From Escherichia coli (lineage in GTDB: Bacteria; Pseudomonadota; Gammaproteobacteria; Enterobacterales; Enterobacteriaceae): a stretch of 64,000 nucleotides of DNA. The translations under genes were made by a program, and so were the position numbers. The stretch is taken from NCBI RefSeq assembly GCF_030384885.1, contig NZ_CP128613.1; one strand, written 5' to 3'. Below the pieces are notes generated by a model, which worked only from the letters and a program-made list of their open reading frames with translations, was not told where the DNA came from and did no database searches. Shown piece by piece: positions 1 through 64,000 of the stretch; position 1 is the first letter of the stretch, and every line of letters starts with the position of its first letter.

Positions 1-479
1 TTGAACTGCCAACCTTCGTTTGTGTGCTGTTTGTTGGCGTGATTCTGAGCAACGGTCTGTCAATGATGGGCTTTTATCGCGTCTTTGAGCGTGCGGTATC
101 CGTTCTGGGTAACGTAAGTCTGTCGTTGTTCCTGGCGATGGCGCTGATGGGGCTGAAACTATGGGAGCTGGCTTCGCTGGCGCTGCCGATGCTGGCGATT
201 CTGGTGGTACAGACCATCTTCATGGCGTTGTATGCCATTTTCGTCACCTGGCGCATGATGGGTAAAAACTACGATGCGGCAGTGCTGGCAGCGGGTCACT
301 GTGGTTTTGGCCTTGGTGCAACGCCAACGGCAATCGCCAACATGCAAGCAATCACCGAACGTTTTGGCCCGTCGCACATGGCGTTCCTGGTCGTGCCGAT
401 GGTTGGTGCGTTCTTTATCGATATTGTCAATGCGCTGGTGATTAAGCTGTATTTAATGTTGCCGATTTTTGCCGGTTAA
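1..479 (+). CDS. gltS: Sodium/glutamate symporter GltS, C-terminal part (5' end outside window)
   Basis: ORF 24..479 is open to the window edge; hydrophobic membrane-protein sequence; position next to recG matches the K-12 gltS-recG arrangement. Confidence 0.8.
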   Translation, partial: ELPTFVCVLFVGVILSNGLSMMGFYRVFERAVSVLGNVSLSLFLAMALMGLKLWELASLALPMLAILVVQTIFMALYAIFVTWRMMGKNYDAAVLAAGHCGFGLGATPTAIANMQAITERFGPSHMAFLVVPMVGAFFIDIVNALVIKLYLMLPIFAG

Positions 480-587
480 TTGATGAAGCGGCGGTATAAG
501 TGCCGCCGCAACAAAGACAAATGTCTGATATGCTTCGCTTATCAAGTCTGCGTATTGATTCACAATTTATTGAATTTGTAGTTTTTT

Positions 588-625
588 TGTAGGACGGATA
601 AGGCGTTCACGCCGCATCCGGCAGG
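588..625. repeat. REP (repetitive extragenic palindromic) element
   Basis: Typical REP motif ggacggataaggcgttcacgccgcatccggca in the gltS-recG convergent intergenic region. Confidence 0.7.
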
Positions 626-667
626 AAGGTAGGGTAACCTGAAATGGCGGTTTCTCACCGCCGCCTT

Positions 668-2749
668 TTACGCATTTGAGTAACGTTCTGTTTCTGGCAT
701 CCAGCGTTCTATCAGGGCTTTTGCCTGCTGTGGGTAACGTTCGTGAATATGGCGTGCCAGGCGCTGAACTTCCGGGATCATCGCCTGATCGCGCAGCAAA
801 TCCGCCACTTTAAATTCAGCATTACCCGTCTGACGCGTGCCTAACAATTCGCCAGGGCCGCGAATCTCCAGATCTTTCTGTGCAATCACAAAACCATCGT
901 TGCTGTCGCGCAGCACTTGCAGGCGAATTTGCGCCGTTTTAGAAAGCGGTGTTTTGTAGAGCAACACGCAGTGAGAAGCCACCGCGCCACGACCTACACG
1001 CCCGCGCAGCTGGTGTAACTGCGCCAGACCCAGACGCTCAGGGTTTTCGATAATCATCAGGCTGGCGTTAGGCACATCAACGCCGACTTCAATAACGGTC
1101 GTGGCAACCAGCAGGTGTAACTCGCCTTGTTTAAATGATGCCATGACGGCCTGCTTCTCGGCTGGTTTCATCCGTCCGTGTACCAGACCAACATTCAACT
1201 CTGGTAGCGCCAGTTTCAACTCTTCCCAGGTAGCTTCCGCCGCCTGTGCTTCCAGTAATTCTGATTCTTCAATGAGTGTGCACACCCAGTACGCCTGACG
1301 CCCTTCAGTCATACAGGCGTGGCGCACGCGGTCGATAATGTCGTTGCGGCGGGTATCCGGGATTGCCACTGTCGTCACTGGCGTGCGGCCTGGCGGCAGC
1401 TCATCTATCACCGAGGTATCGAGATCGGCATATGCAGTCATTGCCAGCGTGCGGGGGATCGGCGTGGCGGTCATGATCAACTGATGCGGATGGAAGCCCT
1501 GCTGCTGGCCTTTCTCCCATAACGCCAGACGCTGATGCACGCCAAAACGATGCTGTTCGTCGATAATCACCAGCGCCAGGCCGTTAAACTGCACCTGTTC
1601 CTGGAAGATGGCGTGTGTACCGACAATCATCTGCACCTGACCGCTGGCGATGGCTTCCTGCTGTGCCAGTCGTGCTTTACCTTTCTGTTTACCGGCGAGC
1701 CAGCCCACTTCGATACCGAGCGGAGCAAACCAGTTACGGAAGTTATTGGCGTGCTGCTCGGCGAGTAATTCGGTTGGTGCCATCAATGCCACCTGTTTGC
1801 CGTGCGCAATCGCACGCAACGCGGCGAGGGCGGCGACCAGCGTTTTACCGGAACCTACATCGCCCTGCACCAGGCGCATCATCGGCACATCCAGCGCCAT
1901 ATCGCGCTCGATCTCCGCCACCACGCGTGCCTGTGCGCCCGTTGGCTTGAACGGTAAGGCTGCGAGGAGTTTATTTTTCAGCGCGTCATTGGCGCTCAGC
2001 GGCTGGGCATGAAAACGCTGTGCTCCGGCACGTAAGGCTAACATGCTGAGGTTGTGCGCCAGCAACTCTTCCAGAATCAGCCGGCGTTGTGCCGGATGCT
2101 GCCCGGTTTCGAGATCGCTAAGCTGTAGCGTCGGCGGCGGGCGGTGCAAAGTGCGCAACGCTTCCGGTAGCGTCATCATTCCTTGTGACAGTTCCGGCGG
2201 CAGGAGTTCTTCAATAGCGCAGGTGTCGAGCAGATCCAGCGCCTGGTCGGTTAATTTACGCAGCGTGGCCTGCTTTACGCCTTCCGTAGTTGGGTAAACC
2301 GGCGTTAGCGTCTCCTGCAACTCTGGCATACTGAGATCGCCCTGCACGCGGTATTCCGGGTGGATCATCTCCGCACCATATTTACCGCGCTTTGCTTCGC
2401 CATAGGCCAGCACGCGGCGGCCAGTCGCCAGGCTATTTTTCATTGCCGCGTTGAAGTTGAAAAAGCGCATGGTGAGAATGCCGGAACCGTCGCTGATCTG
2501 GCAGGTCATCATCCGCCGACCGCCGAAGGAGATATTGCAATTCAGCACTTCGCCTTCCACCGTGGCATAAACGCCCGGCAGTAGTTCACCGATGGGGTAG
2601 AGATGGGTGCGATCTTCGTAGCGCAGAGGAAGGTGTAAGAGTAAATCCTGCACGGTATGCAGGTTGATTTTCGCCAGCTTGTTACTAAGCGCTGCACCAA
2701 CGCCCGTTAGGGAACTGAGCGGGACAGCATCTAACAGGCGACCTTTCAT
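668..2749 (-). CDS. recG: ATP-dependent DNA helicase RecG
   Basis: Translation matches RecG from MKGRLLDAVPLSSLTGVGAAL...; 693 aa from the second Met of the 704-aa ORF; GSGKT Walker A motif present. Confidence 0.97.
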   Translation of the reverse strand: MKGRLLDAVPLSSLTGVGAALSNKLAKINLHTVQDLLLHLPLRYEDRTHLYPIGELLPGVYATVEGEVLNCNISFGGRRMMTCQISDGSGILTMRFFNFNAAMKNSLATGRRVLAYGEAKRGKYGAEMIHPEYRVQGDLSMPELQETLTPVYPTTEGVKQATLRKLTDQALDLLDTCAIEELLPPELSQGMMTLPEALRTLHRPPPTLQLSDLETGQHPAQRRLILEELLAHNLSMLALRAGAQRFHAQPLSANDALKNKLLAALPFKPTGAQARVVAEIERDMALDVPMMRLVQGDVGSGKTLVAALAALRAIAHGKQVALMAPTELLAEQHANNFRNWFAPLGIEVGWLAGKQKGKARLAQQEAIASGQVQMIVGTHAIFQEQVQFNGLALVIIDEQHRFGVHQRLALWEKGQQQGFHPHQLIMTATPIPRTLAMTAYADLDTSVIDELPPGRTPVTTVAIPDTRRNDIIDRVRHACMTEGRQAYWVCTLIEESELLEAQAAEATWEELKLALPELNVGLVHGRMKPAEKQAVMASFKQGELHLLVATTVIEVGVDVPNASLMIIENPERLGLAQLHQLRGRVGRGAVASHCVLLYKTPLSKTAQIRLQVLRDSNDGFVIAQKDLEIRGPGELLGTRQTGNAEFKVADLLRDQAMIPEVQRLARHIHERYPQQAKALIERWMPETERYSNA

Positions 2750-2754
2750 GGCGC

Positions 2755-3444
2755 TTACCCTGCCGCCTGCATAGTGGCCCACCAGTCAGCATCGGCTTCA
2801 ATTTCGCCTTGCTGATTAACGTGGGGGTAAGGTAGGCCTTTGCGTTTTGCGACTTTCGCCAGCACCGGATAGCCGCCTTCAAACAACAGCCGTTGTTGCT
2901 CCGCTTCCGGCAACATGCTGTTTTCCCGCAGATACATGCCTGCGTTTTGCCGCTGGCGCTGGGCTTCGTAAAGAATAAGGGCTGAGGCAACGGAAACATT
3001 CAGCGACTGCACCATGCCGATCATCGGAATGATGATGTCCTGATCCGCCAGGGCTAACGCTTCCTGCGTGATACCCGTTTTCTCCTGACCCATCAAAATA
3101 CAGGTCGGGCGGGTGTAATCAATTTCGCGGAAATCGACAGCGTTATCAGAAAGATGTGTAGCCAGGATCTGCATTCCCTGGCCTTTCAGATGGGCAACGG
3201 CATCGCCAATGGTGCGGTGCGTTTTCACCTGTACCCAACTGTTGCTGCCAGCCGCAGCCGAAGCCATGGTGCGCATCCGGCTGCCAGGCCAGACGGCATG
3301 AACTTCATGTACGCCAACGGCATCTGCGGTACGAATAATCGCAGAAACGTTATGGGGTTTGTGGACCTGCTCCATGCAGACGGTCAGATCAGGCTGCCGC
3401 CTGGCGAGCATTTCGCAGATGCGTGCATAACGTGTTGGGTTCAT
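2755..3444 (-). CDS. trmH: tRNA (Gm18) 2'-O-methyltransferase TrmH (SpoU)
   Basis: 229-aa ORF MNPTRYARICEMLARRQPDL..., sitting between recG and spoT as in the spoT operon. Confidence 0.96.
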   Translation of the reverse strand: MNPTRYARICEMLARRQPDLTVCMEQVHKPHNVSAIIRTADAVGVHEVHAVWPGSRMRTMASAAAGSNSWVQVKTHRTIGDAVAHLKGQGMQILATHLSDNAVDFREIDYTRPTCILMGQEKTGITQEALALADQDIIIPMIGMVQSLNVSVASALILYEAQRQRQNAGMYLRENSMLPEAEQQRLLFEGGYPVLAKVAKRKGLPYPHVNQQGEIEADADWWATMQAAG

Positions 3445-3450
3445 AAAACA

Positions 3451-5559
3451 TTAATTTCGGTTTCGGGTGACTTTAATCACGTCTGGCATCACGCGGATTT
3501 TGCGCATGATATTCGCCAGATGCACACGGTCACGGGCGGTCAGACGAATAAAGGCGCTGTAGACGCGACCATCTTTTTCTTCTGTATTCAAACTTTGAAT
3601 ATTCGAGGTCGTGGTGTTAATTGCCGCCGTCAGGTTTGCCAGCGCGCCCTGATGATTGAACATCTCCACCTTGATTTCGGTGATGAACTCCTGTGCCGTC
3701 TCTTTATCCCATTCCACAGCCATAAATTTCTCTGGCTCTTTCTGGTAGCCACGGATGTTACGGCAGGATTCATGGTGGATCACCAGACCTTTACCGGGGC
3801 TGACGTGGGCGATAATCGGGTCGCCAGGAATGGGGCGGCAGCATTTCGCAAAGGTGATCAACACGCCATCAGCACCTTTAATCGGCAGATGCCCGTGGCT
3901 TTGAGTCGCCGGCGGAATGGAGGCGTCCCCATGTTGCATATTTTTCGCGACCACCACGCTCATTGCGTTACCAAGGCCGATTTCAGCCAGCAGATCGTCA
4001 AGCGTTGCCAGCTTCATGCGGTCCAGCTCGCGCTGAATATTTTCCGGCGGGATTTCATTGAGCTTACGGCTGCCACCCAACGCATGATTGAGCAGACGAC
4101 GGCCCAGGCTTACAGAATCATCACGCTTGAGGTTTTTCAGCAACTGACGAATTTTGGCGCGCGCTTTCGAGCTAACGACAAAGTTCAGCCACGCGGCGTT
4201 CGGGCGAGCGCCCGGTGCAGTAATGATTTCAACGGTTTGACCGCTGGTAAGCGGCTGCGACAGCGGGTAAGGCTGACGGTCGACGCGTGCGCCCACGCAG
4301 GCATGACCGATATCGGTATGTACCGCATAAGCGAAGTCGACAGGTGTTGCACCGGCAGGCAGCTCGACAATTCGCCCTTCCGGTGTGAAAACGTAAATCT
4401 CATCCGGGAAGAGATCGGATTTAACGCTCTCGATAAATTCAAACGAACTACCGGCGCTCTGTTGCAGCTCCAGCAGGCTTTGCATCCAGCGCTGGGCGCG
4501 AATTTGTGCGGTAGTACTGGTTTCGCCGTGCTCTTTATAAGCCCAGTGCGCGGCAACACCCATCTCTGCCATCTGATCCATATCTTCGGTACGGATCTGG
4601 ACTTCAACCGGCACGCCGTGCGGGCCAATCATCGAGGTGTGCAAAGACTGATAGCCGTTCGCTTTTGGAATGGCGATGTAGTCTTTCACGCGACCCGGAC
4701 GCGGCTTGTACAGGCTATGCATTTGCCCGAGCACGCGATAACAGGTGTCGGAATCATTGACGATCACGCGGAAGGCGTAGATGTCCATGATTGAGTGAAA
4801 ACGCTGCTCTTTGAGCACCATTTTGCAGTAGATCGAATAAAGATGCTTCTCGCGACCACTGACGCGGCACGGTATTCCCGCTTCCTGCAAACGCCCTTCG
4901 ATTTCCGAGAGGATTTTTTGGATCATCTCTTTACGGTTGCCGCGTGCGGCTTTCACCACTTCTTTGATTACGCGGTAACGGTTGGGATACAGCGCCTCAA
5001 AACCCAGCTCTTCGAGTTCGGTTTTAATGTGGTGGATACCTAAACGGTGTGCCAGCGGGCTGTAAATTTCGAGGGTTTCACGGGCGATGCGGCGACGTTT
5101 GTCCGGGCGAAGTGAGCCCAGCGTGCGCATGTTGTGGGTACGGTCGGCAAGTTTGATGAGAATGACGCGGATATCCTGCACCATCGCCATAATCATCTTG
5201 CGAAAGTTTTCGGCCTGCGCCTCTTTCTTATCGCGGAACTTGAGTTTATCAAGTTTCGACACCCCCTCTACCAGCTCGGCGACGCTTTTACCAAAAAGCT
5301 GTTCCATGTCCTGGTAGGTGGCGGGTGTATCTTCAATCACGTCATGCAGCAGCGCCGCCATTAGCGTTTCATAGTCGAGTTTCATCTCGGCCAGAATGCA
5401 GGCAACCGCTACCGGGTGCGTGATATAGGGTTCACCGCTTGAACGTGTTTGCCCCTCGTGAGCATCACGTGCAACGAGATACGCCTGCCGCAGACGCTTG
5501 ATTTGGTCTTCCGGCAGGTAGGTTTGAATCAGTTGATTCAGGCTTTCAAACAGATACAA
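3451..5559 (-). CDS. spoT: Bifunctional (p)ppGpp synthetase/hydrolase SpoT
   Basis: 702-aa ORF MYLFESLNQLIQTYLPEDQIKRLRQAY...; the start codon is TTG (caa on the + strand at 5557..5559), as known for spoT. Confidence 0.97.
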   Translation of the reverse strand: MYLFESLNQLIQTYLPEDQIKRLRQAYLVARDAHEGQTRSSGEPYITHPVAVACILAEMKLDYETLMAALLHDVIEDTPATYQDMEQLFGKSVAELVEGVSKLDKLKFRDKKEAQAENFRKMIMAMVQDIRVILIKLADRTHNMRTLGSLRPDKRRRIARETLEIYSPLAHRLGIHHIKTELEELGFEALYPNRYRVIKEVVKAARGNRKEMIQKILSEIEGRLQEAGIPCRVSGREKHLYSIYCKMVLKEQRFHSIMDIYAFRVIVNDSDTCYRVLGQMHSLYKPRPGRVKDYIAIPKANGYQSLHTSMIGPHGVPVEVQIRTEDMDQMAEMGVAAHWAYKEHGETSTTAQIRAQRWMQSLLELQQSAGSSFEFIESVKSDLFPDEIYVFTPEGRIVELPAGATPVDFAYAVHTDIGHACVGARVDRQPYPLSQPLTSGQTVEIITAPGARPNAAWLNFVVSSKARAKIRQLLKNLKRDDSVSLGRRLLNHALGGSRKLNEIPPENIQRELDRMKLATLDDLLAEIGLGNAMSVVVAKNMQHGDASIPPATQSHGHLPIKGADGVLITFAKCCRPIPGDPIIAHVSPGKGLVIHHESCRNIRGYQKEPEKFMAVEWDKETAQEFITEIKVEMFNHQGALANLTAAINTTTSNIQSLNTEEKDGRVYSAFIRLTARDRVHLANIMRKIRVMPDVIKVTRNRN

Positions 5560-5577
5560 GGGCGACCCGCTTTGTGA

Positions 5578-5853
5578 TTAACGACGACCTTCAGCAATAG
5601 CGGTAACGGCTTGTAATTCAGCGGCTTCCTGCTCTTGCTGTTCCTGGCGTTCGCGAACGTCGAGGATCTGGTTGTTAATCAGACCTTCTTCGATTTCGCG
5701 CAGCGCGATTACTGTGGTTTTATCGTTTTCTTCCGGTACCAGCGGATCCTTTCCGCCTACCTGCATCTGACGAGCGCGACGCGCGGCGACCAGTACCAGG
5801 TCAAAACGGTTACCAATTTTCTCTACAGCGTCCTGAACAGTTACGCGTGCCAT
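5578..5853 (-). CDS. rpoZ: RNA polymerase omega subunit
   Basis: 91-aa [32 protein letters not shown]... matches RpoZ. Confidence 0.98.
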
Positions 5854-5907
5854 ACTTAAAAAGCTCCACAGGTGAAGAAATGACTGGGCATGATACTGAA
5901 ATCAGGT

Positions 5908-6672
<765 letters not shown>

Positions 6673-6696
6673 GATTCACTGCAATAAAGACGATTC

Positions 6697-9085
<2,389 letters not shown>

Positions 9086-9336
9086 GGTTCTCTCCCTAAA
9101 AATCTGTCTGGCAGGGTAGCGATTTGTGCGCATTGTCACGATTGAGATTTTTTAAGGTGAGAGGAAATTGATAATTTGTAGTTATGTGAAATTGTTATTT
9201 TCTGTAGTGTGAATGCATTATTCTGATTTCGTGATAAGTAAAATGCATTAGAAAAAGTATGGAGTAATTAAACGTGAGGACGAAACTATATGCGTAGCGC
9301 CGCTGTAATTTACAACGGCCTACGGAGATATGTTGT

Positions 9337-10200
9337 TTACTCAATATTCTGGATTTGCTCGCGCATCTGCTCGATCAACACTTTCAGCTCGATGGCAGAG
9401 TTTGTCACTTCGGCATTGATAGACTTCGAGGCCAGGGTGTTTGACTCGCGGTTGAACTCCTGCATCATAAAGTCCAGACGACGACCAACGGCTTCTTTTT
9501 TCTTCAGAATGTTGTAGGTCTCTTTAACATGCGCTTCGAGGCGGTCCAACTCTTCGGCAACGTCAATTCGTTGTGCCAGCAGAACCAACTCCTGCTCCAG
9601 ACGGTTGTTTTCCAGTTGCACCTGGGCGTCTTCCAGCTTAGCCACCAGACGTTCACGCTGCCATTGCAGGATTTCCGGCATATGGGCGCGGACTTTGACC
9701 ACTTCGGCGGTCACGCCTTCCAGACGCTGCTCGATCAATGCTTTCAGCGCCTGACCTTCGGTTTCGCGCGCGACGATAAAGTCATCCAGCGTACCATCCA
9801 GCGCCGCGAGAATTTCAGCAGCAATCGCGTCGAGATCCTGCTCCTGGGCTGCCATCACGCCTGGCCAACGGAGAATATCAACCGGGTTGATTTCCCCTTC
9901 GTCACTCTGCATTTTTACCCAGTTCGCGGCAGTTACCAGCTGTTTAGCCAGTTTTTCGTTGAGGATCAGCTCACCTTGCGCGCTAACATCTGGCTCATAG
10001 CGCAGGGTACATTCCACTTTACCGCGCGTCAGGCGAGAACGAATACGCTCGCGAACGACAGGTTCAAGGCTACGGAACTGCTCCGGCAGACGAAAGTAAG
10101 TTTCCAGATAACGCTGGTTTACCGAGCGCATTTCCCAGGTTGCGCTCCCCCATTCACCCTTGATTTCACGCCGGGCGTAGGCGGTCATACTGCGGATCAT
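9337..10200 (-). CDS. yicC: YicC-family stress-induced protein
   Basis: 287-aa ORF MIRSMTAYARREIKGEWGSATWEMRSVNQRYLE...; divergent from rph as in K-12. Confidence 0.95.
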   Translation of the reverse strand: MIRSMTAYARREIKGEWGSATWEMRSVNQRYLETYFRLPEQFRSLEPVVRERIRSRLTRGKVECTLRYEPDVSAQGELILNEKLAKQLVTAANWVKMQSDEGEINPVDILRWPGVMAAQEQDLDAIAAEILAALDGTLDDFIVARETEGQALKALIEQRLEGVTAEVVKVRAHMPEILQWQRERLVAKLEDAQVQLENNRLEQELVLLAQRIDVAEELDRLEAHVKETYNILKKKEAVGRRLDFMMQEFNRESNTLASKSINAEVTNSAIELKVLIEQMREQIQNIE

Positions 10201-10326
10201 AGACGTTCCTGTTTATAAAAGGAGAGGTGGAAGGATTATAGCCATCGATGCCTTGTCAGGATAGGAATAACCGCCGGAAGTCCGTATAATGCGCAGCCAC
10301 ATTTGTTTCAAGCCGGAGATTTCAAT

Positions 10327-11043
10327 ATGCGTCCAGCAGGCCGTAGCAATAATCAGGTGCGTCCCGTTACCCTGACTCGTAACTATACAAAACATGCAGA
10401 AGGCTCGGTGCTGGTCGAATTTGGCGATACCAAAGTGTTGTGTACCGCCTCTATTGAAGAAGGCGTGCCGCGCTTCCTGAAAGGTCAGGGCCAGGGCTGG
10501 ATCACCGCAGAATACGGTATGCTGCCGCGTTCTACTCATACCCGTAATGCCCGTGAAGCGGCGAAAGGTAAGCAGGGGGGACGCACAATGGAAATCCAGC
10601 GTCTGATCGCCCGTGCTCTTCGCGCGGCAGTAGATTTGAAAGCGCTGGGTGAGTTCACCATTACGCTGGACTGCGACGTGCTTCAGGCTGATGGTGGCAC
10701 GCGTACCGCTTCTATCACCGGTGCTTGTGTTGCACTAGCCGATGCCCTGAATAAACTGGTTGAAAATGGCAAGCTGAAAACCAACCCGATGAAAGGGATG
10801 GTAGCCGCGGTTTCTGTCGGGATTGTGAACGGCGAAGCGGTTTGCGATCTGGAATACGTTGAAGACTCTGCCGCTGAAACGGACATGAACGTGGTGATGA
10901 CCGAAGACGGGCGCATCATTGAAGTGCAGGGAACGGCAGAAGGCGAGCCGTTTACCCATGAAGAGCTACTCACCTTGTTGGCGCTGGCCCGAGGGGGAAT
11001 CGAATCCATTGTAGCGACGCAGAAGGCGGCGCTGGCAAACTGA
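10327..11043 (+). CDS. rph: Ribonuclease PH, intact full-length
   Basis: 238 aa from [26 protein letters not shown]... to ...ATQKAALAN; no sign of the K-12 rph-1 frameshift. Confidence 0.96.
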
Positions 11044-11048
11044 TTTTT

Positions 11049-11080
11049 AAGGCGACTGATGAGTCGCCTTTTTTTTGTCT
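11049..11080 (+). terminator. rph terminator / pyrE attenuator hairpin
   Basis: aaggcgactgatgagtcgcc hairpin followed by an 8-T run, directly upstream of pyrE. Confidence 0.85.
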
Positions 11081-11108
11081 GTAGAAAAGTAAGATGAGGA
11101 GCGAAGGC

Positions 11109-11750
11109 ATGAAACCATATCAGCGCCAGTTTATTGAATTTGCGCTTGGCAAGCAGGTGTTAAAGTTTGGCGAGTTTACGCTGAAGTCCGGGCGCAAAAG
11201 CCCCTATTTCTTCAACGCCGGGCTGTTTAATACCGGGCGCGATCTGGCACTGTTAGGCCGTTTTTACGCTGAAGCGTTAGTGGATTCCGGCATTAAGTTC
11301 GATCTGCTGTTTGGCCCTGCTTACAAAGGGATCCCAATTGCCACCACAACTGCTGTGGCGCTGGCGGAGCATCATGACCTGGATCTGCCGTACTGCTTTA
11401 ACCGCAAAGAAGCAAAAGACCACGGTGAAGGCGGCAATCTGGTCGGTAGCGCGTTACAAGGACGCGTAATGCTGGTGGATGATGTGATCACCGCCGGAAC
11501 GGCGATTCGTGAGTCGATGGAAATTATTCAGGCCAATGGCGCGACGCTTGCTGGCGTATTGATTTCGCTCGATCGTCAGGAGCGTGGTCGCGGCGAGATT
11601 TCGGCAATTCAGGAAGTTGAACGTGATTACAACTGCAAAGTGATCTCTATCATCACCCTGAAAGACTTGATTGCTTATCTGGAAGAGAAGCCAGAAATGG
11701 CGGAACATCTGGCGGCGGTTAAGGCCTATCGCGAAGAGTTCGGCGTTTAA
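11109..11750 (+). CDS. pyrE: Orotate phosphoribosyltransferase
   Basis: 213 aa from [36 protein letters not shown]... Confidence 0.97.
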
Positions 11751-11756
11751 AGAAAC

Positions 11757-11781
11757 TCGCCGGATGAAAAGTCATCCGGCG
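11757..11781. terminator. Hairpin between convergent pyrE and slmA
   Basis: cgccggatgaaaagtcatccggcg inverted repeat just after the pyrE stop. Confidence 0.6.
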
Positions 11782-11786
11782 TCATA

Positions 11787-12383
11787 TTACTGCAACTGTG
11801 CAGCAATTAGCGGCCAGCGGGCGTCAAAGTCATCCGTCGGGCGGTATTTAAACTCGCTGCGGACAAAGCGTGACAGCATACCTTCACAGAAGGCCAGGAT
11901 CTGGCTTGCCAGCAGTGTTTCATCGGTGGTGTAACCTTCACCCTCACGCATTCTCTTTTCACGCAATACCTGACGCAACTGCGCTTCAATACGCTCGAAC
12001 AGTTGGTTGATGCGCCCTTGCAGGCGGTCTTGTTCAAACATCAGCGCATGCCCGGTAAGGATGCGGGTCAGGCCAGGATTACGCTCACCAAAACCGAGGA
12101 GCAACAACACGATCAGACGCAGGCGCGCTGTGGTGTCCTTCTCATCTTTCAGAATCAGATTGATGCGAGTAATCAGGCTATCTTCGATAAACTCAATCAG
12201 GCTATCGAACATGCGGGTCTTACTGGGGAAGTGGCGATACAGTGCCGCTTCGGAAACGCCGACAGAGGCGGCCAGTTTTGCCGTCGTGATACGTTGGCTT
12301 CCATCGCTGGATTCCAGCATCAGCGCCAGAGACTGAAGTATTTCTTCGCGACGGTTCCTTTTCGCAGTTTGTTTTTCTGCCAT
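11787..12383 (-). CDS. slmA: Nucleoid occlusion factor SlmA (TetR family)
   Basis: 198 aa from [52 protein letters not shown]... Confidence 0.96.
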
Positions 12384-12489
12384 GTTACAAAATACCCCTG
12401 AAAATAAGCACTTGCCAGGCGGCACCCACGCTATGACCGCAAACGAAATGTTTGCGGCTATGTTATGACGTTATTCGGATGCGTATGTG

Positions 12490-12948
12490 TTACTGACGAC
12501 CAGAGTGACCAAAGCCGCCTTCACCGCGGTCGGTGGCGTCGAAATCTTCCACCAGATTAAATTCAGCCTGTACTACCGGAACAAAAATCATTTGGGCGAT
12601 ACGTTCGCCAGGTTGAATGGTGAAGCTGTCCTGACCACGGTTCCACACAGAGATCATCAACTGGCCCTGATAGTCAGAATCGATCAATCCTACCAGGTTA
12701 CCGAGCACGATACCGTGCTTATGTCCCAATCCGGAACGCGGCAGCATCATGGCTGCCAGTGAAGGATCGGCAATATGAATCGCCAGCCCGGTTGGAACCA
12801 GAGTAGTGGCACCCGGTGCCAGTTCTACGGCGTCGTCGAGACAGGCGCGCAGGTCAAGTCCGGCAGAGCCAGAGGTGGCATAAGTCGGGAGTGGAAATTC
12901 CTTCCCAACGCGCGGGTCCAGAATCTTAACGTCGATTTTTTTCATCAT
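12490..12948 (-). CDS. dut: dUTP diphosphatase
   Basis: [38 protein letters not shown]...; the true start may be the second Met (12945). Confidence 0.96.
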
Positions 12949-14146
12949 AACGGGTCACGATCTCGTCGAGTAATAATTGGCCAAGGAGCTCTTTTCGCTC
13001 AAGCGGTAAAACTTTATCTCCGTCCTGCCAGAAAAGGTGTAATGCGTTGCTGTCGCTGTTAAATCCTTGAGTTGGCTGGGAAACATCGTTCGCGCAGATC
13101 AGATCAAGGTTTTTACGGATACGTTTTTGCCGGGCGTATTCTTCCACATTATTTGTTTCGGCGGCAAATCCTACGACGTAGGGTCGATGGTCTTTTAGTG
13201 CGGCAACACCAGCGACGATATCGGGGTTTTTAACCATTTTTATTGTTAATTCATCACCCTGCGTGGCCTGCTTTTTGATTTTCTCTGGGGCCACTGTAGC
13301 GGCGCGATAATCGGCCACGGCGGCGCAACCGATAAAAATATTTTGCTGCTGTACAGAAGCATTTACGGCGGCTTCCATTTCCAGCGCAGTCATTACATCA
13401 ACACGTTTAACAAACGGTGGCGTCGGTAGTGAAACCGGACCTGATACCAGCGTGACGTTCGCGCCACGACGGGCAGCGGCGGCGGCGATAGCAAACCCCA
13501 TCTTGCCGGAGCTGTGATTAGAGATATAACGCACCGGGTCAAGCGGTTCACGCGTCGGACCGGCGGTAATCATAATGTTCAGATGTTTCAGGTCGTTGAC
13601 GGGCGAAAAATGGGCTACCGCCATATCCACAATGGTTAACGGATCGAGCATTCGCCCTGGGCCGATATCACCACAAGCCTGACTGCCACTGTCTGGCCCC
13701 CAGATGAGCAAACCACGGGAAGCAAGCACCTCTAAATTATGCTGCGTGGCAGCGGCACGGTACATCTGCTGGTTCATGGCGGGGAGCACGGCTACAGGCG
13801 CAGGTGTAGCCAGGCAAATCGTCGATACCAGGTCATTCGCCATTCCGGCAGCAACACGGGCAATCAAATCTGCCGTGGCAGGGGCGAGAATCACTAAATC
13901 AGCCCATTTACCCAGCTCAATATGGCCCATAGCGGCTTCGGCTGCCGGGTCAAGCAGACTGTCGGAAACGGGATACCCCGAAACTGCCTGCAAGCTAAGT
14001 GGGGTAATAAAGGCTTTTGCCGCTTCGGTCATGGCTACGCGGACGTCGGCCCCGCGATCGCGCAAACGACGCACCAGTTCAGGGGTTTTATAGGCAGCAA
14101 TACCGCCGCTGACGCCGAGAACGATTTTTTTACCGGCCAGGCTCAT
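12926..14146 (-). CDS. coaBC: Bifunctional phosphopantothenoylcysteine decarboxylase / synthetase CoaBC (Dfp)
   Basis: 406 aa from [28 protein letters not shown]...; the ATG at 14144..14146 was checked in the sequence. Confidence 0.96.
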
Positions 14147-14317
14147 GATGATTTTTCCTGTTGGGTGACACCAGAAGTTGGCGATTTTATCACAATACTT
14201 TTGTTGTCGTGCCTTCACCTGAGAATCACTTTGCGAGGCGCTTTCCAGGATTGAAAACTGGCCGTCGATTTAACGGAACGGCTATGACAGGATGCGAGCA
14301 CCACAAAGGAGGTGAAG

Positions 14318-14986
14318 GTGAAAAACAATGCACAGCTGTTGATGCCGCGCGAAAAAATGCTGAAGTTTGGTATTAGCGCCTTAACGGATGTCGAGCTGCT
14401 GGCGCTATTTCTGCGTACCGGAACGCGCGGTAAAGATGTATTAACCCTGGCAAAAGAGATGCTGGAGAATTTCGGCTCTCTTTATGGCTTGTTAACCTCT
14501 GAATATGAACAGTTTAGTGGCGTTCATGGAATTGGCGTGGCGAAATTTGCCCAGTGAAAGGGGATTGCTGAACTGGCGCGGCGTTACTACAACGTGCGGA
14601 TGCGTGAAGAAAGCCCTTTACTCAGCCCGGAGATGACGAGGGAATTTTTACAAAGCCAGCTCACGGGCGAGGAGCGGGAGATCTTTATGGTGATCTTTCT
14701 CGACTCCCAACACAGGGTTATAACGCATAGCCGTCTTTTTTCCGGCACGCTAAACCATGTTGAAGTCCATCCTCGGGAAATTATCCGCGAAGCGATAAAA
14801 ATAAACGCCTCGGCGCTGATCCTTGCACATAATCACCCTTCGGGTTGTGCTGAACCCAGTAAAGCGGATAAACTCATCACCGAACGGATAATAAAGAGTT
14901 GTCAGTTCATGGATTTACGCGTGCTCGACCATATCGTGATTGGGCGTGGAGAGTATGTTTCTTTTGCCGAACGCGGCTGGATTTAA
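14318..14986 (+). pseudogene. yicR: yicR/radC (UPF0758, JAB-domain protein) interrupted by an in-frame TGA
   Basis: ORFs 14312..14557 and 14594..14986 are in the same frame and together give a complete YicR-like protein ([40 protein letters not shown] ... HNHPSG ... ERGWI). The only break is TGA at 14555..14557 where Leu is expected ([18 protein letters not shown]). A GTG start at 14318 follows the aaggagg RBS. Confidence 0.8.
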
Positions 14987-15181
14987 CCCGCTATGCGCGA
15001 TCCTTCGGGATCTTTGTCTGTTCGGGACTTGAGCACATCGCTGAGTCAGCGTATACTACGCCACCTTTGAGAATCTCGGGTTTGGCATTTGGGCCTGGCA
15101 ATCGAGAGTTCACATAGAACTGCGATGACCGGGCTGTAAAGCCTGACGAGGCGCCAATACCCCATACGAAGCTCGAGCTAA

Positions 15182-15439
<258 letters not shown>

Positions 15440-15456
15440 GTACTTAGAGGAAATAA

Positions 15457-15627
<171 letters not shown>

Positions 15628-15651
15628 TTCTCGCTTTGATGTAACGAAAAA

Positions 15652-15673
15652 CCTCGCTCCGGCGGGGTTTTTT
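15652..15673 (+). terminator. Rho-independent terminator of rpmBG
   Basis: Stem cctcgc/gcgggg (with a U-G wobble pair), loop tccg, followed by tttttt. Confidence 0.8.
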
Positions 15674-15724
15674 GTTATCTGCTTGCCCCCATATTGACTG
15701 CATCTGTTCATTCCCGGAGATGCT

Positions 15725-16534
15725 ATGCCTGAATTACCCGAAGTTGAAACCAGCCGACGCGGCATCGAACCGCATCTCGTTGGTGCAACCATTCTTCATG
15801 CGGTGGTGCGCAACGGTCGCTTGCGCTGGCCGGTTTCGGAAGAGATCTACCGTTTAAGCGACCAACCAGTGCTTAGCGTGCAGCGCCGGGCTAAATATCT
15901 GCTGCTGGAGCTGCCTGAGGGCTGGATTATCATTCATTTGGGGATGTCTGGCAGCCTGCGCATCCTTTCAGAAGAACTTCCTCCCGAAAAGCATGACCAT
16001 GTTGATTTGGTGATGAGCAACGGCAAAGTACTGCGCTATACCGATCCGCGCCGTTTTGGTGCCTGGCTGTGGACCAAAGAGCTGGAAGGGCATAATGTGC
16101 TGGCCCACCTTGGACCGGAACCACTTAGCGACGATTTCAACGGTGAGTACCTGCATCAGAAGTGCGCGAAGAAAAAAACGGCGATTAAACCGTGGCTGAT
16201 GGATAACAAGCTGGTGGTAGGCGTAGGGAATATCTATGCCAGCGAATCTCTGTTTGCGGCGGGGATCCATCCGGATCGGCTGGCGTCATCACTGTCACTG
16301 GCAGAGTGTGAATTGTTAGCTCGGGTGATTAAAGCGGTGTTGCTGCGTTCGATTGAGCAGGGCGGTACAACGCTGAAAGATTTTCTGCAAAGTGATGGTA
16401 AACCGGGCTATTTCGCTCAGGAATTGCAGGTCTACGGGCGAAAAGGTGAGCCGTGTCGGGTGTGTGGTACGCCGATTATGGCGACGAAACATGCACAACG
16501 GGCGACGTTTTATTGTCGGCAGTGCCAGAAGTAA
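15725..16534 (+). CDS. mutM: Formamidopyrimidine-DNA glycosylase (Fpg/MutM)
   Basis: 269-aa [39 protein letters not shown]..., with the C-terminal zinc finger CRVCGTPI...YCRQCQK. Confidence 0.97.
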
Positions 16535-16572
16535 TTGATGCGCGCCGGATGGCATACCATCCGGCATAAACG

Positions 16573-18337
<1,765 letters not shown>

Positions 18338-18659
18338 AGTAAATAGCTGACTTATGGATGTGCTGGGGATTCTATGTATTTAGCTGTGGCTTTACCATTA
18401 CTTTTCCCGTTTTTGACTTAAATAGCAATTTACCCGCCAATTCTTGCTGAACATCTATACTTTTTTTGTATTTTTATGCGATTCATTGATTTCCGCAGTA
18501 CGTGCAGTAAGGAATCGCGGAGCAACAGTGAAAGAATATTGTTGCTAATGATTTTATTTGATTGATTTCTTTATTGAAAAACAACGATGTGCTTAAAAAT
18601 CATTCGGATCGGATTGCCGCGAAAGAAGTGATACACTAGCGCGTCAATATCAGTACGGT

Positions 18660-18700
18660 ATCAGTATTCAGGTAGCTGTTGAGCCTGGGGCGGTAGCGTG
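18660..18700 (+). promoter_or_regulatory. JUMPstart region with ops element (RfaH recruitment site) in the waaQ leader
   Basis: GGCGGTAGCGTG at 18689..18700 matches the ops consensus GGCGGTAGnnTG on the non-template strand upstream of waaQ. Confidence 0.85.
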
Positions 18701-18749
18701 CTTTTTCTGCTTCACCTTAATCGGATAATCTCAACAAAAAGAGTTACTT

Positions 18750-19808
18750 GTGGATAAGCCATTTCGAAGAATTTTGCTCATTAAGATGCGTTTTCATGGG
18801 GATATGTTATTAACTACTCCCGTCATTAGTTCGCTGAAAAAAAATTACCCTGACGCAAAAATCGATGTGCTGCTTTATCAGGACACCATCCCGATCCTAT
18901 CTGAAAATCCAGAGATTAACGCGCTCTACGGCATAAAAAATAAAAAAGCAAAAGCTTCAGAAAAAATTGCCAACTTTTTTCATCTCATCAAGGTATTACG
19001 TGCCAATAAGTATGACCTTATCGTTAATCTTACCGATCAATGGATGGTTGCTATACTGGTTCGCTTATTAAATGCCCGTGTGAAAATTTCCCAGGATTAT
19101 CATCATCGGCAGTCTGCTTTTTGGCGTAAAAGCTTCACCCATCTGGTGCCGTTGCAGGGTGGAAATGTGGTGGAAAGTAACTTATCCGTGCTGACGCCAT
19201 TGGGACTTGAATCGTTGGTGAAGCAGACAACCATGAGTTACCCGCCTGCAAGCTGGAAACGTATGCGTCGCGAACTTGATCACGCAGGTGTTGGACAAAA
19301 TTATGTGGTTATCCAACCTACGGCGCGGCAAATCTTCAAATGCTGGGACAACGGCAAGTTTTCCGCTGTGATTGATGCCTTACATACACGTGGCTATGAA
19401 GTCGTTCTGACGTCCGGCCCGGATAAAGACGATCTGGCCTGCGTCAATGAAATTGCGCAGGGATGCCAGACGCCACCAGTAACGGCGTTGGCCGGAAAGG
19501 TAACCTTCCCGGAACTTGGTGCGTTAATCGATCATGCGCAGCTGTTTATTGGCGTTGATTCCGCACCGGCGCACATTGCCGCTGCAGTTAATACGCCGCT
19601 GATATCGCTGTTTGGTGCAACAGACCATATTTTCTGGCGTCCCTGGTCAAATAACATGATTCAATTCTGGGCGGGAGATTACCGGGAAATGCCAACACGC
19701 GATCAGCGTGACCGAAATGAGATGTATCTTTCGGTTATTCCGGCGGCAGATGTCATTGCTGCTGTTGATAAATTATTGCCATCCTCCACGACAGGTACGT
19801 CGTTATGA
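18750..19808 (+). CDS. waaQ: LPS heptosyltransferase III WaaQ
   Basis: GT9 heptosyltransferase-like ORF, first gene of the long waa operon; start is uncertain (GTG at 18750 or ATG at 18786). Confidence 0.88.
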   Translation: MDKPFRRILLIKMRFHGDMLLTTPVISSLKKNYPDAKIDVLLYQDTIPILSENPEINALYGIKNKKAKASEKIANFFHLIKVLRANKYDLIVNLTDQWMVAILVRLLNARVKISQDYHHRQSAFWRKSFTHLVPLQGGNVVESNLSVLTPLGLESLVKQTTMSYPPASWKRMRRELDHAGVGQNYVVIQPTARQIFKCWDNGKFSAVIDALHTRGYEVVLTSGPDKDDLACVNEIAQGCQTPPVTALAGKVTFPELGALIDHAQLFIGVDSAPAHIAAAVNTPLISLFGATDHIFWRPWSNNMIQFWAGDYREMPTRDQRDRNEMYLSVIPAADVIAAVDKLLPSSTTGTSL

Positions 19809-20929
19809 TCGTTGCTTTCTGTTTATATAAATATTTTCCCTTTGGCGGTTTGCAACGCGATTTTATGCGTATTGCTCAGACAGTCGCCGCCCGAGGTCAT
19901 CATGTTCGGGTTTATGCCCAGTCGTGGGAAGGCGAATGCCCTGATATATTTGAACTGATCAAAGTGCCGGTTAAATCGCATACCAATCACGGGCGCAATG
20001 CGGAGTATTTTGCCTGGGTGCAAAAACATTTACGTGAACATCCCGTCGATAGAGTCGTTGGATTCAACAAAATGCCGGGGCTGGACGTTTATTATGCCGC
20101 TGATGTTTGTTATGCCGAGAAAGTAGCGCAGGAGAAAGGCTTTTTCTATCGCCTGACGTCACGTTATCGCCATTATGCCGCCTTTGAGCGGGCAACCTTC
20201 GAACAGGGCAAGCCGACACAGCTGCTGATGCTGACGGACAAGCAAATCGCCGATTTCCAGAAACATTATCAGACTGAAGCGGAGCGTTTTCATATTCTGC
20301 CACCGGGGATTTATCCTGATCGTAAATATAGCCAGCAGCCAGCCAATAGCCGTGAAATCTTCCGTAAGAAGAATGGAATAACCGAACAACAATATTTATT
20401 GTTGCAGGTCGGTTCAGACTTCACGCGTAAAGGTGTTGATCGTTCCATTGAAGCACTTGCTTCATTACCGGATTCGCTGCGCCACAACACATTGCTATAT
20501 GTTGTTGGGCAGGATAAACCGCGAAAATTTGAGGCGCTGGCAGAAAAACGCGGCGTGCGCAGTAATGTTCACTTCTTCTCTGGGCGTAACGATGTCTCGG
20601 AATTAATGGCGGCGGCGGATTTATTACTGCATCCTGCCTATCAGGAAGCGGCTGGAATTGTGCTGCTGGAAGCGATTACTGCAGGATTACCGGTTCTAAC
20701 AACTGCTGTTTGTGGTTATGCGCATTATATTGTTGACGCTAATTGCGGCGAGGCTATTGCTGAGCCGTTCCGCCAGGAAACATTGAATGAGTTTTTACGC
20801 AAAGCGTTAACGCAATCTTCATTGCGCCAGGCCTGGGCTGAAAATGCGCGACATTATGCTGATACACAAGATTTATACAGTCTGCCAGAGAAAGCGGCGG
20901 ATATCATAACGGGTGGTCTGGATGGTTGA
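19805..20929 (+). CDS. waaG: LPS glucosyltransferase I WaaG (GT4)
   Basis: 374-aa [40 protein letters not shown]... Confidence 0.96.
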
Positions 20930-21719
20930 ACTGAAAGAGCCGTTTGCCACGTTATGGCGCGGTAAAGATCCTTTTGAGGAGGTTAAAACCTTGCAGGGTG
21001 AGGTATTTCGTGAACTGGAAACTCGCCGCACTCTGCGCTTTGAAATGGCGGGCAAAAGCTATTTTCTCAAATGGCATCGCGGCACGACCCTGAAAGAGAT
21101 AATCAAAAATTTACTCTCATTGCGGATGCCAGTATTAGGCGCAGACCGCGAATGGAATGCGATTCATCGGCTGCGGGATGTCGGCGTTGATACTATGTAT
21201 GGGGTGGCATTCGGCGAAAAAGGCATTAATCCGCTGACCAGAACCTCGTTTATTATAACCGAAGATCTGACACCAACCATCAGTCTGGAAGATTACTGTG
21301 CTGACTGGGCGACTAACCCTCCAGATGTTCGCGTAAAGCGTATGCTTATTAAGCGTGTCGCGACGATGGTGCGCGATATGCATGCTGCGGGCATTAACCA
21401 CCGTGACTGTTATATCTGTCATTTCCTGCTGCACTTGCCTTTTTCTGGTAGGGAAGAGGAGTTAAAAATTTCGGTAATTGACCTGCACCGGGCGCAGCTT
21501 CGCACGCGCGTTCCACGTCGTTGGCGCGATAAAGATCTTATTGGGCTTTATTTTTCTTCGATGAATATTGGCCTGACTCAGCGGGATATCTGGCGGTTCA
21601 TGAAGGTGTATTTTGCTGCCCCGCTTAAAGACATTCTCAAGCAGGAACAAGGGCTGCTGTCGCAAGCAGAAGCAAAAGCCACAAAAATCAGGGAAAGAAC
21701 GATTCGAAAATCGTTGTAA
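20922..21719 (+). CDS. waaP: LPS core heptose(I) kinase WaaP
   Basis: 265 aa from [33 protein letters not shown]... Confidence 0.95.
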
Positions 21720-21761
21720 CCCGTAACTTATTTTTGCCAAAAATTTGGATACAGAGTAAAT

Positions 21762-22769
21762 ATGTCTCAACTCAATGATAGTGACATCATCCTTTTTGAG
21801 TATAATTTTCATTATAAGAATATAAGATCTAAAAATACTCTTGATATAGCATTTGGAATTGATAGAAATTTTCTTTTTGGATGTGGTGTAGCCATTGCAT
21901 CTATTCTATTAAACAATAGCGAAATCTCTTGTGAATTTCATGTTTTCACAGATTATATCAGTGATAAAGACAAGTTATATTTTTCCGATTTAGCAAAACA
22001 ATATAATTCAAGAATTAATATTTATGTTATCAATTGTGATAAGCTGAAGTCATTACCAAGCACGAAAAACTGGACTTACGCAACATATTTTCGATTTATA
22101 ATTGCAGATTATTTCTATAGTAAACATGAAAAAATACTATATCTTGATGCAGATATTGCTTGCAAGGGTAGTATTAAAGAACTCTTAGATTATCAATTTT
22201 CTACTAATGAAATTGCCGCAGTTGTAGCTGAAAGAGATGTTGAATGGTGGCAGAATCGAGCCTCGATACTAACTACACCGCAATTAGCTTCTGGATATTT
22301 TAATGCTGGTTTTTTGCTGATAAATATTGTTGAGTGGAATCGAAATAACATTTCGTCAAAAGCTATTGAAATGTTGCGTGATCCAGATTGGGTAAGTAAA
22401 ATCACCCACCTTGATCAAGATGTCCTGAATGTATTATTGAATGGTAAAGTCAAATTTATATCAGAAAAATATAATACCCGATATAGTATTAACTATGAAT
22501 TAAAAGACAAGGTTGATAATCCAGTCAATGATGACACTGTGTTCATACACTATGTAGGGCCTACAAAACCCTGGCATGAGTGGGCTGATTATCCTGTGTC
22601 ACGTAGTTTTTTGATCGCCAAAGCTGCTTCTCCGTGGTGTAAAGAAGATTTACTTAAACCTGTAAATAGCAATCAGTATCGGTATTGCGCAAAACATAAA
22701 TTTAAACAAAAGCATTATATAGCAAGCATTCTTAATTATTTAAAATATTATAAAGAAAAATGCTTCTAA
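21762..22769 (+). CDS. waaI: Glycosyltransferase family 8 outer-core hexosyltransferase (WaaI-like, R3-type)
   Basis: GT8-type sequence with DAD motif (YLDADIACKGS); low-GC gene; the name follows the R3 gene order Q-G-P-I-Y-J-D. Confidence 0.75.
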   Translation: MSQLNDSDIILFEYNFHYKNIRSKNTLDIAFGIDRNFLFGCGVAIASILLNNSEISCEFHVFTDYISDKDKLYFSDLAKQYNSRINIYVINCDKLKSLPSTKNWTYATYFRFIIADYFYSKHEKILYLDADIACKGSIKELLDYQFSTNEIAAVVAERDVEWWQNRASILTTPQLASGYFNAGFLLINIVEWNRNNISSKAIEMLRDPDWVSKITHLDQDVLNVLLNGKVKFISEKYNTRYSINYELKDKVDNPVNDDTVFIHYVGPTKPWHEWADYPVSRSFLIAKAASPWCKEDLLKPVNSNQYRYCAKHKFKQKHYIASILNYLKYYKEKCF

Positions 22770-22794
22770 ATATTTAAGGTTAAAATACTTCATC

Positions 22795-23502
22795 ATGATA
22801 TATAATAAAACGATAAATGGGTTGAAAGTTCTCATAAAAGATAATGATCCCTTTTACGAGCAAGTTCTGAATGACTTTTTAACTTGTAGGATTAAAACAT
22901 TAAAAGTTTTTCGTTCTATTGATGATACTAAAGTCATTCTTATTGACACTGCTCGCGGACCTCTTGTGCTTAAAGTTTATGCGCCAAAGCATAAAATGGC
23001 CGAACGTTTCTTAAAATCTTGTGTCAAAAAAGATTATTATGAGAACTTAATTTATCAAACTGATCGGGTACGTGGTGAGGGCATCCAATCAATTAATGAC
23101 TATTTTTTACTTGCTGAACGTAAAACATTAAATTTCTCACATTATTATATTATGCTCATTGAGTATATTGAAGGTGTGGGGTTAAATGAGTATTCGGAAA
23201 TTTCAGAAGATCTGAAGCATCAATTATCAGAATCGATTAAAGAGTTGCATCAGCATGGAATGGTGTCTGGCGATCCTCATAAAGGAAATTTTATAGTATC
23301 CGAAAAAGGATTAAGACTAATAGACCTTTCAGGTAAAAAAACAACCGCAGTTTTAAAAGCGAAAGATCGTATTGATCTCGAACGGCACTATAATATAAAA
23401 AATGAATTGAAAGACTTTGGCTATACATACCTTGTATTCAAAAAGAAAATTAAAAAAGCAATCAGGGATGTAAAAATCAAGCTGGGATTGAAGAACAAAT
23501 AA
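22795..23502 (+). CDS. waaY: LPS core heptose(II) kinase WaaY
   Basis: 235-aa small kinase-like ORF between two GT8 genes, as expected for WaaY; low GC. Confidence 0.8.
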   Translation: MIYNKTINGLKVLIKDNDPFYEQVLNDFLTCRIKTLKVFRSIDDTKVILIDTARGPLVLKVYAPKHKMAERFLKSCVKKDYYENLIYQTDRVRGEGIQSINDYFLLAERKTLNFSHYYIMLIEYIEGVGLNEYSEISEDLKHQLSESIKELHQHGMVSGDPHKGNFIVSEKGLRLIDLSGKKTTAVLKAKDRIDLERHYNIKNELKDFGYTYLVFKKKIKKAIRDVKIKLGLKNK

Positions 23503-23526
23503 TATTTATGATGAAGGGTAACTAAA

Positions 23527-24540
23527 TTGGATTTTAAACATCTTACTCGATTTAAAGATATAATTGAACTGGACAAACGCCCTGTTAAAATTGAAGAACG
23601 GGAAACGTTCAATGTCTCATGGGGTATTGATGAGAACTACCAGATTGGGGCTGCGATTTCAATTGCTTCAATTCTTGAAAATAATAAAGAAAACAACTTC
23701 ACCTTTCACGTAATCGCTGATTACTTAGACAAAGAGTATATTGAATTATTATCACAATTAGCAACGAAATATCGAACGGTTATTAAATTATATCATATTG
23801 ATTCTGAGCCACTGAAAGCGTTACCTCAATCAAATATCTGGCCAGTATCTATTTATTATCGTTTGCTTTCATTTGATTATTTTTCTTCGCGATTAGATTC
23901 ATTATTATATCTTGATGCTGATATTGTCTGTAAGGGTTCATTAAATGAGTTACTGGAATTAGAATTTAAAGATGAATATGGTGCTGTAGTAATTGATGTT
24001 GATGCTATGCAAAGTAAAAGTGCTGAGCGTTTGTGTAATGGGGATTTTAACGGTAGCTATTTTAACTCTGGTGTAATGTATATTAATTTACGAGAATGGT
24101 TAAAACAAAGACTAACGGAGAAATTCTTTGATCTATTATCAGATGAGTCAATTATCAAAAAATTAAAGTACCCGGATCAAGATATTTTAAACTTAATGTT
24201 TCTACATCATGCTAAAATATTACCAAGAAAATATAATTGTATTTATACTATAAAATCAGAATTTGAAGAAAAAAATAGCGAATATTATACCCGTTTTATT
24301 AATGATGAAACTGTCTTCATACATTACACTGGTGTAACTAAGCCATGGCATGATTGGGCGAACTATGCATCGGCAGATTATTTTCGTAATATTTATAATA
24401 TATCTCCATGGAGAAATATACCTTATAAAAAAGCTGTTAAAAAACATGAGTATAAAGAAAAATATAAGCACTTGCTTTACCAGAAAAAATTTCTTGATGG
24501 TGTTTTTACAGCAATTAAATATAATGTTATGAAAGGTTAA
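23527..24540 (+). CDS. waaJ: Glycosyltransferase family 8 outer-core hexosyltransferase (WaaJ-like)
   Basis: Second GT8 paralogue (LYLDADIVCKGS); TTG start at 23527. Confidence 0.75.
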   Translation: MDFKHLTRFKDIIELDKRPVKIEERETFNVSWGIDENYQIGAAISIASILENNKENNFTFHVIADYLDKEYIELLSQLATKYRTVIKLYHIDSEPLKALPQSNIWPVSIYYRLLSFDYFSSRLDSLLYLDADIVCKGSLNELLELEFKDEYGAVVIDVDAMQSKSAERLCNGDFNGSYFNSGVMYINLREWLKQRLTEKFFDLLSDESIIKKLKYPDQDILNLMFLHHAKILPRKYNCIYTIKSEFEEKNSEYYTRFINDETVFIHYTGVTKPWHDWANYASADYFRNIYNISPWRNIPYKKAVKKHEYKEKYKHLLYQKKFLDGVFTAIKYNVMKG

Positions 24541-24548
24541 TATTCGAG

Positions 24549-25691
24549 ATGGTTGATAAAATAATATTTACAGTTACTCCTATTTTTTCAATTCCTCCTC
24601 GCGGAGCGGCCGCTGTTGAAACGTGGATGTATCAGGTTGCTCAGCGTACCAATTTCCCAAATCGTATTGTTTGTATCAAGAATCCAGGATACTCAAATTA
24701 CACCTTTGTTAATGATAATTGTAGTATTCATAGGGTTGGATTCAGTCGCATATATAAGCGGTTATTTCAAAAATGGACAAGACTTGATCCTCTTCCATAT
24801 TCACAGAGAATATTGAATATTGCCCATGATTTTCCTATAACGAAAGAAAGTGTTATTGTAGTTCATAATAGCATGAAGCTATACACTCAAATTCGTAAGC
24901 GAGCACCTCAGGCAAGAGTGGTTATACATATGCATAATGCATTTGAACCAAAATTGCTTGAGCAAAATGTTAAAATGATAGTGCCTAGTTTATACTTGAA
25001 AAAGTATTACCAATCTTATTTAGCAAATGCAGATATTGAGATTGTACCAAATGGAATTGATTTAGAAACCTATCAATCTACTTTTCAGCCGATCACTAGA
25101 AGCGAACTTAGTATCTCCCCTGAAGAGAAAATTATTTTTTATGCTGGGCGTATCGTCCCTGACAAAGGCATATTACTGTTGATGCAATCATTCGAAAAAT
25201 TGGCCGCTGCTCACAAAAATTTAAAATTAGTTGTGATTGGTGATTATACAGAAATGAGTAAAAGTGACAAAGGTGCATATCAACACAATGTCAGGGAAAT
25301 TGCAAAACGTTTGAAGGATCGTTGCATTATGTTAGGAAGCATACCGCCTGAAAAGATGCATTGTTATTACCCACTGGCAGATTTAGTTGTCATTCCTTCC
25401 CAGTTCCAGGAACCATTTTGCATGGTGGCAATTGAAGCTATGGGGGCTGGTAAGCCTGTTTTAGTGAGTACGCGTGGGGGGATGACGGAATTTGTCAAAG
25501 AAAATACTACGGGATTCCATTTAAAAGAACCTATGTCTGCAGACTCTATAAGCAGCGATATTTTAAAAACGTTAGCGAATCCTGAATTAACAGCAGTTGC
25601 AAAGCAAGGTCAGGATTTTGTGTTTGATCACTACAGTTGGGATGGCGTAACTCAAAGATTTGAAGAGGTCATTCATAATTGGTTTGAATAA
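24549..25691 (+). CDS. waaD: GT4 glycosyltransferase, WaaD-like (R3 core-type-specific transferase)
   Basis: 380-aa GT4-like ORF with a C-terminal E-x7-E-like region (FCMVAIEAMGAGKPVL); last gene before convergent waaL, as in R3-type clusters. Confidence 0.7.
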   Translation: MVDKIIFTVTPIFSIPPRGAAAVETWMYQVAQRTNFPNRIVCIKNPGYSNYTFVNDNCSIHRVGFSRIYKRLFQKWTRLDPLPYSQRILNIAHDFPITKESVIVVHNSMKLYTQIRKRAPQARVVIHMHNAFEPKLLEQNVKMIVPSLYLKKYYQSYLANADIEIVPNGIDLETYQSTFQPITRSELSISPEEKIIFYAGRIVPDKGILLLMQSFEKLAAAHKNLKLVVIGDYTEMSKSDKGAYQHNVREIAKRLKDRCIMLGSIPPEKMHCYYPLADLVVIPSQFQEPFCMVAIEAMGAGKPVLVSTRGGMTEFVKENTTGFHLKEPMSADSISSDILKTLANPELTAVAKQGQDFVFDHYSWDGVTQRFEEVIHNWFE

Positions 25692-25692
25692 A

Positions 25693-25722
25693 TAAAAAGG
25701 CCGCATTATGCAGCCTTTTTTA
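25693..25722. terminator. Bidirectional terminator between waaD and waaL
   Basis: aaaaaggccgcattatgcagcctttttt: imperfect hairpin flanked by A and T runs. Confidence 0.7.
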
Positions 25723-25726
25723 TTTT

Positions 25727-26935
25727 TTACTTGTTTTTCATTGCTAATAATAAGCCGGCGTAAACGCCTAATAAATTTGGTTCAATTTGTTCTACGTTTC
25801 CACGGATAACAAAATAACCTATAAAAGATAGTAAGATTATATAATATGCATTATATGGTGAGCGGTTTTTATTCTGGACGCTATTTTTTATACACTCTTT
25901 CAATATTGCGCAGTATAGCATCATAAGACTTATCAGCCCTAATAAACCAGTGCCAAACCAGATGAATAGCGCAAAATTATGTGGCCCTATCGATTGTCTA
26001 AAGGTCCATTCTGGATAATCAACGACACGTTTATTATAGACATCTTTATATGCAACGTTACCGTAACCGTAACCAATAACAGGATTTTCTAATATTAGAT
26101 CGAGTGCGCTGCCTTGAGTACCATTTGCATAGCGATAAGAACTATTAGTTTGTTGAAGTTTATACGTTAGATTTGCGGTCATCTCCTTATGTGTGAAAAT
26201 AACCGATAATGCAATGATGGAAACCATTACTCCTACTAATAGTAACTTCCATTGTTTAAACATCAGAATCCATATTAATCCAATGACTAACACGGAAAGC
26301 CAGGCTCCTCTGGATAAAGTTCCTAATATCAGAAAAATAAAAATAACGCTTAGAACCGCAAAAGAAATGCGGTATTTTGCTGATTTGATAAGCCAGAGAT
26401 TTAACAATGCAGGAAATAAAAAGACCATCGAGTCAGAAATGCTACGGTGTCTATAATCTGCAAATGGCATTACCCCTTGTTGATAGTCCTTATAATAGGC
26501 AATCAATTCAGAAAAACAACGTAAGCCCAACGCACTTATAAATGAGAAGAAAACGATTTTTTCGACATCTTCTCTTTTCTCGTCTCTCAATATGACCGGT
26601 ATTGCTATTGTGCACAGTAAAGTATTCTCAATGATAGCTTTGAAAATTTCCTTCATGCTAGCACCTGCATCTGGGGATTGAAGAAGTGATAGCAATGCAG
26701 CAATAGTTAATATGGCAACACTACCAAAAAGACATGTTTTAAATAGTGAAAGATAGTGTTTTGGCCGTTTGCAGAGATAGACGATTGTCGTTATTGTCAT
26801 AAGAATAACAATAAGATGTTTATACCTTGTAATCCCACCCAAAAAATAGGTGGTAATGAATAAGAATACGAGAGCTCTGTTCCAGTACGCTATCCAGTTT
26901 TTTTTCTCGAGAGAGAAAAATAATGTTGAGGTCAT
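25727..26935 (-). CDS. waaL: O-antigen ligase WaaL
   Basis: 402-aa polytopic membrane protein; low GC; immediately downstream of waaC, overlapping it by 4 nt. Confidence 0.85.
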   Translation of the reverse strand: MTSTLFFSLEKKNWIAYWNRALVFLFITTYFLGGITRYKHLIVILMTITTIVYLCKRPKHYLSLFKTCLFGSVAILTIAALLSLLQSPDAGASMKEIFKAIIENTLLCTIAIPVILRDEKREDVEKIVFFSFISALGLRCFSELIAYYKDYQQGVMPFADYRHRSISDSMVFLFPALLNLWLIKSAKYRISFAVLSVIFIFLILGTLSRGAWLSVLVIGLIWILMFKQWKLLLVGVMVSIIALSVIFTHKEMTANLTYKLQQTNSSYRYANGTQGSALDLILENPVIGYGYGNVAYKDVYNKRVVDYPEWTFRQSIGPHNFALFIWFGTGLLGLISLMMLYCAILKECIKNSVQNKNRSPYNAYYIILLSFIGYFVIRGNVEQIEPNLLGVYAGLLLAMKNK

Positions 26936-27924
26936 CTTATCTCCGATATCAACTTATTGGTTATTATTTCAAGATTTAAATTTTGAAAAACGGTTTGAGC
27001 TGGCAAATCTGCAAGAGACATACTTGTAGAACGACACTCTACTTGATTCTTCCCATACCCACCAATTAATCCCGGATCGGTAGGTCCATAAACCGTGATA
27101 TTGGGTCTATCCAGTGCCGCCGTTAAATGGCTTAACCCCGTATCCACCGACACCACAAATTTAGCCCCGGCCAGCACGCGGGCAACGCCTTCCAGACTCA
27201 TCTTCGGCAATACTTCAACATAAGCAAATCCTTCCGCCAGTCGTTTCGCCCGTTCTTCCTCATGCGGCGCGCCCCACGGAAGTTTAATCCGTATTCCTGA
27301 ATCAGCCAGTAAACCAATCAATTCTCGCCAGTGTTCTTCCGGCCAGTGTTTATCATCTCGGGTTGTTGCATGAAGAAATACGGCATATTCGCCAGCATCT
27401 GTAGGCAGGTTCGTCAGGAAATGCTGTGCGATAGCATAATCGCCCTGAGTCTGCGGTTTGCTATAGCCCAGACTTTTGGCAAACAGTTCGCGGGTGCGTT
27501 CTACGGCGTGCTGCTGTTTTGCAATATGATGTTTACGATTGTAAAACAGGCTGGCTAAAGGTTCGCGAGCGGTTTGCCAGTCCATTCCATGCTTTACGCC
27601 ATGCGCCAGACGCGTCACCAGCGCCGCGCTTTTTACCAGCCCCTGAGCGTCGATAATTGCGTCATAGTTCTCTGCTTGTAGCGCTTCACGAAACGCTTTC
27701 CGTTCAGCTTTTATGGGGGCCGAGAACCAGGCTTTACGCCAGCGACGTATTGCCACAGGAATAACTCGCTCAACGGCGGCGTGCCAGGAAGGAATTTGTG
27801 CGAACCCTTCTTCCACCACCCAGTCAAACTTAATCCCCGGGATTGCCTGCTGGGCATCAGTGAGTGCGGGCAACGTATGGAGAACATCGCCCATCGACGA
27901 TGTTTTAACGATCAAAACCCGCAT
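26932..27924 (-). CDS. waaC: LPS heptosyltransferase I WaaC
   Basis: ORF MRVLIVKTSSMGDVLHTLPALTDAQQAIPGIKFDWVVEEGF... Confidence 0.95.
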   Translation of the reverse strand: MRVLIVKTSSMGDVLHTLPALTDAQQAIPGIKFDWVVEEGFAQIPSWHAAVERVIPVAIRRWRKAWFSAPIKAERKAFREALQAENYDAIIDAQGLVKSAALVTRLAHGVKHGMDWQTAREPLASLFYNRKHHIAKQQHAVERTRELFAKSLGYSKPQTQGDYAIAQHFLTNLPTDAGEYAVFLHATTRDDKHWPEEHWRELIGLLADSGIRIKLPWGAPHEEERAKRLAEGFAYVEVLPKMSLEGVARVLAGAKFVVSVDTGLSHLTAALDRPNITVYGPTDPGLIGGYGKNQVECRSTSMSLADLPAQTVFQNLNLEIITNKLISEIR

Positions 27925-27927
27925 CCG

Positions 27928-28974
27928 TCAGGCTTCCTCTTGTAACAATAGCGCGTTGAGTTCTTCCAGTACGCGCTGGGGAGTAATGTCGATCAAACTC
28001 TGGTGATAACCCTCCGCAGCATCACCTTTACGCACTTTGTGATAGCCGGTAATCAGGCGGATCACACGCGCTTTATGGGATAGCGGCGGTGTGAAGTCCG
28101 GGCTACTCGGACCATACAGGGCAACCAGCGGACGATTGAGCGCCGCCGCAACGTGCATCAGGCCAGAATCGTTAGTGACAATGGCTTTACAGGCTGCAAT
28201 CAGGATAACTGCTTGATCAAGCTGTGTTTCCCCCGCCAGGTTCCGGCACCATGCCTGCTGCTCGGTATTCAAAGCGGCAAGAATCTCATTGCCCGCTTCA
28301 TGATCTTTCGCCGAGCCAAACAGAACCACCTGATAACCTTCATCAATCAGCTGCTTTGCCAGCTCTGCATAATGGTAGTGTGGCCAGCGTTTCGCCGGAC
28401 CAAACTCCGCGCCCGGGCAAAAGCCAATCATCGGACGTTCTGATGAGAGCGAAAATTGATTACAGGTATATGATTTTTCACCTTCGCTCACCTGCAACTG
28501 CGGCCATAACAATGGCTGCGGCAGATCTTGTGCGGTACGCATAATGCCTTTGTCATAGGCCAGCGCGACATAGCGTTCCACCATTAGCGGCCAGGCTTCT
28601 TTATCGAGCACGCGTACATCGTTAAGTAAACCGTAGCGCATCTCGCCGCGCCAGCCGGTGCGATGAGGAATACCCGCGAAGAAAGGCACTAATGCGGACT
28701 TGAAGGAGTTGGGTAAGACGTAGGCGCGGTCGTAGCGCTTTTCACGCAGACTATGACCCAGTTTGCGGCGTTCGCCGATTTCCAGCGCTCCGTGACCGAG
28801 AGGCATAGGGATAGCTTCGTTAACTTCCGGCATCCGCGATAACAATGGACGGCACCATGCCGGTGCCATCACGTCGATTATCGCCTGGGGATAGCGCGCC
28901 TGGAGCGTGCGATAGAGACTTTGCGACATCATCATGTCGCCAACCCAAGACGGGCCGATCACCAGTATTTTCAT
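27928..28974 (-). CDS. waaF: LPS heptosyltransferase II WaaF
   Basis: 348-aa ORF MKILVIGPSWVGDMMMSQSLYRTLQARYPQAIIDVMAP... Confidence 0.97.
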   Translation of the reverse strand: MKILVIGPSWVGDMMMSQSLYRTLQARYPQAIIDVMAPAWCRPLLSRMPEVNEAIPMPLGHGALEIGERRKLGHSLREKRYDRAYVLPNSFKSALVPFFAGIPHRTGWRGEMRYGLLNDVRVLDKEAWPLMVERYVALAYDKGIMRTAQDLPQPLLWPQLQVSEGEKSYTCNQFSLSSERPMIGFCPGAEFGPAKRWPHYHYAELAKQLIDEGYQVVLFGSAKDHEAGNEILAALNTEQQAWCRNLAGETQLDQAVILIAACKAIVTNDSGLMHVAAALNRPLVALYGPSSPDFTPPLSHKARVIRLITGYHKVRKGDAAEGYHQSLIDITPQRVLEELNALLLQEEA

Positions 28975-28983
28975 GCAGAGCTC

Positions 28984-29916
28984 TTATGCGTCGCGATTCA
29001 GCCAGGCCATGTATTCCGTTACACCTTCAGCAACGGTTTTGAACGGTTTGTCGTAACCCGCCGCGCGCAGATTCGTCAGATCTGCCTGAGTGAACGCCTG
29101 ATAGCGGCCTTTCAGTTTATCCGGGAACGGAATGTATTCGATCTGGCCTTTCTTGTGATAAGCAAGCGTAGCATCTGCTACTGCCTGGAAGGATTCTGCA
29201 CGACCGGTGCCGAGGTTGAAGATGCCGGAAACGCCATTTTCCAGGAACCACAGATTCACATCAGCCACGTCGCCCACATAGACGAAGTCACGTTTGAAGT
29301 TCTCGCTACCTTCGAACAGCTTCGGTGATTCACCGTTGTTAAGCTGAGTGTTGAGATGGAAAGCGACGCTCGCCATGCTGCCTTTATGGCCTTCACGCGG
29401 TCCATAAACGTTGAAATAGCGGAAGCCAACAATCTGTGAGTTTGCTTCTGGCAGGATTTGGCGAACATATTCATCAAACAGGAATTTTGAGTAACCGTAG
29501 ACGTTCAACGGTTTTTCGTACTCGCGGGATTCAATAAAGTCGGAGGTGCGACCGCCGTAAGTGGCCGCGGAAGAGGCATACAGGAACGGGATTTCGCGTT
29601 CCAGACAGTAGTGCAGCAGCTCTTTGGAGTATTGATAGTTGTTATCCATCATATACTTGCCATCCCACTCGGTGGTGGAAGAGCACGCGCCTTCGTGGAA
29701 AATCGCTTCGACATCGCCGAACTCTTCGCCAGCCATAATCTGGATCAGGAAGTCTTCCTTATCCATATAGTCCGCGATATCCAGATCGACCAGGTTCACA
29801 AACTTGGTGCCGTCTTTCAGGTTGTCCACCACCAGAATATCGGTGATGCCTTTATCATTCAGGGCCTTAACGATGTTGCTGCCGATAAAGCCCGCGCCGC
29901 CGGTAACGATGATCAT
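28984..29916 (-). CDS. hldD: ADP-L-glycero-D-manno-heptose 6-epimerase HldD (RfaD)
   Basis: 310-aa [42 protein letters not shown]... Confidence 0.98.
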
Positions 29917-30204
29917 AACTGTAACCTTCGAATTATGGAGTCAGAGACAATCTCAGACACGAATGTCTGTAATCATACCATCACATCCGAATCCCTTCAG
30001 CCCTTTACATAAAGATGCAAGGATGCTAATTGCAACAAACTAGTTTTAGTTTTAGCGAGTCCTTCATGGCGGATGTTGGTTTTGCACGTGAATAGTGCTT
30101 TAGTATCAATATTCCGATGTTTGATAAATAACTGAAGCATTTGAATGGATAATATACAGTATACATTCTGTTAATATTTATGATATAATTCCATTTTTAT
30201 TTTA

Positions 30205-31077
30205 ATGGTCTTATTAGTAATGAAATCATCCACCACAATTATCACTGCTTATTTTGACATTGGTAGAGGGGATTGGACTGCTAATAAAGGGTTCCGTGAA
30301 AAACTGGCACGCTCAGTAGACGTTTATTTCAGTTACTTTGAGCGTCTGGCCGCACTTGAAAATGAGATGATTATTTTCACTTCTGCCGATTTGAAACCAA
30401 AGGTAGAAGCTATTCGCAACGGAAAACCAACAACGGTTATCGTTATCGATATAAAAAAGAAATTTAGACATATCAGAAGTCGTATCGAAAAAATTCAAAA
30501 AGATAAGTCATTTACAAATAGACTTGAGCCTCGACAATTAAAAAATCCAGAGTACTGGTCGCCAGAATATGTATTGGTATGTAACCTTAAAGCCTATTTT
30601 GTAAATAAAGCTATCAACATGGGGTTAGTGAAAACACCTCTTGTAGCGTGGATAGATTTTGGTTATTGCCGCAAGCCAAATGTAACACGAGGCTTGAAAG
30701 TTTGGGATTTCCCATTTGATGAAAATAAGATGCATTTTTTTACTATAAAAAAAGGGCTTACTGTCACATCTCAACAGCAGGCTTTTGATTTCATGATTGG
30801 TAACCATGTATATATTATTGGCGGCGCAATTGTTGGTTCCCAGCATAAATGGAAAGAATTCTATAAACTGGTTCTGGAAAGCCAAAAAATAACACTAAAC
30901 AATAACATTGTGGATGATGACCAGGGCATTTTTGTCATGTGCTATTACAAACGCCCCAATCTCTTCAACCTAAACTATCTGGGGAGAGGAAAATGGTTCG
31001 ATTTGTTTCGCTGCTTCAGGAGTAACACTTTAGGGGCAAAAATGCAGGCGCTGAGAATTTTTCTTTCAAGAAAATAG
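30205..31077 (+). CDS. htrL: HtrL/YibB family protein
   Basis: 290-aa low-GC ORF between hldD and kbl, matching htrL (yibB) position; start could be the Met at 30220. Confidence 0.85.
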   Translation: MVLLVMKSSTTIITAYFDIGRGDWTANKGFREKLARSVDVYFSYFERLAALENEMIIFTSADLKPKVEAIRNGKPTTVIVIDIKKKFRHIRSRIEKIQKDKSFTNRLEPRQLKNPEYWSPEYVLVCNLKAYFVNKAINMGLVKTPLVAWIDFGYCRKPNVTRGLKVWDFPFDENKMHFFTIKKGLTVTSQQQAFDFMIGNHVYIIGGAIVGSQHKWKEFYKLVLESQKITLNNNIVDDDQGIFVMCYYKRPNLFNLNYLGRGKWFDLFRCFRSNTLGAKMQALRIFLSRK

Positions 31078-31350
31078 CCTTTCTTCCCTTAGTGAGTAGC
31101 GCTTGATAGCAGATGATAAAGAAAAAATGGTGCCAGGCATCATTTTTTCTTTTTATATCAATGGAATAAATCATCCATCGTAATGCCCTTCAAAAAACAT
31201 GTACGCTTTTTGTACGGTCCGTAGATATTAACAGACATCAACATTCACGTTATTTATCCTGAATTTTGCAGAAGTGTTAACGCGTCATCTCGTCGCAACC
31301 TATAAGTTTGGGTAATATGTGCTGGAATTTGCCCTGTCTGGAGAATCGCA

Positions 31351-32547
31351 ATGCGTGGAGAATTTTATCAGCAGTTAACCAACGATCTGGAAACCGCAAG
31401 GGCGGAAGGGTTGTTTAAAGAAGAGCGCATTATTACGTCTGCGCAACAAGCAGACATCACTGTGGCTGATGGAAGCCACGTCATTAACTTTTGTGCCAAT
31501 AACTATCTCGGACTGGCGAATCATCCGGATCTGATTGCGGCGGCAAAGGCGGGAATGGATTCTCACGGTTTCGGCATGGCTTCGGTGCGTTTTATTTGCG
31601 GCACTCAGGACAGCCATAAAGAGCTTGAACAAAAACTGGCGGCCTTCCTGGGGATGGAAGATGCGATTCTCTACTCTTCCTGCTTTGATGCTAACGGTGG
31701 CCTGTTCGAAACGCTGTTGGGCGCGGAAGACGCCATTATCTCCGACGCACTGAACCACGCGTCTATTATTGATGGTGTGCGTCTGTGCAAAGCTAAACGC
31801 TATCGTTATGCCAACAACGATATGCAGGAGCTGGAAGCACGTCTGAAAGAAGCGCGTGAAGCCGGTGCGCGTCATGTGCTGATTGCCACCGATGGTGTGT
31901 TCTCGATGGACGGCGTGATTGCCAACCTGAAAGGTGTTTGCGATCTGGCAGATAAATACGATGCCCTGGTGATGGTAGACGACTCCCACGCCGTTGGTTT
32001 TGTCGGTGAAAATGGTCGTGGTTCCCATGAATACTGCGATGTGATGGGCCGGGTCGATATTATCACCGGCACGCTCGGTAAAGCGCTGGGCGGGGCTTCT
32101 GGTGGTTATACCGCGGCGCGCAAAGAAGTGGTTGAGTGGCTGCGCCAGCGTTCTCGTCCGTACCTGTTCTCCAACTCGTTGGCACCGGCCATTGTTGCCG
32201 CTTCCATCAAAGTGCTGGAGATGGTTGAAGCGGGTAGCGAGCTGCGTGACCGTCTGTGGGCGAACGCGCGTCAGTTCCGTGAGCAAATGTCGGCGGCGGG
32301 CTTTACCCTGGCGGGTGCCGATCACGCCATTATTCCGGTCATGCTTGGCGATGCTGTAGTGGCGCAAAAATTTGCACGTGAACTGCAAAAAGAGGGCATT
32401 TACGTCACCGGTTTCTTCTATCCGGTCGTTCCGAAAGGTCAGGCGCGTATTCGTACCCAGATGTCTGCGGCGCATACCCCTGAGCAAATTACGCGTGCGG
32501 TAGAAGCGTTCACGCGTATTGGTAAACAACTGGGCGTAATCGCCTGA
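31351..32547 (+). CDS. kbl: 2-amino-3-ketobutyrate CoA ligase (glycine C-acetyltransferase)
   Basis: 398-aa [41 protein letters not shown]... Confidence 0.98.
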
Positions 32548-32560
32548 GTGAGGATGTGAG

Positions 32561-33586
32561 ATGAAAGCGTTATCCAAACTGAAAGCGGAAGAGGGCATCT
32601 GGATGACCGACGTTCCTGAACCGGAACTCGGACATAACGATCTGCTGATTAAAATCCGTAAAACAGCCATCTGCGGGACTGACGTTCACATCTATAACTG
32701 GGATGAGTGGTCGCAAAAAACCATCCCAGTACCGATGGTTGTAGGCCATGAATATGTCGGTGAGGTGGTTGGCATCGGTCAGGAAGTGAAAGGCTTCAAG
32801 ATCGGCGATCGCGTTTCTGGCGAAGGCCATATCACTTGTGGTCACTGTCGCAACTGTCGTGGTGGCCGTACCCATTTGTGCCGCAACACGATAGGCGTTG
32901 GTGTTAATCGCCCGGGCTGCTTCGCCGAATATCTGGTGATTCCGGCGTTCAACGCTTTCAAAATCCCCGACAATATCTCCGATGATCTGGCTTCCATTTT
33001 TGATCCCTTCGGTAACGCCGTGCATACCGCGCTGTCGTTTGATCTGGTGGGCGAGGATGTGCTGGTCTCTGGTGCAGGCCCGATTGGTATTATGGCGGCG
33101 GCGGTGGCGAAACACGTTGGTGCACGTAACGTGGTGATTACTGATGTTAACGAATACCGCCTTGAGTTGGCGCGTAAAATGGGTATCACCCGTGCGGTTA
33201 ACGTCGCTAAAGAGAACCTCAATGATGTGATGGCAGAACTGGGCATGACCGAAGGCTTTGATGTCGGTCTGGAAATGTCCGGTGCGCCGCCAGCGTTTCG
33301 TACCATGCTCGACACCATGAACCACGGCGGTCGCATTGCGATGCTGGGTATTCCGCCGTCTGATATGTCTATCGACTGGACCAAAGTGATCTTTAAAGGC
33401 TTGTTCATTAAAGGTATTTACGGTCGTGAGATGTTTGAAACCTGGTACAAGATGGCGGCGCTGATTCAGTCTGGCCTCGATCTCTCGCCGATCATTACCC
33501 ATCGTTTCTCTATCGATGATTTCCAGAAGGGCTTTGACGCTATGCGTTCGGGCCAGTCCGGGAAAGTTATTCTGAGCTGGGATTAA
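32561..33586 (+). CDS. tdh: L-threonine 3-dehydrogenase
   Basis: 341-aa [46 protein letters not shown]... Confidence 0.98.
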
Positions 33587-33595
33587 CACGAACAA

Positions 33596-33622
33596 GGGCT
33601 GGTATTCCAGCCCTTTTTCCTG
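33596..33622 (+). terminator. Rho-independent terminator of kbl-tdh
   Basis: aagggctggtattccagccc hairpin followed by ttttt. Confidence 0.85.
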
Positions 33623-33823
33623 AGGATAATCCGTTAAATATGTAAAATCCTGTCAGTGTAATAAAGAGTTCGTAATTGCGCTGATCTCTTATATAGCTGC
33701 TCTCATTATCTCTCTACCCTGAAGTGACTCTCTCACCTGTAAAAATAATATCTCACAGGCTTAATGGTTTCTTAATACAAAGCCTGTAAAACATCAGGAT
33801 AACTTCAGAGGTCGTCGGTATTT

Positions 33824-34858
33824 ATGATGAACAGCACCAATAAACTCAGTGTTATTATCCCGTTATATAATGCGGGAGATGATTTCCGTACTTGCATGGA
33901 ATCTTTAATCGCGCAAACCTGGACTGCTCTGGAAATCATTATTATTAACGATGGTTCAACGGATAATTCTGTTGAAATAGCAAAGCATTACGCGGAAAAC
34001 TATCCGCACGTTCGTTTGCTGCATCAGGCGAATGCCGGCGCATCGGTGGCGCGTAATCGTGGGATCGAGGCGGCGACGGGTAAATATGTCGCTTTTGTCG
34101 ATGCTGACGATGAGGTCTATCCCACTATGTACGAAACGCTGATGACCATGGCGTTAGAGGACGACCTCGACGTGGCGCAGTGCAACGCTGACTGGTGTTT
34201 TCGTGAAACGGGAGAAACCTGGCAATCCATCCCCAGCGATCGCCTTCGCTCAACCGGCGTATTAACCGGCCCTGATTGGTTGCGGATGGGGCTTTCTTCC
34301 CGCCGTTGGACTCATGTTGTCTGGATGGGGGTTTATCGTCGTGATGTCATTGTTAAAAATAACATTAAATTTATTGCCGGATTACATCATCAGGATATTG
34401 TCTGGACAACAGAATTTATGTTTAACGCGCAACGCGTGCGATATACCGAGCAATCGTTATATAAATATTATTTGCATAATACGTCAGTGAGCCGATTGAA
34501 TAGACAGGGAAATAAAAACCTTAATTATCAACGCCACTATATTAAGATTACCCGACTGTTGGAAAAGTTAAATCGCGATTACGCAGACAGAATAGTGATT
34601 TACCCGGAATTTCATCAACAAATAACTTACGAAGCATTACGTGTTTGCCATGCGGTACGTAAAGAGCCAGATATTATTACCCGCCAACGGATGATTGCTG
34701 AGATATTTACTTCCGGTATGTATAAGCGCCTGATTTCCAATGTACGCAGCATAAAGGTGGGTTATCAGGCGTTACTGTGGTCTTTCCGCTTATGGCAATG
34801 GCGCGACAAAACGCGGTCGCACCATCGCATTACGCGTAGCGCCTTTAATTTGCGCTAG
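33824..34858 (+). CDS. waaH: GT2 glycosyltransferase WaaH (YibD)
   Basis: 344-aa ORF MMNSTNKLSVIIPLYNAGDDFRTCMESLIAQT... with DxD (VDADDE). Confidence 0.93.
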   Translation: MMNSTNKLSVIIPLYNAGDDFRTCMESLIAQTWTALEIIIINDGSTDNSVEIAKHYAENYPHVRLLHQANAGASVARNRGIEAATGKYVAFVDADDEVYPTMYETLMTMALEDDLDVAQCNADWCFRETGETWQSIPSDRLRSTGVLTGPDWLRMGLSSRRWTHVVWMGVYRRDVIVKNNIKFIAGLHHQDIVWTTEFMFNAQRVRYTEQSLYKYYLHNTSVSRLNRQGNKNLNYQRHYIKITRLLEKLNRDYADRIVIYPEFHQQITYEALRVCHAVRKEPDIITRQRMIAEIFTSGMYKRLISNVRSIKVGYQALLWSFRLWQWRDKTRSHHRITRSAFNLR

Positions 34859-35804
34859 CGTTAAGTTTTGCCGCTTCGGGCTGCTTGCCCCAGCCTTGCC
34901 ACTGATGCTGGAAGTAAACGATCAGCGTGCTCTGGCTGATGCTTTCGCTTAATACTTCAAAGAAGCGATTAGCATAAACCGGTTCCAGCGGTTTCTTCGG
35001 TTTACACAGTTTCACGCCACGGAACGGATTATGCGGTGCATCAGGCACAGCGTTTTTCGGCGGTGTAGAAGTATCAACCTGCGGTTCATTCAGCAAGCTG
35101 CTGGCTTTCACCAGTGTAATGTCTGGCGGCAGGTTATAAACCATCTGTTGCAACACGCGTACCGTTGAAGGGTGAGGATGCCCAATGGCAATGGTCGAAC
35201 CGTTGCGACGCGCCAGGTCAATTGCACGATTAAACTGCACACGGATGTCTGCTTCGTTCTGTGAATCGTCGAGAAACACCTTCCGTTTAATAACCTTCAC
35301 GCCAGTGCCTTGCGCGGCGCGCATCGCCTGGGTATTACCGATGGTTACGCTGTCGAGGAAGTAAAGATTGTAACGCGCCAGTGCCTGCATCACTTTCTGC
35401 ATGCCAAACAGGTTAGAGGTCATCTTGCTACCCATGTGGTTGTTGATCCCCACGGCATAGGGCACGTTATTGACCGCACTACGAATAATGCGCTCAATTT
35501 CGTCGCTGCTCATCTCCGGGCGCAGCGTATTTTTCTCCAGCGGCTGTTTACTCAACGGTGCCATTGGCAGATGAATCAACACTTCGTGACCGCTGTTATG
35601 CGCTTTGGTCGCCATCTCTCTGGCGTGCGGTGAATCGGGTAATACAGCGACGGAGATAGCGGAAGGCATCGCCAGCACCTGGTTTTCGTTGTGCGGGCGA
35701 TACCCAAAATCATCAATGACGATGGCAAGTTTGCCAGCAAGTACAGGGGAGGAGAGCGCCAACAGAGCGGCAAATGCAAGAACGTTACGACGAAATGGAA
35801 ACAA
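34845..35804 (-). CDS. yibQ: Divergent polysaccharide deacetylase family protein YibQ
   Basis: 319-aa ORF with an N-terminal signal peptide (MFPFRRNVLAFAALLALSSPVLAG). Confidence 0.92.
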   Translation of the reverse strand: MFPFRRNVLAFAALLALSSPVLAGKLAIVIDDFGYRPHNENQVLAMPSAISVAVLPDSPHAREMATKAHNSGHEVLIHLPMAPLSKQPLEKNTLRPEMSSDEIERIIRSAVNNVPYAVGINNHMGSKMTSNLFGMQKVMQALARYNLYFLDSVTIGNTQAMRAAQGTGVKVIKRKVFLDDSQNEADIRVQFNRAIDLARRNGSTIAIGHPHPSTVRVLQQMVYNLPPDITLVKASSLLNEPQVDTSTPPKNAVPDAPHNPFRGVKLCKPKKPLEPVYANRFFEVLSESISQSTLIVYFQHQWQGWGKQPEAAKLNASAN

Positions 35805-35807
35805 AAC

Positions 35808-37067
35808 TTATCTTCCCAACCACGGCTGTGGATTGACCGCCTGACCCTGGCGGCGAATTTCGAAATAGAGTGAAGGCCGACCCTGACCGCCACTGCTGCC
35901 CACCAGTGCAATTGGCTGGCCCGCGCGAACCTGCGAACCAACGCTCACCAGTGCGCTCTGATTATAGCCGTAAAGACTCATGTCGCCTTTACCATGCTCA
36001 ACCACCACCACCAGACCGTAGCCTTGCAGCCAGTCAGCCAGAATCACCCGACCGTCGGCAATCGCTTTAACTTCAGTACCTTCAGAAGCACCAATCACCA
36101 TCCCTTTCCAGCGCAGCTCACCCTGTAGCTGTTCACCATAGCGATGCAGCGTCGGCCCGCGAACCGGCCAGAATGCCTGACCACGCGGCGCGCCCAGGCC
36201 ACCAGTTCGGGACATCAGCGATTTTTCGCTTTCGGTCGGTTTGTAGGTGGTGCCTTTGCGCGTCGCTTCTTTCTGACGGTCGCGAACCGCCTGGGCTTCG
36301 CGCGCCTCACGTTCAGCACGCGCTTTCGCTGCCGCTTCCGCACGGGCAATGCTGTTACGCAGACGAGATTCGTTGGCGCGCAGCTCGCTCAACTGTTGTT
36401 GACCTTGCTGGATGGAAGACTCTAGCCCAGCCAGCGTCTTTTTACGCTCGTTCAGCGCCTGGGTCAGCTTCGCCTGTTGGGCGCGCTGCTCATATAACAG
36501 TGTTTGTTGCTCGCTCTGTTTCTCTTCCAGCTCGGCGCGTTGCATAGCGACTTCTTCACGCGTTTGTTTCAACTGAGCAATGGTTTCTTGTCGCGCCTGG
36601 TTGAGATAACCGAAATAAGCCTGTAAACGCTGACCACGCTGGCTTTCTTCACCGCTGAGAATGAGCTGAATACCGGTATGCTCGCCCTGACGAAACGCGG
36701 CATCCAGTTGCGCGGCGAGGCTGCGTTCCTGGGCGGCTTTTTGCTGCTCCAGTTTGGCAATCGATGCGTTCATCTCATCAATCTGTTTATTCAGTTGATT
36801 GAGTGTGTTTTGCGTTTCGCGCAGCTTGCGAGTGGCTTCAGAGATCGCTTCTTCCTGCTTTTTCAATTGTGCGAGCAGGCTTGCGCGTTGTTGTTGCTTT
36901 TGGCGTACCGCGCGCTCTTTCGCGGCGATATCGGCCTGAATAGATTTGAGTTGGTCGCGATCATCCGCGTGGGCGGAAAAGGCGCACAACAATACGCCAG
37001 CGCTAAGAACGCTGGCGTAGATGATAGGCCTGATTGCAAACCTGCGCGGTTTCACGGCCCGTGTCAT
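35808..37067 (-). CDS. envC: Murein hydrolase activator EnvC
   Basis: 419 aa from MTRAVKPRRFAIRPIIYASVLSAGVLL...; long coiled coil plus C-terminal LytM (M23-like) domain; the ORF track is 8 codons longer. Confidence 0.95.
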   Translation of the reverse strand: MTRAVKPRRFAIRPIIYASVLSAGVLLCAFSAHADDRDQLKSIQADIAAKERAVRQKQQQRASLLAQLKKQEEAISEATRKLRETQNTLNQLNKQIDEMNASIAKLEQQKAAQERSLAAQLDAAFRQGEHTGIQLILSGEESQRGQRLQAYFGYLNQARQETIAQLKQTREEVAMQRAELEEKQSEQQTLLYEQRAQQAKLTQALNERKKTLAGLESSIQQGQQQLSELRANESRLRNSIARAEAAAKARAEREAREAQAVRDRQKEATRKGTTYKPTESEKSLMSRTGGLGAPRGQAFWPVRGPTLHRYGEQLQGELRWKGMVIGASEGTEVKAIADGRVILADWLQGYGLVVVVEHGKGDMSLYGYNQSALVSVGSQVRAGQPIALVGSSGGQGRPSLYFEIRRQGQAVNPQPWLGR

Positions 37068-37100
37068 GGTATTAATCGCCTTTCCCCTCATGGGGAGGGA

Positions 37101-38645
37101 TTATTCCACGATGAACAGCGGCTTACCAGTCATCTCTTGCGGGATTTCCATACCCATCAGCGACAACATGGTCGGCGCGATGTCAGAAAGTTTGCCGCCT
37201 TCAACCGCTTTCACGTTCTTATCGCCAACGTAAATCAGCGGAACAGGCAGGTTGGTGTGCGCTGTGTGCGCCTGACCCGTTGCCGGATCGCGCATCTGTT
37301 CAGCGTTACCGTGGTCAGCGGTGATCAGCAGTTGTCCACCTACAGACTCAACCGCTTTCGCAACTTCATCCACGCAGTGATCCAGCGCTTCAACGGCTTT
37401 AACCGCTGCTTCCATCACCCCGGTGTGACCTACCATGTCGCCGTTAGGATAGTTACAGATGATAGTGTCGTATTTGCCGCTCTTGATGGCCGCAACCAGT
37501 TTTTCGGTCAGCTCTGCGGAGCTCATTTCCGGTTGCAGGTCGTAAGTAGCGACTTTCGGTGAGTTGATCAGAATGCGATCTTCGCCTTTGAACGACTCTT
37601 CTACGCCACCGTTGAAGAAGAAAGTGACGTGGGCATATTTTTCGGTTTCGGAAATACGCAGCTGAGTTTTGTCGTTTTTCGCCATCCACTCGCCGAAGGT
37701 GTTAACCAGAGAAGCTGGCGGGTAAGCAACCGCAGTTTTGATGTCAGCAGCGTATTCGGTCAGCATCACGAAATCGATGTTAACTACTTTCTTACGCGCG
37801 AAGCCGTCGAAATCAGCGTTCACGAAAGCACGAGTGATTTCACGCGCGCGGTCAGCACGGAAGTTCATGAAAATCAGCGCGTCGCCGTCTTCCATTGCCG
37901 CGTCTGGCTGGCCTTCAGCACGGATAACGGTCGCTTTCACGAATTCGTCGTTTTCGTCGCGAGCATAAGCAGCCTGCAAACCGGCAACAGCGGTGTCGGC
38001 CTGGAATTCGCCCTGCGCCAGCGTCAGCAGGTCATACGCTTTTTCAACGCGATCCCAACGATTGTCGCGGTCCATGGCGTAGTAACGACCAATGATGGAC
38101 GCTACGCGGCCTTTGCCCAGCGCGGCAAATTTCTCTTCGAATTTTTTCAGCGAGGATTCAGCACTGCGCGGCGGGGTGTCGCGACCGTCAAGGAATGCGT
38201 GCAGGTAGATTTTTTCTGCGCCGCGTTCCGCTGCCAGTTCTACCATCGCCATGATGTGATCTTCGTGGCTGTGTACACCACCTGCGGACAGCAGACCCAT
38301 AATGTGTACTGCTTTGCCCGCATTTTTCGCTTTATCTACCGCACCAGTCAGCACCGGATTAGCGAAGAAAGCGCGATCTTTGATTTCAACGTCCAGACGA
38401 GTCAGGTCCTGATACACGATGCGGCCGGCACCCAGGTTAACGTGGCCTACTTCGGAGTTACCCATTTGACGGTCAGGCAGACCGACTTCCAGACCGGAAG
38501 CGTCGATCAGGGTATGCGGACGATTGGCCCACAGTGCATCCATTACCGGGGTTTTAGCACTAAAAATGGCGTTATCCTGCTGTTCTTCGCGATAGCCATA
38601 GCCATCCAGAATCACCAGTACCATAGGTTTTTTAGAAACCGACAT
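37101..38645 (-). CDS. gpmM: 2,3-bisphosphoglycerate-independent phosphoglycerate mutase
   Basis: 514 aa from [36 protein letters not shown]...; the ORF track reads 48 codons further upstream; the ATG at 38643..38645 was checked. Confidence 0.96.
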
Positions 38646-38889
38646 TGCGACAACCTCATACTCAAGAGTCAAAATTTGCGTAATTTTACTACAGCTGAAT
38701 CGATAAAATAGCCTCTGAAGATCAAAATATACGACCGCTCGCGGCAAGCCGATGCCAGATTTACGCTTTTTTTTCGTAGCGCCCCGCAAAATTGCATTCC
38801 AGTTAACGCGCTGGCTGTATTTGCCGCACCGCGCAGGTATACTCCTTTCCTGGTTTTTTTAATCACTACGTCGGGAGTTGTTACCCCCC

Positions 38890-51898: not shown

Positions 51899-52582
51899 TT
51901 ATTTTTTGTTTTTTCGCTGCCGGGTTTCAGCAGGTTGAACAGTGTCGAACTGGAGATTAGCCATATTGATGGACAACTTCAGATACTTCAGGTTATTAGG
52001 TGAAACGCCTTTTAATGTCAGATTAATGTCTTGCCATTGACCTGGCATTAATTGCAGGGTGGAGTTCATGGTGGTGTTGAACAGCAGTCGCTGCCACTTT
52101 GCCAGCGCTTTGGCATCGGTGGGTCTTTCATTGCCCCATGTGGCTTGAAAGCCAATATTTGATACGGGAACGCTTAATAGGTTGACCAGCGAAATACGAA
52201 TAACGCTGCCATTTTCAACCGCATCAATAGCCAGCACCCGGCCTGCCAAACCAACCGAGCCATTGTTTAAAATGAAGTATTTTGTTTGTGCTGGGTTAAA
52301 TTCGGTGAAGACAAATTCGTCCTGTTTGTCTTTGACTGCCTTTACTACACCCGCCAGCACTTTAGTGGTGTTTGCAATATTAATTTGTTGATTTTCAATA
52401 ATTTCTATTTTTCTTTTATATTGTTCTTGTTCTTTTTCAAGAATCTCTATTTTACTTTTTTGCAATTCTTGCTGTTTGACAAGATCGTCGATCAGATTCG
52501 CTTTCTCAATATAGTCACACCCAGTCAATACCCAGAGTGGCAATGTTATCAACATGCTTAATAGTGCTTTTTTGATGCTCAT
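51899..52582 (-). CDS. SadB-like lipoprotein encoded upstream of the adhesin
   Basis: 227-aa ORF with a lipobox (LTGC) after the signal peptide, a coiled-coil segment (QQELQKSKIEILEKEQEQYKRKIEIIENQQ) and a C-terminal domain; only 43 nt from the adhesin start on the same strand. Confidence 0.75.
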   Translation of the reverse strand: MSIKKALLSMLITLPLWVLTGCDYIEKANLIDDLVKQQELQKSKIEILEKEQEQYKRKIEIIENQQINIANTTKVLAGVVKAVKDKQDEFVFTEFNPAQTKYFILNNGSVGLAGRVLAIDAVENGSVIRISLVNLLSVPVSNIGFQATWGNERPTDAKALAKWQRLLFNTTMNSTLQLMPGQWQDINLTLKGVSPNNLKYLKLSINMANLQFDTVQPAETRQRKNKK

Positions 52583-53155
52583 AGGGTGAATTCCTTTTCA
52601 TGATCCCGATACGTTAACTGTTACGGCGTAATCATCCTTTTTATGAATGATTCGAGTGGAAAATATACGCTATATAAATTTATAAGAGACTTTTTCTATT
52701 AATTGTTGTATTAATTGGTAGTGCGAACATGACATTAAATGTCAGACAATTTCAGATTGTAGCCAATAATATTAATCGCGCGGATTTTAATGATCGATGT
52801 CAATCAATGTCAAATGTTTCACCGGATGAAAACACCGACCAGGAGAAATATTAATATTCAGCATGGTGATGTTTTCTTGGGAAGTGTGTGATTCTGAGCG
52901 ATAAATATAAATAATTAATGGCTGTTACAGGCATTAATGTGCATTAATTCATTGTTATCGCTTATATATCACTTTTTTATTCCATACCATAATTTCAGAA
53001 TTTAGCCTGTAATATGCGCTTCAAAGAGCCGGTGAGATGGAAGCAATAGTGATAAGAATGTTAAAGATATCCGATATCTGGTATCAGGCTCCTGCATGTG
53101 CCAGCAGGAGCGAGTAAATCGTGAGAGGCTGTGATTACAGCGGTGAGACAGGTAC

Positions 53156-53518
53156 TTAAAATGCGGTCTTAGAGAATCCGGTCATCTCTTGCAGGCCCAT
53201 TTCACGGCCCAGCGCGGTCATCGGATGCACAACTACCAGTCCGCGAACACTTTTCTTCAGCTTGCCCATATCAGCCTGCTCTTTTTTGGTAATCGCGCGC
53301 TGGAAGGGCATTTTCATCAGTTTTTGCGCTTCTTTACTGAGTTTCTGGCTGTGAACTTCACGCAGGCGAGCAATTTCGGCTTCCAGCGTGGCTTTTTCTT
53401 TTTCCAGTTCGGCATATTTATCTGCGGCTTCAACCAGTGACAGGTCAGCCTGCTGATGGCGGATAGCGTCCAGGCGATCGCTGAGACGTTTGATTTCGTT
53501 TTTTTCGACTTCTTTCAT
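53156..53518 (-). CDS. yibL: YibL (DUF2810, ribosome-associated protein)
   Basis: 120-aa [58 protein letters not shown]... Confidence 0.93.
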
Positions 53519-53801
53519 GTGATGACTTCTGATAGAGATAAATTTATAGCCTCTAGTATGCGCGACCAGGTGCTTTGTTCACAACAGATGGCATTGTAAT
53601 AGTTCCAGATTGTAACCATTAATGTGTTTGAAAATCACCCAATCTATTGATTAATTAGGAAATTTAAAGAAAAAAGATAGACAACAGAAGAGGATCATTA
53701 TTGAGGATTGAGCACGTTTTCCTTAATGTCATTTAGACCGGGATCTAAACTAAAATTGGCGGCCGCGCATTCCCGGCGCGGGGTAATACGGAGATATCAT
53801 C

Positions 53802-54011
53802 ATGGGCAAATTAGGTGAAAACGTTCCGCTTCTTATCGATAAAGCTGTAGATTTCATGGCATCGAGCCAGGCGTTCCGGGAGTATCTGAAAAAACTTCCT
53901 CCCCGCAATGCGATTCCATCCGGAATACCTGATGAAAGCGTGCCGTTATATCTACAACGTCTGGAGTATTATCGTCGGCTTTATCGGCCGAAACAGGTAG
54001 AGGAGAAGTAA
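53802..54011 (+). CDS. yibT: Small protein YibT
   Basis: 69-aa [37 protein letters not shown]... in the yibL-mtlR gap, where yibT lies in K-12. Confidence 0.75.
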
Positions 54012-54021
54012 GCGAAAGTAC

Positions 54022-54609
54022 TTACTTTTGAAAGGCTTTTTTTAAGCTGATTTTGGAAATCAGCTCTGTCAGTGAAAGGACCATTGTTGATCGCACAGCC
54101 TGTTGGTAACGCTGAATTTGCATTGCATACAAACTGGAGTCTGCGGGTTCAAACTGTGGCGGCGGTGGTAACGCCGCCACACAGTGCAGCTCACCAAAGG
54201 GGCCAAGAATTTCGTCGTCGGTAAAGGCGTACTCATTGCCGTCGTGATTTAGTTCTTCACGCAATGCCATCAGCAGTTCCGCATCTTCATATTCATGGCG
54301 GTTAATGACACCCAACCCGTAAATGAGTTTTAAACGCACAGAAAGATCGCCCAGCGGGCCATCGCCGTCGAGTAACGGTTCTACAGCATACTTCACCGCG
54401 TAATCGTCTTTGCGGAATACCTGAAGCACCAGAAGATTTACCGCCTCGGTCAAAAGCTCGACGGCGGTAATCAGAAAGCTTCGCACGGTTTTGCCAGCAT
54501 TCAGACGCTCAAGCACACGGTTTTCAAAGGCCTGGGTTTGTTCCATTGTTGCCTGCATATCTGACAATCTGTTATTCGGGCGCAGGGAGTCCTGCGCCTG
54601 GTCCACCAT
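54022..54609 (-). CDS. mtlR: Mannitol operon repressor MtlR
   Basis: 195-aa [56 protein letters not shown]... Confidence 0.96.
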   Translation of the reverse strand: MVDQAQDSLRPNNRLSDMQATMEQTQAFENRVLERLNAGKTVRSFLITAVELLTEAVNLLVLQVFRKDDYAVKYAVEPLLDGDGPLGDLSVRLKLIYGLGVINRHEYEDAELLMALREELNHDGNEYAFTDDEILGPFGELHCVAALPPPPQFEPADSSLYAMQIQRYQQAVRSTMVLSLTELISKISLKKAFQK

Positions 54610-55757
54610 TATTGCATTGCTTTATAAGCGGTTACCGCCTCGGATACAACCTCGCTGTTTGCATCAAGGCCAGAAATCTGCGCCAGTGCGGCTTGCGGGC
54701 CTTTGTTGGCGATCAGTGCTGCCAGTTCCTGAGCCTGCGGATCATCTTCACTGCGGAAGTGCATTGCAGCGGCAATACCTTCAATCAGGTTTTTATGTGG
54801 CAGACCATATTCCAGCGTTCCGAGCAGTGGCTTGATCAGACGGTCGCCAGCACTCAGTTTACGCAGCGGCTGACGGCCTACGCGCTCTACATCGTCTTTC
54901 AGATACGGGTTCTCAAAACGACCAAGGATTTTCTGGATGTACGCCGCATGTTTGTCCGCGTCAAAACCGTAACGCTTAATCAGTACAGCGCCACTTTCTT
55001 CCATCGCCCCTTTTACTACCGCGCGGATTTTCTCGTCGAGAATTGCGTCACGAATGGTCTGATGACCTGCCAGTTTTCCGAGGTACGCGGTTATAGCATG
55101 ACCTGTATTCAGGGTGAAGAGTTTACGCTCAACAAATGCCATCAGGTTGTCGGTTAACTCCATGCCTGGGATGTTCGGCAGTGCACCTTTGAACTGGGTT
55201 TTATCGACAATCCATTCGCTGAAGGTTTCGACTGTCACTTCCAGCGGATCGTTCGTTGCCGAAGCGGAAGGCGGTACGATGCGGTCAACGGCGGAATCCA
55301 CAAAGCCAACGTGTTCTTCTACCCACGCTTTGGCGTCTTCTGGCAGGGCGTTCATCACATGGCCTTTCAGTTGCGTGGTGCCGCGTACCATGTTTTCACA
55401 GGCGATAATGTTCAGTGGGGATTCATTACCTTGTTCTTCACGTTTCACCAGCCCTTTGGCGATTGCCGGAGCAATACGTTCCAGCACAACCGGGCCCACG
55501 GCGGTAGTGACTAAATCAACCTGAGCAATCAGATCAACGACATCATCACCAATGCTGCTGACAGCATTGACGCCAGAAACGGTATCTACCTGCTCGGTTT
55601 CACCGACCACATGAACCTGATAGCTATGACGGGCATTCAGGGCATCAAGTACCACCTGATTGACATCGGCAAACGTCAGTTGGATACCCGCGTCTGCCAG
55701 CAGTTTACCGATAAAGCCACGACCGATATTACCTGCGCCAAAATGTAATGCTTTCAT
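54609..55757 (-). CDS. mtlD: Mannitol-1-phosphate 5-dehydrogenase
   Basis: 382 aa from [34 protein letters not shown]...; the ORF track reads 88 codons upstream through the REP region; the ATG at 55755..55757 was checked. Confidence 0.96.
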
Positions 55758-55789
55758 AGTATTAACCTTCATCAATGTTTTTACCCGAG

Positions 55790-55980
55790 AGGGCTGGGGT
55801 GAGGCTTTTCCCTCACCCAAACCCTCTCCATGTGGAGAGGAGCCGCGCCGGATGCGGCGCAAACGCCTTATCCGGCCTACAAGAACGTGCAAATTCAACA
55901 AATTGTGCTTTGTTTTGTAGGCCTGATAAGCGTAGCGCATCAGGCAATTAGCCCCACCGTCTCCATGTGGAGAGAGTGGG
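55790..55980. repeat. REP/BIME cluster in the mtlA-mtlD intergenic region
   Basis: gccggatgcggcgcaaacgccttatccggcctacaag ... tgtaggcctgataagcgtagcgcatcaggc, plus ccctctccatgtggagag palindromes. Confidence 0.85.
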
Positions 55981-55986
55981 GTTGGA

Positions 55987-57900
55987 TTACTTACGACCTG
56001 CCAGCAGTTCCAGTACTTCATCTACGCTGGTGGTGTGCGCCAGACGCTCGATGACGGACTCATCATCCAGTGCGTTGGTCAGGCTGGTGATCACCTGAAT
56101 GTGCTCGTTGTTACGGGCAGCAATACCAATCACCAGGCGGGCAATGTCATCTTCTTCTTCACCGAAGCGCACGCCTTCCGGGTACTGGCAGAACACCACG
56201 CCCGTTTTCAGTACGCGATCTTTCGCTTCAACCGTACCGTGCGGTACCGCGATGGACTCACCCAGATAAGTCGGGGTCAGTTTTTCACGATCCAGCATTG
56301 CCTGAACGTATTCCGGCTCAACGTAACCACCTTTCACCAGCTGCTCGCCAGCAAAACGAATCGCTTCTTCTTTGGTGGCCGCTTTGCGACCGAGGAAGAT
56401 GTTTTCCGCACCCAGTTTGAAGAGGTTAGCACTGGAATCGTCAAAGCTGTCTTTCAGACTGTCTTTCACTTTTACTTCGTTTTCAGTATGGCGCTGGGCA
56501 GCAACCAGACGTTCGGTCAGGCTGGTGTACAGGCCGCTGTCGAGGAAGTTGGTCAGCGAAATATGCTGTGCCTGCGGAACCTGGCGCATAGCGCGTTCGG
56601 TCAGGTCACGGTGAGTGATGACCAGGTCCACATCTGGCGGCAGGTTGTTGATCGCGCTGTTAGTAACAGAAATCTGCGACAGACCTGCATCCTGAATTTT
56701 CTTACGCAGCACACCTGCGCCCATCGCACTGGAACCCATACCGGCATCACAGGCAACGATGATTTTACGGACGTGGCTCAGGTCGTTAGTCACATCGCCC
56801 GCAGACAGCGGAGACGCACCTTTAGACTCAGCTTTCATGTCCTGCATACGACGAGTTGCTGCTTCAATATCATCTTCATCTTTCACTTTGCTGGTTTTCA
56901 GCAGAATGGCAGAGACAACGAAGGAGACTGCCATCGCCGCACACACACCCGCGATGTTAGCGAAGTAAGCACCTTTTGGCGTCATCGCCAGTACCGCAAG
57001 GATAGAGCCCGGAGATGCCGGAGAAACCAGACCACCGCCCAGGATAGTCAGCGTGAACACGCCAGTCATACCGCCGAGGATAACGGCCAGAATCAGACGC
57101 GGATTCATCAGCACATACGGGAAGTAGATTTCGTGGATACCCCCCAGGAAGTGAATGATTGCCGCACCGCCCGCAGACTGTTTAGCGCTACCACGGCCAA
57201 AGAACATGTACGCCAGCAGAACACCCATACCCGGACCTGGGTTAGCTTCAATCAGGAAGAAGATGGATTTACCCAGTTCATGGGACTGCTGAATACCCAG
57301 CGGCGAGAAGATACCGTGGTTAATGGCGTTGTTGAGGAACAGGATTTTCGCCGGTTCAACAAAGATAGACGCCAGCGGCAGCATGTCATGGACAACCATG
57401 AAGTTAACGCCCGCAGCCAGCATTTTGGACAGGGCTTCAACAATTGGGCCAATGCCGAGGAACGCCAGAATAGCGAGGATCATCCCGATGATGCCAGCGG
57501 AGAAGTTATTCACCAGCATCTCAAAACCGGATTTGATCTTACCGTCTACCCAGCGGTCGAAGTGCTTAATGCACCAGCCGCCCAGCGGACCTGCAATCAT
57601 AGAACCGAGGAACATCGGCATATCTGCGCCGACGATAACGCCCATTGTGGTGATGGCACCGACTACGCCGCCACGTTCGCCGCCTACCAGCTTACCACCG
57701 GTATAACCGATCAGTAGTGGCAGGAGATAAGTGATCATCGGCCCGACCAGCTTCGCCAGCGTTTCGTTCGGTAACCACCCTGTTGGAATAAATAATGCGG
57801 TGATAATACCCCACGCGATAAACGCGCCGATATTTGGCATCACCATGTTGCTGAGGAAACGACCAAAGCTTTGCACTTTGATCTTAATATCGGATGACAT
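55987..57900 (-). CDS. mtlA: PTS mannitol-specific EIICBA component
   Basis: 637-aa [40 protein letters not shown]... Confidence 0.98.
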
Positions 57901-58039
57901 AAAAACACCCCTTCTTATGTTTGCTGTCGCGCAGGCTGGAAGCCCGAGGTTTTTTGTTAATGTGGCGGCAGAGGTAGCCGGACCTTGTGGATAGTGCGAA
58001 ATCTGGCACTGAATCGGTTAACTGTCCAGTCGACGGCTT

Positions 58040-58265
58040 TTTGTGTGATATGAATCACATAAATATAGGGGGTAGAGAGGTAATTGACGTGATATACATC
58101 ACAAAATACTTGTGTAAAAAAGCAACAAGACGACGATTTTCGCTAAAAATGGCATTTAAATGTGAGTAATGTCACATTTTTGTTTTGTTAGTTTGTTGAA
58201 TCTTTGTGATCTGAATCACAAGATATTTTCTTACGGCGTTCACCTGATGTGATCTGCAGCATGTT
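58040..58265. promoter_or_regulatory. mtl promoter region with clustered CRP-binding sites
   Basis: TGTGA-N6-TCACA matches at 58044..58059 (tgtgatatgaatcaca), 58089..58104 (gtgatatacatcacaa) and 58205..58220 (tgtgatctgaatcaca), plus a half-site at ~58248. Confidence 0.85.
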
Positions 58266-58436
58266 ATGCCTTCGTCATAAAATCGTTATGTAACTAAGCA
58301 ACTCATAACCTCTAAAAATTATTCTTTGGTGTTATGGCGAGAATCGCGAACCCGAATTATTGTCAAAATATCAGCCTGACTCCCTTCTGGCTGCCAGCCA
58401 AAAAACAACACCGATAAACGTGAATCCGAGGCAGAT

Positions 58437-58799
58437 ATGTTTCTAAACTATTTCGCGTTGGGAGTGCTGATCTTCGTCTTTCTGGTGATTTTTTATGGAA
58501 TCATCGCGATACATGACATCCCTTATCTGATTGCCAAAAAGCGCAATCACCCCCATGCCGACGCTATTCATACGGCGGGCTGGGTGAGCCTGTTTACTCT
58601 GCATGTTATCTGGCCGTTCCTGTGGATCTGGGCGACGCTCTATCAACCGGAGCGTGGCTGGGGTATGCAGTCACATGTTGCGTCGCAGGAGAAAGCGACT
58701 GACCCGGAAATCGCCGCACTTTCTGACCGAATTTCCCGGCTGGAGCATCAACTCGCCGCCGAGAAAAAGACTGACTATTCCACGTTCCCGGAGATCTAA
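58437..58799 (+). CDS. yibI: DUF3302 inner membrane protein YibI
   Basis: 120-aa [48 protein letters not shown]... Confidence 0.92.
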
Positions 58800-58801
58800 A
58801 T

Positions 58802-59938
58802 ATGGATCTATTGATTGTTTTAACTTACGTGGCGCTGGCGTGGGCGGTCTTTAAAATCTTCCGCATTCCGGTAAATCAGTGGACGCTGGCGACGGCGGCG
58901 CTGGGAGGCGTGTTTCTGGTGAGTGGTTTGATTTTGTTGATGAACTACAACCACCCTTACACTTTTACCGCACAGAAAGCGGTGATTGCTATTCCCATCA
59001 CGCCACAGGTGACGGGGATCGTGACTGAAGTCACTGACAAGAATAATCAGCTTATTCAGAAGGGCGAGGTGCTTTTTAAGCTCGACCCGGTACGTTATCA
59101 GGCGCGAGTCGACAGGCTTCAGGCTGACCTGATGACGGCGACGCATAATATAAAGACACTGCGCGCGCAGCTCACTGAAGCGCAAGCCAATACCACCCAG
59201 GTTTCAGCGGAGCGTGACCGCTTGTTTAAAAATTATCAACGTTACCTGAAAGGCAGCCAGGCGGCGGTAAATCCGTTCTCGGAACGTGACATCGACGATG
59301 CGCGGCAAAACTTCCTCGCGCAGGATGCGCTGGTGAAAGGTTCGGTGGCGGAACAGGCGCAAATCCAGAGCCAGCTCGACAGTATGGTTAACGGTGAGCA
59401 GTCGCAGATTGTCAGCTTAAGGGCGCAGCTTACTGAAGCAAAATATAACCTTGAGCAGACCGTCATTCGCGCGCCGAGCAATGGCTACGTTACTCAGGTA
59501 CTGATCCGCCCAGGTACATACGCAGCTGCCTTGCCGCTACGTCCGGTGATGGTTTTCATCCCCGAGCAAAAACGGCAAATTGTCGCCCAATTTCGGCAGA
59601 ACTCGCTGTTACGTCTGAAACCCGGCGATGATGCGGAAGTGGTGTTTAACGCGCTACCTGGGCAGGTGTTCCACGGCAAACTGACTAGTATTTTACCTGT
59701 CGTGCCAGGCGGTTCGTATCAGGCGCAGGGGGTACTGCAATCATTAACGGTCGTACCCGGCACGGACGGTGTGCTGGGAACCATCGAACTGGACCCTAAC
59801 GATGATATCGATGCCTTACCCGACGGCATCTACGCCCAGGTGGCAGTTTACTCCGACCATTTCAGCCATGTTTCGGTGATGCGGAAGGTGCTGCTAAGAA
59901 TGACCAGTTGGATGCATTATCTTTATTTGGATCATTGA
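58802..59938 (+). CDS. yibH: HlyD-family membrane fusion protein YibH
   Basis: 378-aa ORF with an N-terminal TM helix and coiled coils, adjacent to yibI. Confidence 0.92.
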
Positions 59939-60395
59939 GGGGGGCGGGGGAGATTATGGAACTTTGCTCCCTGCAAGGACTAATTATTTTTGCATATTAT
60001 TTCATCGGCTGTGATGATTTTTCGTTAATATCCATTATGTTAAGAAGTTCGGGATGAGTGTGAACTCATTGGATTTTTTATCCGTCTTGATCTGCCGAAG
60101 GATCAGACTATACATTGTCGAGATCGCAATGATGATATGAGTTGTTCCTCTGCCACGACTCTAATCAAAAAAGAGCAGGAGTGCTTTTCCATCTATTGCG
60201 ATGATGGCTTTATTATCTGAAGGATGACAATCACATTTAAAAATATATAATTTATAGATCACAATATAGGTTCATGGAATATATGTATACAACTATTTTT
60301 CTCTTCACTTTTAATTATCGCATTCATTATAACACTAAGTTAAAAAAACTCCTGGAGAGTGAGTTATTAATATATTTTTAAATATAATTAAGTTA

Positions 60396-60917
60396 TTATT
60401 CATCGATGCATTTTATAGAATCATCAATGGCTACAATAGTACTATTAACTCTCCAATTTATATTTTTATTATCATTGCAAATATTAACTGAATCTATATC
60501 AATGATTTTTCTATTTTTATCTTTTATTTTATTTACAGTTTCAATGCAATCAGCGACAAGTTGGTGTGGATTTAGATTCTTCAGATATGGTCTTATGATC
60601 TTTCCCTTGCTTAATAAATAGCATGTATAGGATTCGGAAAGTCCAGCATCTATTTTGTACATCATTATTCTAGATAAGGATGTGAGAAATGCCTTGTTAT
60701 CATTAGCAGCCATATATGCCAGTCCGAGTTCAGCCTCTGCGGCTTTACATGAAAAATAGCTAAATGAACACGCTTTTCGTCCCTCTTGGGTACTGGCTGA
60801 TATTAGTGCCCATAATATTGCCTTGTCTGCCAAATCCAACTCTCTCTGAAATTGGTTTACAGTAACTGCATTCGCAGAAATAGAGAAAAAAAGCACAATT
60901 GTTAATAACCTTGCCAT
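60396..60917 (-). CDS. Putative secreted immunity protein for the orphan Rhs toxin tip
   Basis: 173-aa, very AT-rich ORF starting 4 nt after the stop of the orphan rhs fragment; N-terminal signal peptide (MARLLTIVLFFSISANA); immunity role inferred from position. Confidence 0.6.
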   Translation of the reverse strand: MARLLTIVLFFSISANAVTVNQFQRELDLADKAILWALISASTQEGRKACSFSYFSCKAAEAELGLAYMAANDNKAFLTSLSRIMMYKIDAGLSESYTCYLLSKGKIIRPYLKNLNPHQLVADCIETVNKIKDKNRKIIDIDSVNICNDNKNINWRVNSTIVAIDDSIKCIDE

Positions 60918-60921
60918 ATTT

Positions 60922-62334
60922 CTAGTCCGTCACTGTTAATGTGCTATCTGGCTCTGAAAATATTAGCCCATTTAATTTTTGCATGTCATTAGATGAACCA
61001 GTTATACAACCCTCGGAACAGAATCGAGGTCCTAAAGATGGACCAAAAGCGTTTAAACAACTATGTGTTAAAAATCCATCACGATTATACGTTTCTGTAT
61101 TTGCTGACGGTACTAAACGTATACCATTAGGTTTTCTATTAGTTGCTCCAGGACCATTAACATTCCAGGTCCATACCCCTTGAGGTATTGGGCCTCTATT
61201 TTGTAAGTGTGTACAACCAGGATTATTTTTACATTGCATATTATTACCATTATTACCAGAGGCGACTGAAATAGTAAGCACACCATAAGAATTATCATCA
61301 CTTGGCGTATCTGAAACGCATGAAAGCATACCTAAAGTTATGCTGTATAAACAGGTCGCTAATCCCAACGGGTCAATATCAGTTATCGGATTCAACGGAT
61401 ACTGATAAAAATTCCATCCCCCCTTCAGCCCAATCGGATCCTGAGTGATATACCGCCCCTGCAGCGGGTCATAATAGCGGTGGCGGTTGTAATACAGGCC
61501 GGACTCCTCATCATACTGCTGACCCGGCAGGCGGATGAGCTGCTGCAGCTGGTGCGGGTTCTCTTCATTCAGCAGGTTGCCCCATTCATCATATTCTGCG
61601 TACCACGCTGTTGCCCCTTCCGTGCTGACAAGCGCCAGCGGCAGGCCGCGATGGTCGCAGTGGTACAGGTGGATTTTTCGCGCCGGCGTGTACACCGGGT
61701 CCATCTGGTTTTGCATCTGCTCCACCGTCAGGCCGCACGATGCCAGCCAGCGGCGGCTTTCCTCACTCACCCGGTCAGCCAGGATTTCACTTTCCAGCCG
61801 GTCGAGCATCTGCACCAGCACCGGCGGGAACACCACATGGCCTCCGTCTTCGCCGCCGGACTGCTGAAGGGCATCCGCCAGGCTGCGGCGCTGCGTTTTC
61901 GCCAGCTCACCGGTGGCGGTTTCGACCCTGATGAGTGGCGTGAAACTTCCCGGCAGGTATACCGTCTGGATGCGGGTTCTGTCGTTCTGTATCGTGGTCA
62001 GCCGGTCGCCATCCCAGCCGTACCAGGTCACTTCCGGTTTCCTTGACAGCGACATCCAGCCCGTCAGGTCCCGTTCACGCCGCCACACCCGTTTTGCCAC
62101 CCTGCGGCCCAGCGGGTCGTAAAGATAGCGACTTTCGACCAGCGGCTCTGCATATTGTGTCCGCGTGTAGTGCACCAGCCGGTGCCGGCTGTCGTAATGG
62201 TACCGGTGAGTCCGCTCATCATCCGTGCGGATAACCCCTTCCGGGATGAGGTCGGTTTTCTCCGTCAGCCTGCCGTGACGGTCATACCGGTAAAGATAGT
62301 GCGCGTCACGGGCGATACGGTTATCCGGCCACAT
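60922..62334 (-). CDS. Orphan Rhs C-terminal fragment: core repeats plus alternative toxin tip
   Basis: N-terminal ~320 aa identical to the upstream rhs 3' region (YD-repeat core ending ...[27 protein letters not shown]); followed by a ~145-aa divergent, low-GC C-terminal domain containing THSC...SEGCITG. Confidence 0.85.
61385..62133. repeat. Direct repeat copy A (rhs core 3' segment), identical to 63252..64000
   Basis: The identical antisense ORFs 61480..62046 and 63347..63913 (188 aa) and direct base comparison show an offset of 1867 bp; identity runs to the window edge. Confidence 0.9.
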
Positions 62335-62447
62335 GCTGAGGGTGCTGTCCGGGTGCAGCTCCGGGTCGGGCAGGCGGTTACCTGCCGGGTCTGTTGCATA
62401 CGGGATATCAATGCCCAGGTTACATATAATAATAAGAGCAATTAACT

Positions 62448-62774
62448 TTATTTATTTATAATGCGCTTACTTAATACAAACCATTGAATATACCCTCCTG
62501 ACAGAAAATAAAGCCATATTATTATCGCCATAATATACTTGCTATCAATTCTTACGCCAATAATGTCTGAAATACTCCCTATAAATATTAGAGCAATAAA
62601 GAATACTATGCCTGTTGGAAAACATATTACCATCATTCCATAAGACATGAGACTAATTAACTCGCTCACATCACGAGTGGAGTCTAATAGTGAAAGTCTA
62701 TGCATGGAAAAGAATAGCATTAAAAGTGATAACGCCAGCCATATAGCTCTGAATGAAAAAATAATATATTTCAT
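62448..62774 (-). CDS. Putative membrane immunity protein for the primary Rhs toxin tip
   Basis: 108-aa AT-rich ORF with about three hydrophobic helices; its ATG overlaps the rhs TAA stop by 1 nt (TAATG), suggesting translational coupling. Confidence 0.65.
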
Positions 62775-64000
62775 TACATCACTCCGGTGAATACAAATCT
62801 AATAAAACGTCCAATGTTATTTCCGGAGCACTTCATCTTACATGTTTCTAAAGAATCATTAGACCAGTCTTGGCAGTTTTTAAATAGCCCTAAATTTATA
62901 GGTGTGAATATATCAGGCAATACAGAATAACGCGGCCTTACCTCTTTAAATTTCCCTTTTAAACAGTTCTCCACACAACTATTATCGGTTTCAACGAGGT
63001 CACAACGGCCAGCAGCTTCTTTTGTATCATTACTTGCTTTACCTGGCCCCCATAGACCATCTCCTTTTGATTCTCCCCGTTGGTCTTGGCCACCACAAGT
63101 ATAGTCCCCTTTACCATCTGGGACACAAAGATATTGATGATAGAACGGATTCCCCCATATATCTGGACCGCTTCTTTCACCAGTTCCGCCCATTGAATGC
63201 AGTGGCTTAATGCATTTTAGTGTTTCTAATCCTAATGGATCTATATTTGAGATCGGATTCAACGGATACTGATAAAAATTCCATCCCCCCTTCAGCCCAA
63301 TCGGATCCTGAGTGATATACCGCCCCTGCAGCGGGTCATAATAGCGGTGGCGGTTGTAATACAGGCCGGACTCCTCATCATACTGCTGACCCGGCAGGCG
63401 GATGAGCTGCTGCAGCTGGTGCGGGTTCTCTTCATTCAGCAGGTTGCCCCATTCATCATATTCTGCGTACCACGCTGTTGCCCCTTCCGTGCTGACAAGC
63501 GCCAGCGGCAGGCCGCGATGGTCGCAGTGGTACAGGTGGATTTTTCGCGCCGGCGTGTACACCGGGTCCATCTGGTTTTGCATCTGCTCCACCGTCAGGC
63601 CGCACGATGCCAGCCAGCGGCGGCTTTCCTCACTCACCCGGTCAGCCAGGATTTCACTTTCCAGCCGGTCGAGCATCTGCACCAGCACCGGCGGGAACAC
63701 CACATGGCCTCCGTCTTCGCCGCCGGACTGCTGAAGGGCATCCGCCAGGCTGCGGCGCTGCGTTTTCGCCAGCTCACCGGTGGCGGTTTCGACCCTGATG
63801 AGTGGCGTGAAACTTCCCGGCAGGTATACCGTCTGGATGCGGGTTCTGTCGTTCTGTATCGTGGTCAGCCGGTCGCCATCCCAGCCGTACCAGGTCACTT
63901 CCGGTTTCCTTGACAGCGACATCCAGCCCGTCAGGTCCCGTTCACGCCGCCACACCCGTTTTGCCACCCTGCGGCCCAGCGGGTCGTAAAGATAGCGACT
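62774..64000 (-). CDS. Rhs family protein, 3' end (core C-terminus plus toxin tip); 5' end outside window
   Basis: ORF open to the window edge; YD-repeat core ending ...[27 protein letters not shown], then a ~150-aa Cys-rich, low-GC C-terminal domain. Confidence 0.88.
63252..64000. repeat. Direct repeat copy B (rhs core 3' segment)
   Basis: Identical to 61385..62133; truncated by the window edge. Confidence 0.9.

Follow-up and report, generated by a model that had tools for sequence, protein, structure and literature searches.

Introduction

dinD is a classic reporter gene of the SOS response, and in K-12 it is LexA-regulated. DinD also figures in a list of RecA filament regulators (Uranga et al., 2011, as cited in PMC4457935). 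In the MG1655 strain the gene (b3645) stands between yicC (b3644) and yicG (b3646), and since these loci run yicC, dinD, yicG, a sequence-only reading of the DNA studied here had the K-12 gene order right. For the spacer between dinD and yicG of K-12, the hexamers TTATCA-16-AAAAAT are listed (PMC3946193). At the other side of dinD, integrative elements (MGIVflInd1-type and SGI1-like) and PICIs have been published that insert into the 3' end of yicC. Our literature searches on the presence or absence of dinD by phylogroup gave nothing relevant. Here, we analyze the yicG-yicC spacer in the window, that is, the whole stretch of 64,000 nucleotides, and compare it with K-12, with complete E. coli genomes and with other Enterobacteriaceae.

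The yicG-yicC locus of the window

The window carries ligB (+), yicG, yicC, rph, pyrE, slmA, dut, and coaBC. The features of the locus are as follows.

8468..9085, minus strand: yicG, 205 aa, trimeric intracellular cation channel family protein (ORF and RefSeq annotation)
9083..9085, minus strand: start codon of yicG
9086..9285, minus strand: part of the spacer common to dinD-positive genomes, 200 bp, the dinD-yicG side in those genomes
9286..9336, minus strand: putative ancestral segment, 51 bp, directly 3' of the yicC stop codon (alignments and census)
9337..9339, minus strand: stop codon of yicC
9337..10200, minus strand: yicC, 287 aa, YicC/YloC family endoribonuclease (ORF and RefSeq annotation)
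9195..9344, minus strand: mechanical ORF, 49 aa, TTG start, runs into yicC
9290..9517, plus strand: mechanical ORF, 75 aa, antisense to yicC

The spacer (9086..9336) had been described as about 250 bp of AT-rich sequence without a gene, which agrees with its 251 bp, its GC content of 37.1% (49.4% in the whole window), and the lack of any annotated gene. The RefSeq record with 100% identity over this region has ligB, yicG, yicC, rph, and pyrE annotated and no gene between yicG and yicC. In the ORF list no ORF is confined to the spacer, and the two mechanical ORFs that overlap it both extend into yicC. Genomes of K-12 type, of ST131, and of CFT073 carry the same YicG protein (WP_000924289.1) in their annotation. 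Further along the window, pyrE and slmA are adjacent without an insert (11750..11787); in E2348/69, a reverse-transcriptase family gene lies between them (L084 8707..9666).

A 1.9-kb region around the junction is 100% identical to that of E. coli 2013C-4282 (NZ_CP027579.1), which is a strain of Escherichia cryptic clade I (PMC10100065). The lineage of the window would be cryptic clade I, or at least one with a 100% match to this clade I strain. At the junction, eleven complete genomes match at 100% and 21 at 99% or more; no other exceeds ∼96%. The window and NZ_CP027579.1 are not fully collinear elsewhere, mtlA being offset by 852 bp between them (window ∼32000..56000, from the kbl region to mtlA).

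dinD is missing from the spacer and, at megablast sensitivity, from the genome

When the 1139-bp segment that holds dinD in K-12 (hereafter the cassette) was compared with the spacer by sensitive blastn, only chance matches of 7-13 nt were obtained, and tblastn with four DinD variants as queries found nothing below E = 3.9 in the 64-kb window; as a control, K-12 DinD scored 488 bits against NF008573. No DinD-matching ORF lies between yicC and yicG in the window, and neither search found dinD there, as the sequence-only reading had proposed. That reading had also suggested looking for dinD remnants or a deletion scar against K-12, and the spacer holds none, no residual dinD or cassette sequence being found in it. 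The LexA box of K-12 (CTGTATATAAATACAG) lies inside the cassette, which is without a match in the spacer. We also used a chimeric query, made of 2 kb of the window and the conserved 567 nt of dinD, at megablast sensitivity. Genomes with dinD gave two matched places, whereas 2013C-4282 and each of the ten other genomes that are 100% identical to the window gave a single one, and no plasmid was ever matched. Because the query found one place in each identical genome, dinD is absent genome-wide at this sensitivity.

Breakpoints of the K-12 cassette

The yicC-yicG gap of K-12 measures 1334 bp, consisting of 220 bp, the 825-bp dinD, and 289 bp, so that the spacer of the window is ∼1.08 kb shorter. 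Both breakpoints are observed directly: K-12 diverges from the window at the first base past the yicC stop codon, and the local alignment of the K-12 dinD-yicG spacer starts at window position 9285 and ends at 9086. The only part of the window's spacer that is missing from K-12 is thus the 51 bp of 9286..9336, in place of which stands the cassette. The latter (45% GC) contains its own yicC terminator hairpin, the LexA box, the dinD promoter, the 825-bp dinD, and a 94-bp tail. Homologues of the 51-bp segment stand in the yicC-proximal part of the spacer in E. whittamii, Escherichia sp. E1V33, and Citrobacter species.

Outgroups and the ancestral state

The outgroup sample comprised 80 YicG loci from GTDB species representatives of Enterobacteriaceae, a scan in which E. 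fergusonii, E. marmotae, and E. ruysiae were not returned under those names. The states observed in these representatives are mostly empty: in 35 of the 80 a complete yicC lies 204-269 bp from yicG with no DinD match, against one, a Pseudocitrobacter metagenome-assembled genome, with a DinD homologue in the gap (74% amino acid identity to K-12 DinD and 82% to the CFT073 form). The remaining representatives have other insertions, rearrangements, or cut contigs. The homology of the window with dinD-free outgroups is collinear over the whole spacer, the alignment with four other Escherichia-type and four Citrobacter sequences reaching both spacer ends. Spacer lengths are likewise close, 251 bp in the window against 249-250 bp in E. 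whittamii, E1V33, and the outlying 'E. coli' GTDB representative and 245-258 bp in Citrobacter.

Since a deletion cannot regenerate a segment that is absent from the dinD-positive genomes, we consider it highly probable from these comparisons that the window retains the ancestral, unoccupied yicC-yicG spacer, that this lineage most likely never had dinD, and that the cassette is the derived state carried by most E. coli.

Two other Escherichia loci differ from those above. In Escherichia sp. MOD1-EC7003, only the last ∼25 nt of the K-12 cassette are present, followed by the ancestral spacer, and the contig ends there (L005 1..294). In the E. albertii type strain, lysyl-tRNA-synthetase-like and peptide-transporter-like genes precede yicG (L008 4700..5000), with a breakpoint near the equivalent of window position 9262.

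Census and haplotypes in E. coli

We surveyed 5426 complete E. coli genomes, a sample biased by sequencing effort in which ST131 dominates the empty class; our statements on lineages rest on named strains. The census counts are direct observations. yicC was found in 5424 of the 5426 genomes and the dinD region was matched in 4714 (∼87%; 4578 at a coverage of at least 80%). A contiguous short yicG-yicC junction was present in 719 genomes, and a 91-bp query specific for the empty site (9255..9345) matched only 708, which places the empty state at ∼13% (708-719 of 5426), a share inflated by the heavy sequencing of ST131. Together, the dinD and empty-segment counts make up 5422 of the 5424 genomes with the locus. 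The empty site occurs in ST131 (B2), O78:H4 APEC, and APEC O2-211, and dinD is present in CFT073 (B2), O157:H7, strain B, strain W, and K-12. With ST131 empty, CFT073 carrying dinD, and both belonging to B2, the trait varies inside a single phylogroup. The survey of dinD across E. coli that had been proposed from the sequence alone thus finds variation in presence even within B2, as judged from named strains.

The 200 bp common to both states was compared in eight genomes, and the structure observed is twofold: alleles of the same dinD class share 93.5-100% identity, those of different classes 85-89.5%. The flanking genes, unlike this 200-bp spacer, are not sorted by dinD status. Between ST131 and CFT073, for instance, the whole yicC is 98.4% and the whole yicG 99.2% identical, and the spacer only 85%. 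To outgroup Escherichia species, the empty alleles are 82.5-85% and the dinD alleles 79.5-81.5% identical. Judged from these alignments, the spacer is divided into two deep haplotypes that track dinD status and not phylogroup.

Loss, replacement, or retention

A dinD-bearing ancestor could have had its spacer swapped back by recombination with an empty-site donor, a secondary loss that we regard as improbable. Such allelic replacement would leave no scar, and the locus does recombine, ST131 being empty and CFT073 carrying dinD with flanks that are 98-99% identical. However, all 21 genomes that are at least 99% identical at the junction are empty. Moreover, when the common 200 bp of the spacer are compared with the empty alleles of E. 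coli sensu stricto, the window shows 93.5-95% identity, which is about the identity of the last 400 nt of yicC (94.5%), and this agreement of spacer and gene argues against a recent import. Vertical retention is simpler, because the outgroup Escherichia species are also empty. An older dinD polymorphism with many losses is formally possible, and the DinD homologue of Pseudocitrobacter at the same position indicates that the cassette is not confined to E. coli.

The sequence-only reading had left it at 'lineage-variable or deleted'. The first half is borne out by the 4714 genomes with dinD against 708-719 without it and by the split inside B2; the second fails on the 51-bp segment. A simple deletion of dinD in the genome of the window would account for a spacer shorter than that of K-12, yet we hold it to be very improbable: deletion cannot create the 51-bp stem-loop segment, which dinD-positive genomes lack, no dinD or cassette fragment is left, and the 251 bp match the spacers of E. 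whittamii, E1V33, and the outlying 'E. coli' representative (249-250 bp) and come near those of Citrobacter. Loss of dinD through misassembly, or its relocation elsewhere in the genome, is hardly credible: nothing speaks for it, the only irregularity being the 852-bp offset against NZ_CP027579.1, far from the locus, and against it stand the junction itself, shared at 100% identity by eleven independent complete genomes and at 99% or more by 21, and a chimeric query without a second place in any of the eleven and without a plasmid match.

Contents of the unoccupied spacer

The ancestral spacer that we take the window to retain would consist of a yicC 3' stem-loop, an AT-rich stretch, and a conserved yicG promoter with its leader.

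9293..9324, minus strand: predicted yicC 3' stem-loop, CGUAGGCCGUUG...CAGCGGCGCUACG in yicC sense
9110..9174, minus strand: putative yicG promoter and leader (published hexamers and alignment conservation)
9169..9174, minus strand: putative yicG -35, TTATCA (hexamers placed by eye)
9147..9152, minus strand: putative yicG -10, AAAAAT (hexamers placed by eye)

The stem-loop has a minimum free energy of -23.4 kcal/mol (z = -4.4), and none of 200 shuffled sequences folds as well. Its consensus fold over 14 Escherichia and Citrobacter sequences has 12 pairs, of which three show compensatory changes, and it is found at the equal position in E. whittamii, Escherichia sp. E1V33, the outlying 'E. coli' GTDB representative, and nine Citrobacter sequences. 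As to an intrinsic terminator, the hairpin is stable and G+C-rich and no U-run stands directly 3' of the stem, GCAUAUAGUUUCG coming next; several Citrobacter sequences, unlike the window, have a T-rich run there. A consensus terminator scan of the spacer gave no site. The stem-loop is predicted to be, probably, a terminator or a stabilizer of the transcript. An Rfam scan of 8900..9600 at E up to 1 returned only SCARNA7, at a meaningless 14 bits.

On the yicG side, the block 9110..9160 is nearly invariant in an alignment of 13 sequences from seven genera. A simple promoter scan of the spacer found no site and missed the yicG hexamers too. Inside the conserved leader lies a CRP-like 16-mer (TGTGCGCATTGTCACG, 9125..9140). 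Matches with two mismatches number 17 in the window against 28 expected, and because they are no commoner than chance, we make no CRP claim for this sequence. Elsewhere in the window, four CRP-consensus palindromes with 0-1 mismatch are crowded within 180 bp (58044..58220) upstream of mtlA (55987..57900, minus strand), the promoter of which is known to have several CRP sites.

The yicC 3' end as an integration site

The following sequences of the window and of occupied loci concern integration at the end of yicC.

9337..9345, minus strand: putative attB core ATTGAGTAA, the last two yicC codons and the stop codon, unoccupied
L084; L087 12380..34225; L088 20108..29419; L093: loci with islands at the site in other genomes

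Islands with an integrase occur at the yicC 3' end in E2348/69, U12A, YZ22PE67, and H2. U12A has a 20-kb island in an empty background, YZ22PE67 has a 6.5-kb island with a P4-type primase between yicC and dinD, and the island of H2 took away the 5' part of dinD. These tyrosine-integrase islands, 6.5 to 20 kb in size, carry several genes (P4-type primase, TOPRIM/DUF927, AntA/AntB antirepressors, Doc toxin, and Icd-like proteins). At the attL and attR junctions of the 20-kb U12A and the 6.5-kb YZ22PE67 islands, we found an imperfect identity block, ATCGARTAA, which overlaps the yicC stop codon. The core of the window, ATTGAGTAA, has one mismatch to it. With the target intact and no integrase gene adjacent, the site in the window would be an unoccupied attB.

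In 826 of the 5424 genomes, the best match covers less than 80% of the 1.9-kb yicG-yicC query, that is, yicC and yicG are not joined; in the five such genomes among the matches listed, the two genes are two separate matched places. Outside E. coli, the gap of Salmonella arizonae carries a LysR regulator and a metallo-beta-lactamase-fold protein, and that of Klebsiella a CLC channel, an Ada-like methyltransferase, and a PEP mutase; a Mur-ligase-like protein, a sulfatase-family protein, and an AT3/SGNH acyltransferase occur in other genera. Two Citrobacter ORFs in the yicC-yicG gap have no Pfam match. Given this varied cargo in other genera, the spacer is a general hotspot, which the window shows unoccupied.

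A weak local similarity to the end of yicC (TGTTGATTGAG..GATGCG..TCCAG) lies 20-58 nt past the stop codon of K-12 dinD. The similarity to the last ∼45 nt of yicC has a shuffle p of 0.001-0.007 for local and 0.01-0.6 for global alignment, depending on the allele pair, which is too weak for an integration scar 3' of dinD to be claimed. The similar stretch, within the 94 bp past the dinD stop (L002 2381..2475), could be a decayed duplicate of the yicC end left by integration.

The nature of dinD

DinD has a Bro-N domain and belongs to the equivalog NF008573. It matches the phage family phrog_8036 (4.7e-107), and its homologues in Streptococcus satellite phages share 52-55% amino acid identity; in the one record inspected, Javan19, the homologue directly adjoins the integrase. 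Together with the 45% GC of the cassette, these features give dinD a foreign character, which favors its having been inserted. Over their full length (residues 2-274), both the K-12 (2.4e-121) and the CFT073 allele (1.1e-124) match PDC-S13, a phage defence candidate of PADLOC, and both E. coli alleles match the first 267 of the 717 positions of a Type I R-M specificity-subunit model. The 145 PDC systems, which were chosen for lying inside BREX, DISARM, or Type I R-M loci, are described by the PADLOC authors as untested candidates; PDC-S13 is not mentioned in the literature that we searched.

We compared the following alleles.

L002 2476..3300: dinD, K-12 type
L090 8760..9584: dinD of CFT073
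L091 477..1301: dinD of O157:H7

Two forms of the N-terminal Bro-N part were found, with K-12 on one side and CFT073 and O157:H7 on the other: residues 10-86 are 49% identical and residues 87-274 are 98% identical. K-12 DinD carries the minority N-terminal form. Only 973 genomes reach at least 99% identity to the K-12 dinD-region query, and most other genomes among the matches listed align to it in two separate segments that cover 81%. The homologue of Pseudocitrobacter is similar to the CFT073 form. As a source of dinD, we considered the AntA/AntB antirepressors of the U12A and H2 yicC islands and rejected them, their similarity to DinD not being significant (E > 0.3). Two 174-kb records named 'Campylobacter phage' (MG065686.1 and MG065691.1) encode a protein 100% identical to K-12 DinD, which probably reflects E. 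coli DNA in those assemblies.

It is conceivable, though we think it rather unlikely, that dinD is a captured mobile-element gene, possibly anti-phage, which has come under LexA control and is not a housekeeping SOS gene. We entertain this reading because of the matches to PDC-S13 and the Type I model, the homologues in satellite phages, the integration site, the old presence/absence haplotype, and the two Bro-N forms. Were dinD such a captured gene, what sets empty-site lineages (e.g., clade I and ST131) apart from K-12 would be a trait related to phages or satellites and not DNA repair.

A possible history of the locus

The 1139-bp cassette would have been inserted directly past the yicC stop, replacing the 51 bp with the ancestral stem-loop. 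It may have arisen once, in a diverged donor, at or near the site used by yicC-specific integrases, and it would have entered E. coli with its own diverged copy of the spacer. From there it could have spread by homologous recombination, with crossovers in the conserved flanks and the haplotype moving as a block, so that empty and dinD alleles would come to coexist even inside B2. The mechanism of insertion is one that we infer, because the right boundary lies 51 bp past the yicC stop and a simple site-specific integration deletes no target DNA.

The absence of dinD is an ordinary presence/absence difference and reflects an old insertion polymorphism at a known hotspot. With about one in eight complete genomes lacking it, among them the pandemic ST131 and cryptic clade I, dinD is no core gene of E. 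coli. Since such lineages lack the gene, results on K-12 DinD and dinD reporters should not be assumed to be transferable to them. For the scanning of genomes, this case emphasizes that the lack of a K-12 gene can be the ancestral condition, which a comparison of the empty junction with outgroups settles quickly.

Comparison with known systems

No member of the DinD/Bro-N family (NF008573, phrog_8036, PDC-S13) is encoded in the window or, at megablast sensitivity, in the genomes matching it. The K-12 locus shares with the window the order ligB, yicG, yicC, rph, pyrE and the 200 bp next to yicG, including the promoter, and it differs in having the 1139-bp cassette in place of the 51-bp stem-loop segment; the common 200 bp themselves differ by ∼12-13%. 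The elements that target yicC use the same gene end that is found in the window, where, however, the site is unoccupied and is a putative attB. In layout, the window is like the empty spacers of E. whittamii, Escherichia sp. E1V33, Citrobacter, Enterobacter, Raoultella, and Yokenella, which are gene-free and 204-269 bp long. The central AT-rich part is poorly conserved between the window and other Enterobacteriaceae, and Citrobacter spacers often have a T-run 3' of the stem, which the window is without. As in the window, these empty spacers keep the yicG promoter/leader block, and those of Escherichia and Citrobacter keep the yicC 3' stem-loop as well.

Follow-up and report, generated by a model that had tools for sequence, protein, structure and literature searches.

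RNase PH, the product of rph, is a phosphorolytic 3'-5' exoribonuclease which plays a part in tRNA 3'-end maturation. In the laboratory strains MG1655 and W3110, rph carries a one-base deletion, the rph-1 allele, and the rph-pyrE locus described here raises the question of whether that lesion is absent, what this would imply for the expression of pyrE, and how much it can tell about the strain of origin. The locus (positions 10327-11080) lies in a 64,000-nt stretch of Escherichia coli assembly GCF_030384885.1, contig NZ_CP128613.1, hereafter the window. Taken as a whole, the analysis makes it very probable that the window contains a wild-type, bicistronic rph-pyrE operon with attenuator-controlled pyrE, from a non-K-12 Escherichia most likely belonging to cryptic clade I, near strain 2013C-4282. 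In itself, the feature is the ordinary wild-type state of this operon, which is already known.

MG1655 was represented by NC_000913.3, whose rph bears the annotation 'truncated RNase PH' (687 nt). In what follows, k-mer counts refer to 5426 complete E. coli genomes and similarity-match counts to 5424 such genomes.

Reading frame and product of rph

The rph open reading frame extends over 717 nt, from an ATG at 10327 to the TGA listed in Table 1, and its translation ends in ...ATQKAALAN. The native C-terminus is hence present in the 238-aa RNase PH of the window, as opposed to the 228-aa product of rph-1. The same gene is annotated by RefSeq at the matching coordinates of NZ_CP027579.1, a near-identical genome.

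The product was clearly recognized as a full-length member of its family. It scored 380.9 bits (E = 1.8e-114) with the RNase PH equivalog profile TIGR01966, whose cutoff is 141.5, residues 2-236 aligning with profile positions 1-235 of 236. Both RNase PH domains were found by Pfam (PF01138, E = 1.1e-30; PF03725, E = 7.6e-16), and the RNase PH structure PDB 1r6l was matched with E = 4.7e-104. This structure is that of the Pseudomonas aeruginosa enzyme, and another solved member of the family is 1oyp of Bacillus subtilis. No notable departure from the family was seen, the protein being a lineage-specific allele (RefSeq WP_001247087.1). The rph gene of the window thus encodes an intact RNase PH, which is predicted to be enzymatically active.

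Table 1. Features of the rph-pyrE locus, in window coordinates
Feature	Coordinates	Strand	Basis
Perfect TATAAT hexamer, candidate -10 element of the rph-pyrE promoter	10285..10290	+	Read from sequence; role putative
rph, full-length RNase PH, 238 aa + TGA	10327..11043	+	ORF list, direct translation, profile matches
Highly divergent 65-nt segment, codons ~127-148, with V138A and Q142N	10706..10770	+	Alignment
G5 run, intact here, from which rph-1 (MG1655/W3110) has lost one base	10993..10997	+	Alignment column 793
TAG triplet, out of frame here, premature stop in rph-1	11012..11014	+	In-silico G deletion
Native rph stop TGA; 5 nt to the attenuator stem	11041..11043	+	Sequence, translation
pyrE attenuator: intrinsic-terminator hairpin + T8	11049..11076	+	Terminator scan, fold
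pyrE Shine-Dalgarno GAGGAG	11096..11101	+	Read from sequence; 7 nt before ATG
pyrE, orotate phosphoribosyltransferase, 213 aa	11109..11750	+	TIGR00336, 238.2 bits vs cutoff 106.8

The site of the rph-1 lesion was examined by aligning window positions 10201-11130 with the MG1655 locus. A single indel was observed over this whole interval, GGGGG in the window facing GGGG in MG1655. When one G was removed in silico from the rph of the window, translation ended prematurely in ...ARGESNPL, giving a 228-aa protein equal to the annotated MG1655 product. The two stops differ markedly in their distance to the hairpin, the rph-1 TAG ending 34 nt before it and the native TGA only 5 nt before it. MG1655 and W3110 thus have a G4 run and a stop located 29 nt earlier, whereas the window has the ancestral G5 and the native stop. 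The combination of G4 and premature TAG which characterizes the rph-1 allele was absent from the rph of the window, where the run is G5. Since the sole indel lies at this run and positions 11041-11128 are identical to MG1655, the window has an unaltered attenuator and does not carry the rph-1 lesion.

These results bear on the sequence-only reading of this DNA, which had described a full 238-aa RNase PH with the C-terminus given above, the lack of the rph-1 frameshift, and an attenuator hairpin with its T-run just upstream of pyrE. The reading frame was confirmed by translation and by TIGR01966, the G5 run of the window by its alignment with the G4 run of MG1655, and the hairpin was found where it had been placed, with accurate coordinates. 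The alignment with MG1655 which that reading proposed as a check revealed no frameshift in the window near the 3' end of rph, the only indel being the G lost by MG1655 itself.

Apart from this indel, the rph of the window displayed 37 nucleotide differences from a frame-repaired MG1655 rph. As 32 of these fall in synonymous codons, purifying selection is indicated. Three amino-acid changes, V138A, Q142N and I216T, separate the two RNase PH proteins. Upstream of rph, positions 10201-10326 were identical to MG1655. They include the TATAAT hexamer of Table 1, which may provide the -10 element of the operon promoter, and which was left uncalled by the consensus scan because no good -35 element is found at 16-18 nt.

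The intercistronic attenuator and the control of pyrE

The hairpin located between rph and pyrE consists of a G+C-rich stem of 9 bp (11049-11057 paired with 11062-11070) closed by a GAUG loop, with a T8 run (11069-11076). Its folding energy of -14.7 kcal/mol (z = -5.3) was matched by none of the 200 shuffled sequences. This significance is that of the local hairpin alone, the 83-nt stretch from the rph stop to pyrE showing none when folded whole (z = -1.59). From the T-run to the pyrE ATG (11109), 32 nt are left, and the Shine-Dalgarno sequence lies inside them. A consensus scan of the + strand over 10000-11625 called no promoter-like site, although a weak promoter could escape such a scan.

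This intercistronic region is conserved. The stretch of about 90 nt running from the rph stop into pyrE (11041-11128) was identical to that of MG1655, and 4565 of 5424 E. coli genomes showed an identity of 99% or more over the 83 nt of 11030-11112. The attenuator was also identical in E69 and E1V33, and the two differences seen in E. albertii were both downstream of the T-run. No covariation was detected for the hairpin, the stem being invariant across all six Escherichia sequences aligned. An Rfam search of 10200-11800 placed no family on the attenuator. Its sole match in that interval, to RyhB, fell on the hairpin and T-run and was dismissed as chance, being below threshold (24.5 bits, gathering score 55, E = 0.087). 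In 17 of the 5424 genomes, 11030-11112 was not covered in one piece, as in 23CRST050 (NZ_AP045825.1), where two separate matches were obtained; this suggests indels around the attenuator of a few strains.

The same gene order is found around the rph-pyrE operon of K-12, where yicC is followed by rph and pyrE, located on the other strand, and these by slmA; the hairpin, the T8 run and the Shine-Dalgarno sequence are shared with the window. Because the attenuator sequence is identical, the regulatory mechanism proposed for K-12 was carried over to the window. This mechanism was drawn from passages of PMC2784333 and PMC11148124, both of which rest on Jensen (1993) and Bonekamp et al. (1984). According to these passages, pyrE expression needs a tight coupling between translation and transcription of rph at the intercistronic attenuator. 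The 1-bp deletion of MG1655 and W3110 is described there as leading to less orotate phosphoribosyltransferase and to partial pyrimidine starvation, and a stop codon shifted back toward the hairpin as relieving the pyrimidine defect of rph-1. The polarity of rph-1 on pyrE in these two strains, mentioned in the sequence-only reading, is stated in the same passages.

From a mechanistic point of view, the terminator between rph and pyrE would be an attenuator that is coupled to translation and responds to UTP. At low UTP, RNA polymerase would lag at the end of rph, with the ribosome translating rph close behind. This ribosome, upon reaching the UGA, would cover the 5' arm of the stem, so that no hairpin would form and pyrE would be transcribed. 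When UTP is high, the polymerase would run ahead of the ribosome, the hairpin would form and transcription would end. In rph-1 strains, where ribosomes would stop 29 nt earlier, termination would be constitutively high. Considering the known sizes of ribosome footprints, a ribosome terminating at the native stop, 5 nt before the stem, should mask the 5' arm. Normal attenuator control is expected in the window, since the G5 run is intact and ribosomes should reach the native stop. Both the UTP dependence and the reach of the ribosome footprint are, for this operon, presumed by analogy with K-12. A strain carrying this locus should be free of the pyrimidine pseudo-auxotrophy and the missing RNase PH activity of MG1655, both of which are complications in physiological studies of that strain.

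Two other accounts of the operon have to be weighed against this one. The hairpin could be the plain terminator of a monocistronic rph, pyrE being expressed from its own promoter and the frame of rph being irrelevant to it. Such an account is in line with the structure, which is that of a canonical intrinsic terminator, and with the fact that no Rfam family lists this hairpin as a regulatory element. However, a promoter would hardly fit downstream of the terminator, in 32 nt already holding a Shine-Dalgarno sequence, and no sigma-70-like site was called in rph on the + strand. Moreover, the sequence is that of the K-12 attenuator, for which polarity of rph-1 on pyrE is reported in the passages of PMC2784333 and PMC11148124 cited above. 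We consider a separate pyrE promoter very unlikely. As the 32-nt gap leaves little room for a promoter and no site was called there or within rph, transcription of pyrE is expected to depend on polymerases that read through the terminator.

The other account concerns the enzyme, since an rph in frame might still encode an RNase PH impaired by V138A, Q142N and I216T. The three differences from the K-12 reference are real, but the segment bearing A138 and N142 recurs in E. albertii, E69, SCPM-O-B-8794 and E1V33, most of the nucleotide differences (32 of 37) are in synonymous codons, and the TIGR01966 score is far above its cutoff. Impairment by these substitutions thus appears highly improbable, and the reading of an intact RNase PH encoded upstream of an attenuator-controlled pyrE is the one retained here.

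Relation to K-12 and to the nearest genome

The value of the rph state for strain attribution depends on how widespread each form is. A 33-mer covering the intact G5 run was present in 5244 of the 5426 complete E. coli genomes (~97%), and the corresponding 32-mer with G4, of the rph-1 type, in 169. Among the 60 matches listed of these 169, nearly all were K-12 laboratory strains, and carriers of G4 include MG1655, W3110, BW25113, J53 and HMS174. Conversely, the K-12 strains JM83, JM109 and XL1-Blue are rph+ (PMC11148124).

A G4 run was also observed in 2015C-3101 (NZ_CP027221.1), a natural STEC isolate with a 5.3-Mb genome, whose rph is annotated as 'frameshifted' (544-1259 of the retrieved segment). 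This run has arisen independently, by slippage in the G5 homopolymer, or else results from an error of assembly. Because this natural isolate has G4, the marker is not strictly specific for K-12.

With the intact form in 5244 of 5426 genomes and G4 in 169, the marker says little. Intact rph is the default state and rules out no more than the MG1655/W3110 lineage in its unrepaired form; as a marker for K-12, the state of rph falls short of full sensitivity and of full specificity. Since rph+ K-12 strains exist, finding the gene intact does not suffice to set aside K-12, or an MG1655 with a repaired rph. The usefulness for strain attribution that the sequence-only reading had seen in this feature therefore holds for the exclusion of unrepaired MG1655/W3110, and hardly extends further, given the frequency of the intact form and the existence of rph+ K-12 strains. 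The rph-1 defect is a peculiarity of one laboratory lineage, and an intact rph matters little beyond sample attribution.

Could the window, then, come from a naturally rph+ K-12 strain (JM83, JM109, XL1-Blue, DH10B), or from a descendant of MG1655 whose rph was repaired or had reverted? The existence of rph+ K-12 strains is in favor of this, as is the identity to MG1655 of the intergenic region and of the first 300 nt of the locus. The remainder of the comparison clearly argues against it. Besides the 37 substitutions in rph, identity to MG1655 was 96.2% over 1.6 kb of the rph-pyrE locus, and about 1350 substitutions were counted over the first 21 kb, as aligned. The window lacks dinD, and its waa cluster differs from that of K-12 in both sequence and gene content, the divergence of the waa genes located beyond 18.4 kb exceeding 20%. 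Over 10200-11800, only 11 of 5424 genomes reached at least 99% identity, the others lying at 95-99%, and no K-12 strain was among the 11. In other words, near-identity to MG1655, dinD and a K-12-type waa cluster, by which the K-12 lineage may be recognized, were all lacking in the window. A K-12 origin, refuted by the alignments with MG1655, is so improbable as to be practically negligible. That the DNA is not from an MG1655 derivative, as proposed in the sequence-only reading, is upheld by these differences together with the 99.92% identity to 2013C-4282 described below. Judged from its sequence, the window is neither MG1655, W3110 nor BW25113, and is not K-12 at all.

Some details of these regions deserve mention. 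In MG1655, dinD lies between yicC and yicG; at the corresponding place in the window, the yicG-yicC intergenic region (9086-9336), the alignment has a gap of ~1.08 kb, and dinD is also absent in 2013C-4282. A JUMPstart element (RF01707, 55.2 bits) at 18662-18700 precedes the waaQ operon at 18750-26935. This operon contains waaO, a galactosyl-LPS alpha-1,2-glucosyltransferase gene and a GlcNAc transferase gene, without waaB and waaS, unlike that of K-12. The waa cluster at 18750-26935 may be of the R3 core type.

The nearest complete genome was that of E. coli 2013C-4282 (NZ_CP027579.1, from 3667789). BLAST gave 100.0% identity for the first 25 kb, identity over the first 50.4 kb was 99.92%, with 39 mismatches, and the rph region was 100% identical over 10200-11800. 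Strain 2013C-4282 is an Escherichia of cryptic clade I, of type OG9:H45 and stx1-positive (PMC10100065). On the strength of this nearest genome, the window most likely comes from a cryptic-clade-I Escherichia related to 2013C-4282. It is not NZ_CP027579.1 itself, a possibility rejected in view of the 39 mismatches in 50.4 kb and of structural differences after 49.4 kb.

Structural differences were seen at two loci. A gene for a YadA-like trimeric autotransporter adhesin of 1675 aa (46828-51855, - strand) carries a tandem array of 4.2 units, each of 213 nt (71 aa), at 49475-50361, and its counterpart in 2013C-4282 is ~852 nt longer, that is, by four 213-nt units. The rhs locus (60396-64000, - strand) is arranged differently from that of 2013C-4282. 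In the window, the RHS core gene runs off the end of the stretch, and its own C-terminal tip ends at 62774. After this tip come a 108-aa hydrophobic open reading frame (62448-62774), then an orphan rhs C-terminal fragment (60922-62334) and an immunity gene of the Imm57 family (60396-60917), a pattern which looks like that of displaced orphan toxin/immunity modules.

A divergent segment within rph

Differences from MG1655 were unevenly distributed along the locus, with none in 10201-10500 and none in 10601-10700. By contrast, 18 of the 65 positions of segment 10706-10770 differ from MG1655 (28%). The same segment differs at only 2 of 65 positions from Escherichia sp. E1V33 and at 4 of 65 from SCPM-O-B-8794, both taken as Escherichia lineages other than E. 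coli. A degenerate DNA scan for the 13-aa peptide bearing A138 and N142, run on one genome per GTDB species, retrieved four records only, namely E. albertii, SCPM-O-B-8794 and E69 (both divergent and labelled E. coli), and Escherichia sp. E1V33. The mainstream E. coli version was about equally distant from all the other Escherichia versions, at 13-18 of 65 positions; these distances favor no particular direction of exchange, such as a recent import into the strain of the window.

Within E. coli, the 111 nt of 10690-10800 reached at least 90% identity in 36 of 5424 genomes, the other 5388 lying at only 80-90%. Among these 36 carriers are 2013C-4282 and EC42405, which belong to clade I, but also the EPEC strain E2348/69. 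The segment was considered as a clean marker of clade I and rejected as such, EPEC E2348/69 having a 97.3% identical version, and 2013C-4282 and EC42405 being the only clade-I complete genomes of PMC10100065 among the 36 carriers. As E2348/69 also carries it, the segment is sporadic rather than a clean clade marker.

This leaves the main conclusion regarding rph-pyrE unaffected. We lean slightly toward considering 10706-10770 as a recombinational mosaic, which may record short-tract gene conversion between Escherichia lineages inside a housekeeping gene. If this is true, the segment could serve as a small lineage marker.

Follow-up and report, generated by a model that had tools for sequence, protein, structure and literature searches.

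The window analysed here is a 64,000-nucleotide stretch of contig NZ_CP128613.1 (Escherichia coli, RefSeq assembly GCF_030384885.1). It carries radC, also named yicR, between coaBC and rpmB-rpmG-mutM (Table 1), collinear with the annotated genomes of strains 2013C-4282 and 6409; the conserved gene order around yicR is also stated in PMC4725251. The gene is interrupted by an in-frame TGA codon and appears as two ORFs, 14312..14557 and 14594..14986. An initial interpretation made from the letters of the window (hereafter the sequence-only reading) had proposed that these ORFs share one frame and jointly encode a full-length RadC/YicR protein, with the TGA as sole lesion. Translation of positions 14312-14986 confirms this, giving a single '*' after the residues ...GIGVAKFAQ. 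The numbering of the stop as codon 80 holds when codons are counted from GTG 14318, which is the start according to the RefSeq annotation of the 222-aa orthologue and has the better Shine-Dalgarno match. The leucine expected at this position is encoded by TTA in every relative inspected.

Base-by-base alignment to radC of other E. coli strains, the check that had been proposed for this locus, resolves the lesion to one T>G transversion at 14556 (TTA to TGA) without any indel. The four aligned relatives all have the TTA leucine codon where the window has TGA. No other base of radC distinguishes the window from the 11 closest complete E. coli genomes, and the rest of the gene matches exactly the intact radC of 2013C-4282 and 6409 (product WP_001297375.1). 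A pair of compensating indels, suggested by a local CAGTGAAAGGGG run, was considered and rejected: the alignment is that of a plain substitution.

Table 1. Features of radC and its surroundings in the window, and other disrupted radC alleles found in public sequences. Positions are those of the window except where a contig handle is given
Feature	Position	Strand	Details
Shine-Dalgarno AAGGAGG for GTG 14318	14306..14312	+	Sequence read-off; duplex with 16S rRNA 3' end -12.9 kcal/mol
radC/yicR, nonsense pseudogene	14318..14986	+	GTG start 14318, stop 14984-14986; 222 codons in intact relatives
79 codons still translated	14318..14554	+	Entire UPF0758_N domain (Pfam PF20582, residues 9-77) inside
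Premature TGA, codon 80	14555..14557	+	T>G at 14556; TTA Leu in relatives
Downstream in-frame ORF	14594..14986	+	130 aa from GTG 14594 or 128 aa from ATG 14600; whole JAB domain
Internal ATG with good Shine-Dalgarno match	14687..14986	+	99-aa product; -8.5 kcal/mol, 1st background percentile, 9-nt spacing
JAMM-type motif EVHPRE (149-154), HNHPSG (171-176), SKAD (181-184)	14762..14869	+	Intact in DNA, downstream of stop
Terminator-like hairpin directly after radC stop	14999..15012	+	Consensus match only
Sigma-70 promoter-like site TTGAGC-17-TATACT, upstream of rpmB (15203)	15029..15057	+	Consensus match only
Shigella sonnei 3233-85 and 53G radC	L018/L019:1673-2450		777-bp IS1 insertion after nt 167
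SRR5683226 radC			TTA>TAA at codon 111
ERZ28576947 radC			TTA>TGA at codon 111
E. coli H420 (ADJZ01000044.1) radC	L017:9718-10393		+1 G frameshift
LR134247.1 radC			1-nt deletion, possibly a sequencing artefact

Two domains are recognised on the repaired 222-aa translation: UPF0758_N (PF20582) at residues 9-77 (E = 8e-21) and JAB (PF04002) at residues 103-221 (E = 2e-44). PDB 2QLC, the only solved homologue, aligns to residues 109-219, and the residues of the JAMM-type motif (E ... HxH ... S ... D) match up with those of 2QLC. The premature stop lies between these domains, in the linker, and therefore leaves the amino-terminal domain whole while the JAB domain is lost whole. The repaired protein scores 321.9 bits with TIGR00608 (cut-off 133.85) and 289.5 bits with NF000642 (cut-off 180), passing both family models, whereas the actual 79-aa product reaches 89.3 and 77.3 bits, respectively, below both cut-offs. 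The locus is a radC gene, yet its 79-aa product is no longer a member of the RadC family. Both the gene and its coaBC-radC-rpmB-rpmG-mutM context are those of E. coli YicR (UPF0758, formerly 'RadC'; TIGR00608/NF000642; PF20582 and PF04002), from which the allele of the window differs by TGA instead of TTA at codon 80, by a product of 79 instead of 222 amino acids and by the loss of the JAB domain. YicR, a widely conserved protein for which no function is established, has been described as a putative JAMM-type enzyme or, possibly, a nucleic-acid-processing one (PMC4725251, PMC5512222, PMC11981726).

The yicR-rpmB-rpmG-mutM operon reportedly gives rise to at least three mRNAs (PMC4725251). In the window, the terminator-like hairpin and the promoter-like site both precede rpmB. 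Because of this arrangement and of the multiple transcripts, a polar effect of the nonsense mutation on the essential ribosomal protein genes would be unlikely. The emphasis that the sequence-only reading had put on essential flanking genes is correct for coaBC and rpmB, but it is probably immaterial, as rpmB is preceded by a promoter-like site of its own, downstream of the terminator-like hairpin.

The nearest complete relative of the window is 2013C-4282 (NZ_CP027579.1, 3667789-3731788), which is almost identical to it. This completely sequenced, stx1-positive strain belongs to Escherichia cryptic clade I (PMC10100065). Identity to typical E. coli is only ~97% in this core region, which, together with the clade I assignment of the nearest genome, suggests that the window probably originates from a strain of Escherichia cryptic clade I. 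Over the first ~48 kb, leaving out a repetitive adhesin gene, window and 2013C-4282 differ by seven substitutions and by no indel. Four of the substitutions are synonymous, one is intergenic, one is the nonsense change in radC and one is a missense change in kbl. The latter, at codon 313 (window 32289), gives Met in the window and Ile in 2013C-4282 and is the sole missense difference outside the adhesin gene. Stop-creating changes make up 3.7% of the possible substitutions in radC, and with 6-7 SNPs between the window and its nearest relative, the chance that one or more of them is a nonsense change is ~0.2 under neutrality.

Two other regions of the window differ more extensively from 2013C-4282. 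The adhesin gene (46828-51855, minus strand) codes for a YadA-like trimeric autotransporter of 1,675 aa and includes 4.2 copies of a 213-bp (71-aa) tandem repeat at 49475-50361. Its orthologue in 2013C-4282 has 1,959 aa, being longer by 852 bp, the equivalent of four repeat units, and most SNPs between the window and the reference cluster in the repeat array. The difference in repeat number could be real copy-number variation or a collapse in short-read assembly. The Rhs locus (60396-64000, minus strand) departs from 2013C-4282 beyond 62406. It has a 470-aa RHS-core carboxyl-terminal fragment (60922-62334) with an Imm57-type immunity gene (60396-60917), preceded by a second RHS-core carboxyl terminus (62774-63967) and a 108-aa ORF (62448-62774) for which no family match was found. 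This organisation looks like an extra toxin-tip/immunity cassette that makes the downstream one an orphan. Between yicG and yicC, some other E. coli backbones compared here have a gene with a Bro-N domain, and one of them also has a gene for a reverse transcriptase (RVT_1) between pyrE and slmA; these genes, at L009:3975-4799, L010:3976-4800, L012:2489-3313 and L012:6245-7204, are absent from the window.

Megablast with the gene detects radC in 5,424 of 5,426 complete E. coli genomes, with no match of 100% identity among the 5,424 and 11 at 99.9%. A mutant 55-mer centred on the T>G change, which seeds the 28-nt megablast word only where the target carries G, has no match among the complete E. 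coli genomes. The wild-type 55-mer with T, used as positive control, seeded in 4,255 complete genomes, the test being uninformative for the ~1,170 genomes in which nearby polymorphisms block the 28-nt seed. A mutant 37-mer gave no match in the JGI metagenome contigs scanned. The truncated protein is nonetheless already known from public deposits: the exact 79-aa product is found at NCBI (EFI0626050.1, EKK0702267.1 and HCN5425551.1) and in Logan assemblies. Contigs from runs ERR2987533, SRR34489103 and SRR34938331, one of which may have supplied the reads from which the window itself was assembled, all carry the TGA and are 100% identical to the window across 20.2, 12.6 and 10.2 kb, respectively. 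Literature searches for these run accessions returned no match. Lookup by the exact length or sequence of the 79-aa protein also returns contigs that end at the codon, which is why seven of the ten contigs retrieved are not carriers but backbones of ~97% identity that stop at codon 79/80 without a stop codon. E. coli H420, the sole record of the 130-aa ORF product, was likewise rejected as a carrier; its radC has a +1 G frameshift and no TGA.

The status of the TGA depends on whether the base is correctly read, whether some RadC activity survives the stop and whether the stop is meant to be decoded. A sequencing or assembly error, with T as the true base and an intact radC, was one of the alternatives of the sequence-only reading, and it could seem attractive for a single-base substitution present in none of the 5,424 complete genomes that have the gene. 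However, at least three separate runs assemble to G, and every carrier contig matches the window without a mismatch across 10-20 kb. The identical 55-nt context is found with T in more than 2,000 genomes, when an error driven by this context would be expected to appear across lineages; since, in addition, all carriers have the haplotype of the window, a systematic error is very unlikely. The remainder of the window shows neither indels nor other disruptive differences relative to its nearest relative. The sequence-only reading held that the same stop in close relatives, with a shorter protein, would count against its interpretation. The 79-aa NCBI protein is such a case, and it refutes the error only, leaving the pseudogene standing. 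An error is effectively excluded, with a very slight residual chance: the T>G mutation is real and inherited within one clone, and TGA is the derived state.

A real stop could still be leaky, or the gene could be split, leaving a hypomorph that keeps some meaningful RadC activity: readthrough by Trp-tRNA would yield YicR(L80W), whereas reinitiation at GTG 14594 or ATG 14600 would yield a stand-alone JAB protein. The location of the stop between the two Pfam domains is favourable to this possibility, and so are the proximity of these first restart codons, just 37-43 nt past the stop, and the 130-aa ORF, which has the entire JAB domain and by itself passes the cut-offs of TIGR00608 and NF000642. 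Since K-12 has a weak RF2 variant, readthrough values obtained in it are too high for natural isolates. Among the stop codons of E. coli, UGA leaks most: reporter assays in K-12 gave readthrough of ~2% at 37 C and of 4% at 25 C (PMC10570021). Traces of a full-length L80W protein are possible by this route, but they would have Trp where relatives have Leu, and no unusual RNA fold that might promote readthrough is found 3' of the stop (positions 14550-14625, -20.3 kcal/mol versus a shuffle mean of -19.55, z = -0.25). Reinitiation is also poorly served: the Shine-Dalgarno pairing before GTG 14594 and ATG 14600 (-2.5 and -1.5 kcal/mol, respectively) does not stand out from the background mean of -2.2, suggesting that the downstream ORF is probably not translated. 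The sole internal start with a Shine-Dalgarno match, ATG 14687, corresponds to residue 124 and begins inside the JAB structural domain; its 99-aa 'RadC' is the product picked by gene callers on three carrier contigs. The 130-aa ORF would share a single-domain JAB architecture with YeeS, YkfG and YfjY, the stand-alone RadC-like proteins of E. coli cryptic prophages. Those proteins have their own translation signals, whereas the ORF of the window lacks them and is the remnant of a two-domain gene. Survival of meaningful RadC activity is judged unlikely. Programmed recoding or engineering, in which the UGA would be read as selenocysteine or by a dedicated suppressor, or would have been introduced deliberately, has nothing in its favour except that the stop is UGA. 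No SECIS-type hairpin lies 3' of the codon, and the best Rfam match (E = 0.64) is an unrelated snoRNA model. Shuffled sequence folds as well as the region downstream of the stop, and no tRNA gene was found in the window. The UGA is not conserved in orthologues either; it is derived, and relatives all have Leu. The genetic background is that of a natural, wild-type lineage other than K-12, which has a clinical clade I isolate as a close relative. The probability of an engineered or suppressed stop, the other alternative of the sequence-only reading, is negligible.

The yicR gene is dispensable in E. coli. Cells survive its deletion, which left unchanged the pRpmG-induced resistance to mitomycin C that was tested (PMC4725251). 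PMC11981726, which cites Attaiech 2008, reports a normal DNA-damage sensitivity of radC mutants. Overproduction of YicR, in contrast, promotes endogenous DNA damage (bioRxiv 10.1101/354589). Disrupted radC genes are also found outside the clone studied here. In S. sonnei 53G and 3233-85 the gene was, as in the window, inactivated in a natural lineage, leaving a 67-aa amino-terminal fragment and a carboxyl-terminal JAB ORF, but the cause is a 777-bp IS1 insertion rather than a point mutation and the lineage is a different one. A 128-aa carboxyl-terminal RadC fragment, called 'S. sonnei RadC' in some sources, is present on 822 contigs. The alleles of SRR5683226 and ERZ28576947 belong to the same class of event as that of the window, since a TTA leucine codon has become a stop by one second-position change and an amino-terminal fragment is accompanied by a 99-aa JAB ORF call. 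They differ from it by the position of the stop (codon 111 instead of 80) and by their backbones, with 10-11 other differences from radC of 2013C-4282, and are independent events. These TAA and TGA alleles, from two unrelated E. coli samples (L022:1501-2169 and L023:1501-2169), give an identical 110-aa product, and one protein record covers both because of this identity. The frameshift of H420 extends a GGGG run to GGGGG, five bases downstream of the mutation site of the window; as the draft assembly is an older one, the extra G may come from misreading of the homopolymer.

The loss or splitting of YicR could also have been adaptive in the clade I clone, instead of neutral. YicR is a source of DNA damage when overproduced, and with the stop exactly between the two domains the clone might make a free amino-terminal HhH-like domain together with traces of JAB protein, with an altered activity. 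We give this idea a slim chance. If it were true, the recurrent independent radC lesions (IS1 and codon 111) would be a sign that an intact radC is selected against in certain niches.

We strongly favour an ordinary pseudogene, null or strongly hypomorphic, produced in radC/yicR by a real opal nonsense mutation specific to one clone. A nonsense pseudogene was the first alternative of the sequence-only reading, and one derived substitution reproduced in three runs supports it. By a spontaneous T>G change at 14556, Leu80 (TTA) became an opal stop in the ancestor of a clone that probably belongs to Escherichia cryptic clade I. Ribosomes starting at the native GTG would terminate after 79 residues and yield a fragment that has only the UPF0758_N (helix-hairpin-helix-like) domain. 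The presumed catalytic carboxyl-terminal JAB/JAMM-type domain would not be made, save for traces arising by UGA readthrough or inefficient reinitiation, and the allele would be null or strongly hypomorphic. From the missing recoding and restart signals we infer the loss of the full-length protein, a loss that was presumably neutral. With yicR dispensable and rpmB-rpmG-mutM served by a promoter-like site of their own, the lesion would be tolerated and would persist as an ordinary pseudogene.

For annotation, the locus is a radC/yicR pseudogene, neither two genes nor an assembly error; the significance of the finding beyond annotation is very little. The TGA allele is usable as a marker of the clone. 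Its carriers are natural yicR loss-of-function mutants in a wild, probably clade I background, which could be useful in the hunt for a yicR phenotype, and together with the IS1 and codon-111 alleles they strengthen the case that natural populations can do without yicR.

Follow-up and report, generated by a model that had tools for sequence, protein, structure and literature searches.

An apparently functional R3-type lipopolysaccharide outer-core block in the waa locus of Escherichia coli

Within the window, the 64,000-nt stretch of an Escherichia coli genome (contig NZ_CP128613.1) that we analysed, the ORF map placed the conserved 5′ part of the waaQ operon on the plus strand, with waaQ (18750–19808) as the first gene, followed by waaG (19805–20929) and waaP (20922–21719). 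The operon continued on the same strand with waaI, named waaO by PGAP (21762–22769, 335 aa, GT8), waaY (22795–23502, 235 aa, LPS core heptose(II) kinase), waaJ (23527–24540, 337 aa, GT8, TTG start) and waaD (24549–25691, 380 aa, GT4). These were met by waaL on the minus strand (25727–26935, 402 aa, R3-type O-antigen ligase), and downstream of the block waaC (26932–27924, 330 aa, heptosyltransferase I), waaF and rfaD were also on the minus strand. Pfam searches identified Glyco_transf_8 and Glyco_transf_8C in the waaI and waaJ ORFs, WaaY (PF06176) in the waaY ORF, Glycos_transf_1 (PF00534, GT4) in the waaD ORF and Wzy_C in the waaL ORF. NCBIfam was in agreement, with the RfaY, RfaL and WaaO equivalog models all exceeding their cut-offs. 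The series foreseen in the original prediction, in which waaQ-waaG-waaP are followed by a GT8 gene, a WaaY-like kinase gene, a second GT8 gene, a GT4 gene and a convergent waaL, was therefore confirmed, with exact ORF positions. Its limits for the block (21762–26935) were exact for the ORFs, while the type-specific DNA turned out to be about 150 bp larger, extending from 21720 to approximately 27044.

The individual products were then compared with family models and reference proteins. WaaI scored 610 bits against NF011718 (cut-off 461), was 97.0% identical (aa) to the protein of O157:H7 EDL933 and at most 58% identical to those of other core types, and presented the motifs DAD at residue 129 and HYVGPTKPW at residue 263. 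WaaY (NF007684, 381 bits) was 94.9% identical to EDL933 and 51–58% identical to other types, with DPHKGN at residue 160 and IDLS at residue 176, while WaaD (NF012028, 764 bits) was 98.9% identical to EDL933 and carried an EX7E motif at residue 288. WaaL (NF012031, 688 bits) was 97.0% identical to EDL933 and 51% identical to R2 WaaL, with no match in the R1, R4 and K-12 reference loci. A sequence search of the PDB gave no match for R3 WaaL, and for WaaJ and WaaD it returned only generic GT8 and GT4 structures (LgtC and MshA-like enzymes). All block genes were intact, with full-length ORFs, zero internal stops and no frameshift or IS insertion, and dN/dS against EDL933 was 0.08–0.21, indicating purifying selection. 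The full-length ORFs, the catalytic motifs and this dN/dS range ruled out a pseudogenised locus.

The core type was assigned by comparing the block with reference loci of each type, which were typed independently by in silico PCR and all typed correctly. The outer-core proteins all had their best matches in EDL933 R3 (94.9–98.9% aa, full length), while the best matches of the two GT8 proteins, the GT4 protein, WaaY and WaaL in the R1, R2, R4 and K-12 loci reached only 41–58%. The outcome named in advance as refuting the original prediction, GT8 and GT4 proteins matching another core type best, was not obtained. The gene order was identical to that of EDL933 and differed from those of K-12, R1, R2 and R4, in agreement with the predicted R3 layout. 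The K-12 layout against which it had been set does differ from the window, although its last gene is now waaU and not waaK. When core typing was performed in silico with the R3 primers and expected 1,021-bp size taken from PMC13293308, both primers matched exactly (23611–23633 and 24612–24631), giving a plus-strand amplicon of 1,021 bp with 0 mismatches at 23611–24631, with R3-R in waaJ and R3-F in waaD. None of the R1, R2, R4 and K-12 primer pairs matched the window with up to 4 mismatches allowed, a single K-12 primer having a lone 3-mismatch match in waaY. Furthermore, the waaI, waaJ and waaD deletion primers for the R3 prototype and Shigella flexneri 2457T matched the corresponding ORFs with 0–2 mismatches, with the exception of the 80-nt R3-waaJ-up arm, which had 8. 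No observation contradicted the assignment to R3, and taken together these results leave very little doubt that the block represents the R3 core type of the waa (rfa) locus in E. coli, intact and, judging from its sequence, apparently functional. As such it is already known biology and a matter of routine annotation, the type being that carried by O157:H7.

Gene content, order, type identity and intactness were thus read directly from the window and the reference loci, and junctions, composition and population frequency were determined in the same way. The GC content of the block was 0.332, compared with 0.494 in the left flank and 0.521 in the right flank, and GC3 was 0.22–0.33 in the block genes and 0.45–0.62 in the flanking genes. 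No other 5.2-kb stretch of the window was as low in GC as the block, which lay approximately 7 SD below the mean of non-overlapping 5.2-kb windows (mean 0.510, SD 0.024). The AT-richness relative to waaP and waaC that had been noted for the block is therefore real, but it is not a hallmark of R3: the cassettes of all five core types have a GC content of 0.33–0.35 with flanks of 0.44–0.52, so that low GC characterises the locus in general rather than this one type. Junction alignments, together with the GC content, delimited the R3-specific segment at 21720–27044. On the left, similarity to R1 and R4 ended at base 21720, directly behind the waaP stop, and on the right it returned inside waaC, at gene nt 880 in codon 294 (~27044). 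Accordingly, the last 36 residues of WaaC (26932–27044) were R3-specific, the tails of the other types being unrelated and 24–29 residues long. The interiors of the cassettes were at most 67% identical (nt) between types or unalignable, and the waaQ-waaG-waaP allele was 97–98% identical (nt) to R1 and R4 and only 71–79% identical to R2 and K-12. Sharp breakpoints in conserved flanks, an interior unalignable between types and a GC content of 0.33 against 0.51 bear out the proposal of a horizontally exchanged cassette, which is the established view of the core locus.

To place the block in the population, we searched 5426 complete E. coli genomes, of which 1363 carried the R3 block. The DNA identity of waaI was bimodal over this set, with 1363 genomes at 90% or more and 4060 at 60–80%. 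In a published survey (PMC13293308), R3 accounted for 25.8% overall and for 97.9% of EHEC, and it was found in phylogroups A, B1, D and E. The block itself was 100% identical in 11 complete genomes and 96.4% identical to EDL933; the present allele is thus a rare R3 variant, identical in 11 of the 1363 R3 genomes. Compared with the common R3 allele, it was 4–6% apart (nt) in waaI, waaY and waaJ and 1.5–2.3% apart in waaD and waaL, with waaJ as its most divergent gene (95.0% nt identity to EDL933).

We considered whether these features could have another origin. A block of another core type, or an inter-type hybrid, might be suggested by the finding that the nearest non-R3 relatives of WaaD (56.5% aa) and WaaL (51% aa) are in the R2 locus, and inter-type hybrids, including R2/K-12 hybrids, are known (PMC13293308). 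However, all five genes were 94.5–98.5% identical (nt) to EDL933 R3, the nearest protein of any other type being at most 58% identical; no primer pair of another type matched, and the gene order was unlike that of any other type. With all five genes being R3, the primer tests and protein identities exclude a hybrid core type, and we regard this explanation as having virtually no chance of being correct. The contrast in GC (0.33 against 0.51) and junctions sharp to the base could also be taken to reflect a recent import from outside E. coli into the present strain. Against this, one in four complete E. coli genomes carries the same cassette with the same junctions, R3 is spread across phylogroups A, B1, D and E (PMC13293308), the cassette differs from other R3 copies to a similar extent as the flanks do, and all four alternative cassettes are equally low in GC. 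We also found no mobility genes or repeats flanking the block, and on these grounds a recent foreign import was rejected as very improbable.

Our results fit instead with the R3 cassette being an old species-wide polymorphism and not a recent event in the present strain. The 5.3-kb low-GC segment is one of five alternative cassettes at the same E. coli site, and these pass from lineage to lineage when the conserved flanks recombine homologously, with waaP on the left and waaC, waaF and rfaD on the right. It is also conceivable that the allele is a chemically distinct R3 sub-variant, in which divergent waaI-waaY-waaJ alleles alter linkage or donor specificity and yield a modified core. The products of these three genes have 10–14 amino acid changes each, the allele occurs in only 11 of the 1363 R3 genomes, the next closest R3 genome (98.3%) is an intra-R3 recombinant, and the waaJ region is 93–96% identical to all other sampled R3 loci. 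Nevertheless, the divergence is mostly synonymous (dN/dS 0.08–0.10 for waaI, waaY and waaJ), with lengths and motifs unchanged, the housekeeping-like flanking genes are about equally divergent from EDL933 (waaA 95.8% and rfaD 96.5% nt), and the R3 typing primers match the allele perfectly, so we consider a sub-variant of this kind highly unlikely.

The leader of waaQ contained a JUMPstart element with an ops motif on the plus strand (18662–18700; Rfam RF01707, 55.2 bits against a gathering score of 35, E 6e-10), the ops motif GGCGGTAG being located at 18689–18696. By homology and from the literature, this is the predicted RfaH antitermination signal of the long waaQ operon, including the AT-rich block. 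Under such regulation, waaI, waaY, waaJ and waaD would form the distal part of the operon, and RfaH recruited at the upstream JUMPstart/ops site would keep RNA polymerase elongating through AT-rich DNA. At the other end of the block, a palindromic GC-rich hairpin with an A-run and a T-run at its sides (25694–25720) occupies the 35 nt that separate waaD from the convergent waaL. Its folding energy was −11.9 kcal/mol on the plus strand and −16.4 kcal/mol on the minus strand (z −3.4 and −5.7, respectively), and it was 100% conserved in EDL933, suggesting that it is likely to be a bidirectional intrinsic terminator, at which both convergent operons probably end. Scanned for promoters and terminators, the block showed no excess over shuffled sequence (29 promoters against 31.7 and 11 terminators against 11.8), and from the terminator scan we retained only the waaD/waaL hairpin, which was backed by folding. 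The convergent rfaD-waaF-waaC-waaL operon ends with waaL, whose ATG overlaps the waaC stop codon (ATGA, 4 nt) and which would be translationally coupled to waaC.

Since the window proteins are 95–99% identical to those of the R3 strains described in the literature, we assigned them the R3 enzyme roles reported in PMC9927288 and PMC3184986; the sugar specificities and the LPS chemistry given here are accordingly those predicted from close homology. WaaG would add GlcI onto HepII, after which WaaI, described in R3 as an alpha-1,3-galactosyltransferase acting on GlcI (PMC9927288), would add alpha-1,3-Gal as HexII. WaaJ would then add alpha-1,2-Glc as HexIII (role from PMC9927288), and WaaD would place a further Glc onto HexIII. 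For WaaD the sources are in conflict: PMC9927288 describes a glucosyltransferase placing a glucose substituent onto HexIII, whereas PMC3184986 attributes GlcNAc to it, and a GlcNAc transferase is also what both PGAP and NCBIfam call the protein, the PGAP name being based on homology to R2 WaaK (56.5% aa). WaaY would phosphorylate HepII, and WaaL would ligate undecaprenyl-PP-linked O-antigen to the finished core. The R3 type is characterised chemically by a core oligosaccharide GlcI-Gal(GlcNAc)-GlcII-GlcIII and serologically by reactivity with R3-specific antibody. Its full core also needs genes outside the block, wabB (HepIII GlcNAc) and that of the outer-core GlcNAc enzyme (10.1101/536201), so the block alone is insufficient to specify the full structure. 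Recognition of rough or partly rough cells by particular phages and antibodies is determined by the core type, which also sets the acceptor that WaaL uses when attaching O-antigen. In epidemiology the core type serves as a useful marker, with R3 dominating EHEC.

A further low-GC gene, yibB/htrL, was observed at 30220–31077; it belongs to the uncharacterised HtrL_YibB family and is labelled 'WlaTC/HtrL family glycosyltransferase' by PGAP. When an R3 query running from waaL to yibB was used, it was covered to at least 80% in exactly 1363 genomes, the same number as carry R3, and since coverage would stop at 78% in an R3 genome lacking yibB, the gene is apparently present in every R3 genome. In 451 genomes it was found beside a K-12-type waaL, which by an estimate from row sampling amounts to roughly 40% of the genomes of that type, and it was absent at the R1, R2 and R4 loci examined. 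A PDB sequence search gave no match for YibB, and in the literature on htrL/yibB we found no functional study. According to a 2019 preprint (10.1101/536201, citing Kaniuk 2004), WabB modifies HepIII, and no enzyme has been assigned to the step that attaches the outer-core GlcNAc to Gal in R3. We therefore raise, as a long shot, the speculation that the functional R3 unit reaches 3 kb past the block to yibB and that YibB is the outer-core GlcNAc enzyme or another R3-linked core modifier; plain physical linkage could equally explain the association. The perfect co-occurrence of yibB with R3 is the only lead with some discovery value, the block itself advancing no open question, and it is worth something because one R3 outer-core transferase reportedly still awaits assignment.

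Compared with known core loci, the window shared content, order, orientation, lengths and junctions with the R3 loci of O157:H7 EDL933, E. coli 042 and Shigella flexneri 2457T. With respect to EDL933, proteins were 95–99% identical, the waaD-waaL hairpin was identical and the typing amplicon was of the same size, with no architectural difference; the window departs from the R3 references only as a rare allele (4–6% and 1.5–2.3% nt for the two groups of genes). The R2 locus, and the Salmonella-like waaK/waaL arrangement, resemble it in that waaL follows waaC on the same strand, and in R2 the last plus-strand gene is likewise a GT4 of the WaaK/WaaD subfamily (NF012028). R2 differs in carrying four additional genes (a GT8 occupying the waaS position, waaB and waaZ, with the genes around waaY ordered differently) and a divergent waaQGP allele family (71–79% nt), and its primers have no match in the window. 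R1 and R4 have in common with the window the waaQGP allele family (97–98% nt) and the left junction right after the waaP stop, but they carry waaO-waaT-waaY-waaW with waaV (GT2, R1) or waaX (GT25, R4), and their waaL lies on the strand of the waaQ operon, with no detectable similarity to the WaaL of the window. Finally, K-12 presents the same three-operon architecture, JUMPstart leader and waaL after waaC, and yibB/htrL is present in K-12 laboratory strains, while its gene order is waaS-waaB-waaO-waaJ-waaY-waaZ-waaU, its proteins are at most 57% identical and its WaaL shows no similarity to that of the R3 block.

The five open reading frames of the block at 21762–26935 occupied exactly the positions originally predicted, and Pfam searches recovered the same order of GT8, WaaY, GT8, GT4 and convergent waaL. 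The first gene, waaI (21762–22769, + strand, 335 aa), encodes a GT8 and a GT8 C-terminal domain and matched the NCBIfam WaaO equivalog with 610 bits. It is followed by waaY (22795–23502, +, 235 aa; Pfam WaaY, NCBIfam RfaY), waaJ (23527–24540, +, 337 aa, TTG start; Pfam GT8, with a sub-threshold match to NCBIfam WaaO), waaD (24549–25691, +, 380 aa; Pfam Glycos_transf_1, NCBIfam WaaK/WaaD-type subfamily, 764 bits) and waaL (25727–26935, − strand, 402 aa; Pfam Wzy_C, NCBIfam RfaL, 688 bits). Upstream lie waaA (−) and then waaQ, waaG and waaP (+), and downstream waaC, waaF and rfaD (−), followed by yibB, kbl and tdh (+). The start codon of waaL overlaps the waaC stop codon as ATGA, indicating that waaL is the last gene of an rfaD-waaF-waaC-waaL operon convergent with the waaQ operon. 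All five frames were intact. WaaI and WaaJ both contain the expected DXD and HxxGxxKPW motifs, WaaD contains EX7E and WaaY carries kinase motifs; dN/dS values relative to EDL933, the O157:H7 strain serving as published R3 reference, were 0.08–0.21.

To assign the core type, we ran a sensitive waaI search of E. coli genomes, took one or two reference loci per type according to their identity band and typed them with the primers of PMC13293308 as R1 (L008), R2 (L004), R3 (L002, EDL933), R4 (L006 and L007) and K-12 (L003 and L005). In tblastn comparisons, the proteins were most similar to those of EDL933 (WaaI 97.0%, WaaY 94.9%, WaaJ 95.5%, WaaD 98.9% and WaaL 97.0%), while the best non-R3 matches reached 58% for WaaI, 58% for WaaY, 44% for WaaJ, 56.5% for WaaD (R2 WaaK) and 51% for WaaL (R2 WaaL); the R1, R4 and K-12 reference loci gave no WaaL hit. 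Thus, neither the GT8 proteins nor the GT4 protein had its best match in an R1, R2, R4 or K-12 locus. The R3-specific primers matched exactly at 23611–23633 and 24612–24631, defining a 1,021-bp product of the published size, while no R1, R2, R4 or K-12 primer pair from the same survey matched the window. Primers published for deleting waaI, waaJ and waaD in the R3 prototype strain and in S. flexneri 2457T fell on the matching frames with 0–2 mismatches, except for the 80-nt R3-waaJ-up arm with 8, which fixes these gene names. Taken together, the protein comparison and the primers support the R3 type originally proposed. By megablast, the full-length block was present in 1,363 of 5,426 complete E. 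coli genomes (25.1%), always chromosomal and in single copy, EDL933 being among the matches (96.4% over the block).

Several product names require caution. PGAP calls WaaD a 'lipopolysaccharide N-acetylglucosaminyltransferase', a name transferred from WaaK (56.5% identical) through membership of the WaaK subfamily; this conflicts with PMC9927288, where the R3 WaaD is a glucosyltransferase, and that source in turn disagrees with PMC3184986, which attributes GlcNAc to WaaD. PGAP also labels WaaO/WaaI of every core type '3-alpha-galactosyltransferase', although the MG1655 record gives the K-12 WaaO as a glucosyltransferase. The heptose epimerase named in PMC13293308 as target of the R3 'waaD' primer is a name collision, as that paper also applies the name waaD to rfaD/gmhD.

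A JUMPstart element including an ops motif precedes waaQ by 50 nt. Between waaD and waaL, the 35 nt of intergenic DNA are taken up by a strong palindromic hairpin that has A and T runs and is identical in EDL933. By analogy with the literature on R3 strains, waaQGP-IYJD would be transcribed in an RfaH-dependent manner, WaaI would add Gal as HexII, WaaJ Glc as HexIII and WaaD Glc on HexIII, while WaaY would phosphorylate HepII and WaaL ligate the O-antigen. Two R3 core residues are encoded outside the block, the HepIII GlcNAc added by the plasmid-borne WabB and an outer-core GlcNAc on Gal whose enzyme was reported as unknown (10.1101/536201). This strain also carries waaH (33824–34858, +), encoding a UDP-glucuronate:LPS(HepIII) glycosyltransferase; according to the same preprint, the R3 core shows no GlcUA modification, as its HepIII bears GlcNAc.

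The exchanged segment extends from 21720 to about 27044. On the left, similarity to the R1 and R4 loci stopped at the base right after the waaP stop codon (21720), and on the right it returned inside waaC (~27044), at codon 294 (gene position 880). Consequently, WaaC ends in a type-specific tail that differs in each of the five types, also in length: its last 36 residues (26932–27044, −) are particular to R3, the tails of the other types have 24–29 residues, and WaaC is 330 aa long here versus 318–323 aa elsewhere. The waaQ-waaG-waaP genes and the waaA-waaQ spacer (18338–21719) form two allele families. R1, R3 and R4 share 97–98% nucleotide identity with the window in waaQGP, versus 71–79% for R2 and K-12 (L004 and L003), which also differ in the spacer, so that the exchange unit of these two types is larger.

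The AT-richness predicted for the block was borne out, with a GC content of 0.332 versus 0.494 and 0.521 in its flanks and a GC3 of 0.22–0.33 versus 0.45–0.62 in flanking genes; no other 5.2-kb stretch of the window had a lower GC content, and the block fell about 7 sd below the remaining stretches of this length. The cassettes of all five core types had GC contents of 0.33–0.35 and their flanks 0.44–0.52, indicating that low GC belongs to the locus whatever its core type and is no evidence for a recent event in this particular strain. The block is not flanked by mobility genes. The pattern agrees with the textbook view of an old polymorphism, in which homologous recombination in conserved flanks reshuffles the alternative cassettes. 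Two further low-GC islands (0.33–0.41) occur at 52000–53500, covering a DUF3251 gene next to a YadA-like gene, and at 59750–61500, covering an Imm57 immunity gene along with the variable tip at the C-terminal end of an RHS element, which runs on to the window end.

Within R3, the allele is rare: the 5.3-kb segment was 100% identical in 11 of the 1363 R3 genomes, from varied hosts, the next best copy was 98.3% identical and the bulk 96.4–97.2%. Sliding comparison of 21720–27044 with L002 and two other loci (L011 and L012) revealed mosaic structures inside R3 cassettes. One strain, 2017-02-2CC, was 99–100% identical to the window in waaI-waaY and waaD-waaL and carried the common waaJ allele (93.5–96%), while E. 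coli 042 reached 99–100% only from waaD to waaL and ~95% in waaI-waaJ. As the flanks diverge from EDL933 similarly (waaA 95.8%, rfaD 96.5%), the allele comes from a different lineage and is no outlier. Strain 2013C-4282 was 99.9% identical to the window, yet is a distinct sequence; the main difference, roughly 850 bp, lies in the repeat copy number of the 5.9-kb gene for the YadA-like trimeric autotransporter (~46828–52707, −), whose tandem repeats show ~213-bp register shifts, especially at 49435–50361.

Beside the locus lies yibB/htrL (30220–31077, +; GC 0.37), whose product matched Pfam HtrL_YibB, of uncharacterized function, and is also named 'WlaTC/HtrL family glycosyltransferase' by PGAP; a search found no PDB relatives. 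The gene was present in 1,957 of the 5,426 genomes. Exactly as many genomes as carry R3, 1,363, covered at least 80% of a query running from R3 waaL to yibB. Without yibB, an R3 genome would cover only 78%, and no such case occurred among the matches listed, so that yibB is apparently present in all R3 genomes. The corresponding K-12 query reached at least 80% coverage in only 451 genomes, with about 640 K-12-type genomes estimated from row sampling to lack the gene, which was also absent from the fetched R1, R2 and R4 loci and from one B2 K-12-type locus. The association may reflect physical linkage, the gene being only 3 kb away, or, with low probability, a functional relationship.

The R3 core locus is an already known feature, and the block frequency obtained here agrees with the survey PMC13293308, in which R3 accounted for 25.8% of genomes and 97.9% of EHEC.

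Follow-up and report, generated by a model that had tools for sequence, protein, structure and literature searches.

The window analysed here is a stretch of 64,000 nucleotides of Escherichia coli DNA, and our subject is the 573-bp interval at its positions 52583-53155. This interval is exactly the non-coding gap between the stop codon of yibL (53156) and the ATG of a lipoprotein gene (52582). The genes mtlA, mtlD, mtlR, yibT and yibL lie upstream of it and lldP lies downstream, which places the site between the mtl and lld operons. Against the crystal structure of SadB from Salmonella (PDB 4C47) the lipoprotein gives a match with E = 3.2e-70 over residues 23-227, and it bears the RefSeq name "SadB/YajI family lipoprotein" or DUF3251. 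Its gene stands directly upstream of an adhesin gene, at a spacing of 43 bp (51856-51898), and the adhesin contains the Pfam domains ESPR (1.8e-15), YadA_head (1.1e-55), YadA_stalk (5.3e-122) and YadA_anchor (5.4e-19). By position this adhesin is the orthologue of UpaG, EhaG and SadA, with the gene order of upaG in CFT073 and of ehaG in O111. Among the matching genomes listed, RefSeq annotates no feature inside the gap. An earlier note on this DNA had proposed an upstream regulatory region of a lipoprotein-adhesin operon at this place, and the proposal is borne out: the gap is the yibL-sadB interval, it holds a candidate promoter, and it is the cis-regulatory region upstream of a sadB-adhesin operon of the sadBA / upaG-ehaG type. 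The features are collected in Table 1.

Table 1. Features of the yibL-sadB-adhesin locus in window coordinates.
Feature	Position	Strand	Basis or detail
yibL	53518-53156	(-)	Pfam DUF2810; NCBIfam YibL equivalog
yibL 3' double stem-loop, terminator-like, no U-run	53071..53111	(-)	Fold and covariation
Upstream AT-rich region, candidate H-NS binding/nucleation zone	52815..53085	(-)	GC 0.343
Upstream copy of 25-nt direct repeat	52991..53015	(-)	Sense ATATTACAGGCTAAATTCTGAAATT; about -238 to -214
Core sigma-70 promoter (predicted)	52784..52813	(-)	TTGACA (52813-52808), 18-nt spacer, TAAAAT (52789-52784)
FNR/CRP-family-like palindrome	52794..52807	(-)	TTGATTGACATCGA; 9/10 match, in promoter spacer, centred at about -23.5
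Predicted transcription start	52776..52778	(-)	Promoter geometry, ~7 nt past the -10
Downstream copy of 25-nt direct repeat	52748..52772	(-)	Sense ATATTATTGGCTACAATCTGAAATT; about +6 to +30
Predicted 195-nt 5' UTR	52583..52777	(-)	GC 0.31; Shine-Dalgarno AAGGA at 52597-52593
Small AU-rich 5' UTR hairpin	52630..52652	(-)	AAUCAUUC-loop-GGAUGAUU; ~47 nt before the ATG
sadB-type inner-membrane lipoprotein gene, 227 aa	51899..52582	(-)	Homology to 4C47
Trimeric autotransporter adhesin gene, 1675 aa	46828..51855	(-)	Pfam and gene order

The coding part of the locus varies between strains. The adhesin of strain 2013C-4282 has 1959 aa (positions 2394-8273 of the retrieved locus) and that of the window 1675 aa, the two gaps being 100% identical; the difference in length is probably a polymorphism in the number of stalk repeats. 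The 5' part of sadB carries, inside its AT-rich half, a 42-nt tandem duplication with 74% identity (52400-52483) that corresponds in the protein alignment to the repeated coiled-coil segment of SadB. The annotation of EPEC E2348/69 treats the sadB-type gene as a pseudogene with an internal stop (positions 843-1463 of the retrieved locus), and there the adhesin gene seems to be truncated or broken into fragments.

Conservation and origin of the locus

We compared the locus with E. coli allele classes represented by NRZ105822, CFT073, JJ1886 (ST131), E2348/69 and an O111:H11 ehaG strain, with a further E. coli contig, and with Escherichia sp. E1V33, E. albertii, E. fergusonii, E. marmotae, E. 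ruysiae, Pseudocitrobacter vendiensis and a contig whose record is labelled Salmonella enterica. A contig scan by peptide patterns gave only 8 loci, the patterns being too specific, and further orthologues were added separately. The gene order mtlR-yibT-yibL-gap-sadB-adhesin is found in all of the orthologues; six Escherichia lineages share it, and it is kept in E. coli, E. albertii, E. fergusonii, E. marmotae, E. ruysiae, Pseudocitrobacter and the Salmonella-labelled record. Grin et al. described the locus as conserved and as deleted in K-12 (PMC3953254). Likewise, in a K-12-type genome yibL is followed directly by lldP. The earlier description of the operon as horizontally acquired is not supported, the gene order being the same across genera and the adhesin having a genome-typical GC content of 0.516. 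The idea of xenogeneic silencing presupposes DNA of recent foreign origin, and the gene order, the GC content and the deletion in K-12 all speak against such an origin. Because the locus is ancestral and its gene order is kept across genera, "xenogeneic" is a poor description of it.

The gap itself is conserved in a different manner. All 12 orthologous gaps measure 493-573 bp and have a GC content of 0.30-0.36, with a mean column identity of merely 56%. Length and composition are thus conserved without sequence, as would be expected if they were selected by a silencer that reads composition, such as H-NS.

Within E. coli the divergence is concentrated in the gap and in two parts of the operon. 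From mtlR to yibL the window is 90-100% identical to other E. coli, and in the gap identity falls to 54-81% (35-57% against the ehaG-type strain). Against the non-ehaG alleles it climbs back to 87-98% over the 3' half of sadB, and in the passenger domain of the adhesin it breaks down once more. Among 5426 complete E. coli genomes, 28 carry the haplotype of the window at 97.6% identity or more. The match is 100% in 2013C-4282 and in ten further complete genomes, and the strains with an identical gap include strain 6409. The next haplotype class, to which CFT073 belongs, is 79.4% identical, with no intermediates between the two. The gaps of ST131 and E2348/69 are ~67% identical to that of the window, and blastn does not detect the ehaG class. 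To judge from these alignments, the control region is a set of discrete, deeply diverged haplotypes, all with the core promoter retained.

The neighbouring yibL gene shows a further peculiarity. Its DNA (53156-53518) is ~91.6% identical to that of K-12-type strains, and its protein (WP_000665680.1) is identical in all strains examined; this synonymous divergence is unusually deep for a core gene of E. coli, and the gene adjoins the variable locus. We also encountered E. coli-like yibL-sadB loci in metagenome-assembled genomes labelled Oscillospiraceae, Collinsella and Bacillota, where they are most likely a contamination of the bins by Escherichia contigs.

A predicted, conserved near-consensus promoter

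About 340 nt into the gap, counted from yibL, we find a predicted sigma-70 promoter that matches the consensus at 11 of 12 positions. Its 18-nt spacer is suboptimal, though within the range of 16-18 nt. Only three sites as good as this one are present on both strands of the 64 kb, and a match of this quality arises in 5.5% of dinucleotide shuffles of the gap (P = 0.055). The promoter coincides with the most conserved 31-column block of the gap (52814-52784), which scores 0.81 against a mean of 0.62 (sd 0.09). Its TTTGAC and most of its -10 hexamer are invariant in the 12 orthologues, and the conserved zone around it extends from 52825 to 52726, roughly -48 to +50. It is the combination of the near-consensus match with this phylogenetic footprint that mainly supports the call. 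Promoter prediction had been put forward in the earlier note as a check on the region, and it yields a near-consensus site at 52813-52784 that is conserved in 12 orthologues. The transcript is predicted to start at about 52777, with a GC-rich discriminator (CCGCGCG) ahead of the start, and to carry a leader of 195 nt.

The predicted leader as a whole folds no better than shuffled sequences (z +0.70), and folding is likewise not significant for the hairpin at the Shine-Dalgarno sequence (z +0.47) or for the 5' end of the leader (z +0.50). The small AU-rich hairpin listed in Table 1 is more stable than shuffles (-7.4 kcal/mol, z -3.2). The UpaG-like alleles and Pseudocitrobacter retain it, the loop varying from 5 to ~9 nt and the stem having changed on both sides at some points; over all 12 sequences just 66% of the cells are paired.

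At the other end of the gap, its first ~85 nt hold a double stem-loop that we read as the 3' end of yibL. The main stem pairs GCUCCUGC (53111-53104) with GCAGGAGC (53095-53088), and the double structure folds at -20.7 kcal/mol (z -3.67), none of 200 shuffles being as stable. Over the 12 orthologues 85% of the cells of the main stem are paired, and both sides have changed in 6 of its 8 pairs. This covarying hairpin argues that transcription of yibL stops ahead of the promoter. A terminator scan found no T-run terminator after yibL.

Searches for hidden genes in the gap gave neither an Rfam match nor a generally conserved small ORF. Rfam gave zero matches at E<=1 on both strands of 51500-54500, and a scan of the whole window at the gathering score placed none in the gap. 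Its sole match in the window is a JUMPstart element (RF01707, 55.2 bits) at 18662-18700, which adjoins long, very AT-rich stretches at 21410-27163 (minimum GC 0.27) that are probably the waa LPS-core cluster. The 12 orthologous gaps contain 74 small ORFs of at least 20 aa, none of them universal; sharing is confined to alleles that are close and have conserved DNA at that place. A longer ORF-free gap, the longest of the window, lies elsewhere, at 14987-15724 (738 bp); it has an ordinary GC content of 0.486 and may represent a pseudogene or a feature missed by annotation.

Base composition and limits of the AT-rich tract

The GC content of the gap is 0.360 against 0.494 for the window, and 9.3% of all 573-bp windows are equal or lower. 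Of the 19 ORF-free gaps that reach 100 bp, it ranks second in length and fourth from the bottom in GC content (median 0.458), and the window contains several stretches that are far more AT-rich. Runs of A/T only that reach at least 6 nt number 17, with 14.1 expected from composition (P = 0.17). The nucleotides in A/T runs amount to 154, with 109 expected (P = 0.011), and the longest run measures 19 nt (P = 0.03). TpA steps have a frequency of 0.093 in the gap and of 0.050 in the window. The region had been described as strongly AT-rich with multiple A/T tracts. Its GC content is indeed low, but not extreme among the gaps of the window; its A/T runs are longer than composition predicts, but not more numerous.

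The limits of the AT-rich DNA differ from those of the gap. The 70 bp next to yibL (53086-53155) have a GC content of 0.56 and belong to yibL, and at the other end the low-GC tract runs ~340 bp into the sadB gene, the 5' half of which (52241-52582) has a GC content of 0.35. With a GC-rich stretch at one end and a continuation into sadB at the other, the AT-rich unit comes to about 52241-53085 (845 bp, GC 0.34). The limits first given, 52583-53155, are thus right for the non-coding gap and offset for the compositional tract. On either definition several hundred bp are clearly above average in AT content, with GC 0.36 over 573 bp and 0.34 over 845 bp. The part upstream of the promoter (52815-53085), at about -38 to -308 from the predicted start, is conserved in composition and poorly so in sequence; it is a candidate upstream zone for binding or nucleation of H-NS.

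Beyond AT content, motif counts and predicted curvature were uninformative about H-NS. Sites resembling the high-affinity motif of H-NS (TCGATAAATT-like), at up to 2 mismatches, number 3 in the gap and 1.3 in shuffles (P = 0.13). Predicted curvature lies at the 49th percentile of the window in a home-made, unvalidated Bolshoy-Trifonov wedge model, which places local peaks at 52698-52711 and 52998-53018.

A direct repeat around the promoter

Two copies of a 25-nt direct repeat flank the promoter. They match at 21 of 25 positions, a value that none of 300 dinucleotide shuffles reaches (mean 17.0, sd 0.8), and the downstream copy falls within the conserved zone 52825-52726. The upstream copy contains TCTGAAA (52993-52999), which is present in 11 of the 12 orthologues and reads TCCGAAA in Pseudocitrobacter; it lies 169-184 bp upstream of the -35, a near-constant distance across orthologues. 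Of the 14 alleles searched, 6 have CTGAAAT at the downstream position, at a distance of 229-243 bp from the upstream copy. We considered TCTGAAA as a -10 element of sigma-E and rejected it on inspection of the orthologue alignment by eye, which displays no conserved GGAACTT-like -35 at the right distance. We could assign neither TCTGAAA nor the 25-nt repeat to a known binding site.

Scans of the region for Fur boxes and for CRP and IHF sites gave weak or chance-level matches. The FNR/CRP-family-like palindrome in the promoter spacer arises by chance in ~6% of shuffles and is degraded in other alleles, so that it is an allele-specific or a chance match. An invertible switch of the fimS kind was also considered and discarded, the flanking inverted repeats being limited to short AT-rich chance pairs.

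Probable silencing by H-NS and competing explanations

Published data on other strains bear directly on the control of this locus. UpaG is named among the UPEC autotransporters repressed by H-NS in a passage of PMC5012682 that cites Totsika et al. 2012, and a passage of a 2025 review reports upaG as derepressed upon deletion of hns (PMC12525524). In Salmonella, expression of SadA is absent under culture conditions, and the conditions of its native expression are unknown according to Grin et al. (PMC3953254). In a fur mutant of S. Typhimurium STM3690 (sadB) was 4.2-fold lower and hns 3.1-fold higher, and STM3690 is listed as affected by Fur and Fnr (PMC3212961); a drop of STM3690 together with raised hns would fit a dose-dependent repression by H-NS. 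A literature search for H-NS ChIP data on the locus found nothing useful.

The reading that we favour, and consider probable though well short of certain, is that the gap controls the sadB-adhesin operon and contains an intrinsically strong sigma-70 promoter that is kept off by H-NS. Silencing of the window's own haplotype by H-NS is likely, by analogy with the strains cited. In this model the near-consensus promoter would start a transcript at ~52777 with a 195-nt AT-rich leader. It would sit in the middle of the tract, with ~270 bp of AT-rich DNA upstream, followed by the leader and then by the 5' half of sadB (845 bp at 34% GC). H-NS, possibly together with StpA, would coat or bridge the AT-rich flanks of the promoter. 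The promoter, though intrinsically strong, would thereby stay silent in the laboratory until an anti-silencing signal allowed expression. We infer the binding of H-NS to the window allele, the start site and the bridging geometry. Several points weigh against this reading: the window allele is only ~79% identical to that of CFT073 and partly unalignable with the EhaG type, a GC content of 0.36 is within the range of the ordinary intergenic DNA of the window, matches to the H-NS motif stay at the level that composition predicts, predicted curvature is average, and the promoter spacer is suboptimal.

An ordinary regulated promoter without H-NS silencing, for which a specific activator or signal is missing and around which the AT-richness is merely intergenic, is unlikely. 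The activating input would be anaerobiosis via FNR, iron via Fur, or a factor at the TCTGAAA elements. Such a promoter would account for a gap whose GC content of 0.36 is unremarkable among the gaps of the window and in which neither H-NS motifs nor predicted curvature are enriched. It would also give a role to the two conserved GGCTA..CTGAAAT elements that flank the promoter ~240 bp apart and to the 9/10 FNR-like site in the spacer, and it agrees with the effect of Fur and Fnr on STM3690 in Salmonella (PMC3212961). However, the FNR-like site is not conserved and the Fur-box matches are weak, and the orthologues conserve AT content and length but not sequence, which silencers that read composition predict. 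The upaG gene, at the same locus, is reported as derepressed by hns deletion in the passages cited (PMC5012682, PMC12525524). Silencing and activator-dependent control are not mutually exclusive.

The direct repeat allows a related reading, which we regard as unlikely: the gap, instead of being a passive target of H-NS, would be one of several ancient, discrete regulatory haplotypes that share the core promoter and a pair of GGCTA..(T)CTGAAAT elements, and a regulator would bind both copies and loop the promoter. The elements, at about -220 and +20, could serve a regulator that either represses or counters H-NS. If this were true, the haplotype-specific DNA around the promoter would lead to lineage-specific conditions of expression.

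It is very unlikely that sadB and the adhesin are transcribed by read-through from yibL and that the gap is a fast-evolving spacer or a recombination junction. Against it, a stable and covarying stem-loop comes after yibL in 12 of 12 orthologues, and a near-consensus promoter is the best-conserved block, which is unexpected in a neutral spacer. In its favour are the shared strand of yibL, the lack of a T-run terminator in the scan, and the position of the gap as a hot spot of divergence, with 54-81% identity between flanks of 90-100%. We give almost no credence to an unannotated gene in the gap, be it a small RNA, a riboswitch-like leader or a small protein, which the length of the predicted leader (195 nt), the conserved zone from +1 to +50 and the small hairpin (52630-52652, z -3.2) would suit, since Rfam has no matches in the gap at E<=1 or at the gathering score, the whole leader folds like shuffles (z +0.70), no small ORF is common to all orthologues and, among the genomes listed, no RefSeq annotation lies under the match.

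Comparison with known systems

The locus, its operon structure and its repression by H-NS are already known from other E. coli strains and from Salmonella. With repression by H-NS published for the same locus in other strains, the control region of the window, with its probable silencing, is a real but ordinary finding. What is added here are the coordinates of the predicted promoter, the leader of ~195 nt, the corrected limits of the AT-rich tract, the structure at the 3' end of yibL, the TCTGAAA motif and the haplotype structure. These additions may aid the search for conditions in which adhesins of the UpaG/EhaG/SadA type are expressed, and have little import beyond annotation.

The closest known systems are the upstream regions of upaG in CFT073, the reference strain for UpaG, and of ehaG in EHEC, both reportedly repressed by H-NS (Totsika et al. 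2012, AEM 78:2179); they occupy the same locus in the order mtl, yibL, sadB-type lipoprotein, trimeric autotransporter, lld. Their gaps measure 558 bp in CFT073 and 542 bp in the O111 ehaG strain, against 573 bp in the window, in the same range of GC content, and they share with it the promoter block TTGACA...TA(A/G)AAT. The window differs from both as a distinct rare haplotype, to which the CFT073 class is nearest (79%); ehaG is largely unalignable outside the promoter. The sadBA operon of Salmonella has the same position between mtl and lld and the same homology to SadB (E 3e-70), and is silent in culture (PMC3953254). The upstream region of the Salmonella-labelled record has only the -35, the -10 and TCTGAAA in common with the window. 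In the work of Grin et al. the native promoter of sadBA was replaced by PBAD (PMC3953254), and our literature search found no regulatory study of the native sadBA promoter.

More distant parallels are upaC, upaH, the F9 fimbriae and sslE, which are grouped with UpaG in a passage of PMC5012682 and likewise combine an AT-rich upstream region with a surface-protein gene that stays silent in laboratory culture and is derepressed when hns is mutated. They differ in that they are mostly strain-specific or island genes, whereas the locus of the window is ancestral. The haplotype structure has its own parallel in regulatory-region switching, in which, as Oren et al. reportedly described in 2014, non-homologous intergenic alleles of E. 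coli core genes are spread by recombination. The window resembles such cases in having discrete, diverged intergenic haplotypes between conserved flanks. Unlike them, it retains the core promoter in all haplotypes, and the variation affects the AT-rich surroundings of the promoter, the 5' part of sadB and the passenger domain of the adhesin.

Follow-up and report, generated by a model that had tools for sequence, protein, structure and literature searches.

The right end of a 64,000-nucleotide stretch of Escherichia coli DNA (contig NZ_CP128613.1; hereafter the window) carries an rhs locus in which an incomplete rhs reading frame is followed by an immunity gene of its own. This arrangement raises two questions: what kind of toxin does the orphan tip encode, and how could a toxin encoded in this way be used? 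An earlier note had read the span 60396-61360 as an orphan Rhs tip with a Cys/His motif reminiscent of L,D-transpeptidase-fold toxins, paired with a secreted immunity protein, and had proposed a cell-wall-targeting toxin that acts in the periplasm. The span comprises the immunity gene and the 145-aa tip that begins directly past the DPLGL motif. We analyzed both genes, the locus around them, and their counterparts in other genomes.

Organization of the rhs locus

The locus occupies the E. coli rhsA position and is flanked by yibF on one side and by yibH-yibI-mtlADR on the other. Over bases 54000-64000, the window is identical to strain 6409 (NZ_CP010371). All rhs-locus genes here (main rhs, YbfB-like, orphan, and Imm57) are encoded on the minus strand. 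The features are as follows.

62774..64000, minus strand: 3' part of the main rhs gene, with an RhsC-type tip; the frame is open up to the window edge
62448..62774, minus strand: immunity gene of the main Rhs, YbfB-like, 108 aa, hydrophobic ("protein YbfB" in RefSeq for strain 6409)
60922-62334, minus strand: orphan Rhs ORF, 470 aa, consisting of a core fragment and the 145-aa tip
61359..62406, minus strand: orphan core fragment, one copy of a 1,048-bp direct repeat (blastn)
61360..61374, minus strand: DPLGL motif at the core/tip boundary; homology to the main rhs stops at 61359 and the GC content drops
60922..61359, minus strand: Rhs C-terminal tip, assigned as a 145-aa Tlde1/DUF2778 L,D-transpeptidase-fold domain, and stop codon
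60991..61083, minus strand: catalytic motif region R-x5-H ... S-E-G-C-I-T (conserved residues, alignment to Tlde1a)
60396..60917, minus strand: Imm57-family immunity gene (Pfam Imm57, PF15596), 173 aa, predicted periplasmic antidote
60867..60917, minus strand: signal peptide of the immunity protein, MARLLTIVLFFSISANA, with predicted cleavage after A-N-A (n-/h-/c-region heuristics)

The main rhs gene continues past the window end. Its counterpart in strain 6409 is 4,194 nt long and codes for a PAAR-type N terminus, and the second copy of the direct repeat lies inside the gene, from 63226. The resident tip (window 62448-63225, minus strand, together with its antidote) is RhsC-type and consists of 150 Cys-rich residues past DPLGL. 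Neither this tip nor the YbfB-like 108-aa protein gave a Pfam match, even at E<=10. We regard the resident tip as an uncharacterised toxin, and its membrane-looking antidote hints that the target of this toxin, too, lies in the envelope. Elsewhere in the window, a JUMPstart RNA element (Rfam RF01707, 55 bits, E=6e-10) that is unrelated to the cassette is located at 18662-18700 on the plus strand; it is the sole Rfam gathering-level match within the window.

The orphan ORF covers only positions 937-1261 of the RHS_core profile, which has 1261 positions. At the DNA level, 62406-61359 aligns without gaps and at 98.7% identity to nt 2695-3742 of the 4,194-nt main rhs (blastn), and the spacing of the two 1,048-bp direct repeats is 1,867 bp. 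The GC content decreases from 60% (core) to 38% (tip) and 34% (immunity gene), and such a drop from core to tip is the usual discontinuity of Rhs genes. The segment therefore shows all the traits of an orphan cassette, i.e., a 5'-truncated core, a PxxxxDPxGL boundary, a GC drop, an immunity gene of its own, and a position downstream of a full-length rhs. The orphan status assigned by the earlier note was borne out by this truncated core and by the main rhs upstream, which runs off the window end.

The nominal ATG of the orphan (62334) falls within the main-rhs homology, and no Shine-Dalgarno-like sequence was seen upstream of it. In the identical strain 6409, RefSeq lists the orphan among the pseudogenes and gives the tip no annotation. 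Since the orphan has neither a PAAR domain nor about 900 of the shell residues, the toxin is undeliverable as encoded. In strain CFSAN061771 (locus L001, 10176-11312), an ISAs1-family transposase is inserted in the orphan core fragment, and the Tlde1 tip is left as a separate 135-aa ORF, for which RefSeq gives the name "tlde1 domain-containing protein."

The orphan tip almost certainly belongs to the Tlde1 family

The earlier note had started from a 31-residue peptide, which we located at residues 418-448 of the ORF at 60922-62334 (minus strand), corresponding to window nt 60991-61083; the codons for His and Cys are 61063-61065 and 61006-61008, respectively. It had placed a His about 20 residues ahead of S-x-G-C-I-T, and the measured distances agree with this, being 19 residues from His to Cys and 16 from His to Ser. 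When the six frames of the 64-kb window (127,996 codons) were searched with the pattern H-x(8,22)-[ST]-x-G-C-[IV], a single occurrence was found, at the motif site, and the bare [ST]xGC[IV] core occurred twice. The statistical support proper comes from the profile and fold matches.

A Pfam profile search, one of the checks that the earlier note had proposed, matched the orphan ORF to Tlde1_dom (PF10908, formerly DUF2778) at an E value of 4.6e-6 (27.5 bits). When the tip alone was used, the match improved to E=3.5e-7 (31.1 bits, model positions 10-100 of 120). An exhaustive HMMER search yielded 177 representative relatives. Among them are full-length Rhs proteins (1,378-1,570 aa) with the domain at the C terminus and stand-alone proteins of 120-150 aa. 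In tip numbering, residues G56, L82, H99, S115, G117, and C118 do not vary across an alignment of 64 homologues, and at least 90% of the sequences conserve R93. Tlde1_dom was matched by 56 of the 64 homologues at E<=0.001 (best value, 1e-15) and YkuD by four at the same threshold, and the tip itself gave no match to Pfam YkuD (PF03734) even at E<=10. A 99.4%-identical copy is called "tlde1 domain-containing protein" in RefSeq. NCBIfam has a model for the Rhs core only and none for the tip or Imm57, and PADLOC matched neither of the two.

An AlphaFold model of the tip, built from the 64-sequence alignment, reached a pLDDT of 93.8 and a pTM of 0.89 and adopts the beta-sandwich fold of L,D-transpeptidases (YkuD-like). 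In the fold comparison, which had also been proposed, the best 30 Foldseek matches were all of the L,D-transpeptidase fold. The closest structures were the L,D-carboxypeptidases Pgp2 and Csd6 as well as Tlde1a (STM14_0336, formerly Tae5; PDB 7UMA), a T6SS L,D-carboxypeptidase/D-amino-acid exchange effector of Salmonella Typhimurium. When the 64-sequence profile was run against PDB sequences, L,D-transpeptidases and Tlde1a were found again, at weak E values of 0.16-0.8. We are thus almost certain that the tip is a Tlde1-family domain of the L,D-transpeptidase fold. As to the resemblance that had been proposed, the Tlde1/DUF2778 profile and the fold stood, whereas the YkuD profile and the His of the (S/T)HGC signature did not, since the tip carries Glu for His and departs from the canonical YkuD motif H-x(14-17)-[S/T]-H-G-C. 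The tip is a relative of the canonical YkuD enzymes, with the fold in common, and not a member of that family.

The residue in question, Glu116 of SEGC, takes the place of H129 in the SHGC of Tlde1a, so that the second His is missing. Glu116 is invariant in the close clade, and across the relatives the position is occupied by E, K, A, Q, T, N, R, or H. Because the position is variable among relatives, the second His is not family-defining. The His-Cys spacing differs as well: it is 19 in the tip, 10 in Tlde1a, and about 14 in the stand-alone relatives, and the loop of the tip is 9 residues longer than that of Tlde1a. In view of the Glu at the position of H129 and of the wider spacing, the chemistry or the substrate may differ from that of Tlde1a. 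Seven Cys are invariant in the Rhs-linked clade, two of them clade specific and bracketing the extra His-Cys loop, a pattern that suggests three disulfides and the catalytic thiol.

It is possible, if rather unlikely, that the same fold acts here on a substrate other than that of Tlde1a, i.e., on the Lpp-peptidoglycan link (as DpaA/LdtF would), on 3-3 cross-links as an L,D-endopeptidase, or as a general transpeptidase. The best structural matches, L,D-carboxypeptidases (Pgp2 and Csd6) and Tlde1a, lean away from this, as does the conserved R93, the equivalent of the Tlde1a R115 that is tied to D-amino-acid exchange, but neither of them discriminates between the activities. A broader proposal holds that the Rhs-borne Tlde1 clade is a functionally distinct branch attacking another envelope bond (e.g., 3-3 cross-links or the Lpp-peptidoglycan link), together with tip switching in the wild between strains 6409 and Ec73552 (see below). 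We consider it conceivable but doubtful. The features that may set such a branch apart are SEGC, the longer loop with its Cys pair, three putative disulfides, the probable absence of a capping insert, and a structurally unprecedented Imm57.

The adjoining gene encodes an Imm57 protein with a predicted signal peptide

The immunity ORF starts 4 nt past the toxin stop codon and matched Imm57 (PF15596) over the whole model at E=3.7e-44; it is WP_000113245.1, "Imm57 family immunity protein," in RefSeq. Its N terminus is MARLLTIVLFFSISANA followed by VT, and it can be divided into MAR, an n-region with Arg, a hydrophobic core of 11 residues (Kyte-Doolittle value of about 2-2.9), and ANA, with Ala at -3 and -1. 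The same segment has a low pLDDT in the Imm57 model. Orthologues of 25-51% identity (Ralstonia, a metagenome Rhs locus, and P0205) keep signal peptides, which end in TLA, AMA, and ASA. A cleavable signal peptide on the cognate immunity protein, as claimed before, is thus predicted by the n-/h-/c-region heuristics with the A-N-A site and is retained in distant orthologues.

In the mature part of the protein, C50, C57, C99, C124, and C170 are invariant in the Imm57 alignment, and a sixth Cys, C147, is kept everywhere except in one degraded E. coli variant. The adjacency of toxin and Imm57 was conserved in both loci examined (Ralstonia and the metagenome Rhs locus), and the metagenome orthologue is encoded downstream of a 1,385-aa Rhs. 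An exported and probably disulfide-bonded antidote would fit a toxin that acts in the periplasm. On metagenome contig Ga0436465_0019936 (L006, 1363-3003 and 4085-8791), a 1,385-aa Rhs with a Tlde1-type tip and Imm57 adjoins T2SS-like/pilin genes (T2SSF and T2SSG/N_methyl), not T6SS genes, and these neighbours hint at a different export route in some lineages.

The AlphaFold model of Imm57 is all-alpha (pLDDT, 84.7). A Foldseek search of this model against PDB gave generic helical repeats, with a best E value of 1.1, and no functional lead; judged by the model, Imm57 is a family without a solved structural relative. A promoter scan detected one sigma-70-like site matching at 9 of 12 positions (60989-60960, minus strand), at the 3' end of the tip and upstream of imm57; since the density of such sites equals the shuffled expectation, we attach no importance to it.

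A natural isolate carries the orphan tip on a full-length Rhs

In strain Ec73552 (NZ_CP151643; locus L004, 7623-11801), the flanking genes are as in strain 6409, some protein accessions being identical, and the rhs position is occupied by a single full-length PAAR-Rhs of 1,392 aa. This protein has exactly the sequence of the 6409 main Rhs over residues 1-1,155 and exactly that of the orphan tip in its own tip, and an identical Imm57 protein is encoded directly after it; the carrier Rhs has a PAAR-type N terminus in both strains. The RhsC-type tip and ybfB are missing from Ec73552, and one Ala-to-Val change is private to this strain. As a whole, the locus equals that of strain 6409 minus exactly 1,867 bp, which is the spacing of the direct repeats. 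Such an arrangement is the product expected of recombination between the 1,048-bp repeats, an event whose direction we infer. Given the recombinant arrangement, the orphan can be viewed as a reserve tip that is swappable onto the delivery module, and strains 6409 and Ec73552 may together represent a case of tip switching in nature. If true, such switching changes the set of kin that a strain is able to kill and to withstand.

Survey of 5,426 complete E. coli genomes revealed the window tip allele (at least 99% identity) in 130 and a diverged allele of about 87% identity in about 3,500 (~65%). The only annotation of the diverged allele in the genomes sampled is "RHS repeat-associated core domain-containing protein." Its K-12 version corresponds to the pseudogenes yibS and yibW together with yibV (locus L003, 7640-8681). 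There, a frameshift disrupts the tip (yibS/yibW), in which the otherwise invariant G56 is also replaced (G56W), and another frameshift, in yibV, removes the signal peptide of the immunity protein. The K-12 y-genes yibS, yibW, and yibV are thus explained as the wreck of a Tlde1/Imm57 cassette. Weak selection is suggested by the high frequency of the diverged allele, its frameshifts in K-12, and its annotation, in the genomes sampled, as an incomplete Rhs gene.

By the same token, the window cassette could be a decaying remnant, i.e., an old terminal rhs cassette that is neither expressed nor used and whose resemblance to Tlde1 is historical. The frameshifts of the K-12 module in both tip and immunity signal peptide, the prevalence of the diverged allele over that of the window, the pseudogene call in strain 6409, and the lack of a visible ribosome-binding site ahead of the orphan ORF all favor such a view. 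We nevertheless consider decay quite unlikely. Both frames in the window are intact, all six invariant residues from G56 to C118 and the seven Cys are present, and the predicted signal peptide of Imm57 is undamaged. Moreover, the near-identical strain Ec73552 carries an identical tip on a full-length Rhs, and silence before recombination is the normal state of an orphan Rhs and not a sign of decay. That the Cys/His motif arose by chance in an unrelated toxin, e.g., a nuclease or ADP-ribosyltransferase acting in the cytoplasm, as most Rhs tips do, is extremely improbable: a short motif by itself is weak evidence and a phmmer search of PDB sequences with the tip as the single query gave irrelevant weak matches only (gelation factor), but the Tlde1_dom profile and fold matches refute this idea computationally.

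A proposed mechanism and its significance

Our preferred reading is that of a reserve cell-wall toxin, which is activated by tip switching, delivered by the Rhs/T6SS route, directed against peptidoglycan in the periplasm, and neutralised there by Imm57; taken as a whole, we regard this mechanism as likely. The cassette at the distal end of the rhs locus, made up of the last ~350 shell residues, the 145-residue tip, and Imm57, would be silent at first. Homologous recombination across the 1,048-bp repeat would delete 1,867 bp with the resident tip and the ybfB immunity gene, and the deletion would fuse the full-length PAAR-Rhs to the Tlde1 tip and render the toxin usable. The recombined Rhs would presumably be fired by the type VI secretion system, and the tip, once released from the shell, would act in the periplasm of the target cell. 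There, the Cys118/His99 pair is predicted to attack peptidoglycan tetrapeptide stems, probably at the mDAP-D-Ala bond, and L,D-carboxypeptidase activity and/or D-amino-acid exchange would weaken the wall. Periplasmic Imm57, with its putative disulfides, would neutralise the tip, and in an orphan-carrying strain it would protect against kin that have switched.

The profile and fold matches, the conserved residues, the topology, and the genomic context support the overall reading put forward in the earlier note, a cell-wall toxin on an Rhs scaffold, and from them we infer enzymatic activity and periplasmic action. The toxin-Imm57 pairing is already known, being catalogued and named in public databases and the literature, and RefSeq holds both names, "tlde1 domain-containing protein" and "Imm57 family immunity protein." The motif-level guess from raw sequence agrees with the family described in Pfam, RefSeq, and the literature and represents a confirmation, not a discovery. 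What we add is the description of an intact allele and of an isolate from nature whose full-length Rhs carries the swapped-in cassette. To our knowledge, most Rhs tips characterised to date act in the cytoplasm. The cassette points to a sub-clade of Rhs toxins, predicted to target peptidoglycan, that is experimentally untouched: in the literature searched, we found no experimental work on an Rhs-borne Tlde1 toxin or on Imm57/yibV. Residual value is added by Imm57 as an immunity protein without a solved structural relative.

Comparison with known systems

Tlde1a strips D-Ala4 from tetrapeptide stems and also exchanges D-Ala4 for other D-amino acids. Its periplasmic toxicity is abolished by H121A and C131A (Sibinelli-Sousa et al. 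2020). In a profile-to-sequence alignment, R93, H99, S115, G117, and C118 of the tip align with R115, H121, S128, G130, and C131 of Tlde1a, the sequence identity between the two being only ~20%. The two proteins differ in architecture, since the tip is fused to an Rhs carrier and probably lacks the capping insert of Tlde1a in its 145 residues, whereas Tlde1a is a stand-alone protein of 173 aa. They also differ in their antidotes, which are the all-alpha Imm57 for the tip and the DUF2195 protein Tldi1a for Tlde1a.

Tox-LD-peptidase toxins have been listed with RHS repeats, T6SS association, and Imm16/Imm57 immunity proteins (Zhang et al. 2012). Rhs-DUF2778 fusions were reported in 11% of the genomes of a third sub-family in a preprint that cites the Imm57 link, an example in the Tae7/Tlde1c group being WP_052983304.1 of Shigella sonnei (Sibinelli-Sousa et al. 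2020). The cassette described here is the same as this Tox-LD-peptidase/Imm57 pairing, with an L,D-peptidase at the Rhs C terminus, in beta-/gamma-proteobacteria, and with Imm57 adjoining. Both reports are catalogue entries, and in the literature searched the orphan state, the recombinant, the seven-Cys pattern, and the yibS/yibW/yibV remnants are absent from them.

The tip is predicted to share its catalytic fold and Cys/His chemistry with YkuD-type enzymes, including LdtMt2, Ldtfm, E. coli LdtD/YcbB, Csd6, and Pgp2, and its His-Cys spacing of 19 is inside the canonical YkuD-type range. Unlike the housekeeping YkuD enzymes, it does not match the Pfam YkuD profile and has no peptidoglycan-binding or accessory domains. 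Housekeeping enzymes reside in the periplasm, whereas the tip is proposed to be a weapon on a secreted carrier.

The closest parallel for the orphan arrangement is in Salmonella Typhimurium, where Koskiniemi and colleagues reportedly described an orphan core, tip, and immunity gene downstream of a full-length rhs, activated by recombination in the shared core. That switch is said to have been selected in laboratory evolution, and the toxin is said to be cytoplasmic. In contrast, the switch described here was recognized by comparing two natural isolates, and the predicted site of toxin action is the periplasm.

Follow-up and report, generated by a model that had tools for sequence, protein, structure and literature searches.

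A perfect core repeat in a main-plus-orphan Rhs array at the Escherichia coli rhsA site, a probable homology arm for toxin-tip exchange

The window, a stretch of 64,000 nucleotides from an Escherichia coli genome (NZ_CP128613.1), contains at its right-hand end part of a gene array at the rhsA site, between yibF and yibH. The locus is an Rhs main-plus-orphan array on the minus strand, with predicted toxin and immunity roles. It opens with a full-length rhs gene that ends in an RhsC-type tip; ybfB comes next, then an orphan in which 1,035 bp of core precede a tip of Tlde1 type, and last an Imm57 immunity gene (Table 1). EC26 (NZ_CP060880.1), which has zero mismatches to the window over 51300-64000, was used as the reference for extension past the window edge. 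In EC26 the main coding sequence encodes 1,397 amino acids, of which residues 1-1247 match RHS_core (NF041261, 2631.6 bits, cutoff 2000), with at least 12 significant Pfam RHS_repeat matches. Rhs_assc_core (TIGR03696) matches residues 1170-1247, and NCBIfam core models also stop at residue 1247. The N-terminus carries DUF6531 and a partial, weak PAAR_motif match (E = 0.37, residues 3-20). Both tips are low in GC (38-40%) compared with the core (61%).

The RhsC-type tip gave no match in Pfam, NCBIfam or PDB sequence searches (PDB, none at E <= 1), and YbfB was without a Pfam or NCBIfam family. The ybfB gene overlaps the stop codon of the main gene, and 4 residues set its product apart from the YbfB encoded at native rhsC. 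Downstream, the orphan open reading frame runs intact from 62334 to 60922 (470 amino acids) and covers only positions 937-1261 of the RHS_core model. Its residues 366-450 match Tlde1_dom (PF10908, E = 4.6e-6), the equivalent frame in other strains is named 'tlde1 domain-containing protein' by PGAP, and a sequence search for solved-structure relatives of the tip returned none at E <= 1. The published Tlde1 motif is HXX14-17-(S/T)HGCh (PMC9638812); the orphan tip reads H-x15-S-E-G-C-I, with Glu where that motif has His before Gly-Cys. The Imm57 gene starts 5 bp past the orphan stop and encodes a signal-peptide-like N-terminus. The predicted pair resembles Salmonella Tlde1 in its Tlde1_dom, its spaced His...Ser-x-Gly-Cys-hydrophobic arrangement and an immunity protein with a signal-peptide-like start that fits a periplasmic target, whereas Salmonella Tlde1a is stand-alone, carries (S/T)HGC and is paired with Tldi1, in place of the Rhs tip, SEGC and Imm57 found here (PMC9638812). 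Toxin activity, immunity and export are all predictions from sequence.

Table 1 Features of the Rhs array, in window coordinates
Feature	Position	Strand	Basis or remark
Main rhs gene	66967->62774 in window-identical genomes; cut at 64000 in the window	-	
Main-gene repeat copy (3' core)	63252..64000	-	Exact match to 61385-62133; GC 60-66%
Main PxxxxDPxGL motif, P1238-L1247	63227..63256	-	Translation; second codon is the limit of perfect identity
RhsC-type main tip, 150 aa plus stop	62774..63226	-	Protein identical to K-12 and EC26 native RhsC tips; GC 40%
ybfB, presumed RhsC-tip immunity gene, 108 aa, hydrophobic	62448..62774	-	YbfB annotation in identical genomes
Spacer, ybfB to orphan core	62421..62447	-	Junction alignment and K-12 ybfO comparison; common to six rhs arrays
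Orphan core fragment, second repeat copy	61385..62420	-	Perfect over 61385-62310
Orphan PxxxxDPxGL motif	61360..61389	-	Translation
Orphan tip, Tlde1-type (LD-transpeptidase/carboxypeptidase-like)	60922..61359	-	PF10908
Imm57-family immunity gene for the orphan tip	60396..60917	-	PF15596, E = 3.7e-44; Imm57 annotation in identical genomes

The core is present twice in direct orientation at an offset of 1,867 bp. A first-pass annotation had reported that 61385-62133 equals 63252-64000, pairing the 3' core of an rhs gene with an orphan fragment, and had expected the identity to run on past the window edge. The match is exact at 749/749 positions with an offset of 1867, the copies belong to the orphan and the main gene respectively, both on the minus strand, and alignment to EC26 extends the perfect run to 926 bp (61385-62310 versus 63252-64177). 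Within the window the repeat is truncated by the edge at 64000. Beyond the perfect run, 6 mismatches occur up to about 62420/64287 in EC26, and BLAST aligns 1,048 bp at 98.7%; the corresponding first ~110 bp of the orphan (62311-62420) are ybfO-type, with 6 differences from the main gene. On the left side, 61359-61384 is partially similar between the copies and codes for the common PxxxxDPxGL motif, and below 61335 identity drops to a random level (8-17/50). The repeat therefore ends inside PxxxxDPxGL, the motif at the core/tip boundary. No further occurrence of repeat-derived 20-mers was found in the window on either strand, and a chance origin for a match of this length is effectively impossible.

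The reading of the repeat rests on comparison of complete E. coli genomes. Main and orphan copies elsewhere in the species are about 95-97.5% identical, with perfect runs of 103-398 bp: 97.5% and 224 bp for K-12 rhsC/ybfO, 95.1% and 103 bp for K-12 rhsA/yibJ, 96.5% and 143 bp in XH990, 95.5% and 244 bp in EC42405, and 97.1% and 398 bp in 2020CK-00188. The 926-bp haplotype itself is present at >=99% in only 11/5,426 genomes, the next best match being 98.2%. The rarity of the haplotype and the divergence of the other arrays point to recent homogenisation, and the perfect tract probably reflects an event on the branch to this clone that is too young to have accumulated differences. The most likely route is gene conversion, presumably with the main copy as donor and the orphan as recipient. 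One Campbell-type insertion would give identical copies only if donor and resident core were already the same. The suggestion of recent duplication or gene conversion fits the lower identity (95-97.5%) of other arrays, but that of ongoing conversion is not borne out, as 23CRST028 carries a new orphan SNP that is absent from its main copy.

It had also been proposed that recombination between the copies swaps the expressed tip, with loss of the intervening tip and immunity gene, or amplifies the array. The first outcome exists in nature. Ec73552 carries the array of EC26 and the window less exactly 1,867 bp, the missing part being the RhsC-type tip with ybfB, the spacer and a single copy of the repeat, and its gene order is yibF, full-length rhs-Tlde1, Imm57 and yibH. 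It differs from EC26 by zero SNPs across ~14 kb of flank. Apart from A1156V, its Rhs-Tlde1 protein equals an in-silico recombinant of main residues 1-1238 and orphan residues 317-470, and it is main-type at six upstream diagnostic sites and orphan-type on the tip side. A second strain, 2013C-4282, is also single-tip, with a Tlde1 tip on a full-length Rhs. The natural recombinant is known from a sister strain, Ec73552, and not from the window strain itself. Amplification found no counterpart, as three-copy arrays were seen in no complete genome.

Two derived SNPs group Ec73552 among the two-tip strains. Window position 17773 is T in 9/9 complete two-tip genomes and in Ec73552, and C in the window strain, 2013C-4282 and the nearest outgroup; a derived A at 61634 is common to the single copy of Ec73552 and, of the two copies in the two-tip strain 23CRST028, the orphan alone, which puts the crossover between 61635 and 62310, a 676-bp interval. 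This nesting implies an origin by deletion, and Ec73552 likely arose from a two-tip array; this polarity depends on two SNPs, in a clone where SNPs are very scarce. A third candidate synapomorphy of Ec73552 and 23CRST028, in a YadA-like gene at window position 47699, was discarded, the SNP being private to Ec73552. 2013C-4282 falls in a trichotomy, and its single tip may be the ancestral condition.

These observations give us high confidence that the repeat is the homology arm of a main-plus-orphan Rhs array at rhsA, that deletion between its copies swaps the tip and that the tract has been homogenised. Homologous recombination between the core copies, probably of RecA type, would excise the leading tip together with ybfB, the spacer and a copy of the repeat. 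The full-length gene, presumably competent for delivery, would thereby be joined to the Tlde1 tip, and the expressed toxin would change. The reverse reaction, or transfer of a cassette with core on both sides, would place a new tip at the head of the array and push the old one downstream. Loss of the cassette may carry no immunity cost because the clone still has its native rhsC locus, which encodes the identical tip protein and contributes another ybfB, the predicted immunity gene.

The strongest competing account, which we consider possible though improbable, holds that the single-tip state is ancestral in the clone and that an RhsC-tip/ybfB cassette, as a circle or fragment, was inserted into rhs-Tlde1, so that the identity is a fresh duplication without later conversion. 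It draws on 2013C-4282, which is single-tip, 100% identical over the 926 bp and outside the 17773-T clade, and whose core is identical to the main core from 64523 to the tip boundary. The orphan begins with ~110 bp of cassette type (ybfO-like), and its remainder is the resident haplotype. The cassette also clearly moves: the ybfB-spacer-core junction is constant in six arrays at three loci (rhsA, rhsC and rhsF-like), ahead of five different tips. However, a single or double crossover leaves donor core in the main 3' end unless the left crossover fell in the last few bases of the core, and every other ybfB-headed array diverges by 2.5-4.5% between main and orphan. The cassette is 98.3% identical to that of the clone's own rhsC locus, so the donor would have to be foreign. 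For Ec73552 in particular, the derived SNP in common with the 23CRST028 orphan and the nesting among 17773-T strains favour deletion.

The clone's own rhsC locus was rejected as donor of the cassette, since identity between the two arrays is only 96.2% as a whole and 98.3% within the cassette; the closest cassette found lies at the rhsF-like locus of 2020CK-00188 (99.8%). The main core of 2013C-4282 carries a 29-SNP patch relative to the EC26 version, and among the seven arrays compared as donors of this patch none matched better than the EC26 version (0/7). The yibA junction is likewise kept, in four arrays, and each orphan fragment has a length and a junction that go with the immunity gene upstream of it (~1,035 bp for ybfB, ~455-480 bp for yibA). 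More speculatively, the RhsC tip and ybfB may form a discrete 1.87-kb cassette that is excised as a circle, re-integrates by core homology and is mobile among rhsA, rhsC and rhsF-like loci. It would make the two-tip and one-tip states a reversible switch, with the 926-bp tract left by a very recent cycle of excision and re-integration or of conversion; we hold this extension only tentatively, as one of the less probable readings. Were it true, orphan capture would change toxins on epidemiological timescales in wild E. coli.

Far less probable is that the identity has nothing to do with recombination and is kept by selection on an expressed orphan protein, a toxin-antitoxin-like module of the kind reported in Salmonella. 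The intact 470-aa orphan frame with its ATG at 62334 and a promoter-like site at 62548->62521 on the minus strand are compatible with expression, as are the internal promoters of Salmonella, located within the common core at 89 nt before the motif, which drive expression of the orphan toxin and immunity gene (Starsta 2020, PMC7043789). Yet the identity extends to synonymous sites, and orphan fragments homologous to this one differ by 2.5-5% in other arrays, so protein-level constraint cannot account for it, and purifying selection was rejected as the cause of the identity on the divergence of other arrays (2.5-5%) over this same segment. The ATG at 62334 is moreover an internal core Met without an evident upstream ribosome-binding site, and a simple scan, a negative of which does not argue for absence, gave no sigma-70-like promoter (compare Salmonella P2) in the shared 3' core. 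Internal expression would in any case be compatible with a role in recombination. Misassembly, with a contig end duplicated or collapsed, is unlikely and receives almost no weight: the repeat does meet the window edge and perfect 0.9-kb repeats trip short-read assemblers, but the same array is found in nine independent complete genomes (China, Colombia, Ecuador and others; human, bovine, turkey and farm), eight of them with the identical perfect repeat, the window strain, with four SNPs of its own, adds a tenth distinct isolate, and gene content is coherent, the junction conserved and SNPs copy-specific in 23CRST028.

Relative to K-12, the array lies at the same chromosomal site as rhsA-yibA-yibJ-yibG-yibS/yibW-yibV and is a mosaic of two K-12 arrays, lacking yibA, yibJ and yibG. 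Its main tip, ybfB and orphan 5' junction are colinear with K-12 rhsC-ybfB-ybfO (from the array rhsC-ybfB-ybfO-ybfC; 96% over 5.7 kb), and the orphan tip with its immunity gene corresponds to K-12 yibS/yibW-yibV (90%). The Tlde1 tip and Imm57 gene are intact here, whereas in K-12 they are pseudogenes or truncated.

[quoted passage not shown] Recombination in LT2 takes place over 522 bp at 95% identity (Koskiniemi 2014, PMC3967940), compared with ~1,040 bp of homology here, 926 bp of it perfect. The LT2 recombinants came from the laboratory and from mice, with a prior duplication that keeps immunity proposed, whereas in the present case the recombinant was isolated from nature and the native rhsC locus carries another ybfB; the tips, RhsC-type and Tlde1-type, also differ from those of LT2 (PMC3967940). 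C-terminal displacement through core homology was proposed by Jackson 2009, who noted identical core regions inside E. coli loci (PMC2935791). As in that model, an intact gene is followed by tips that carry core fragments, the core is decoupled from the tip, and exchange would proceed by core homology (PMC2935791). The circle is the model's proposed intermediate, and a single integration would account for the identical copies here only with a further round of homogenisation or a crossover at an unusual place. The cdiA-CT/cdiI orphans are similar silent tip and immunity modules downstream of a main gene, starting with main-gene homology usable for tip replacement (Poole 2011, PMC3150448), although CdiA relies on two-partner secretion and a VENN motif in place of the Rhs YD-repeat shell and PxxxxDPxGL (PMC3150448).

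Core repeats are thought to be the route by which a cell changes the toxin it deploys, with arrays holding spare tips. Rhs tip swapping has already been published (Jackson 2009; Koskiniemi 2014), so far mainly from one Salmonella evolution experiment plus comparative inference, and this locus matches it as an ordinary, well-confirmed case that leaves the accepted picture unchanged. What it adds is a clean natural example, in which near-isogenic isolates differ by exactly the predicted 1,867-bp product and a redundant copy of the predicted immunity gene elsewhere in the genome would explain why the swap was affordable. Its value lies in this confirmation and in a strain pair for studying switching rates and fitness effects.

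The two copies of the rhs 3' core are identical at 749/749 positions (61385-62133 against 63252-64000, offset 1,867 bp). As the first-pass annotation anticipated, the identity continues past the window edge that cuts the repeat off: extending the alignment in E. coli strain EC26 (NZ_CP060880.1), the species of the window, which has 0 mismatches to the window over 51300-64000, gives a perfect run of 926 bp (61385-62310 against 63252-64177). Past this run, homology in EC26 carries six mismatches and reaches ~62420/64287, and BLAST of the EC26 copies aligns 1,048 bp at 98.7%. At the tip-proximal end, the exact match breaks off within codon 2 of the demarcation motif, at the core-to-tip boundary, and below 61385 the copies drop to random similarity, save for a partial match over 26 bases (61359-61384 against 63226-63251). 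No 20-mer of the repeat occurred elsewhere in the window on either strand. Plus-strand ORFs of 188 amino acids, duplicated at 61480-62046 and 63347-63913, lie opposite the GC-rich rhs core and are most likely shadow ORFs of a high-GC coding strand rather than real genes.

The array has the classical Rhs main-plus-orphan layout, with all genes on the minus strand. The main protein scores 2631 bits against NCBIfam RHS_core (cutoff 2000) and contains many RHS repeats and DUF6531, with a weak, partial PAAR match; its RhsC-type tip matched no known domain. GC content is 60-66% in core segments and 22-47% in tips and immunity genes. The Tlde1 family comprises peptidoglycan LD-carboxypeptidases/transpeptidases (PMC9638812), and the predicted domain in the orphan tip keeps a spaced His...S-x-G-C-hydrophobic motif, with Glu before Gly-Cys. 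The start of the Imm57 protein resembles a signal peptide. In two-tip genomes, the orphan's sole PGAP annotation is a partial 'RHS repeat-associated core' pseudogene (10058-11122 in L001, a fetched locus), and the intact Tlde1 tip (window 60922-61356) has none.

Features of the rhs array (window coordinates)
Feature	Position	Strand	Remarks
Main rhs gene	66967->62774	-	1,397 aa, in genomes identical to the window
Main core end, demarcation motif	63227-63256	-
Main tip	directly after the 63227-63256 motif	-	150 aa; protein same as K-12 RhsC tip
ybfB	62448-62774	-	after main tip
Spacer	between ybfB and orphan core fragment		27 bp
Orphan core fragment	62420->61385	-	ends in demarcation motif
Orphan Tlde1-type tip	down to 60922	-	Pfam PF10908, E = 4.6e-6
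Imm57 gene	60396-60917	-	PF15596, E = 3.7e-44

The proposal that such a repeat permits a tip swap, deleting the intervening tip and immunity gene, is supported by a natural recombinant. The single-tip relative Ec73552 aligns to EC26 in two overlapping arms, the repeat being common to both, with 0 mismatches in about 7 kb of flank on each side and one SNP within the repeat tract, and carries main-type alleles at six upstream diagnostic sites and orphan-type alleles at tip-proximal sites. The overlapping arms and diagnostic-site pattern together show that Ec73552 is EC26 minus exactly 1,867 bp. Its Rhs protein (1,392 aa) is main residues 1-1238 joined to orphan residues 317-470, save A1156V. A second relative, 2013C-4282, has the same single-tip form, with a 9-bp in-frame deletion in the Tlde1 tip (window 61240-61248) and 29 SNPs clustered in 1.3 kb of the main core (window-equivalent 64524-65846); its flank outside the array has only 2 SNPs in ~13 kb. 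This cluster resembles a patch converted from a different rhs copy, with no donor among the fetched loci.

Among 5,426 complete E. coli genomes, 3,690 carry the Tlde1/Imm57 module, mostly as the K-12 allele (about 90% identical), and 2,779 the RhsC-tip/ybfB module, which is present in two copies in 23. The 926-bp core haplotype was found at at least 99% identity in 11 genomes (next best 98.2%), and the same 11 match window 21001-46000 at at least 99% (next best 98.3%); they make up one clone. Nine of the 11 have the two-tip array. The other two, Ec73552 and 2013C-4282, carry between yibF and yibH a full-length rhs gene joined to the Tlde1 tip and then Imm57; the RhsC-type tip and ybfB are absent from their rhsA locus. 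The window strain has four private derived SNPs (14556, 40940, 46268 and 48002), seen in neither the outgroup nor any of the 11 closest complete genomes, and is thus a distinct isolate outside the complete-genome collection. Elsewhere in the window, a gene for a YadA-like trimeric autotransporter adhesin (46828-51855, minus strand) contains a 213-bp tandem array (49475-50361; 4.2 copies, 95% matches). The length of the gene differs between near-identical genomes (window 5,028 bp; EC26, XJW9B263, 23CRST028 and Ec73552 5,241 bp; 2017-02-2CC 5,538 bp; 2013C-4282 5,880 bp), so repeat copy number is changing within the clone.

The polarity of the Ec73552 change is read from two characters, SNPs being very few in this clone. 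Position 17773 is C in the nearest outgroup (2017-02-2CC), the window strain and 2013C-4282, and T in 9/9 complete two-tip genomes and Ec73552, which places Ec73552 within an otherwise two-tip clade and the two-tip window strain outside it. A derived A at 61634 is found in the orphan copy only of 23CRST028, a two-tip relative, and in the single copy of Ec73552. On the simplest reading, 61634 G>A would have arisen in the orphan copy of a two-tip ancestor before the deletion in Ec73552, whose crossover would then fall between 61635 and 62310.

Main and orphan cores are less alike in other arrays: 97.5% in K-12 rhsC/ybfO (longest perfect run 224 bp), 95.1% in K-12 rhsA/yibJ (103 bp), 96.5% in XH990 (143 bp), 95.5% in EC42405 (244 bp) and 97.1% in 2020CK-00188 (398 bp). 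In the clone, both repeat copies carry a clone-unique haplotype, which runs unbroken further upstream in the main gene and is replaced in the orphan at 62310 by ybfO-type sequence common to other ybfB cassettes. A main-to-orphan conversion tract, with the end of homology as its limit on one side, would produce this pattern. Alternatively, a displacement event with its left crossover right at the core's 3' end may have left identical copies. Of the suggested 'recent duplication or ongoing gene conversion', the recency fits: at the clone's SNP density, roughly 1e-4 per site, identical copies in most members are what a recent event would give. Ongoing exchange between the copies is not evident; in 23CRST028 they already differ at 61634 (the orphan SNP) and at a three-SNP main-copy patch (63560, 63576 and 63588), four sites in all. 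The alleles of the patch are of the K-12 rhsC type and point to a third paralogue, at another locus, as the source of a short conversion.

The array lies between yibF/selA and yibH/yibI/mtl, the site of rhsA; PGAP nevertheless calls the main gene RhsC, a name taken from its tip. From the main gene through the orphan core end it is colinear with K-12 rhsC-ybfB-ybfO (96.0% over 5.7 kb), including the exact ybfB-spacer-core junction, and the orphan tip and Imm57 gene are the counterpart of K-12 yibS/yibW-yibV at the rhsA locus (90%); the array is thus a mosaic. A native rhsC locus is present in EC26 as well; it encodes an identical tip protein and a YbfB with four residue differences. As a recent donor of the rhsA-locus array it is ruled out, being only 96.2% identical. 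In this native locus (L007, 7951-9113) the ybfO orphan is interrupted by an IS3 element, with remnants of ISAs1 (H-repeat) after ybfC.

Six arrays, at rhsA, rhsC and rhsF-like loci, share one ybfB-spacer-core junction, which is followed by five different tips (ybfO-CT, CT-B, CT-A, Tlde1 and f3-type). After ybfB the core fragment is always 1,016-1,051 bp (about 1,035); it is 453-482 bp after yibA (four arrays, junction conserved) and about 110-220 bp after yibG. Orphan fragment length and 5' junction track the upstream immunity gene, not the tip (fetched loci L001-L005, L007, L010 and L011), indicating that fragment length belongs to the upstream cassette, as would be expected if cassettes move as circles or with core homology on both sides. 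XH990 and EC42405 differ by an internal deletion between orphan core fragments.

E. coli is the species in which Rhs loci were first described, and a tip-swapping repeat is a well-understood Rhs property. Dissociated tips with core fragments were described by Jackson 2009 (PMC2935791), who remarked on identical core regions inside E. coli loci and proposed displacement via core homology and circles. Koskiniemi 2014 (PMC3967940) reported Salmonella main/orphan recombination across 522 bp at 95% identity and argued that losing the main immunity gene carries a cost; internal expression would penalise main/orphan deletions (Starsta 2020, PMC7043789). In this clone the native rhsC locus, with its identical tip and second ybfB, plausibly lifts the immunity-loss cost. 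The array is of use as a clear example from nature and as a strain pair to work with.
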